NCBI RefSeq assembly: GCF_033153115.1
Contig: NW_026889805.1
Coordinates: forward strand, 3,472,001-3,536,000
Source of the DNA: Saccostrea echinata
Taxonomy: Eukaryota
DNA length: 64,000 bases
Direction: 5' to 3'
A model generated the notes under the pieces. It was not told the origin of the DNA. It did not search any database and was given only the letters and a program-made list of their open reading frames with translations. Shown one piece after another: positions 1-64,000 of this stretch; the stretch's first letter is position 1; every line of letters starts with the position of its first letter. A program made the translations under genes and the position numbers.

Positions 1-3000
1 TAATCCATGAAAATAAATTACAGGAAGGATAAGTTATTCAGTCATCTTTTTTTTTTCTATGATGCACATTCACGCTATATAATGACACTGCTATGAGGAG
101 ATATTTAAGGCACCTACTTGACAACATGTGATCACCATCGTTGCCACATGTTGTTGTACATACTTCAAAGACAACAGACAACAGACTGATACCAAGAAAC
201 CTGAGGAAGAGATGAGCTGAAACATAAACTTAATCTTTATGTTCTAAGGAAAGCATCCAAAAAAACATGGGAGTTTTAAATGACTCAAAGGGAAGATCTA
301 GCCATCAGCTGGATTTTAATTCAGTCAACAATGGACGTGTTTTATGACATTCAGTTTGATTTCTATTAAGTATTGGTAAGCACCTTTTTATGTACAGTAT
401 TACTAGTATATATATAATTTCTTGTTTTATTTAACTATCAGACATAAAACAATCTACGCCACTGGTATAAGAATATAATTTATAGATATTACTATAATGC
501 TAAAAATATAAGAATTTCAAAGTTTAACGTGACCAGCAGATAATCATTATCTAAACTCACTAATCTCATAGTCTTTACTTTAAAAAAGAACTGTTTAAAA
601 AAAAAAATTACAAAAAAATCTGAAAGAAAAAAAATGTGACAAACTGTTTCCAAAATAAATTCAGCAGACTCCAAAGCTCTTATTGCTAAACCTATCAATA
701 AATACTTCTAGAGTAACTAAATTATATATACTGATACCTATGAACTGAGAATTTAGTAACATTCAATCTTTATAGAATATCTTTACAATGTTTTACAATA
801 CAGTCCAAAAATGACATATATGAGAATGATTTGTTATCTGCATAGATCTGTAAATAATATCAAATCCAAGAAGTTGAAACTCAATGACAACAGCTCTACC
901 ACGACTTTCAGGAAATAACAATTAGATTATCACATAATCAGACATTATGATCCAATTAAAAATTTGCATATTTCAGGGAAAGACGAATGACATAACCGAA
1001 ACAGAAACTTCAAGATGACTCCGTCATGACACACAGTCATGTCGGAGTTATCCTCCTTTACAACCAACTGTAATGGATCCAAGGACACCACCGTTACATT
1101 CATAAAGCAATGATTGCTAAAGATCGACTTTGTCAATGTTACAAAGAAGGAAACCAATGCCATAAATTCCTATGAAGGTAAATACATGAATAGATATAGG
1201 AATAATAACCTAATTTAATTAAAATAGCAGTGTTGGTATATATACAGGTTACATTTTCTACAGGTATTAATTTCTAGCCTTAGAGAGCTAATTTAAACAC
1301 TTGAAAATGATTTGAAACAAAGTTCAAAACATAGTAGTGTGACACTTAATTTTCCTAGAAGGCTCTACAACTTAACCCATGACCAACAAAAAAAAAAAAA
1401 AAGAGTCTTTAATAGACATGCATTGCACACTCCTAAGTTGTAGCTAGTTAAGTAGCTAGTTTCTATGAAATTTTAAGTTTTATACTCCAGTTTACAAACC
1501 AAAATAAATGTGGAGTATCAGCTTGAGATAAGATAAATAAAAAAAATTGAACTTCAATGAATTCACCCTTAGTGTGAACTCTAAAGAAAATATTTGACAG
1601 TTTTTTTCAAACAGAAAGTACAGATGTGTAAGACAAATAACACAACATTTAAGTCTTTATATGAAATATACTTTGTCTACTTTCATTTATAAGCTAGTAA
1701 TATTATGTGTAACTCCTCAATATTGTTTTTCACTTTCTAAATGAATATTTGTATAAAGTGAATTAGTCCGTTACAATTCTGTTCCACACTTAAGAAATGT
1801 ATCTTGCAGGTATAACTACTAAAACTTTAAGGCATCTATTCTAACACTTCCATCTGAAGTAACTGTTTAAAACACCAACTAACAGTAATTGTTCAAATCT
1901 TTTACTTGTTCTTTCCTTAGATATAGAACTGTAATCACATGACTCTGTTAACACTTTCCATTTTATTACTCAAAGGATATATCCCAGAACAAGCTCTACT
2001 CAAAAGCATTGTGCAGGTTTGTGGTTAGCTTGTGTAAACTGACTTCATAACATGGAACTCAGGTCCCTTAGTAGTAGACCTTGCTCCACTGAGTATCTTC
2101 TTACTGACTATTGACGATACTTACTCCGACTTCAAGAATATTGAGACCTGGCATTCAACATTATAGCCAATACTTAAGCACCATGATAAATTTTACACTC
2201 AACTTTGCTTTATTCTCAAATAGCTTTATATATGGATAGAGTGGAGATTGACTGAAGTAATGTTCTGGGCAATAGATTCTGTAGCATATTGAAGCATATT
2301 AATGCGACAGGAAATGATTCCCAATCATCTTGGATTACATTTTCTTTTAAACACTGAATAGAATTGTTTCATATTTCCCAGGCACACTTGCTAAACTGAA
2401 ACAATTATTTCAACAATCTTACATATGCCAGCATTTATGGGCCGAGATGAACAGCTCAGTGAATGGATGTCCTTTTCGGGATTCTGCATTTATAACCCAG
2501 AACCAGATTTATCACTTACGGACAGATGATATTCCAGTTTAGTATATATTATACAAAACATTTCTTAATATATTTTTTGTAATAAGTGAATTTAATTATA
2601 CAAAGCAAATGTGCCTGAGAAGCATGAAGCAATTTTAATCTAGATTGCGGAATATCAATGAAGAAAAAACACTATCTGGGACAGTTTGGAGTTCTTTGGA
2701 TTAGTATATTAATTTACATTTAATATTGCTTATTTGCTGATATATTTATATTTTATCATAGAAATTATGTCTGACTGAGGATTACCAAGCAATTTTGTGC
2801 AGTGGTGTGAAGAATATCAGTAAAAGTCCATTATCTGGGCAAGGTTGGGAATCAGGAGTAGTGGCCCGTCGTCCAATTCTTGTTCGTTTTGTTTAAATTA
2901 ATTTTAGTGTCCCATCCAGAATTTTTCAACTCTCTAAAGTTACTACCAACAATTTTCAATGGACACAGAAGAAGACATAACAGTGGATCTTATGGGGCAA

Positions 3001-4195
3001 CAGTGATTCAATCTGATGGCCTAATTACGTTTGCTTCCGCTCGGAAGTAATTACTTCAGACACTGAACAATTATTGACGGATTAGCCAGATATTGTCAAG
3101 CATTCACTGATGTAACATACAAACCTCTCCGAAAAAGACATGGCTGTGCATTGGTCACTTCAACGGTAGTGGACTCTGAAGTCTAGCATTGCAAGCAAGC
3201 AACACCTTACTCTGCTTGGTCTAAAGTAAAATGTCGACGATGCAAATAGATTTGACAGAAGAAACCAAATAATAGATAAAAGCGGATTGAGAAATTTGAT
3301 TTGCTTATTTCTGAATGAAGTTAAAACTATGTTATTTTGAATTATGCGCTTCTTGGAGAGAAAAGATTCAGTAGCTTATAGGAATTTGTCACTGTCCACC
3401 ATAACTAACCGAACAACACACTGAAGTACTCTCGTTAACCGTGTAAAATTAGGTCCATCAAAAAATATCATCCCTACCCAAATTATTCTTGTAACGTTTT
3501 CGAAGGAGAATTTTAATTTTCAAAAATGTCATCTAAAGCATATTAGCTTTATCCTCTTACTATTGTCACTTGTTTTTATAGTGCACGCCGTGACTTATAC
3601 TATGCGCAATGATATGTGAAATAAATATGCAGACTACTTTTATTAGGGAGGTCCGCACAAAATGTTTACAGTACACTTCAAAATTAACTTCCTAGTCATA
3701 TCTTGATTAAAATGAAATCAATATATTAGTTTCTGTCCATTAATCCCCAGCTCTTTAAGGTGTTTAACTTTTAAGGGTATTTGTTTATATATAAATCAGA
3801 GGTTTGTAATTTTCAGGCGTGGATCAAAATACTCCAAACAGACTGGTGCCTAACGTTATCAGAACTAAAGCAACCGTCTTCTTTTAAAATATTGTTGCAA
3901 ATCTTTATTCCTAAGATTTTTGTTTATTCCTTCTTTTGTTTTATTTTTAATTGAGTTTGCAGTATGAATTGAGCAGTGACCATTCCATTTATGGAAAGAG
4001 GGGGGATTATGCATCACTCAGGCTTGCAAAAGCCTTTAAATATTCTTTCTCTTGGTTGTATATACTGTAATGAAAATTTCTGAAAAAAATACTTAAAGAA
4101 AGTTATTTTTTTAAGAATGATTTTCATATAAATCTTTTAAGACTTGACTGTCTTAATTAAACTCTTCACAAATACTAATTACGAAGTAAGATTTT

Positions 4196-4410
4196 CATGC
4201 GCGGATCTAGAGGGGGGTCGGAGTTGGGGGTCCGGACCCCTCTGGAATTTGCAGAGTTATAAGAAGTATACACTGAAGCAAATAAAAAATGACTTTGGAC
4301 CCCATCCCCCTCTCCCCTAGAAAACGTGGAACCACCCCCCCCCCCACCACCACCACCACGAAATAGGTTTTTTTCTTTAAAATGGAAAAAAATTCCTGGA
4401 TCCGCGCCTC
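4196..4410. mobile_element. MITE, same family as 57742-58057
   Basis: catgcgcggatctagagggg...ctggatccgcgcct, with the shared gtatacactgaagcaaataaaaaatgactttggacccc core. Confidence 0.7.
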
Positions 4411-5348
4411 AGTTTACCATGAATTTTGAGCTTTTGTGAAAAATTCAAATATTTTTCAATATTTATTTACCACATTTAATTTGTATTATAGCAACAATGA
4501 ATTTGTTTAAAATTGCAATTTCAGGTATGAAATGTTTGATATATTGTTTATTTGCTCTGAAGGATTAATCAAAACTATTGTTGTACCAAGGAATATTTTC
4601 TCCCTGTACTTGAAAAATCCACTATAGGACGAAATGGGATATATTTTTTAATCACTGCTCAATAATTTCTCACTTTCTCTATCTGTCGATCGTTCGCACT
4701 TTACATTACACCGAATAACAGTTGACTTGTGTAATCATTTTGATTATCAGTGAAAATGATTTATTTAATTTAAAGTCATTATCCCCTAGATTAGAATGAT
4801 CTTTTTTCCCCAAAATTTTTAATATTTACCCAGTCTGCAAAATAGTTCGTTCAAATCATGACCCCAGGGGTAGAATGGGCCACAATAGGGGATGAATTTT
4901 TTTTTATTTAAGGAATGAATTTAATTCATAGCTTCCCAATTTATACTGGCTGGGACAGTTTACGCTTTATAAACCGCAAAGCGGTTTATAAAAAAGTGTT
5001 TACAAACTGTTTCAACCCACTTTATACCGTATAAATTGTGTACCATTAAATCGAGTCTTTATAATTTAATTTTCATTCATTGAGTGTAAGAAAAAAAAAA
5101 GATTATTGCCCTTAAAAATTGTTATCAAACTGTATATCATAAATGGGGTTGCCCACGTCACAATGACGCGCGTCAAAAACAAATCAATCCGCCTGACGTT
5201 GCATTTTTTGTAAAAGCAATGTGTACATACACACAGGTCACGCACAGGCATCTGACGTTACTTATTTTTCTTTTAATAAAAAAAAATATACCCTACCTAA
5301 TAATACGCTCTAACCCTACTTACCTAACCCTAACCCTTGCACCGTAAC

Positions 5349-5481
5349 NNNNNNNNNNNNNNNNNNNNNNNNNNNNNNNNNNNNNNNNNNNNNNNNNNNN
5401 NNNNNNNNNNNNNNNNNNNNNNNNNNNNNNNNNNNNNNNNNNNNNNNNNNNNNNNNNNNNNNNNNNNNNNNNNNNNNNNNN
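5349..5481. other. Assembly gap
   Basis: Run of N. Confidence 1.
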
Positions 5482-5739
5482 CTGTGAGGTTACGTGCTAT
5501 CTACAGCGACTTACTATCTCTATTTTATGACAGGCCAGAAATTATTTTTCACTTACTTTGATATCCTTTCACACTGTGACAGAATATCACTTTGGTATCC
5601 TTTCACACTGTGACAGAATATCACTTTTATTCAATAGATTACATTAACCACAGTATTTCAGTCACTGTTGAAAATGTAATAAAAAAAATTATCCAATCAA
5701 ATAACGCGTTATAACCAGAATTAATTATAATTGTAAAAT

Positions 5740-7506
5740 AAACAGAGGACCAAAGGCGACAAAACTTACCTGGTTCACTGTGACCCCCTGTACTTCATCA
5801 GACCTTTTGTCCTTTTATATTCCTATGTAAAACTTTGATCACATATAAGTGATTTGTAGCTCCATCCTATCCCCAGAAGTCATGATTTGAACAAAATGAA
5901 TCTATACTATCTGTGAAAGCTTCCATGTAAATATGACTAAACATGGCTTTGCTACTCTTGAGAAAAAGATTTTCCCTATGAATTTTCATGTAAAACCTTG
6001 ATCGTCTATTGTGATCCCACTCTACCCCCAGAAGTCATCATTTGAACCAAACTTGATTCTACACTACCTGATGAATGCTTCCATATAGATATGACTAATC
6101 ATAGCTTTGCTGTTCTTGAGAAGAAGATTTTATTTAAAAAAATTCCCATATATCCCAGTGTAAAACTTTGATCACTCATTATGGCCTCACCCTACCCCTT
6201 GGGGTCAAGATTTCGACAAATTTGTACACTATGTATTGAAGCTTTTACAAAAGTGCCAATTCTTCTGGCCAAATGGTTCTTGAGAAGAAGATTATTAAAG
6301 ATTTTTTCCTATATATTCCTATGTAAAATTTTGATCATCTATTGTGGCCCCATTCTACCTCCGGGGGTCACGATTCGAACAAAAAATTTAATCTTCACTA
6401 CTTGAAGATGCTTCCGTATAATTTTCATTTTTTTTTTTTTTTGGCCCAGTGGTTTTTGAGAAGTAATCGAAAATGTGAAAAGTTTACAGACGTACACCAG
6501 ACAAAATGCAACCAGAAAATTAAGCTCAATTGAGCCTTCGGCTCAGGTGAGCTAAAGAATCTTTTAAAATATTCTTCTCAAGAACAGGGCCTCAATTAAT
6601 CATATTAATATGGAAGCATCCTCAGGTAGTGTAAATTCACGTTTATTCAAATCATGACCACCAGAGGGATAGTAGTGCCACTATATAGGATCAATTTTTT
6701 ACGGTAAGATATTTTTAAAAAATCTTTTTAAAAATCTCCTAAAGACCAACAGGGCTATAATAAATCACATTAATATGGTACATCCTCAGGCAGTTGTAGA
6801 TTCAAGTTTGTTCAAATCATGGCCTCGACCAGGGGTAGGGTGGGTCCACAACAGGGGTTAGAAGGTTTACATATGAATACTAGTATATAGAAAAACAATT
6901 CTGAAAAGTCCTCTTCTCAAGATCAGCAGGGCAATGATTAGTCATATCAATATAGAAATATTTATTAGGTGGTGTAGATTCACCTTTTATTATATCATGG
7001 TCCCCGGGGTAGGGTATTGGAGTTTTACATGAGTATTTGTATAAACAAATATTTTCAAGAGTAGCAGAGCCACACTAAATCATATTGATATGGAAAAGAG
7101 TTCATGCAACTTAGGTATGTTTCCATATCAATATGATTTATTATGGCTCTGCTACTCTTGAAAAAAATTGTTTATACAAAGTTGCATGGACTCTTTTTTA
7201 ATTATGGACCCTGGGATTACTGTGGGGCTCAAATGTGATCAAACTTTCATCATGCACGTGTAAAAAAAAAATCTTTAAAAAATCTTGTCCTGGGGGAACA
7301 GTAGAGCCATGTTAAACATATTGATATTGAAATATTCCAATGTGTGGATTCAACTTTGGTTATGTCATAACCTCTTAGGGGTATGTTGGGGCAACAATAT
7401 GGTGTCATTGAATAGCGAAAAAGAAAATCTTTAAAAACCTCTTTGTGAAGAACAACAGGACCAAGGTGAGTCAAGTGAGCGTTGTGGCCCATGGACCTCT
7501 TGTTTT
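5740..7506. mobile_element. Two adjacent HINE-like copies in opposite orientation
   Basis: 5740-6556 is in minus orientation, ending gagccttcggctcaggtgagctaaa. 6557-7506 holds plus-orientation monomers ending gtgagcgttgtggcccatggacctcttgttt. Confidence 0.7.
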
Positions 7507-8150
7507 CCTTTCCTGTTATAGAAGCTAAGGTGATTACTTTGACCATGATGTAGATAGAAAAGAATCATATAGATTTTGGACGGCCTGTAATACGCTGGGG
7601 GGCACTTTTATGAGAATAGTTTCTTGATATAGTTATGTCGTGTAAATTTCCATTTGGAAGGTACTTGCCCTCCCCACTTTTGTTTCTGTACGGTCAAACA
7701 CTGGCAAATTCCAGCTTTTTTTTTTTTTGGTTTAAAAAACTGTACCGATCAGTTAAAGGTCCATCACCCCCCCCCCCCCCCCCACACACACACACAGGAA
7801 GTAGGATTTTCGAGTGTGGACATTTTTGTTCAATTTTGTTTTGATGTTTGGAGGTGTCCCCTTTCAAAAACGTTGCTTCGGGTCTGTTGGAGTCACACAT
7901 GCAGTGACCCCCTATGACCGTATATCAGTTTTGTTTTGACATACACACAAATTGGAAAAGTTCAACAAAATCCAATTTTTAAGTATTTAAAATGTAAAAA
8001 CATTGACTATCGAAGGTCTGAAAAGTGAAATATGTTACTAGGCTGGGATGTTCTATTCCACGTAACCCGAGGAAGGCATATTTCAATATTGTTAATAAAT
8101 TCAATAAAATAAATATCTCTTTGTGTTTAAACATTTTCTTTCCCTAACAG

Positions 8151-9236
8151 AACAAGATACCCATGAGCCACATCGCTCACCTGAGCATTGTGGCTAGGAA
8201 AAAAGCAAAATTCAATTCAGTAGTGGTCCCGATCTACCCCTAAAAATGGGGGATGATTTGAACAAATTTGAATCTAAACTAGGGATGCTTACATATTTCT
8301 TTGACTAACTGTGGCTTTTTTTCCCTACAAGTTTGAACTTTCATTGTGATCCCACCCTATCCCCAGGGGTCATGATTTGAACAAATCTGAATCTACACTA
8401 TCTGAGGATGCTTTCATATAAATATGACCAATCATGGCTTTGTTGTTCTTGACAGGAAGATTTTCAAAAAAAAAATCCTATGTATAACTTCGATCATCAA
8501 TTGTGGCCCCACCCTATCCCCAGTGGGTCATGATTTGAACAAACATGAATATACACTACCTTAGGATACTTCCAAATAGTTAATAAGTACAAACTTGATT
8601 CTACACTACCTGAGGATGCTTCCATATAAATATGACTAATCATGGCTTTGCTGTTCTTGAGAAAATTTTTAAACTTTTTTCCTAACTACTCTAAATAATG
8701 TAAAACTTTTATGGTCCCACCCTACCCCCGGGGATCATGAATTGCACAAACTTGAATCTACACCACTTGAGGATGCTTCCATGTAAATATGACCAATCAT
8801 GGCTTTGCTGTACTTGAGAAGAAGATTTTTAAAGATTTTTCCTATATACTTCTTTGTAAACCTTTAATCGTCCGTTGTGGCCCCATCCTACCCCGGGGGT
8901 CATGGTTTGAACAAATTTGAATCTACAATACCTGAGGATGATTCCACTTGAGTTTCATCTTTCCTGTCCCATTGGTTCTTCAGAAGATTTTAAAAGGTGC
9001 AATTAATTTTTCAGTATTTTTTAATTATGTTCCATTTTAAGAGGGCATGTCCCTTCATTTGAACAAACTTGAATCCTCTTCATCCAAGGATAGTCTGTGC
9101 CAAGTTTAGTTGAAATTTGCCCAGTGGTTCTGGAGAAGTTGAAAATGTGAAAAGTTAACGACGACAACAACGACAGATAACGGACAAATTTCGATCAGAA
9201 AAGCTTAGTTGAGCCTTCGGCTCAGGTGAGTTAAAA
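8151..9236 (-). mobile_element. HINE-like element of the same family (~5 monomers)
   Basis: aacaag...catgagccacatcgctcacctgagc at the left end and gagccttcggctcaggtgagttaaaa at the right end. The monomers are the reverse complement of those at 37866-40470. Confidence 0.8.
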
Positions 9237-10141
9237 GGATATATTTTGACAATCTTCAAAAAGAAAATTGATTGTATAGCATATTTTCCTTCTTTTTTAA
9301 TGTTTGTCTGGATATCTTTTCCTTTTTAAGGTATACATGTATATATTAATCTCCTTTCTCAAATTTCTCCTCAATATTAGTGTACATGTACATGTACTTA
9401 TGTAGTCACAAATCACGAAGTTTTGAACGCAGTCAACGTAATTTTTTATCTGTCCCAACTAAAACAATCTAACATGTTCATGGAAGATCTTATTATTGTT
9501 TAATTATCAAAATTGTGTTAAAAATCTAAAACTTGCAATCATGTGAAGTGTTCACGATTACATATACATATATAACTTGAGGAATTTAAAAAACTATTTA
9601 AACACACATAAATTCAATACAAACAATGCGTAAATTCCATCATCTATCTACATGCAAGGTTGTTGACTTATACATGTAGACATTTACATAAGGCTACATT
9701 TGATACAGATGTAGATTATAAAGAATCATGAAGCACGTCATCTAATTCAAGTTACATGGCAATTTAATACATGCGATTTTTTTGTTTAATTGAAAATTAA
9801 TTTGAAAAAAAAATGGCATTATTATCCACATATTCATTAAAATTGCAATACGCATATTTTTTGCTTAGTTTTCATTTGTCAATACATAACAATAATATTT
9901 TCAAACACCAAGGTTACCTTATAAGGTTTGAAAACCCTAGATAATAGTACACTAGGTGAAACAGTAGTAAAATCCGCCTTCTAGAGACAAACCTTACTCA
10001 AAATGTACAAAGTCAAAGTTACCTAAACTTGTGAACTTATATATACAAATAAAAAACCACTAAAAATATTTAACGTCACATGAATATACAAAATGCGTAA
10101 GTTACAAATGTACAGAAGACAACATTAAGAAAAGTGGACAT

Positions 10142-13100
10142 TCAGTTTATCGTGGGTTTAGAGTTTTGAATGACCACTTCACTATATTCCACAGAAGCCG
10201 CTGGAACGTCACTAGAATCCGATTCTTTGTCTTTTTTACTCTTTTTCTTCTTTTGTGGCTTGGTAAATTCAACATCAACATAATTTAACTCTCCGGACTG
10301 CTGTAAATATAGGACAAAATCAATTATTAAGCACCATCAGCAAACACGGGGTGTTTCTAATTTTTTTTTGACACAAACTTTAAATTAGAAAAAAAAAATC
10401 CTGCATTGATGTTCTTAAATTAATTTCTTTAAAAAGAAAATTTAGTTTGATTGCAACCACAGATATTGTTAGGATCCTACCAAACAGCATGCTGAAATAT
10501 TAATCAACAATGTACTATATTTATATTAATCTTAAAACCTAGTGTTGAATCAGAAAGCGTTACCTTAGGATCCCTTAGAGTGGGGGGATACAAAGCTTAT
10601 CCAAACTTTATAAGTCGTATGCTTGCAAGTTTTATATAGCATGCATTTAAAAGCAGTGTAAATAGTATTCTCATGCATTTGTTCTCTATATTCAAAGATG
10701 GAGTTAAACTGAGAAATGTTCAACAGTGTCTGTCTGTCTGTCTGTCTGACAGGAAACTTTATTCTTTACTCCTTAAGAAACTTATGCAATAAGTAGTTTC
10801 AAACAGTATTCTAGTTTCAATAAAGGGATCACAAACATACATATAGTTTTAAAACTGGCAAAAATTCGAATTTGAAAAATTAAACTATAATTTAAATTTG
10901 TTAATGTTGAGTCTTTTCACCTAAAGTATAGCTAGATCTAATAAAAGCATGACTAGTTTGAGCGAGCATAGGATAACAGTGAACATTTAACATTGTTCTG
11001 TAATAACAAAGCTATTTCAGAGCAGTTCTTCAAAGTTTGAACAAGTCATTTGTCTCACATGAGGGGATTATATAAGCCAGCACAGAAGAGGAAAAGAACA
11101 AGGGTTATTCTTCTGGCATTTTCTGCATACAAACATTGCCGATACCCTGAAGGTCACTAAAGGTTTTTCAAATTTAAAATTGACATTTACAAGTTCGAGT
11201 TAAAGAACATAAAAAATCTTCCCTTTTATGGAACTTACCCCCCCCCCCCCCCCCCATACACACACACGCACTTTTTAACTGGACAATAGTTTGGTACAAG
11301 TAGATTTTGAATCCGGCGTTTGACATAATTTGAATGGTGAGCAATATTTTTTTATCACCTCCAGCAATCAAAGTTTAAACAAGGGGTAGCATAAATGGGG
11401 AGTTATACTTTGAGTACTAGCGGACTCCAAATTAGGAGTAAAATATAGCTTATGTGGAGAGTTATTTTCAGTACATGAACTAGTGGATTTCAATATTCAG
11501 TCAGAATGATAGACCACAAATTTTGAGCTACGCAACGGCTGGTAAAAGTGAGTAGTATTTTTGATGGTGCTGGATCAAAACTTTCTAGGTCGGTGAGTAG
11601 TATTTTATTATCTCTTTAGGACATTCAACTGAAAGTCACATGTCTAGCGTTCATTTTTAACCAAAATTACACTAAAAACCACGTATAAGGGCATATTTAC
11701 GTTATAAATTTCTCTGTAGTATCAAAAATACAAATGGTTAGTTCGGGGTAAGTGTTCCGGGATAGAATAGTTCTTTTTTTTTTAGTAAGGAAATTTATTT
11801 CCAGTACTTAATACTATACTCAGGGTGTCGACAAATGAGAAAGGAAGGATAAGCGACCTTTTGTGACAACCTTGCATTGTTAGAATCTTTGGTTTCGGCT
11901 TTCTGTTGTTCATAATCCTTATCGATATCTTCGTACTGTCGTGGTGCCCTTGTCACTGAAAATATAGACAGAATGCAGTAAACATGATTTACCTGCGTAT
12001 TTTTATCAGAAGATATTGAAGTTTAATACTAAGTGTAAATAAAGGGAATACTATACAACTAAAGTATATCATTGAGGGAGTTAGCAAGATTCCAGTTCCC
12101 CAAGGCCAGGACTATTTCCCGAGGCGAAGCCGAGGGAAATGGTCCTGGTCGAGGGGAACTGGAATCTTGCTAACTCCCGCAATGATATACTTTTAACTGT
12201 TTTATTATACCGATACAAATGTAAAATTTAGAGGATTCAGATAGCGTGATTTGAAAGCAAGGAATTAGCTCACTGAACTAACACACGGGGATTAGTCCAT
12301 TCACGTATCATACCAATGTGAAAGTAAAATCTAGAGGATTACGGATAACCGGGAATTAGCTTTCGAAGCAGGGATTAGCCCACTTGACTAACGCACGGGG
12401 ATTAGTCCATTCATAAGGATTTCTAGGGAGTAAGTCACATCTATTTAACGATCTAATGTTATATAGGGAAAAATCAGTAGAGGTATAATAAATGTAATTA
12501 ACAGAGTTTGGAACTTGACTAGGGTCAATTTTAGGACATAGGATACTCAAAAAATGTTAAAGATATATGTTTACGATATGTATATATAGATACTTGATGA
12601 AGTTATCTTTTTTTCAAATGCTAATACATTATCTATAAATGATTTTAAAAATAATTTGAAAAAAGTATTTTTGAGAATATAGTTTTCAGGGACATTAGAA
12701 ATATCAAAGAAAAGGGTAATGGAAAATTGTCATTCTACAGTCAGTTAATAAGTCCACAAAATCTAAACAAGCTTGAAATTCAACCATACTTAAAATTTTT
12801 CCATTTCCAAGAAGCTTCGTTCTTTTTTGACTCAATTAAGAATAAGTGCCCACAAATTACAGATAGAGTTGGCAGATATTGTAATCCAATTATACCAAGA
12901 GATGAAAGATAGTGTATTAACTGCCATACTGTTGTTGAGCATGAATATTATTTTTTATTTTTATGTCCTCTTTATAAACAACTAAGAAGTGAATACTGTA
13001 TACTTTTTAATGATACATGTATATCTTATGAAATTCTTAATCTAGCAGATGTTAATTCAACAAGAAATATTTGTAACTTCATACGTGATGCATTTAACAT

Positions 13101-16100
13101 AAGAAAATCTACATGTATGTGACTATATTTGTATACTGTATGTATGATTTGCGCCACATGTGGTTTTGTCTATAAATAAAATTAAAATTAATTAAATAAA
13201 TTGAAATCGACAGTATATTATTCTACCGGGTATTTGTTATTAATTCAAGCATTTTTAGCGTTTTATTAGACCAAAACTTTATTTGCATATGTTTTATCCC
13301 TTAAACAACAGTTGCGGATTTAAGGGTAGGGGCGCCCCCGGCGCGCACCTCCCTAAAACTGTCAAAGTTAACGTAAACCGCAGTTTCTTCGAGAAAATGT
13401 AAAAATGTCTACTCGGTAGACCTCATTTTTAACCCACAAAATCTCTAGAATCCAGGAGCTTCCGGGAGCTTCGCCCTGGACCCACTGGGGGCCTCAAGGC
13501 GGCCCCCAGACCCCCTGCCTACTTTTTGCGCCCCCCCCCCCCAAACTTCAATTCCTGGATCCGCGCATGAATTAGCAAGCAACAAATGAATGCTTTCTAT
13601 TCATCAGTACTGAGTTTTCTTTGAATATTTTTCCTGAGGTTAAATGGCAGGTTCCCTATGTTGAAATAGGTACATCTGATATATGATTAAATTTTCTCAA
13701 TGTCCAAAAACGTTTTTCATTAGTGTGTTGACTGTCCTTGAGCCACAACATGTGTATCTTTGAACTTTTCGGCAACAATTTTAACCTTTACATTGTTTCG
13801 AAGTAATTCTAATCTTAACATTGTCAGCTTTAATACATTATTTTGGATTAATTTTATAACCTTTACAATGTTTCGCAGTAATTCTAACCTTTATAAATAA
13901 ATTGTTTCAGAGTTATTGTTTAGCAGCAATTCCAACCTTTAAATTGAGTTTTAAGTAATTCTAACATTTACAATGTTTTGGAGTTATTCTAACGTTTACG
14001 TAACCTTTATGTAATTTGGTAGAAGATCTACCCTTTGAACCGTTGTGCGGTATTTTCAACCTTTGAAATATTTCATAATGCCTCTAACCTTTGAAGTGGC
14101 CATACTTCTACCTTCGTATTATTTGTTGTCTAACCTTGGGGGCTTTTGCCGATAATTCTTTTTGGTGGTACTTCTAACCTGTATACTTTTCGGTGGTAAT
14201 TCTAATATTTGTACTTTTCGGTGGTAATTTTAACCCTTGTACTTTTTGGTAGTAATTCTTACATGTGTACTTTTCGGTGGCTATTCTAACCTCATTACTT
14301 TTTGGTGATAAATTCTAACGTTTGTACTCTCAGGTGTTAATTCTAATTTTTTTTTATTTTTTGGTGGTCATTCTAACCTTTGTACTTTTTGGTGGTCATT
14401 CTAACCTTTGTACTTTTTGGTGGTAATTCTAACCTTTGTACTTTTTTGTGGTTATTCTAACCATTTTGGTGATTATTCTAACCTTTGTACTTTTTGGTGG
14501 TAATTCTAACCTTTGTACTTTTTGGTGGTATTTCTAACCTTTGTACTTTTTGGTGGTAATTCTAACCTTTGTACTTTTTTGTGGTTATTCTAACCATTTT
14601 GGTGATAATTCTAACCTTTGTACTTTTTGGTGGTAATTCTAACCTTTGTACTTTTTGGTGGTAAGTCTAACCTTTGTACTTTTTGGTGGTAATTCTAACC
14701 TTTGTACTTTTTGGTGGTAATTCTAACCTTTGTACTTTTTGGTGGTAATTCTAATCTTTGTACTTTTTGATGGTATTTCTAACCTTTTTACTTTTTGGTG
14801 GTAATTCTAATCTTTGTACTTTTTGGTGGTAATTCTAACCTTTTTGGTGGTAATTCTAACCATTTTGATGGTAATTCTAACCTTTGTACTTTTTGGTGGT
14901 TATTCTTACCTTTGTACCTTTTGGTGGTAATTCTAATCTTTGTATTTTTGGGTGGTAATTCTTACCTTTGTACTGTTCCTGTGCCCCTGGGTCTGGTTTA
15001 TCATCCTCGTCCTCTGGATGGCATTCTTCATATGTATGTTTCCTCCCTGCAACTAAAATAAATCAAATAGCATTATTTTACTTAAAGCTTAAGATGGCAT
15101 TAGTGTTTTTGTTAATAAATATTGGATCTCCCATGATTTATGTGAGTGGTTATAATTCAATGGGAATCTGTTCTCTTTAACTGTGCTTTTTGATATCAAG
15201 TGGGCCTCCTCTTTCTTTAAAATATGTGAGCATGTTGAAGGAGCCTTTGCTGGAATATTCTAAGAAATCAAAGTTCATTCGACGGCTTTTGGGCGGTAAG
15301 TACACAAGTCCATGAATTGTTTCTTCATTAGCGTGTTTATGTAATGCACGAAACTACCAAACGAGTATTTCAAAGTTCACATTTAAGTAGACGACATTTT
15401 ATTGAGCAAGTCACTTAAAGACTAAAACTTTTCTCACGACCTATACTGACGTGGCACTGTAGGCTATTGACTTTATATTGATATAAATTTGATAAATACA
15501 TCTATAGCATTCTGTGAGTAGATAAAGTACCAATTTGATAAATCTGTAACGACAGAGGCTAGGAATTTGACTAGATACATTGTATTTTATGTTAAATAAT
15601 TTCTCTGGAACAAGGAAATAACCTAGATGATAAGATTGGTATAGCTTATAATTCAAACATTTTTTTCTGATTCAATTCAATAGGAAATCGGGCAAAAAAG
15701 ATTGACATTTCCTGCTTTACCACCAAGTGTTTTAACCACATATAATGCATACTTATAGACGATCATTAAAGTAGAGTGATGAGACTGCATTGTGAAAGAG
15801 GGTCGTAGAACACAGAGGGATATCGGTACTATTCGGAATTCTAAACTTCGTCATCGAATCACGATTCGAATTTTGAGAGATGTTAGTTCAAACCGCTATT
15901 CCAACATGCTTATATAGATCATTTATGGATCATTTTTATATCACCGGTATATGTTTCTTTTGAAATAGAGAGCTACTATTCATTTGTATGGATCTTATAC
16001 TTCATTTCCTGCTTTAAAAAACACTCATTAAAATGATATTGTTTTCCGACATCATTGGATCCACATGCAGAACTTGACGATTTATTCATGTTTATAAACC

Positions 16101-18277
16101 GACTCCACTAGCATCATTAATATTACACTTATCTACCTGTTATTGTATTGGTTGTACATGTGTACCTACCTGACCACCTGGGGTCTGGTTCATCTAGAAG
16201 ACAGGTAAAAAAAAAAGCATGGTTAGATTTTGTCACATACCAGAAAATAGTAAATGTGTTTAGACAGTGCTACATTTTACCCAAGATTCACATACAGCGA
16301 TAGAAATGCAGTTTATTGTATGCGTTAAAAAGGGATAGCAAAGCAAAATTATTATTAACAGACAATATCATGGAAGAAAACAAATCAATATTCAATTCCA
16401 TTAAAAGATTTTCTTAGATGGTTTGAGTTAGCTGTGTACATACAACCAATATTTTTTTAAGAATGTGTAGAAGGTTATCGGTATTCTTTTTTAATTTTTA
16501 AGACAGAAGCGTGCATTTTTAACACAACCCCGTTTACACTTCCTTAAATATAGATTAAATTTACACAGGGAAATTAATATTGATAGTCTGGAAAACAACT
16601 AAGACAGAAGCCTTTAGACCCTTTCCCTGCTCTACTTTTTCACAAAAAAAAGCGCACTCCATGAGTTATATATATTGTATTAGTCGGAAGAAATTGTTAA
16701 AGAAAAACCCCTATACAGAGTATAATACATATATAGACGGGCAGGTGCCCGTTTGTTGCGGTAGGAGTTCCTTACCTTCCTTTCCGTTCGCAGCGTCATT
16801 GTTAGTTGTCTTTTTCTTCGATCCTGAAAGATCAAGAAAATTAGAAATTCATTACGCTCGAAATTTTATTCTGCTTTTTGCAGGAAAAGAACCCCTCGAA
16901 CTTTTAATGGTAGGGGTAACCCTATATTGACATTACCATTAGGGGACTCAAGTAAGACTTGAGAGCATTTGGGGTTCTTGAATAAAAAGATGAATTGGTA
17001 ACGGTTTTGGTTAGATGTTCGGATATTGCACGGGTTTTTTGTATAAAAAGATTTAATTGAAAACTGCACTCCTGTAAATATCTACAACCTCAGAGAGAGA
17101 GAGAGAGAGAATGAGATAGAGAGAGACTGAATACTATACGTGTGTAAAGATCTACTGAACTTTTCAAAAATATGGTCAGACGTTTGACCAACTTGGTCGA
17201 AAAGACAGTGAACGTACGGTTAATTACTAGTTAAGGACAAGTCTGATCTTACTAAAAAGATAAAATTATCAACTTGAGATACATGTCAGGGTTTTTCAAG
17301 GGTTTTCAAAGTTAAACAGACGCTTATCTATTAATATATACTGCAACTGTGAATTTTACATGTAGCGTTTGATCTGGCTGCCACTGTCTAACACTGTGTC
17401 ACTAGTTTCCGTGGTATACAAGCTGACTCATTATTGTATATATAGATGATGCCTGATATACTTTTCAAATTACATCTACAATTCAGTTAATCTTAACGAA
17501 CAAAATAGCAGTGATTTAAAACTCGATCATAAGATCAATTTAACAATAATATACACCTGTGATACATACTACATATTTCCTTATTTCGAGTACACTTGCT
17601 TCGGTTTAAACGAGCTGTTATACACTAGCTTCTAGTTANNNNNNNNNNNNNNNNNNNNNNNNNNNNNNNNNNNNNNNNNNNNNNNNNNNNNNNNNNNNNN
17701 NNNNNNNNNNNNNNNNNNNNNNNNNNNNNNNNNNNNNNNNNNNNNNNNNNNNNNNNNNNNNNNNNNACCAAATCCTACCAATGCTTTAAGTTTAGCCCAA
17801 AATGTCATTTTCTGTGCTGTAACCACACGGCTCACATGAAAACTTATCCAGAAGTTAAACAACTATCAGATTATCGAAGTGAAAACACGACAGACGAAAC
17901 AAATACATGTACAAGTCGTCACCCAAAACAGGAAGTATATCGGAGAGGCAACATAGGGGATATACTTCATATAAACACAATTACAGGGTTTATTTGACTC
18001 ATATTGTACGTACACTGTATAAGAAAAACACGGCCACTAAGTGTCATTGCTCAAAGGCACTCAGTGAAACATAAAGCCATGTCAGCAATTATAAAATGTA
18101 TACCATTGTTTATTCTGTGTACATAGGAATATTGTTAACACCTGTGCAGAGTTTATATAGATAAGTAATGATTCGTACAAGACAAGACAAACAACCTGAT
18201 AGAGACGAAGTTGTACCATCACAGCAAGGTTCATTTCACCAGGATATTACTGTACACACACACACACACAGACCCTC

Positions 18278-18314
<37 letters not shown>

Positions 18315-21300
18315 CTCCCTCACACACACACACACACACAAGAGACACTTTACCTTTCGCAGAACCTAGGCATCCTTTAAAATTAGCACAACAAAACATC
18401 GTTACCCTCCCTTCCACTAGAATTCTGTAGTTCATTTCATTTTTTGACGTTACGAAAATAAATATGTCAAAACAAGACCTCAGGTAATTGGGTCAGATGT
18501 AATTGATGACAGAACATTATTTTGCTGGCTGCTTATAACTCCTCGACTAGAAGCTATTAACGGAGAGAGAAAAGACATAAAAACTCCAAATATCATAAAA
18601 CTTGTTACATTATAAGTTTAAATAATATAGATGATTGGTTTTTATCTACCTACTTTTTAATTTGACACAAAAAGTCAAATGACTGTGTTTGACGTTATTT
18701 TTACAACTCCAAGGTAAAACTAAAAATTGCTGTAAAACCCCCAGCTCAGGTAGGTCAACTTCAGAGAGGCTTAATTTATTAATTTATCGTTCCGTTTATC
18801 TATTTCCTATTTTTTTTATTTAATTGACCAAAGTTAAACCTCAAGACTGGCATAACTATTCTTGTAGAAATCCCTAGGATTGATATCATGTTCTTGAATT
18901 TAATAGTTGGAGGTAAATGCATTTAGATGGCTCCGTTTTACAAAAATTATGTCAGAGTTATCTTTCTTAGAGCAAAGTATTCGAATATAGGTAGAGTTTG
19001 TTTCTGTTAAGAGGGCTGGGTGGTTGTGGCCATTTTCAGACTATATTGATCTCCTTTAGAAGAAGAGCTCCATATAAAGATATACAAAAATTATCAAATT
19101 TTAAAACTAAAATGTATGAAATTTTTGTTTGCCAAATGATAGTTGACAGCTTAAGATATCATATCTAAAAAATAAAGTTATATCTGATGGTTAATTTGTT
19201 GACCCCCCAGCCTCCTTAAAGAAAAATAACATTGCTTTTTTCCTTGCCTCTGCTGTATATCAACACTAATCAAACAATAATGACCACTTTTGAAATTCAT
19301 TACTAAGAAATCTCCATCGTCTTAAAATTTAGTGGAAATAACCAGAATAAAGAACTGTTCTCTTTTTCTAGTTTGTTTTTGTAATTGTATTACCTGCACT
19401 ATTTTACAGGTCCTTTTCTAAAACCTCTATACGGATATACATTGTATACGCATTTGTTAACAAAAAAATCTCTTATATTTGATTCGATGGATCATTCTGT
19501 GACACTCCTTGCAGAAACTTTCTACAGTTGGAAAAAACTGATTTAAAACACAGTTGTATGTCCATACTAAGATACTCATTTCCTTTCCAGTTAAAGTGTA
19601 GCGATTACCATCAAAATTTCACCAAAATATTTCACTTGTGGAGATACATACAAGCATAAACATTGCTACAAATTTAAGTCAGATAATGCTGTTTCTAAAA
19701 TCATCGTTGCCAATCTCAAATTCCGCCGTCGCTTGCGTGGCGCAGTGGTTAGAGCGTTTGCTCTAGAGTCGCGGAGTAAGGAACTGATCCTTATACGTCG
19801 CAGTTTCTAATCCCACTGCGGGATGTGGAGACCGCTCCTTTGGATGAGACCGTATAAACAGTGTCACAGTAGGTGCTGGCACGAAAAAGACCCTTTGAAC
19901 ACTGCTCAAAGGCCGAAAGTTCCGATACAGGTCTAAATTTGCAGCCCTTCACCAGCAAGTGGCGTCTCAATATGAGTAAAAAAATCTCGAAGGGACGTTA
20001 AACAGACAAACAAACAACAAAAAAAAATCAATTTCCACTAAAATAAAATGGCGCCGTTTCTATACTGCTTGGCCTCACATACAATTGGTTAATTGCAATA
20101 TTAAATTGTATTAAAAACTTAAACGGTGATATGAATGCAGGGATTTGCCAAGACGACAAAAGAAAAGATACTGGAAAGGCATGGTGCCCCTCTAGGGGTA
20201 TGAATGCAAATTGAGATCTAGATGAATTGTGGGCACTTGTTACAAGAGACTCCATGTTCCCACATATGAATTTATGTATCTATAAGGATATATGGGAGTC
20301 ACAAGACAGATTATGAAAAGATAGATTGATCTTATCATGATAAGGAGAGATGAAAAATCTCGGACCTCAGTTATATAAGAGTAAAACGAGGAGCATACAG
20401 TAATAAGTTCTGGGAAATTTAAAATTCGACTAGCAAAACTAAAAAAGAGGGAACAATATAGCAGTTAGTACAATTTTCAAAAACTGAAAGACTTACAAAT
20501 CCAAGAAGAATTCAAAATCTAACTAAAAAATTGAAGTGTAGACACCACAGAAGATCTTGAATGAGATATAGGCAAATATATTTTCTAAAAGACATGTGAA
20601 GAAATCCTGGGAAGAAAATTATGTCTATTGAAAGAAAAAAATGTGACAAAAAAATGGCAAAAATCTTAGAGGAAAAAGTATGTCAAGGATAAGATTAATA
20701 ATGAAAAAAAAAGATTGCAAAAGAAGTAGTTTTAAACAAAATATCATGAGTTAGACAAAGAAGTCAAACATAGCTACGAGCAAGAAGAAAAGATTATAAA
20801 AGAACTTACTCTGGAAGCTGAGCTGGAAGATCATATGGGAGACAATACTCACTGCACATATAACCTCACAAAAACTCAGAGCAAGAGAAGACCAAGTAAA
20901 ACCAAGCCGTCAAAGAAAACCAGGTCCCAACACCATAAACTGAGAATAGACTTAAGTCAAAATTTCAAATCAATATAATAAGTGATTTTGATAATGAAAC
21001 AAAATTTTCATCATTTGTTTGAACTTAAATATAATACAAACCTGCCAATTTTTATGCACATATGTTAAATAAAACTCAAGATATTCAAAATCAAAACTTT
21101 GGCTTAAGTATGTTCTCAGTTTATGGTCTTGAGGCCTGAAAGATATGTTGGTAAAGCTAGATGAATACCTTGAAGAAGGGAGGGGCACTTCAAAATGATG
21201 TACTAAATAGACCAATTGACACCAGAGAGAAAAACAGTATTCCTGAATACAAAAATAGATGTAAAGATTGACAGATGCGAAGAAGGAAGTAGAAACAGCA

Positions 21301-24300
21301 ACTGGTATTAATTCTTTTAAATATGGAAAAACAACAGGAATTGACAGAATACTACCAGAAGTATTGGGGTTATAGGACGAAACGTTGTGGAATATATGTA
21401 TAGACTGTCTTAATAAAATCGGACGAGTCCAAATGAGAGGAAGAAAGAACTGAATGTATAACTACGTGAACCAAAGAAGGGGGGTCTTAACCTGTACAGA
21501 AATTGAAGAGGCATCACATACCAATGTGTAGCAAGAAAGATTCTAAAACCTATTATTTCGAAGAAAGAGGTAAATGACAAAGTTTTGAGAGAGAGATTTA
21601 GAATGATCAGTCACTAGTCACTGCACTGACTACCTGGTAGGCATCATGGATCACTGTTACAATCGTAAACATGATCAAGATACGGCATAAAGTGAATTCC
21701 TAAAAAAAACTCTGACAGGATCATTTGCTGTACAAGGTTGAATCCTATCACTGACTATATTCCTGATAGCTGTAGGCTAGGCTACGAGACAATCCTTTAT
21801 TAAAAGCCAGTAAGGAATTCGGTGCCCCCTTCCTTAAGAGTTTAGATGACATAGACTTTGCAGAGGACCTTAGACTTAATTCTTTAGGATAAGAGAGAAG
21901 AGAAAACAGATGAAACAGGGTTAAAGATAAGGCTTAACAGGCACATAGCAACAGGTGGGGAGCTGCCTCCCTTCCACTTTTTTCCAGACTTTTTTTACTA
22001 TTTGAAATGTTAATTGAAAGGCCGGTTGGCCCACAACTTTTTGTTGTAGAATACCGGTAGTAAAATAAGGGTTTTGTCGTAGTGTATGAATAAAATTTGG
22101 TACTGAAAGAAGTTGGAACCTACCTGCCCCCCCCCCCCCGCAAAATAGGATTTTCGGACAATTTATCCCTTTTTTTTTGCTTGTCAAGTTTTTTCCAGGT
22201 AAGTTGAAATTTTTTTCTCTGGCTGCCCCCCCCCAACTTTCAGAAACGATGCTACGTCCCTGCTTAAGTTCTATACCAAGAAAATAAAGTTAATGAGAGG
22301 CATACCGAGAATGGAGTAAACTTTCAAAGACGGACATATAGAAAAGGTCAATCAATTTCCTGTTAGTATCATAAACTAATCAGAGGAACTACAGAAAGCA
22401 TTAAAACCAAAACAAGCAAAGGAAGGCAGGCTTTATCAGCCGGCATAGAAGTCAACAACTCTATCAGAGGACACCAAAATTAGATCAATTAACACCAGCG
22501 TGAAATCAATCTTTTTTATGGCCTAAAGTCCTGGAGATTACATATAAATAAAAGCCTACAATAGTAATTCCTCGTTTATCGTGAACAAGTGCCAACGATA
22601 CATATGCAGATTTGTTTGCTCACAACCATAAACAATAGGTGGCTCTGGATAGCAAAGAACCGGCAGTGAAACAGCTTAAAAGAAGAACATGGCAAGTTAC
22701 ACAAACCTGACAATGCCAACATCAAACAATCTTCAAGACGGATCAGAGAAATCGGAAAAGAAGTTGTCCATTACATAGCTGAAGGACAAGAATAACAGAA
22801 TAAGATGAGATTGGAACAAACTGGACGGAGACAAAAGAAACAGCTCAAACAGGACCAGGTGGAGGACAACTGTGACAACCTTATATTTCACAATCCCAAA
22901 CAAAAAATACTATAATAAAACTATAGTTAACTATAGTTTACTATAGTTAATCAAAGTTTCAAAGTTATCACTATAGAAAATCAAAGTTTTAACCATACTA
23001 AATCAAAGTTTTCATAGTGATCACTATAGTATTTCAAAGTTTTCATAGTTATTACTATAGTGTCATAGTGATCACCATAGTAAATCAATGTTTTCAAAGT
23101 TATCACTATAGTAAAGCAAAGTTTCAAAGTTATTACTATAGTTAACTATAGTTTTCATAGTGTCAAAGTTATCACTATAGTTAACTATAGTTTTCATAGT
23201 GTCAAAGTTATCACTATAGTTAGATATAGTTTTCATAGTGTCAAAGTTATCACTATAGTAAACTATAGTTAACTATAGTATTTTTTGTTAGGGTGTAAAA
23301 TCTGAAGATAACGAACAGTCATCAATCTCAGAAATCCAGTAAACAAAATGAATCATGCACAGGGCAAAAACACGGACCACTGGAAATACCAGTGCAGGGA
23401 TCAGGTGCCTAGGAGGAGTAAGCATCTCCTGTTGATCGGTCATATCCGCCGTGAGCCCTGTGTATTGATCAGGTATACGGAATACTCTGTAGTCTTATTT
23501 AGTATAAAAGCAATGACCTAACTTATGGTATCAAACATGTCAGACAAAATAAGACCCAACGCTAGGCTGTATTTACAAACAAGGTTATAATAACGACCGT
23601 AGAATTGGCGAAAAGCTGACTTTAAACGGGAATGTTGAAATCCTTGTAACATCAACTTATTTGTCAGTAGCTTGCCTAGGTTTAAAAATTGATCGTATTC
23701 AGAGCATGCTGTTGCTCACAAAGAACGTCAATTTAGAGGATTAAGTCATGTTCGATCGGTCCAGCAGTATCAATTAAAAATGTCCATGTCCTTACCACGT
23801 CTTTACCCCCGTAAACAGAGTCCCTTCTGTTGCATTTTTCCTCTCAAGGATTTTTCTTTTTTAGCACCTGAGCAAAACGTAAGTGGAAGCAGCCGTTTGT
23901 AAGTCGCAAGCTATACCTTCACCTTTTCACTGGGCATGTGAAAAAATGGGTCCCATATACTGAACATCTTTGGCGCTGGTCGCAGCCTTACGCCAAGAAG
24001 TACATGAATGTAAGTGTAGAATTACTTTTTGGGTAACTGCAAATGTTTCAGGCAAAATTAGCCATTTACTGCTCTTTGCAGTAACTGATTTGCAGATTCG
24101 TTCTTTTGAGTACTAAAAAACCACGACAACGTACTTAAGCACATGCTTTAATACTGCATATATACGTTAAATAACAATTTAATCATAAGCCAGACAAAAA
24201 TTTGATTTAATATCTGAAAGAATTTTAAAAACGTTGTTGCTAAAAATATTGAAAATACCATATATAGAATACGAAAAATAGCGCCGTTTTGAAAATTAGA

Positions 24301-25517
24301 TCGGCCATTTTGAATATGGCCGAAACTTGAATGGCAAACGATATTTCCTATTCAGAAACTTGCCAAGGAACCTACATACCAAATGTGTTGCTTGTCTCAT
24401 CAAGTGATTTTTTTCTTTTCCAACTATCCTCTCCAATGTTAGAAATACGGAATTTAACCAGTAGGGTCTCCATACATGTTACTGATTCTCTTTCTCGACG
24501 AACTTGAAAGGAGGGTACTCCCTCCCTAATTTGCCTTTTACAAAATATCATTGGGGGGATGTACCTTCTATGAACCGCTTTCCTTCACTTATATGACTCT
24601 TCCTGTCAACTTAAAAGAGATCTGCGTTTCCGGGGGGTGGGGGGGGGGTAAAGTCATTTTTAGTTACTTAACTATGTAAATTTAATTACTCTGAAAATTC
24701 CTGGAGGGGGGTATCGAGTCCGGACTCCCCCCCCCCCTCCATCTTTAGATCCTCGCATGCATGCAAAGGATTCTCTCTTTTAATTCATTCACAAGCATGA
24801 AGAAATGATACGTATATATAGAACTTGTTTGTAATTGTTTGCTTAAATTCTACAGTTGCTGTAGAGTAAGGCCTGATGTTTCATCATTTCAATGACTCAC
24901 CCATAATTAATTTGTAGGGGAAGTACAGATTAAGTTGTTTTGCTGTGCTTTATTTAACATATTTTATTCCTTCTTATGATAATTATATAGAGGAATACTG
25001 TCGTGCGGAAGTTTATAAAACTGAAAAAAAGTTTTCGGCATGAATATCATTATATGTTTATAGTTAAATCAAAGCTATACCTATTGATAGATGTATATGT
25101 AGATGCGTCCTATTGTAGATGGTTTTAATGGAAGAAAGCTTATGAAACAAAGTACTAGCTAAAGTAAAAACTGAAATAGAAATAATCTTTATTGGGTGAA
25201 AAACCTTTCTGTCTGCAATGATTTGATCATTAAATCGAACAATACTTTATTTTCCTTCATTCTATATAAAATAAGTGTACATATAAGGAAATTAATCAGA
25301 ATAAACACTTCGTAAACACAGGAAATGGACTGTGTTCAATGATGGTCGACATTGTAATACATAGCATAAAGACAGGCTTAGATACTGCCATTCTAACACA
25401 GGCACAGCTTAATTTTACTCATATACTCTATTCTTATTGAGAGAAAACATTTCTACATGTAAAGTTTACATTAATTAACATCCAAAAGTTTGAAAGTTAC
25501 ATACCTGTCCCACCCAT
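10142..25517 (-). CDS. Predicted lipid-anchored, disordered phosphotyrosine adaptor with tandem ITIM-like motifs (isoform A, N-myristoylated, ~142 aa)
   Basis: Manual exon chain with GT/AG sites and matching phases: 25517-25505 (MGGT, donor GTATGT), 16823-16776 (GSKKKTTNNDAANGKE), 16193-16170 (DEPDPRWS), 15052-14966 (VAGRKHTYEECHPEDEDDKPDPGAQEQYK), 11955-11858 (VTRAPRQYEDIDKDYEQQKAETKDSNNARLSQK, weak donor GTCGCT), 10300-10142 (QSGELNYVDVEFTKPQKKKKSKKDKESDSSDVPAASVEYSEVVIQNSKPTIN*). Total 429 nt and open throughout. The N-gap at 17639-17766 could hide an exon. Confidence 0.65.
12045..12491. mobile_element. Long hairpin element with GAGGCGAAGCCGA core and internal direct repeats
   Basis: Arms ~12061-12120 and ~12134-12193 around a 13-nt loop, followed by two diverged ~100-bp direct repeats (cacggggattagtccattca) bounded by ttattatacc (12202) and ggtataataa (12482). 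Confidence 0.6.
13309..13569. mobile_element. G/C-rich MITE of the GCGGAT-TIR class
   Basis: cagttgcggattt...ctggatccgcgcatg termini and an internal cttcgccctggacccac...gggggcc..ggccccc motif. Confidence 0.6.
13780..14973. repeat. 28-bp minisatellite starting at the adaptor exon 15052-14966 donor
   Basis: Unit ctaacctttgtactttttggtggtaatt (period 28, e.g. 14373 and 14401). It is well conserved at 14360-14970 and decays toward 13780. Confidence 0.9.
17639..17766. other. Assembly gap inside the adaptor gene
   Basis: Run of N. Confidence 1.
18255..18340. repeat. Interrupted (CA)n microsatellite
   Basis: CA runs separated by ccctccct spacers, immediately intron-side of the donor at 18353. Confidence 0.9.
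18354..18399 (-). CDS. Alternative first coding exon of the ITIM adaptor (isoform B, MFCCANFKGCLGSAK, Cys-rich)
   Basis: ATG at 18399, 46 nt, phase-1 donor AAAG|GTAAAG that joins in frame to exon 16823-16776. Splicing the 25505 exon onto the acceptor upstream of this exon gives an immediate stop (GAA TTC TAG), so the two behave as alternatives. Confidence 0.5.
19011..19215. mobile_element. TTAA-flanked MITE (Kolobok-like)
   Basis: ttaa|gagggctgggtggtt...gaccccccagcctcc|ttaa. Confidence 0.55.
19724..20020 (+). mobile_element. tRNA-headed SINE
   Basis: A-box GTGGCGCAGTGGTTAGAGC, degenerate B-box, central ggatgagac...tggcacg..aaagaccc segment and a 3' GGGACGTTAAAC followed by an (AAAC)n tail. 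Confidence 0.7.
20120..22880 (+). mobile_element. Degraded RTE-like non-LTR retrotransposon (APE endonuclease + RT relic)
   Basis: Frame-broken motifs in the expected order: GDMNA (~20126), FPH..IYKDIW and IDLIMI (~20255-20342), KTTGIDRILPE (~21328), PKKGGLNLYRN*RGIT (~21471), VQG*ILSLTIF (~21730), LDDIDFAEDL (~21842). A G/C-rich MITE interrupts it at ~21940-22262. Confidence 0.75.
22895..23293. mobile_element. Foldback-like element built from ACTATAGT/TCAAAGT subrepeats
   Basis: Terminal inverted repeats CCC(A/T)AACAAAAAATACTATA...ACTATAGT. The interior is modular, with ~37-bp units ttatcactatagttaactatagttttcatagtgtcaaag. Confidence 0.7.
23296..23720 (-). mobile_element. Penelope-like 3' fragment, more diverged
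   Basis: gggatcaggtgcctaggaggagtaagcatctcctgttgatcggtca is the reverse complement of the motif at ~34000-34050, followed by a relic of the same RT tail (cgtagaattggcgaaa, aacttatttgtcag). Confidence 0.55.
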
Positions 25518-25519
25518 TG

Positions 25520-25758
25520 TAATACAAACAGCTGATACTAAAAAGTTCTCTCCAATCTGCGGTTCTCTTCGTTGAAAATTTTGAACAGTTTTCAGGTGAC
25601 AAAAATCAAAGACATTAATATCATAATGTAAAGAGTTTACACATACATATAAATATTCCTTTTGGGTCAATTGTAAAACCTAGACAGTTTCTACAAGGAA
25701 ACCTCGGTATATACACTCCTAACAGAGCACATCCTTCCTCTACATAGCGTGTGTGAGT
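25520..25758. promoter_or_regulatory. Putative bidirectional promoter between the two adaptor genes
   Basis: Minus-strand ATG at 25517. A plus-strand donor GTGAGT at 25753 could pair with the acceptor at 26564 ahead of ATG 26597. TATA-like segments lie at ~25646-25655 and ~25709-25715. Confidence 0.35.
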
Positions 25759-26125
25759 AACATTGTATTACACTAATTACTCGCCATGTCACTCACGTGA
25801 TCTCTCAACAATTTGTCACAGTATCCGCCATACAAAAGACGTACACTAAAGAAAGTAAAAGAGTATATAACTCTAACAGGAAGTATCAAATCCCTGATTA
25901 AAGTTTTAACAAGACATTAAGGTGTTAGGACAAGGAGGAAGAATAATTCAAACAGTGTCACTGCGTACTGGGAACCTCGACTTCATATTATATATGACCT
26001 AAGTATGAATCAAATTACACCCGGTATTGATAATAGATATAATTGAAAGCTTTTTAAACTCCTGTAAACTCTAGACGCTCTATATTTTAACGAGGCTCCT
26101 TACTTCCTTGGGCCGTTGTTATGTA

Positions 26126-26466
26126 TGTAATGGTTTGAGCAGTGGATATCGGCCAGGGTAGCTCAGTCGGTAGAGCACCTGACTAGTGATGCAGGGGTCC
26201 CGGATTCGATTCCCGATCCAGCCATACATTTACAGGTTTGGTGCCGTTGACCATCCCTGGACTTGCAGGTGAAATCCTGCCAGGGGCTAATAAGAAATTG
26301 GGTTGTGTCTTCGAGGGCGAAGACAATTAAGGAGGGAGGAATGTAATGGTTTGGGCCGTGGATATCGGCCTGGGTAGCTCAGTCGATAGAGCACCTGACT
26401 AGTGATGCCGGGGTCCCGGGTTCGATTCCCGGTCCAGCCATACACATTTTCTCCTTTCCTGTTACA
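26126..26466 (+). mobile_element. TRIM (miniature LTR retrotransposon) with tRNA-like sequence inside each LTR
   Basis: LTR1 26126-26234 and LTR2 26342-26466 (TGTAAT...TTACA). PBS TGGTGCCGT at 26239 is complementary to the tRNA-His 3' end. PPT AAGGAGGGAGGA precedes LTR2, and a 4-bp TSD TGTA flanks the element. Each LTR has an A-box (TAGCTCAGTCGG) and a B-box (GTTCGATTCC) like segment. Confidence 0.8.
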
Positions 26467-26596
26467 TGTATATAAGCCCCCGATTTGACGAGGTTGATGA
26501 TGAAACGAAAACTCAGTATAAACATCTCTTTCCTTCCGCTGGTTTTTGGTTTTGTATTTCACAGTCTAGGTCCTGTTTTTATTAGGAATTAATCAA

Positions 26597-29500
26597 ATGG
26601 ATGCACCGAAAATAAAGCCTCCTCCCCGGCGTGCCCCTCTTCCTGCAGAAACAGAAGGTAGGGTATCGGGGGTGCGGTATGGGTGGTGGGATGAGATCTT
26701 ACCCGAGTAATATATATATTTACTAGATGAAATCCCGCGCAAGCGCAGGGAATTGAATTTATACCACTACATATACCGACAGAAAAAATCTAATAATATA
26801 TATATATTGTAGTTTCTACTGACAGCCTACAGGCTTATAGCAGGAAGAAATACTTTGTTCAAAATCCCGCATGAAGTAGAAGTACGTCTCCAACCACCCC
26901 CCCCCCCCCTTGTAAAACTTATTAATTGACGTTTATTGTGAACCTGTTTTATACTATGTTATGGATATTGTATATACTATGTTATGGATATTGTACTTCA
27001 GATGGTCTTATTTCATTTCCGTCAAGAATAAAAGCAGTGAATATGCACAATTTACTGAGAAATAGATTTCTTTTTTGGTAAAAATTCACAGGTACTTGGG
27101 TCTTGGTTTATAAATATGTATGTACCTTATTGATATGTAAAAACTGTACCTTACCTCTTTTTTTACATATCAATAAGGTACATACATATTTATAATCCAA
27201 GACCCAAGAACCCGTGTAAAAATTAGCTTTTATATAACGTCCTATGAATACACTGGCGGATTTAGAGGGGGGCCCAGCCCCCCTCCCGTTTTCTGTCCAA
27301 AATATACATAGAATTTAATAAATCAATTTTTTTGGTGTGTCCGTGGGCCCCTATCCCAACCCCAAACTGCCCCCCCCCCCCCCTTTCAAGATTTCTGGAT
27401 CCGCCACTGGAATAGGCCGAATATTTGATACAAAAGACTGTATTAAAAAAAACTGAAATGTATTGATTATTAAAGCACAAAATTTTACAGCATTATTGTA
27501 TTTCAATAATGCCTTATTCGTTAATATTCTCTTTTCATGTAAGCAAGTTTATAACGAAGTACAAATTGTACTTCGGGTTCGTTGCCACGATGCTCTCAGT
27601 GAGGAATATATACAAATTTTACCGATAAATGTATTAGGAAAACCTACTATATATATGAAATAGTCTTTCGATATATAAATATACTCACAACTTACAGTGT
27701 TATCAATGATTTACCATTATTTCAATGACCATTCACACAAAAGCTTTTTTTATGTTAAAGCAGCTATAATCGCTTCGTTTTTCTTTTTAACATCGGGCTC
27801 GATGCTATATGTTGTTCTAGAAGTTTCCGTCAATATTACGATCGGTGAATGACAAAAATAATTTGCACGTTTTCCTTTTTAATCGGTTATCACAACTTAT
27901 TTCTTTTATATCATTTAATTCAAGTTTTGATTGAATAAGTCAGTAATCACGTTTAATGAAATAAATAAACGATTGCTTGTTGTCAGTTTCATTAAAAATT
28001 GCCAGTAACTTAGATCCGCCAACCGGAAACGCCACCGTACTCACGTTTTTGCTATTTCATGGCTGTTTATAGAAAATAAAAGTATACTTTTAATTTAATT
28101 TACGATACTTACAATGCAAGTGAAATTTAAATATAGTTTACGGACATCATCTTGTATCGTGTGTATTCTTAGAGGAGTAAGTAAGAACTCTGGTTCACCC
28201 GTTTCGGAGTTTATTTGCAAAATTTATTAATTTATAAGTATAGATATATAATATGTGCGTGTGTGAGAGAGTGTGTGTGTGTGTGTCTATAGGTGTTTAG
28301 TTACTTTTAGTGAGTTTCACAAGGAAATTGTTTAATTGCAGACTTAAGTCCGGACGTCTCTCTTCTCTACGTGGGAGTCTTCCTCATCTTGGTCGCATTA
28401 GTAATATTTGCAGTCCTCATTGTAATATATACTCGAGCACTGAAGCAGACAAGAGGTGAGCTTATAATAAAAGTGGAACAGCTGATAAAAGAGAAATTCT
28501 GCTATTGGTATCCTAACACAGGAGAGGAAATCGTACCATTTACGTCCAATTTATTTATACAAATTTAACTTACAGAACAATTTTTTTGAATCAAACAAAA
28601 GTACAATGATGCGCATTGAAGTGGTAAAATGTTTCGTTTGAATGGAATGTTTGGGTCTTTCTTATCGAAAGTCTGTTGTTACATAATGACACGCCCATTT
28701 CTATAGAACTGAGAAAGCAATATTCGTCGCAATGTTTTTAAACACCCCACTTTCTGAGACTAGAAAAGCGAGGTATGCTGAAATGGGGATATTATGAAGT
28801 TGTGAAAGAGAGTGAGACACTCCCCGCTTATGTAAAAACATATTTTGCAACGATGTAAGCATCCCCTGTCGACCGGTCACACTCGCCATGTGCTCCTTGT
28901 CAAAATAGGGCAAACGAAAACAGTAGACAATATGCCGTAGACAATTCAGTGTGAAAATAATGGCCTAACAATATGTATGAAAAACGTCATTCAATATTCT
29001 ACTTAACGATAGACTGTATTTGCTAACAAGATCATTGTATCGAGCATAGAATTTGCGAAATGTTGACTTTAAACTAGACTGTTTATATCCTTGTATCATC
29101 AACTTATTTGTCTGTAGCTTGTCTTGTTTTAGATATTGTTCGTACGTAGAGCTTTCACCTGTCACTCCCTGGACATGGCACGGCACCAAATGTAACCGGA
29201 GAGAAGATAAATGCAACGGACCAGACCGGGATTCGAACTAGGGCCCCCTGAATCTCCAGTCAGGTGCTCTAGCAACTAAGCTATCTTACCACCGGCGATC
29301 GAATCCGTCTGACCGCCACATTCCTCCCTCTTAAAGGTCTGACCGCCACATTTTTATTTCAAAGCATTTTCTTTTTGCCCCTCCCCCTCGATCCCCAAAC
29401 TATATCCCTCCCGACAACTTTAGATTACTGTCTACCTATGGACATTCTCTATAGGTTTGTTTATGCTTTTTTCCTTATGGCAAAGTCCATGTATGTTGGT

Positions 29501-30961
29501 TAAGTCTTATCATAACTATAAAATGAACGGTACCTTTGGCTTTCCATAGTAACTTTGAATAACTCCAGATAGCCAGTTGCGTACATGTACCTATGGTTCA
29601 GTACATCGAGTCGAGTTAGTTGAGACATACTAGTAGTTCTGTTGTACGCTATAGGCCTAAAGCTGAATCTAGAATTACTCAAAATAAAATGTCGAAGGCT
29701 AGCAAGTTATCTAATTTCACAAGCACTTCAAAATAAGGTTCAACGAAATTGAAATAAAAAATTGCTGTGAAAAAATGAAAACAAAATATAAGTTTTTGCA
29801 CTGCAAAGAGGGAAAACTGGAAGAGGTCTTGGGAATTAATTTGAGGAATATCCTGGTGATTTTAGAAACAATACCAAAACGCAAGACAGAGATAAATAAG
29901 GAAAGTACAATGTATTGATTAAAATTTTCAATTCAATAACAAATGATACTTCTCTGTAGAAGAAATATGAAAATAACGAACAAGCTCAAAAGTCCATTGG
30001 AACAATACATATCGGAAGCAGAGCAAACACGAACCTCTAAAAAAGATCCATGGAGATGTAAGCAAATCACAAGTAAACATTTTGCACATCATGTGTACGA
30101 AATAAATAATGTACCTTATACAACTTAAAAGAAACAAACTCACCAGACCCTCGCGGGTTAATTTTCTGATTTACTTGTAGATAAAGGACTAGAGGAGACG
30201 CCGGAACAATCTAAAGACAGGTGGGTGATTTACCTCCAGATTTGGGACTACAAGGACAATATAAGATCAAAAAGGTTTTTTACTGGTACATAAAAGTGTT
30301 TAAAAGGATTAAGGGAAAATGGATGGGTTCTTACTTTTAAATGTAGGGGCACAAAGACATCTAATATTAGGTATATTGTATTTATTTAATATGCTGATGT
30401 ATTTATTTAATATGCTGATGACAAACTGGGATATTGGGTAGGTATTTTCTTTCAGAATTTGCACTTCAGATCTGTAAGATTTGATATGTTATTTACTTGA
30501 AGATTTCGGGATAGAGGGATACGTAATATTAGGCTAATTCATTATAGTTGGTAAATATGAGCAAGTTTTTACGTGTAAATCTCTATGCCTTTTCTGTGGT
30601 CCACTGTCTTCTCTTTTTGTATTTTTACAGATGAGTTTGATAAGGAGTTCGCCAGTCATATTTCCTCGCCAAAATTATCTCTGCATGAAGCATGTGTTTG
30701 ACAAAGGAGTCACAGTTACCCACTTAAAGTTTCTTTTAATTTTCCAGATATATTTGCTGAAGATTTCAATTCCAAATACTAATAATAAATATTTGTATAC
30801 ATATAATTTTCAGTAAAGTATGTACAGAGATGGGAGGAAAAAGGGAACCTAACCGTTACGCCAATATGAGTGGTAGACAGTACGCTGATCTGACAGTCCC
30901 CAGCCCCAGGGGTCACGCCTATACCCCTGTCCAACCTGCCTACGTAGAAATCATCAGCTGA
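26597..30961 (+). CDS. Predicted type III single-pass membrane adaptor with four cytoplasmic tyrosine motifs (~126 aa)
   Basis: Exons 26597-26657 (MDAPKIKPPPRRAPLPAETE), 28342-28455 (DLSPDVSLLYVGVFLILVALVIFAVLIVIYTRALKQTR, TM followed by basic residues), 30181-30220 (DKGLEETPEQSKD), optional 30456-30473 (RICTSD), 30814-30961 (LKVCTEMGGKREPNRYANMSGRQYADLTVPSPRGHAYTPVQPAYVEIIS*). Phases are consistent and AATAAA lies at 30977. The first exon could instead be ~28114-28180. Confidence 0.62.
27087..27216. mobile_element. Fully palindromic ~130-bp MITE with 8-bp TSD
   Basis: CACAGGTACTTGGGTCTTGG...CCAAGACCCAAGAACCCGTG, flanked by TAAAAATT on both sides. Confidence 0.8.
27251..27409. mobile_element. 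MITE with CAGTGGCGGAT-type TIRs and 5-bp TSD
   Basis: cactggcggattt...ggatccgccactg, flanked by GAATA on both sides. Confidence 0.7.
28850..29150 (-). mobile_element. Penelope-like retroelement 3' fragment (RT C-terminal region)
   Basis: Encodes TYEQYLKQDKLQTNKLMIQGYKQSSLKSTFRKFYARYNDLVSKY, followed by GTGTGACCGGTCGACAGGGGATGCTTAC. The family assignment is from recall of bivalve Penelope-like elements. Confidence 0.6.
29155..29335 (-). mobile_element. TRIM-related fragment (PPT-LTR-PBS)
   Basis: The minus strand reads GAGGGAGGAA, then TGTGGCGG...tRNA-like...GGTTACA, then TTTGGTGCCGTGCC, the same organisation as the element at 26126. Confidence 0.65.
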
Positions 30962-31419
30962 TGTTCTCAGTTATACAATAAATGTTATAATTCAGGATTT
31001 CTCTCTCGTTCTAATCTTCATGCTAAAAAAACACAATATAATTCATCATACGTTTTTGGTTTATCATTGGTTCATTTTTTTCTGATTGGATTGACGTATT
31101 TATCAAACAAAAAACCGCTTTTAAGCAATATTATTACACGTACATTTCGTCCCGCCTATAAAAATGAGAATTTCGAACTTCAGGAATTATTACCGACTGA
31201 TTGATATTTTCCTCGATATAGACAATATGTCATCGGTCTGGATCTGGACCGCACCTTTCACACGCTATAAAGGCAAACTCCTAAAACAATGCCTCATTAT
31301 ATATGCCATACTGACGCATCTCATTAGCATATCTTATATGCATTTAATGAATACCTCTTAAATAAGCATTGACAAATCTAAAATTTAAGAGAACAGAAAA
31401 GATTTAGTGTCGCTCTAAG

Positions 31420-32842
31420 ATGAATTGCAAAATTATTTACAGTTTATTTGTGGTACAATTTTTCCAGCTTTATACTGAGGGACAATCTACAGGTACATAT
31501 TTGCTTTGTTTTTCTCTTTTCTAAAAGTTATAGACCCTTAAATTTTAATTCTTATGTTTTTAAATGTAAACTTTAAGATGTATTTCAACAAACTGTTCAT
31601 CTAGGCCATGGAGGTACGCGATATGTGGTTATGTTTCCGGATGGAAACAGACCAGTGACCAGGGCAGAACTGTTGATGTCGAGTCTACAGGACACGGAAG
31701 TGAGGTTGACTTCCGGTTTTCCTGGCATTGATAGAGTGCTGCAGCTGAAAGCAAACGAAGGCGCCGTAGTCTCTCTTCCTCCAGAAGTGGTGTTAGATGG
31801 GAACAAGAGGGAGGATAAAGGGATCATTATTGAATCGGATTTCCCCATTTATGTTTATGGACATTCCGGTGACGATTGTTGCGCGGGGGAGGGATTTCAG
31901 GCTATCCCTGTTGATTTCTGGGGTACGGAGTACTATACCGCTACCCAGTACAACAGCACGGTAGCTTTAGTAGCAACGGAAGACGATACGGAAGTAAGCG
32001 TCACAAAGGGATTCTGGGGTGGCGTGACCTTTGAATCAATCTATTATGGAATGGGGGAAAATATTACGTTTAATCTCACAGCGGGACAAACTGCGCAACT
32101 GCAAACTCCTAGCGGTTATCTCCTGGGCACCCGAGTGTACTCTAGCAAACCTGTTGGAGTTATCTCCGGTCAGTACTACGCGTCTCCATCCAGTCGGAGA
32201 GCTAAATTTAACCAAATGATTGAATTTATCCCTCCGTCCAGGAGTCTCGGCACGGACTTCATTATTCCTCCTGTGTTTAATTCTACCTACATCAACATAT
32301 ACTACAGCAATCTGGGAGTCGACAATGTAATCTCGACAAAGGGGAAAAACGTTAATCTTTCGAGTAAGTTACAAAGGCGAGGGGGTTCCAGAATCACAGC
32401 CGGGGCCGCCAATCCTTATCACGGCTCCAGCACAGAACCCATCATTGTGACGGCTTCACCTCTTACCATTAGTCCTTTTATGCTCTTTGTACCCTCTCTG
32501 GACCAATACTCAAACAATTACAAATTCCTCACCCCGACAAAAGCGAACCTGACCCATTACATTGTAATCCTCGTCAGAAGCCAGGACGAGAACGGGATCC
32601 GGCTGGATGGGGACAAGATATACTCCAAAATAGAGGGCGTGGATGTTCTGCTCATAAATGAGGTCATATACCTCGTTATTTCAGCGGAAGTGAGTGCGGG
32701 ACAGCACCAGGTTTCACATCAGGATCCTAATGTAAATTTTGGTTTAATTTTGTATGGCTTTGACGACACTCAGTCCTATGCTTATCCTGCCGGGCTTGGC
32801 TTGCCTTCCGCCTCGTCTCCAGCAGCTGTAATGCCTCTATAG
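31420..32842 (+). CDS. Secreted IgGFc-binding protein N-terminal domain (FCGBP-like) protein, ~436 aa
   Basis: Exon 1 31420-31492 encodes a signal-peptide-like segment (MNCKIIYSLFVVQFFQLYTEGQST, phase 1). Exon 2 31605-32842 is in frame with the 405-aa ORF. Family-like motifs: EGFQAIPVDFWGTEY, SSKPVGVISG, MIEFIPP, PFMLFVPSLDQY, GIRLDG, HQVSH, FGLILYGF..QSYAYPAG. Confidence 0.85.
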
Positions 32843-33514
32843 AGGAGTTCCTTATAGTCAGTAGCTGCCTTTAACTTCGCCAATGTCTGTAATGTCTGAA
32901 GACTGCCTTCACTTCATCAATGTCTGTAATGTTGCAAAAGTTGTGTCGTCATTTGTGCATACTTTCCGTCCCATACCTGAAAAATCTTTTAAACATGCAT
33001 TAAAAAAAGTTTTCGGTTGAACATATATCACTGTCATTTTCGTTGAAGTTTTTCTGAGTTGTTTTTGTATATTTTTATGTCTACACATGTACATCAATAT
33101 ATATATATAATATACATGTATTATTAATACTTAGTAATTGATAATTTCATATTGTTGAAAGACATCTGCATGGCTCTTTCTTAATAAATGCGCCTATTTG
33201 TGAACAATGCTCAGTTTATAAAAATACTGCTTTTAATTGTCTCCCAGATAAGATTGTGAAAGGCGTGGTTTCCCAGATATTACAGGGTACCTATACAACT
33301 ATACATATAAATATCTACTTTTTTTTCTTTTTGATAATTTATGATAAATTATTCTATATGACTCTATAAATGACAGATAGAAAGAATGTAATGATTCAAC
33401 TAATCTAATCTATGCATTGTATGTAACATGTATGTGATGTTTTGTTTTCTAATAAATAATACATGTATTTAAAAAAAAAAATACTGCTTTGTTAATGCAT
33501 ACCAAAAGACTCTA

Positions 33515-34740
33515 ATTTTTAGTTCACCTGAGCCAAAGGCTAAAAGTGAGTTTTTCTGATCGAGGAGTGTCCGTCGTCTGTCTGTTTGCCGTGTGCTGTT
33601 TGTAAACTTCTCACATTTTCGACTTCTCCAGACTGAACCATGCCCTGGACCAATTTCAAACTTGCCAAAAACATCCTTGGTTAAAGGGGATTCAAGTTTG
33701 TTCAGCTGAGGAGCCATGTCGTTTTTTCAGGGGAGATAATTAAGAATTCATAATGATAAACATTTGGTAGCATCTTTTAAAACTGTATTGTTGGATGAAT
33801 CAAGAATATCAACAGTCTCGTTTAAAGATATCATTTCGTAAGTTCTATGGTCGATACAATGACCTTGTCAGCAAATACAATCTATCATTTATCAAATGTT
33901 GACTGACTTTTTTTCATACTAATTCTTAGGCCATTATTTAAACACTGAATTGTTGACGGATTTTTCTGTTATTTACCGATCATGACAAGGGGCACGCGGC
34001 GGGTGTGACCGGTCGGCAGGGGATGCTCACTCCTCCATGGCGCCTGATCCCATCTCTGATTTTGGAGGTCCGTGTTTGCTCTGCTCCGGATTTGTATTAT
34101 TTTAATGGACTTTGGGCTTGAATACTGTTCGTTATCTCCATATTTCATTACAAACAAAAATTCATGAAGATTCAGCGTAAAGATCTTTAATTCGAGAACG
34201 ATCGCATGACCTTTCGAAAGCTGAAAAGTTAAAACACATACTTTTGTTTACTGGTTAGAATTTCATAGTTTAGCACCTATTTACCTCATGCCATGTTCAA
34301 GAATTTTGTTTATTGAATGAAGGACACTATTTGGCCACTGTTATTTTTCTCTTGAGTTCTGATTCCATCAAAATAACCAGCTTTTTCAAATCATTAATAT
34401 ACACTCGTGAAATCTCCTGTTTACGGTTAAAGCGATACTATTAAGTTCGCAAGTATATTATAAGTCGTTGTAATTATTATTGTCGAACTACAATAATTAT
34501 ATTTTAATCTTCGAATTTCTTTTTCTTTTGAACAGATGCGAACTAGAGTGTGTAACTTTAGGAAATTGAAAAACTTTAACACTGTAAATGAATGATGGTG
34601 CTAAATCACAATTATCTAAGATCAAAAAGATCGGATCAGCTGTAAAACTCTTCTCCTCAAGAACCTCTGGGCCAGAAAACATGAAACTTATTTGAAAGCA
34701 TCCTGACAGTGTGTATATTCAGGTTTGTTCAAATCATAGT
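33515..34740 (+). mobile_element. Fragmented HINE-like element split by other insertions
   Basis: 5' end ttttagttcacctgagccaaaggct...gtccgtcgtctgtctg at 33515-33780. A monomer remnant resumes at ~34640-34740. Confidence 0.55.
33815..34150 (+). mobile_element. Penelope-like 3' fragment, same family
   Basis: tttcgtaagttctatggtcgatacaatgaccttgtcagcaaatac (FRKFYGRYNDLVSKY), then gtgtgaccggtcggcaggggatgctcactcctcc...cctgatccc. Confidence 0.6.
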
Positions 34741-34916
34741 CATGGTTTCGAGTCAGAGTGAAACTCATTCATAGTAATGCAAATTAAATTCACTTTGGGG
34801 TTTTAAAGAGCTGAGAGATTCAAAAATGTTTTTGGATATCTTGTCAAATGATACAAAGGTGGGCTTTTCAACGATAAGTCCGACTTCCATTATGAATACT
34901 GTGTTCAAGGTTACAA

Positions 34917-35279
34917 CACACACTTCCAAAATATAAACGAGTCTCTATTTTCTCGAAAATATCATGTGTCCGTTCAATAAATCTTCTGATTACAACAGTT
35001 ATAAAGCACTAAGAATGTGGTAAAGGTTAAAGAGATTAGCAGGAGAAAGTGCTTGCAAAAATATGATAGGTAACATGTGCCTTGGAAATCAGCCTCGAAG
35101 AGGGGAACTCCCCGTTTGTTTATAATTTTTGTTTCCTACCTTGAGTATTATTATAATACCGTATATATGATCATTTTTTAAACCTTAACCGATATAACAG
35201 AATGACATATAGATGGAATTGATGAAGAAATCACATATTTTTCGAGAAAATAGACCCGTTATATTTTGGAAAGTAAGTG
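34917..35279. mobile_element. TIR element with ~45-bp imperfect inverted repeats
   Basis: cacttccaaaatataaacgagtctctattttctcgaaaatat versus atatttttcgagaaaatagacccgttatattttggaaagtaagtg. Confidence 0.55.
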
Positions 35280-36139
35280 GAGGGGCTATGAAGAAATGTA
35301 TTTTATCCACGCTTCAGGTGCTTATGATGTAACAAATATGCTATATATATTTTTTTCGTAACATGCAGGCCCGTAGCAACGGTTTGAAAAGGGGGCACCC
35401 CCAAAAAAAAATTAAAAAAGAAAAATCTTATCTGCCCAAATAGTTGGGAAGGGGGGGGGGGTCTGACTAGCAAAGAAGAAAAAAAACCCAAACAAACAAA
35501 CAAACAAAACAAAAAAAACAAACAAACAAAAACCAGTGAAAAAATAAACTGTACAAATAGTGTGGGGAAGGGGCAATCTCCCAAAAACATCTTTGACAAG
35601 CAAATATAATTTTACAAAAAACTGAACTATCCAAATTATTTCGTTGGTGGTGGAAAGGGGGGGGGGGGGTAGGGACCTTTCCTTTACTTTTTAGTACATT
35701 TTTTTATCTTCAGATCCTGGAATTTGCCGGTGCTCGACCTTACAGCAGCAAGAAGTCAAGAAGTGGGGGGGGGGCAGCATCTAGATGAAAATTTACTGTA
35801 GTAAATTACTATACTCAGGAAAGGGGGGGGGTCGTCCCCCCGTCGGCAAGGGTTTAACATAAGATCCAGTCTAGAGGGTGTAAGTTTGTGAGGACCATTA
35901 ACTAGTCTAATTCATATTTTATATCTCTTTGATCGGATTCTACTTGTTGATATTTCGTAATTTGCATTGTTTTGTGATCTTGAATTCATTCATTACTTCT
36001 CAACAGTTAAGATAGATTTCCGGGATTTATAATTCCGTCAAAAGCAGGTTTGGCATTTACCTATGTGTAATATCCGCTTTACCTGTGTTCCAAAAATTCA
36101 ATGAATGTGTACAGGTAGATGTTTTAAAAAAGATATAAA

Positions 36140-37705
36140 ATGAAGAGCACAGTCGTCCTTTTGGGGCTTTTAGGATTAATATGTTCATGTAAGTAATATT
36201 TTATTTTTGTTTAGCTCTGAAAATCATTATTTTTTGAGGTGTAATATGTTTATGACCAATGGCGGAAGTGACTGATTCATATAAAAAGCTATTTCTGAAA
36301 CAAGTAAATTATGAAAGAATATTTTATTTATGTGGCATTAAAATGGACGAAAGGGCTGAAATTCTTTAAACAAAGGCCCTTATTCTCTTCTGAAATTTAC
36401 TGAATATAGACAGTTTAAACATGACTGTGTACTGTAATATTAAAAGAAGCAATAATAAAACTTGCCAGAGTAGAAAATTTAAAAATATAACGTTTAAAAA
36501 TGACAGTCACTTATGACTTATTTTCGTTTACGTTATTTAGAATTGCTGTCATTTATGATAAGTTAAAAATTTTATTCTCCTTATAATTGACGATTTTCCA
36601 TTGCAGGTTTTGCTCTGGAATGCTATGTTTGTCTGGGACAGAGAACAAATAAAGACAAATGTATAAAAACCACCATTCAATGTGAGAAAGAACAGGATGC
36701 CTGTAAAACACAAATACGATGGCAGCGTAAGTACAGTTCACTAAAACACAAATACGATGGCAGCGTAAGTACAGTTCAAATTAAGAGGAGGAAATTTGTT
36801 CTTTCAAATGTCAAGTATCTCAAAGAGGGAGATATGTAAGAATCACTTTCTTGGGTCTGTATAGTAATGGTATGCGGAGATCTGTAGGAACGAAATAAAC
36901 ATACCATGGTAGCATTTGTTTCCTACCTCCAAAATAAATAATCAGTTTTTTAGTAAATAAGATACTGCATTATTATACAAACTACATGTACAATGTACAT
37001 GTATTAGTTGAAATCAATTTTGAACAATTACCAGTCAGTATTTGTTATGTAAATTTGCATTGTGAAATTTCTTTACATAATAAAGAGTTTATGCAGTGTT
37101 CTTTTTTCTCCATCAGAGCCCAAGTTTTGGCAGAGAGTCAGCGAGAGGTATCACAACATCTCTAAATCTTGTGAGACAAAATCTCGCTGTGATGCTGAGG
37201 CCCAGGAGAAGGGATTCCGATGCATGAGGGACTGGTATCGAGACTGGGACTGTGTGGAGTGTTGTCAAGGAGACCGATGTAATTACTATGCAACGGTATG
37301 TGTTGTCAGGGTAACCAGTAAGTAACACAATAAAAACTGTTAGAAACAGCTTTGACAATGTTTCACTATCAAATTTATTTAATAGTTATTTTAACTTAAT
37401 CACAGTTTAGATCTTCATAAGGTGGTTAAATACCGATAGTTAAACTGGCATAATATCAACTTGTCAGTAATATGTACCATATGGTATACTGTCTATCAAG
37501 AATTTTTGCATTTTATTGAGTTTAATAATTTTGGCAATTTGATCAAATAATGGTAGGATTCAAATTTCTTCTTTTGTAATTTTGATCTGCAGTTAAGTTT
37601 TTAGCTCACCTGAGCGGAAGGCTGAAGTGAGCTTTTCTGATCACATTTTGTCTGTAGTCCGTCTGTCCGTCTGTCTGTCCGTCTGTCCGTCTGTAAACTT
37701 TTCAC

Positions 37706-37760
<55 letters not shown>

Positions 37761-37763
37761 AGT

Positions 37764-37809
<46 letters not shown>

Positions 37810-49276: not shown

Positions 49277-51766
49277 CTTGGCTGAATTGCAAGAAGATAA
49301 AAACCATGCTTTTGGATTGTACAAAAATGATAAACGTTTTACCTCCAGTACCAGATTTTGTATAATTGACCAGAATTGTGGACTGCCTTGATTTATACAT
49401 TACTGACATGTGTTTGATACTCGAGTTATGAATAGTATTTAATACCAACTCAGCCCAAATGGGCATAAACAAATAACAATTATATTCTTATATATCATAC
49501 AGACAATAGACAATATCATTGAATATGAATATACAGTGATAAGTAATTCTTCGAGTTAGTACATTGGTGGTATTTTTTAAGTTCCATAAATTATGTAGAC
49601 GTGTTGAAATACTTTTCATATTGAAATAATACGAGTTATGTTTCTTTGTTGTAAGCGAACCAGAAAGCCTGAAAGGTGGCGGATCTAGCTTTGATTGATC
49701 GCTGATAATTGTACAGCGTATGATTATAATCGATCTTTTTATCTATGTATCCATTTATCCATCTTTTCATTTATTTAATATTTGTGCATGGTGAAAAGAC
49801 CTAGTGGTAGTTTTCAACTTTGACTGAAATTCTTTATTTAAAAAAAGCCAGTCATGTAGATATCCATTTCTATTCTGCATGACGTACTGTAAGGAAAAAA
49901 TCTCTCTCTCAATAATTAATCAACTAGTGATCGAGTCAATCACTCAATGATTTTATACAATTCATTTAGAAAATATAAAGCAAATGTATAAACCTAGGCT
50001 GAAAAAATTATTGTCCCAATTTCAAATGACTGAATATTTCGTTTTTAGTTCATTTTAATGAATATTTCGTTTTTAGTTCATTTTAAATGATGGGAATAAA
50101 ATACATCACCATATATGAATGCTGATAAATAAATTAGGTAATTAATTAATAAAAAATAGCTGTGAATAATTTTTTTTTATGAATAAATAAATAAATAAAA
50201 ACTTTCGTAATTTCAAATTTATCGGATTTTGATTCCAAGACGTTGTCATCATCTATTATGATAACCCACTCATGTACGGATCTAGAACTGAGGGGCCGGT
50301 CCGGACCCCCTGCGATTTTCAGCTAGAACAATTGAATTTACATTACGAGTGTCCAGCCCCAGCCCACTCCCCCCCTCTCTCCCCCCCACACACAAATAGG
50401 TCCCCCTTTTTCGATTAATTCGGAGTTTTTGAGGCATTATATCACCTCAGATCAGAAGGGTAAATTTGAATCTTCCAAATACATTATGGAATGAGTTATT
50501 AACGTTCCATATGTAATAGTTGTTATACTATCAATTCGCATACCTTTTCCTGATTATGTAATCATTTCATGATTGTGTATTAGAAATAGATATTCTGTTC
50601 TGTTCATATTTATATAGATCTAACATGCAGCACTGTTTCCCATCCGTCCCTCTATATAAAGATATTAGGTGAAAATTAATATCCATATATTTCTTCCTGA
50701 ATCCGAGACTTTTATATAAATTATATAACTATACCTCTTTCCACTAATTAATTAATGCATGACAAAGTTCTTAAGCCGAAGATAAACAGATTCACGTGCC
50801 CATTCTATGTACATATATCACCAGTTGCAGGCCCTGGTTGTAAAAACAAAATAAAAATTTCCAAGTTTTCAAAATCGAAAATGTTCTGTCCAGGCCCGTA
50901 GGAAGCTATTTCAATTGGGGGGAGGACAACCATACATTTTCAGCTGGGGGCACTATATCATCTTCCTAAAATTCCTTGACCATAAAAAAAAAAAAAAAAA
51001 TCAGATGTTATTATTGAGGGGGCACAAGCATATATAGTAGCTATGTTTCTATAGTAATCTGTATATCGGCAAAATTATTCGGGGCACGCCTCCTACCCCG
51101 TGCCCCTGGTTCATACAGTTTAAAAAATTATCTTAAAAATTAAAAATTAAAATTAATTATAGAATATTGCGCAATTTTGATGAGTGAAGTATGATTTTCT
51201 TGTATATAAATTAATTATTTGTGCTTGTACCCTGTAATAATCATATCAATAAATCTCATTTTTTTAGGGAGATGAAAACCTAGATCCACCTCTTACTTTT
51301 CGCTTTGTTCGAAAGCGTGACGTCTGACGAACGAACATTTTTTGCTTTGGCCTAATCATTGGGCTGGGGCGTAGAACGGAGTAGCTCACAAGAAGGACTG
51401 ACCCTTGGATCATCCCGAGATCTTAGAGGGTATTATATAGTGGATGACCAGTTAGTCGTCTCAAGCGGAATTAAATCTCCTATCATCAAATTAGTCTTGT
51501 TCTTTAGGTGAGACTTGTGAGTTATCGGACGACAGATCATTCGCCAGCGGAGTTAGTACCGACGATAATTTGGTATTCTTATTTTCAGTGCCTTTAACTT
51601 GTATATTTCACACCAGCATATTATTAGTGATATAACTTATGAACATTTTTAATTTCAGATTTTCCTATTCTTCAAAGCCTGAACTAAAGCACGAGAGAGT
51701 ATCAGCTGAATATATATATAGCTTTGGAATATCTATTACATCTTGACATTGGGGAGACCGAGCACA

Positions 51767-56549
<4,783 letters not shown>

Positions 56550-57489
56550 TGTCATTCTGAAATTTAAAGAATTGTAACTGAGAGCTGATACGGGATTTGG
56601 GGAAGGGTAGTATTTTACAATCTCAATGTTTACTCTCCTGCCTACAAAGGATATTGATCAAAATCTGCTTTAAACTGATAGCTGTTAAAATGTAGAAAAT
56701 TATTGTTCTTCTGTCATAATAAAATTAAAGTGTTTTAAAGATATATATGTTACTTCTGTCTTAAATCTGAGTATCAATAAAATGTGGCAATCTATCTGAG
56801 CAAGTCAGTGATATGTATAATTTACTTTATTATAATTAATTATTATATTATTAATTATTAAAGGTTCATATTCCCTTGATTATTCTTCATATGTTTTTTA
56901 TATGTGATACTTCTTTCACTATCAATTTCATTTTTGTATAACGTGTTATTACAGTAGGGCCTGATAAGGTTCTGTGTGTCCCTTTGACCAGTGAAAAATG
57001 AAAATAAACTTGTGTATAAGAGTTTTACAGCTGAATTTGTATGATATGTACGTTATTTATGTGTGATGTAACCACAAAATGTTTCCGTTTCATAAGTGAA
57101 TGTTTGTTTTGCAGTAAATTTATACAGAGGTAAAGATCATAATGATTGACTGAAAAAAAAAGACATTTTATGCTTCATTTTTTGCATGTGGTGTGTACAC
57201 AAATATTATAGTTATATGAAAGTAAAAATAAAACTTAAATGATATATAGTTATACAGATCTGTTGTCATTTTGAAGAGCTTAATTAATTAAATATGAGAT
57301 TGATTTCCTCCTATTTATACATATATGCATCTTTACAATGCAAGCCAGTGTAATGATCGATAGGCAGTTTAAGGCGCTTAAGTTCTGAATCAATGCTTTT
57401 ATACCCATCCCTCTCTGACAAACATGCATGTCCAACTTATCACAGAATAAGGGTATTGCCTAGTTTCAATAATCCTGGTCTATAATCAT

Positions 57490-58265
57490 AAGAAATACAT
57501 GTATCTTGAATGGACTAAAATCATATGAAATACATGTATCATAAGTGCTCTAAAATCATATGAAATACATGTATCATTAATGGTCTAAAATCCTATGAAA
57601 TACATGTATCATGAATGGTCTAAAATCCTATGAAATACATGTATCATGAATGGTCTAAAATCATATGAATACATGTATAATGAATGGTCTAAAATCATAT
57701 GAAATACATGTGTCATAAATGGTCTAAAATCATATGAAATACATGCGCGGATCTAGAGGGTGGGTCGCCCCTCCCCCCGGAATTTGCATAGTTATTAAAA
57801 GTATACACTGAAGCAAATAAAAAATGACTTTGGACCCCCCTCCCATGGAAAACTTGGACCCACCACTACCACCACCACAAAATAGGTTATTTCACATCTG
57901 GGAAAAGTATTTTACGTTTTTTTTTTTTTCTGCTTGTCAGGAAATTTCTTGGTTTGATACGTTTGGGAAAGGAGTTCAGGTTTTTTTCTGGGTGGAAAAT
58001 TTTTGACTGGGGTGGACCTCCCCCCCCCCTTGCAAAAAATTCCTGGATCCATGCCTGAAATACATGTATCATGAATGGACTAAAATCTTATGAAATACAT
58101 TATTATGAATGGAATAAAATCATATGAAATACATGTATCATGAATGGTCTAAATCATATGAAATACATGTATCTTGAATGGACTAAAATATCATATGAAA
58201 TACATGTATCATAGATGGTCTCTAATCATATGAAAAACATGTATCATAGATGGTCTATAATCAAA
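57490..58265. repeat. 35-bp minisatellite interrupted by a MITE
   Basis: Unit ctaaaatcatatgaaatacatgtatcatgaatggt (period 35, e.g. 57550 and 57585). Confidence 0.9.
57742..58057. mobile_element. MITE (CATGCGCGGATC TIR) inserted in a minisatellite
   Basis: TIRs catgcgcggatc / gatccatgcctg with a 5-bp TSD AAATA. The interior is shared with the copy at 4196-4410. Confidence 0.75.
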
Positions 58266-58404
58266 TAAGATACTCCTGTACAGTACAGTAATGAAGTTAT
58301 GCCATCATCAAAGACTATGCTGCTTCAACATATGTACATTGTACATGATCTCATTTCTTTGCATGGTTCGAGGTTTGCCATTGGAATAGTGGTGATATTT
58401 AAAG

Positions 58405-58838
58405 TGTAACCGGCAAGGGACCATCCTCGCAAGCCAGGGGTCCTGAGTCAACACGTTGTCCAACGGCAACGTGTTGACTCAGCACCCCTGGCTTGCGAGG
58501 ATGGCAGGGACCAAACCAGGATTCAAACCCAGACCCTATATCACTATACAGATGCTCTACCGAGATATATGGCCACAGGTGATCGTACTTGCCTGACCAT
58601 CATATTCTTTCCTCAAAAGGTTTTGCCCCTGAAGACATGACCAAACCAGGTTCTTCCCTGGCATGTCTTTCATCTGTCACTTCCAGGGCATGGCTCAGCA
58701 CCAAGTGTAACTAAAAAGGAGAAAAATGAGACAGACCAAACCAGGATTCGAACCTGGGCCCCCTACATCACTAGTCAGGTGTTTACCAATTGAGCTATAA
58801 TCTGGCCAACAGTGATTGAACCTGCCTGATCCCCACTA
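58405..58838 (-). mobile_element. Diverged two-LTR TRIM copy carrying a hairpin insertion
   Basis: Two tRNA-like LTR segments (ggattcgaacctggg...ctagtcaggtg), a PBS remnant (cagcaccaagtgtaac on + strand, ~58697-58711) and a PPT remnant at ~58603-58615. Confidence 0.6.
58422..58503. mobile_element. 82-bp near-perfect hairpin MITE
   Basis: CATCCTCGCAAGCCAGGGG...CCCCTGGCTTGCGAGGATG with ~39-bp arms, flanked by an imperfect duplication (gcaagggac / gcagggac). Confidence 0.7.
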
Positions 58839-59688
58839 TTGTAACTACTAATGAGTACCATATCTCCATTTCCTCAGTCTGATGGACCCCAGCTCATGTC
58901 CAAAAAGGTTCACTTTGACAGAACATATGGGCTGCAGTTTACAGGGAATTAAAAAAAAAACAAACTGTTTTCTGAAGCAATTCATAGCTGTAGTTTAGAC
59001 ACAGGAATGTAATTGCATGTTTTTTTTTTTTTTTTGGGGGGGGGGGGGGGGGGGAGAAAACTTCAAAGGCAGAGTTTGAAGCAAAACAAAACATTCAAAA
59101 ATATCAGGTCATTATATTTATCAACCTTTTCCCACTAATTCAGCCCACCCATTCATGTAATGAAGCATATTTTTAAATGGGATTCAAACTATAGGACATT
59201 ACACACTGTCTCTTTATAATATCACTGCCAAGAAATACTTTTACTGAGAAGTAATCCATGTAAAGACAGTGGAGTCCAATGACCAACTGATTGCACTACA
59301 TGTAGATTTTGAATTTGCTAAAATAAGTACATGCGATACATGCACAGAACCTTAATAAATTGAATATAATAGCCTAATTAAAAGTGTACAATACAAATTT
59401 TAATTGCCTATGTAGTGGTAAAATTTTGTTGTTATTGATTAAAACAGTTAAAAACAGCTATTCAAAAGCACATTGAAGAGTTTAACAAATTCCCCTCAGA
59501 GCCCCCCCCCCCCCCCAAATTGTAATTTATAGCTTATAGCATTAATCTCCCTGTTCAAACTACGATCAAATTTTTACACTGTTTATTTAAGCAATGCGTG
59601 TCCGTTGGTAAGGGACATGCGCTCGATAAAAAATATTTTCCCGGAATTCAGATTTCTGTAAGTCTACCTTTTCAATTTTGTAAAACTT

Positions 59689-59699
59689 AAGATGGCGGC
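59689..59699 (+). promoter_or_regulatory. YY1-type motif AAGATGGCGGC near the probable SLX9 transcription start
   Basis: Exact YY1 consensus in a short CpG-richer patch (59590-59705), with a donor-like GTAAGT at 59658, about 0.9 kb upstream of the SLX9 ATG. Confidence 0.45.
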
Positions 59700-60030
59700 G
59701 CCCATGTACAAAATAGACAGCAGCATGACTGTATATGATGGAGTTGTGATGAACTAGGAATATCCATGTACAACTTGCAATAATTGTATATTCTGGCTTA
59801 TGTAAGATGATTGTTTGCTTTATTAGTATTGTTGATTTGTTTTTTTTTAGGTTTGATACTCGGCAATAGCGTTTGTTTTCATTCATTATAATTAAAAAAA
59901 AATGTTTGCTCTAATTTTTGCCTTTAACATTTTAAGATATTTACTAAGTAATTCACTATTAATTTGAATAAAATCCTTGAAATCTTTTTTTACTTTATGG
60001 CAAAAATTTTGACGCAAGCCCATTGCAGAG

Positions 60031-60154
60031 CACAGGTACTTGGGTCTTGGTTTATAAATATGTATACCTATTGATATGTAAAAAAAAAAAAGAACTTTTT
60101 TTTTTACATATCAATAGGTATACATATTTATAAACCAAGACCCAAGAACCTGTG
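60031..60154. mobile_element. Second copy of the palindromic CACAGG MITE
   Basis: Near-identical arms to 27087-27216; no TSD visible. Confidence 0.75.
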
Positions 60155-60617
60155 ACATACAGTTCAAAAAGTAAAGAGGAATCAATCCCCTACATGGTGG
60201 GGATACAGATAAACCTGTTAACCACAGGTTGTTACTTTTTAAGTATGATGCAGATGTAGATTTATAACATGTAAAGCTAAAGGAAAAAATCTTTAGTTTT
60301 TTGCACAGTAAATTTATATCCCATTTGCCATATTGTTATGTATCGTGAATGGGCTATAAAATATCCCATTTGGGCAATTGGTCCCAACATGTTTAGTATT
60401 GAAAAATTTTAAATGAAAGAGGAACCTGCAACATGGAGTTAGCTTAATTCACATTTTCTTGGCAGAATTTTCTTTATGCATCATTTTTTCTAGAAGTGTT
60501 TCTAGTTATCTCCATGAAGTTTTTAAAAACATTGTAAATAGAATTAGATTAATATGGAGGAAATATGTTAGTAGTAGGCAGTAACTCAATGTCACCTTTT
60601 ACTTAAGGTTGTAAAAA

Positions 60618-63039
60618 ATGGGTAAACAAAAGAGAGGTAGACAGAAATACCACAATGCAGCAGTTAAACCCAAAAATGTCACCAAAGAGGAGGGAAAGGC
60701 AGACCAGGAGGTGAGAGGTGTTCCTGTAAAATCTGTGTTCCTGTAAAATCTGTGTCCTTGTTCATGGAAACTTGAATGCACTATGAAACAAGGATATAGG
60801 TAAAACTTAAAATATGACAAAATATTGATAATGATAATGTCACATGTTTGGTAAACACTGCTAAAAGTATAAAATAATAAGATGGGTAGAATTTAATAAG
60901 GACATAGCATTGAGAATAGTGAACATTAGAATCCTTTGTTTGTGTGCTTATATATATTTAGTGATACATATTTAAGAATCATCTGCTTTATCAAGTAGTA
61001 CACATGATCTTACATTTAGGAAATGGAAACCTCCTCTACTCCAAGTGTACCTGCTGTAACAGGTAACATGTTTAAGAGTGTGAAAATCAGCATGGAGGAT
61101 TTGGCTCAGAAACTGCCCACTGACTGGGATACAAAGAGTGCCATTACTAGTACCTCACTTAAGGGGCTACAGCTGAAAAAGAAAGACAGGAAGAAACTTA
61201 GAAGAGAACTTCTAGTGCAAAGTAAGTTAAAAATTAAATTTTAAATGAAGTATGGATAATTCATCCAAACATTTTAAATTAATTTTTTTTCTTTTTGAGA
61301 GGGTTCAATTCACGTTAACATGTTTAGATGGTGTGGAACCATTACTGTTTCCTGAGGAAGTTATTCTGAGGCTCTTTTTGTCAACAGATTTAATAAACTG
61401 ATGAAATAAACTTCTTAGTCAGAGTAGAAAGAAAGACAAAGATTTTCTCTCAGACATTTTCTCTACAAGTAAAGCGTAGGCTAAAACAAGATACAGCTGT
61501 ATCTCCTGTATATTGATTGTTACATGCCAGAACAAAACATGTTAATGTTTTATTACAAATATTGATAAGGATCTGTTATACTGGTACAGCGGAAAATTCT
61601 TAATTAGGATGGTTAATAGTGGTCTGTTACATCGATAGATCTGATAATTCTTTATCAGGATGGTTATTAGGGATCAGCGTGATTGTTAGAGTTGATAATT
61701 CTTTATTAGGTTGGCTAATAGTGATTTTTTTTAATTGATAGAGCTGGATGCAGTGGAGGCAGCAGAAAAAGCTGCCAAAGAGAAGAAGAGAAAACAGAGT
61801 GCCCCTGTGGTGGGGGACATCGGTTTGCTGGGAGAGGCCCTCCCTACTCTGGACATGCTCCTCAAAAGTGATGAACACAAGAAAAAGTAAGAGCATATTG
61901 AAAACAAACTCCCACCTATGTCTGATAATAATACAGATTTCTTCTCTTGATTTAATACCTCACTTTGATATAAATGAGAAAATGTTCCAATTTGCAATAT
62001 TTACCAATACTAATTCAATTCATAGTATCTCGTTTGAAAAAAAACCCCATTGGTAGTATTGCTAGAATTGTATAAAATCTAAATCAGCAATTCAAACATA
62101 GATTACTTCCATATTGACTTTGTATAGCTTCTAATGTTATGGCCAGGAAGGATGTTTTAATTTTTTTCTGCTGAAGTCTTCTAAATAACCTAAGTCACAG
62201 CCTTGACATAAATGGTTGCCTAGGACCTGAGAATGTATCCTCATTCTATGTCAAGTTTATTTGGCAAGTTCAAGGAAACTTTTATTATCCTGATTTTTTT
62301 CAGAGACTTGTGGTAACTAATATCTGACCCATTATTCATAATCCCAAAATGTTTATGCAAGAATAATGTCTGTAGAGGAAAAAGAATGAAATTTTGCCAG
62401 GAGTAGCAGTATATCTCAACTTAGAAGTGTTTTTCTAGTTTTCAAAGTAATCAGAAAATAAAGGTTATTGTCATGGCTTTTCAAGAGATGACACAAAATG
62501 GAGTGATCAGAAATAAGCATGGCCACAGTGGCTACTGATTAAGTGATTGTCTTCTGCCTTAGTACTCTCTAACATGTAAAACTTTTCTTCTTCTTCAGGG
62601 AATGTAATAAAGAAAAACCTCGCAGTATTTTAAAAGAGAAAAAGCGACAAAAGCAGATGTGAGTACCAATAATTTTTGTCTCATATGTCAGTGTAATGTT
62701 TTACGGTATACAGTACATAAAATATGATTATAACCAACATGCCTACAATGATTAAATGCTTATAGTAAAGTGATTTTCATTCACTGTAGTTTTAAAACAT
62801 ATTGTAAACTCATCGTGTTTTATTTATTTAACTGTATGAGTATAGATAAGATAGATAAGTTAAGATTTATTGATACCAATTTGGGGCCCCTCAGGGCATA
62901 CAAGTAGAATAATGTACACAAGGAGAAATTCAAAATTGATAGCAGCAACATGTCAATATTAAAAGAAAAGAAAAAAAACTAACTAAAGAAGATTATGATG
63001 ATTATTGCAGATGGGGATTACCAATAATAAATGCTTTAA

Positions 63040-63125
<86 letters not shown>

Positions 63126-63527
63126 GCATATACAAAGAATTTGTAACATGTATATTTGTACTAGAGTATTAATAATTTAATATTATTACTATGACTATGA
63201 GTATAAGTACATCTTAAGACCTTAAAATTTTTAATGCACATTTTTGAGGAGAAGTTGATAATTTTGACAGTTAAATACATTTAAGAATTACTTTTATTTC
63301 TTTTTTTAGACATGCATGTACTTAAAATGTGTGTGGCAGAAATGTTGTTGATTATTGTTCTGTTATAGAATCACTTGAAGCTTTTTCTATTTTTCTTTGT
63401 AAGGTTAAAAGACATGGAATTATTCCACCAAGTGTACAGTCATCCATCTTATTCAAAGGATCCAAGGGCCACAATTCATGAACATTTACAAAACAAACTG
63501 AAACAGGAAAATCAGATGGAATCTTAG
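60618..63527 (+). CDS. SLX9: SLX9/FAM207A ribosome biogenesis factor
   Basis: Exons 60618-60710 (MGKQKRGRQKYHNAAVKPK...), 61020-61221 (...LKKKDRKKLRRELLVQ), 61742-61886 (KLDAVEAAEK...PVVGDIGLLGEALPTL), 62599-62658, 63404-63527 (MLKDMELFHQVYSHPSYSKDPRATIHEHLQNKL...*). All phases agree and the motifs match the SLX9 family. Confidence 0.85.
63057..63121. repeat. (TA)n microsatellite in an SLX9 intron
   Basis: About 32 TA units following a poly-A run. Confidence 0.95.
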
Positions 63528-64000
63528 CACCGGTGGCAGACTTACTTTGGAGAAAAAAGAAGAGAACCATGTTTATCTTGTAAAATCAGCAAAAAAAAAA
63601 AAAGCATTGTATTCCAAACACAAGCTAATCAAGGTTACCTTGTAAATGTATGGAATCTAAACACATACACGATAATTGTTATTGTTTTTAAAACGATTTA
63701 TTTTGTAAGAGAATTAATTTTTATGGGTTTACCATTTCTTCTCAGACTATTAGTATTGAAATGATCATCATCATTTTCCAGGTGGAATCAGTGTGTATTG
63801 CACACTTGCTCTTTTATAAATTCTGTACCTAATCATTTAACCAGAATAATTAGTGATGTCATAATTCCAAGTGTGACTGATGTATTTAAAACAAAAATCT
63901 TGCTGTAATTTGTGGCTTTACTTGATTTTGTTCCTGATAGGTTTTTACCTATCATGAGCTTCAAGAATTCTACTTTATTGTTCATTGTTAAGGTACTTTG

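Follow-up and report, generated by a model that had tools for sequence, protein, structure and literature searches.

ITIM-bearing receptors are numerous in bivalves. Oyster CgNCAM1 carries two ITIM-like motifs in its C-terminal tail, and an oyster ITIM receptor was reported to interact with SHIP2 (both from the excerpted text of PMC11841013). In vertebrates, HGAL/GCSAM (PF15666), C1orf150/GCSAML (PF15666) and C11orf52 (PF15147) are acylated phosphotyrosine adaptors; the HGAL/C1orf150 features used for comparison, and the ITIM consensus S/I/V/L-x-Y-x-x-I/V/L used for matching, were taken from excerpts of PMC11518702. N-terminal variants of KChIP could be cytoplasmic, myristoylated, palmitoylated or transmembrane (PMC3973911), sperm hexokinase HK1S has an acylated start (PMC4736023), and PDE4 of the mollusc Aplysia has an isoform with a hydrophobic N-terminus (PMC6567041). 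BASP1 begins with myristoyl-GG..SKKK, and GAP-43 is palmitoylated at Cys3 and Cys4 (PMC7494789).

The locus compared here, LOC133173835 in RefSeq, is an uncharacterised gene, single-copy in oyster, on the minus strand of a 64,000-nucleotide window of Saccostrea echinata (the whole stretch of DNA analysed; contig NW_026889805.1, positions 3,472,001 to 3,536,000). All coordinates are window positions. It encodes a small protein without transmembrane (TM) segment, predicted to be disordered, which is likely (probability about 0.7) a membrane-tethered phosphotyrosine adaptor whose anchor and output are set by two separate RNA choices. No paralogue was found in its own genome, where one search gave one match and another gave five, all of them exons of LOC133173835.

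Splicing was followed in contigs from four runs (at most three samples and two studies), which were presumed to be RNA. The GT-AG joints 25505 to 16823, 16776 to 16193, 16170 to 15052, 14966 to 11955 and 11871 to 10300 were found by contig alignment in all four. The coding part of exon 1a (25505..25517, M-G-G-T plus one base, GTATGT donor) leads to exon 2 (16776..16823, 48 nt), which supplies Gly5-Ser6 and the KKK patch and whose acceptor is common to all three N-termini. Exon 3 (16170..16193) is a 24-nt in-frame cassette, included or skipped, with joints in 4/4 runs and isoforms of both kinds. Exon 4 (14966..15052, placed by its two joints and by alignment) carries the first conserved Tyr motif, YEEC, and exon 5 (11858..11955) carries YEDI, which is YEEI in Pacific oyster. 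The coding part of the last exon (10142..10300, from sequence and conservation) is followed by a contig-covered 3' UTR (9483..10141) with poly(A)-type hexamers at 9790, 9768 and 9504. All of these features are on the minus strand.

The first-pass annotation, made from the letters alone, had proposed that two alternative first exons switch the lipid anchor between myristoyl and palmitoyl. Its coordinates for the 13-nt and 46-nt exons were exact, and both exons are of phase 1 and join the acceptor at 16823. Joined to exon 2, exon 1a gives MGGTGSKKK, and exon 1b (18354..18399, minus strand, 15 codons plus one base with Cys3, Cys4 and Cys10, GTAAAG donor) gives MFCCANFKGC..., in letter-for-letter agreement with RefSeq isoforms P0011/P0013 and P0002, respectively. 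Spliced contigs, conservation and annotation supported the myristoyl-type and di-Cys N-termini as alternatives, but there are three options and not two. The third first exon, exon 1c, begins at 17808 and had been missed; its readable part (17767..17808, minus strand, 14 codons, MTFWAKLKALVGFG) is the start of RefSeq P0001, and its 3' end and donor are unreadable in the window. It encodes a Cys-free start of amphipathic helix type (Trp/Leu/Lys), has 27 of 42 bases identical to exon 1b, and is likely the duplicate partner of that di-Cys exon. Helix moments in oysters were 0.47-0.55, no greater than those of shuffles of the same residues (p 0.13-0.33), and AlphaFold left the exon 1c helix unmodelled (pLDDT under 50). 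Exon 1a with exon 2 is a predicted N-myristoylation signal plus basic patch, and exon 1b is predicted to be S-palmitoylated at Cys3, Cys4 and Cys10 on a moderately amphipathic segment. We infer lipid attachment, separate promoters and different membrane domains for the isoforms.

The pair of myristoyl-type and CC-type exons exceeds chance expectation. When 16824-26500 was simulated 300 times with an order-2 Markov model, a test defined after the motifs had been seen, a myristoyl-type mini-exon arose in four simulations, a CC-type exon in none and both together in none. It had also been held that exons 1a and 1b could never be joined in frame. In fact four AGs (next base 18416, 18410, 18374 and 18365) would join them, but these are pyrimidine-poor (6-9 pyrimidines per 15 bases) and were unused in the isoforms examined. 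Upstream of the exon 1b start codon there is another in-frame ATG, at 18435; annotation and orthologues begin at the 18399 position. Since a contig with exon 1a continues without a break as far as 25957, a leader of about 440 bases is possible; this putative leader has 10 short upstream ORFs, each of which ends before the start codon.

Contigs bridged the 25505 to 16823 junction in each of the four runs (including contig X1 record 7). The 18354 to 16823 junction is given by automatic annotation, by orthologues (P0031, P0056) and by one Logan protein of a related oyster, P0043, where a transcript-sized contig of 1241 bases has the Cys exon joined to the body; the helix exon is joined to the body in Logan-only P0052 (905 bases, also transcript-sized). 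Exons 1b and 1c had next to no contig cover in the four runs, and neither 18354 to 16823 nor 11858 to 10300 was among the 15 of 83 joints listed; since rare forms drop out of contigs, this cannot count as evidence of absence. Among annotated isoforms, the myristoyl type and the helix type were each present in five of five oyster sets and the di-Cys type in three (S. echinata, Pacific oyster and eastern oyster); the isoforms listed for S. cucullata (5) and O. edulis (9) have no di-Cys exon. Gly2/Ser6 and Cys3/Cys4/Cys10 were invariant wherever the respective exon was present.

It could be argued that the myristoyl-type short isoform alone matters, the long tail and the Cys exon being either by-products of little weight or constructs of the annotation. 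That isoform was bridged in all four runs and made up 11 of 18 Logan-only proteins (the long form, 1 of 18), and the Cys exon is unannotated in two of the five oyster sets. This count excluded the intron-starting or intron-running fragments P0003, P0009, P0065-P0068, P0081-P0088, P0090 and P0094; the ENA records and P0058 and P0061 do not belong to the Logan-only rows, and one cluster listed 15 of its 16 members. The argument is distinctly improbable, since in three genera the Cys exon has the same length, the same phase and the same three cysteines, and conservation of the long tail frame extends to mussels even though the short form leaves it untranslated.

For the adaptor with two RNA choices, the second choice is made at exon 5, whose donors 11871 and 11858 lie 13 bases apart, so that the last exon is read in different frames. 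The long frame encodes LNYVDV (10288-10271) and VEYSEV (10192-10175), with a run of lysines between them, and then stops; in the short frame a stop comes at 10287-10285 and the remainder of the last exon is 3' UTR. The short form (donor 11871) has 90 residues with only two acidic YE[E/D]x motifs and was seen in all four runs. The long form (donor 11858, which reproduces RefSeq P0013 exactly) has 142-153 residues and, by annotation and conservation, adds two ITIM-like motifs. The same Tyr-motif tail had been expected on all isoforms, which is incorrect because the 13-nt donor shift removes the C-terminal motif pair. LNYVDV and VEYSEV fit the ITIM consensus, in the long isoform only, and in four of four oyster sequences both hexamers were invariant (6/6 positions in each; 77/142 overall). 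None of the six tyrosines has Asn at +2, so a GRB2-binding pYxN motif is absent. An annotated long tail was found in none of nine O. edulis isoforms. Two intron-retaining contigs (X1 record 3 and X5 record 27) ran through 11858 unbroken, which hints only weakly at low use of this donor there.

A tail with paired ITIM-like motifs is characteristic of receptors, in oysters too (excerpts of PMC11841013), and part of intron 1 is unreadable, so the protein might be the detached cytoplasmic end of a TM receptor with upstream exons further 5' or in the unreadable stretch. This is hardly credible. Each of the three start codons is preceded by an in-frame stop, the unreadable stretch holds the short exon that encodes no TM segment, and the nearest upstream genes found were an opposite-strand ORF with an IgGFc-binding domain and a separate TMEM26-like gene. 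The first-pass annotation had itself allowed for a TM-encoding first exon; no isoform returned carried one, and the best 19-residue hydropathy was 0.03 in the four scanned. Of 27 candidates of 92-2000 residues searched with the last exon, 9 were hits and none of these exceeded 153 residues; such a blank is weak evidence. Unlike CgNCAM1, the oyster protein has no signal peptide, ectodomain or TM segment, and as an adaptor at the inner leaflet it would work in trans.

A mussel orthologue was recovered (E 3.4e-6; hhalign probability 97.4), and it keeps LNYV.VEFTKP and the second Tyr, whose motif TEYADV is off the strict ITIM consensus at position -2. In one mussel isoform, 28 of 28 tail positions were compatible with the same exon read in a shifted frame (shuffles averaged 0.40 and peaked at 0.57), and the YE[E/D][V/I] unit is repeated two or three times in mussels. 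Orthologues of the helix-type first exon also exist there: six of seven mussel-type proteins have helix-type starts, significantly amphipathic in the four tested (p 0.013-0.028), and none of the seven, mostly cluster representatives, has a myristoyl- or Cys-type start. Relatives beyond the oyster and mussel types were absent among 15 hits in 1.84 billion representatives, and among 25 with a widened profile; P0091, a repeat-rich record, was dismissed as a relative. The helix exon and the tail would predate the oyster-mussel split, and the helix exon, once duplicated, may have given rise to the Cys exon.

The protein is 37-40% charged and predicted to be disordered (AlphaFold pTM 0.13, mean pLDDT 59). 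PDB sequences gave no match, and Pfam gave no family at cut-off for seven oyster proteins (E up to 1) and five mussel proteins (E up to 10), PF15666 and PF15147 included; the best matches, RHEX (E 0.014) and DUF6550 (E 0.034), were below cut-off and rejected. The language-model neighbours were the phosphotyrosine adaptors HGAL/GCSAM, C1orf150/GCSAML and C11orf52, with similarities of 0.84-0.87 (172-184 shared features) for oyster and 0.75-0.78 for mussel, values which, being below 0.9, are a lead only.

Disorder, charge and predicted N-terminal acylation are shared with BASP1 and GAP-43. The start from exons 1a and 2 resembles the myristoylated BASP1 start GGKLSKKKK, exon 1b has cysteines at 3 and 4 as in GAP-43 (both in excerpts of PMC7494789), and the commonest isoform is short and without the ITIM pair. 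The protein might then be of GAP-43/BASP1/MARCKS kind, organising acidic lipids, calmodulin and cortical cytoskeleton, with secondary tyrosines. We regard this as unlikely, since no match to these families was listed in Pfam at E up to 1, for BASP1/GAP-43 beyond the first few residues, and the neighbours are phosphotyrosine adaptors. The best-conserved blocks, the core of the protein, are the Tyr motifs, and mussels multiply such a unit. BASP1 and GAP-43 are also two separate vertebrate genes, whereas one oyster gene offers both kinds of start.

As a membrane-tethered adaptor, the protein would receive its anchor from one of three first exons joined to the common exon 2 with SKKK; the exons were seen and the lipids are predicted. 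Exon 1a would give a permanent but weak anchor of Gly2 myristoyl signal and basic patch, exon 1b a reversible palmitoyl anchor on its Cys3/Cys4/Cys10 segment, and exon 1c a Trp/Leu/Lys amphipathic helix without attached lipid. The upstream or downstream donor of exon 5 would then set a short tail or a long tail with the ITIM-like pair. Phosphorylation of the Tyr motifs would fall to a membrane tyrosine kinase, probably a Src-family member; the short form may dock SH2 kinases or adaptors, and the long form may additionally recruit tandem-SH2 or inositol phosphatases (SHP/SHIP) and damp signalling.

Because annotated isoforms are assembled by pipelines from short-read exons, most pairings of anchor and tail are unproven. 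The Cys exon went with the long form in 1/1 rows versus 1/16 others (Fisher p 0.12), and in 2/2 versus 1/18 when rows that also have genome sources were added (p 0.016), both post hoc and on rows that are not independent; an older annotation, P0037, lists it with the short form. There is a thin hint of coupling. A bolder version, rather doubtful, is a combinatorial receptor-less bivalve adaptor with BASP1-like, GAP-43-like and helix anchors, where promoter choice would be coupled to the 13-nt donor choice, the palmitoylated form would be a phosphatase-recruiting inhibitor, and the abundant myristoylated form without ITIMs would be an activator or decoy.

Literature searches returned no free lipid-anchored ITIM adaptor in bivalves, no match for C11orf52 with myristoylation, and nothing under the locus identifiers, though supplementary omics tables could name the gene otherwise. 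Each piece is of a known kind and the isoforms are already in RefSeq, unnamed; the literature searched describes neither the family nor the combination. Three membrane anchors on an identical body would form a natural experiment in signal routing by the anchor alone, exon duplication followed by gain of cysteines would be an evolutionary path to a new anchor, and a frame switch would remove an inhibitory module in oysters and mussels alike.

Like KChIP, HK1S and Aplysia PDE4, the oyster gene lets alternative N-termini decide membrane association, and contigs and annotation join several first exons to one common exon 2, as in KChIP. Unlike it, those three carry folded domains; in the excerpts available, myristoylation is confined to KChIP1 variants with no single gene there having myristoyl, palmitoyl and helix starts, and a frame-switched inhibitory tail is described for none of the three. 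The best reading is that the oyster product works like vertebrate HGAL/C1orf150, homology not being implied. Unlike the HGAL group, it has no GRB2-type YxN motif, and its tail ends in a pair that matches the ITIM consensus and that a frame shift can take away; HGAL carries myristate and palmitate on one chain, whereas in oyster these would be alternatives from different first exons. Both are small and TM-less, with a Gly2 myristoyl motif and polybasic cluster (in oyster at sequence level, in the exon 1a isoforms), four Tyr motifs ending in a tandem pair, and splice isoforms that alter lipid sites, so the gene would be an invertebrate design counterpart to HGAL/C1orf150.

The probable adaptor gene LOC133173835 lies on the minus strand of the window in the 923 Mb genome of Saccostrea echinata, and its last exon (from 10300) matched the RefSeq LOC133173835 proteins of this species at 100%. 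RefSeq lists it as uncharacterised and nothing more, and a single copy was present within what the genome search scored. The first-pass annotation had proposed two first exons switching the lipid anchor. Both were recovered at its positions, the myristoyl-type exon 1a (coding part 25517-25505) and the Cys-type exon 1b (18399-18354), each of phase 1 and each joining the acceptor 16823 of common exon 2 (16823-16776). A myristoyl-type mini-exon arose by chance in four of 300 simulated stretches (same size, order-2 composition), and a CC-type one in none. The proposal was right in outline, but incomplete on two points. The alternative first exons are real and conserved, and the exon architecture alone is nearly certain.

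Contigs from four runs (at most three samples, two studies), whose RNA nature is a guess, bridged five GT-AG introns among the 15 of 83 joints listed, each in all four runs: 25505->16823, 16776->16193, 16170->15052, 14966->11955 and 11871->10300. Since the first of these, the junction by which the myristoyl start could be checked, was bridged in 4/4 runs, the myristoyl-type N-terminus exists as spliced sequence. Exon 1a continued without a break up to 25957 in one contig, and its leader contained in-frame stops and ten upstream ATGs, each closed ahead of the start. The Cys-exon junction 18354->16823 was absent among the same 15 of 83 joints. It was backed by RefSeq isoform X2 (P0002), by orthologous isoforms of Pacific/Portuguese and eastern oysters, and by P0043, a protein found only in Logan run assemblies, whose 1241-base contig is necessarily spliced.

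A third first exon, exon 1c, was also present: RefSeq isoforms X1, X3 and X4 start at 17808-17767 and match over all 14 readable codons, the 3' end of the exon lying outside the readable window sequence. Helix start and Cys start are of equal length in the annotated proteins. Exons 1b and 1c share 27 of 42 bases ungapped, the top score after self among the 2525 ATG-started 42-mers of the window (runner-up 24), from which we infer a tandem duplication. When both proposed exons were looked for in relatives, the myristoyl type was annotated in 5/5 oyster sets and the Cys type in 3/5; the helix type occurred in 5/5. A similar W-x-K-[LV] start was found in 6/7 mussel-type proteins, significantly amphipathic in the four tested (p 0.013-0.028), so the helix start is likely older and the Cys start a copy derived from it. 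Oyster helix starts had moments of 0.47-0.55, no better than shuffles. Neither a myristoyl nor a Cys start was seen among the seven mussel proteins, mostly cluster representatives.

The Tyr-motif tail, which the first-pass annotation had taken to be the same in all forms, is not constant. Exon 5 (11955-11858) carries two donors 13 bases apart. Donor 11858 gave the exact 142-residue RefSeq protein with the ITIM-like LNYVDV and VEYSEV, and donor 11871 shifted the frame and yielded a 90-residue short form that stops five codons into the last exon. Nonsense-mediated decay spares transcripts with a stop in the last exon, so the short-form transcript should escape it. The short form's junction (11871->10300) was the one bridged in 4/4 runs, and Pacific and flat oysters have annotated short forms too. 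The 18 Logan-only proteins, from contigs that favour major forms, comprised 11 myristoyl with short tail, four myristoyl with intron 5 read-through, one Cys with long tail, one helix with short tail and one lacking a first exon. The long frame is nonetheless constrained: both ITIM-like hexamers were invariant in 4/4 oyster sequences, against 77/142 positions overall, and the mussel orthologue retained RLSQ, LNYV.VEFTKP and the second tyrosine. A mussel isoform also reads the last exon out of frame (28/28 residues compatible), in a frame other than the shifted oyster one; tail removal may therefore have two separate origins or have been rebuilt. The boldest reading, in which the palmitoyl start is coupled to the ITIM tail, is unlikely.

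The intron just past donor 11858 (11857-11800, minus strand) was conserved, and may control splicing or encode a third C-terminus; read-through gives VAYPSF in Saccostrea echinata, VAYPSS in Pacific-type, VAYHSF in flat and VAYPFF in eastern-type oysters. Two acceptors lie in tandem at 15052/15046, the downstream AG falling 6 bases inside exon 4, and again at 10300/10297 (CAGCAG) of the last exon, where isoform P0016, shorter by a single residue, is annotated as using the alternative site. The 24-nt cassette exon 3 (16193-16170) resembles part of exon 4 (15052-14966), DEPDP versus DKPDP, perhaps another small duplication.

A transmembrane-encoding upstream exon would have been a rival to the lipid anchors, and the scanned forms had no hydrophobic segment (best 19-residue mean 0.03). 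They were 37-40% charged, and AlphaFold gave nothing stably folded (pTM 0.13). Four tyrosines were invariant from oysters to mussel, in YEEC, YE[D/E]I and the two ITIM-like motifs; YEEI is the preferred Src-family SH2 ligand. The acidic Tyr unit has two or three copies in mussels, varying between isoforms. Pfam families and solved structures gave no match to the protein, and protein searches found no relatives beyond oyster- and mussel-type sequences.

The gene comprises three first exons, common exon 2 with its basic patch, the cassette exon 3 and two donors that switch the reading frame of the tail. Gly2 of the exon 1a form is predicted to be myristoylated and Cys3/Cys4/Cys10 of the exon 1b form palmitoylated, while the exon 1c form would bind the membrane via its helix and lysines. 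A membrane tyrosine kinase would phosphorylate the motifs, the acidic ones docking SH2 proteins in all forms, and only the long form would recruit phosphatase. A two-ITIM oyster receptor is reported to interact with SHIP2 (PMC11841013), so the downstream machinery exists. We give a probability of about 0.7 to the whole reading, a phosphotyrosine adaptor with predicted lipid anchors, whose anchor and output are set by separate RNA choices.

Among the neighbours, a single open frame of 421 codons with an IgGFc-binding domain (PF17517, Pfam E 1e-40; 31577-32842, plus strand) is divergent from the adaptor gene. A TMEM26-like gene (PF09772; 44712-46846, minus strand) with a long charged N-terminal region and a ubiquitin-conjugating enzyme exon (PF00179; 56217-56549, plus strand) were also identified. 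Repeats included a tandem array (14180-14960) that begins directly at the donor of exon 4 and has a unit of roughly 30 bases, a second array rich in ACTATAG (22900-23280) and, upstream of exon 1a, recurring short tRNA-like elements (26130-26440).

In the literature searched (few subscription journals, supplements excluded), six locus identifiers had no mention, and the available text on oyster/bivalve ITIM adaptors had nothing on LOC133173835. The system that the oyster protein probably works most like is HGAL/C1orf150 (PMC11518702). It stood near the top of a language-model search with the oyster protein (0.84-0.87) and scored 0.75-0.78 with the mussel protein, values that serve as a lead only; the oyster protein had neither a family-profile match nor the GRB2 motif of HGAL/C1orf150. 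The anchor is known to be chosen through alternative N-termini in KChIPs (PMC3973911), HK1S (PMC4736023) and Aplysia PDE4 (PMC6567041), and alternative first exons are generally common (PMC13082882). The two acyl-type starts recall BASP1 and GAP-43 (PMC7494789), with no family match detectable to either. The gene probably represents a bivalve adaptor family undescribed in this literature, one that joins pieces of known kinds into a choice among three predicted anchors and a putative inhibitory tail that is kept or dropped.
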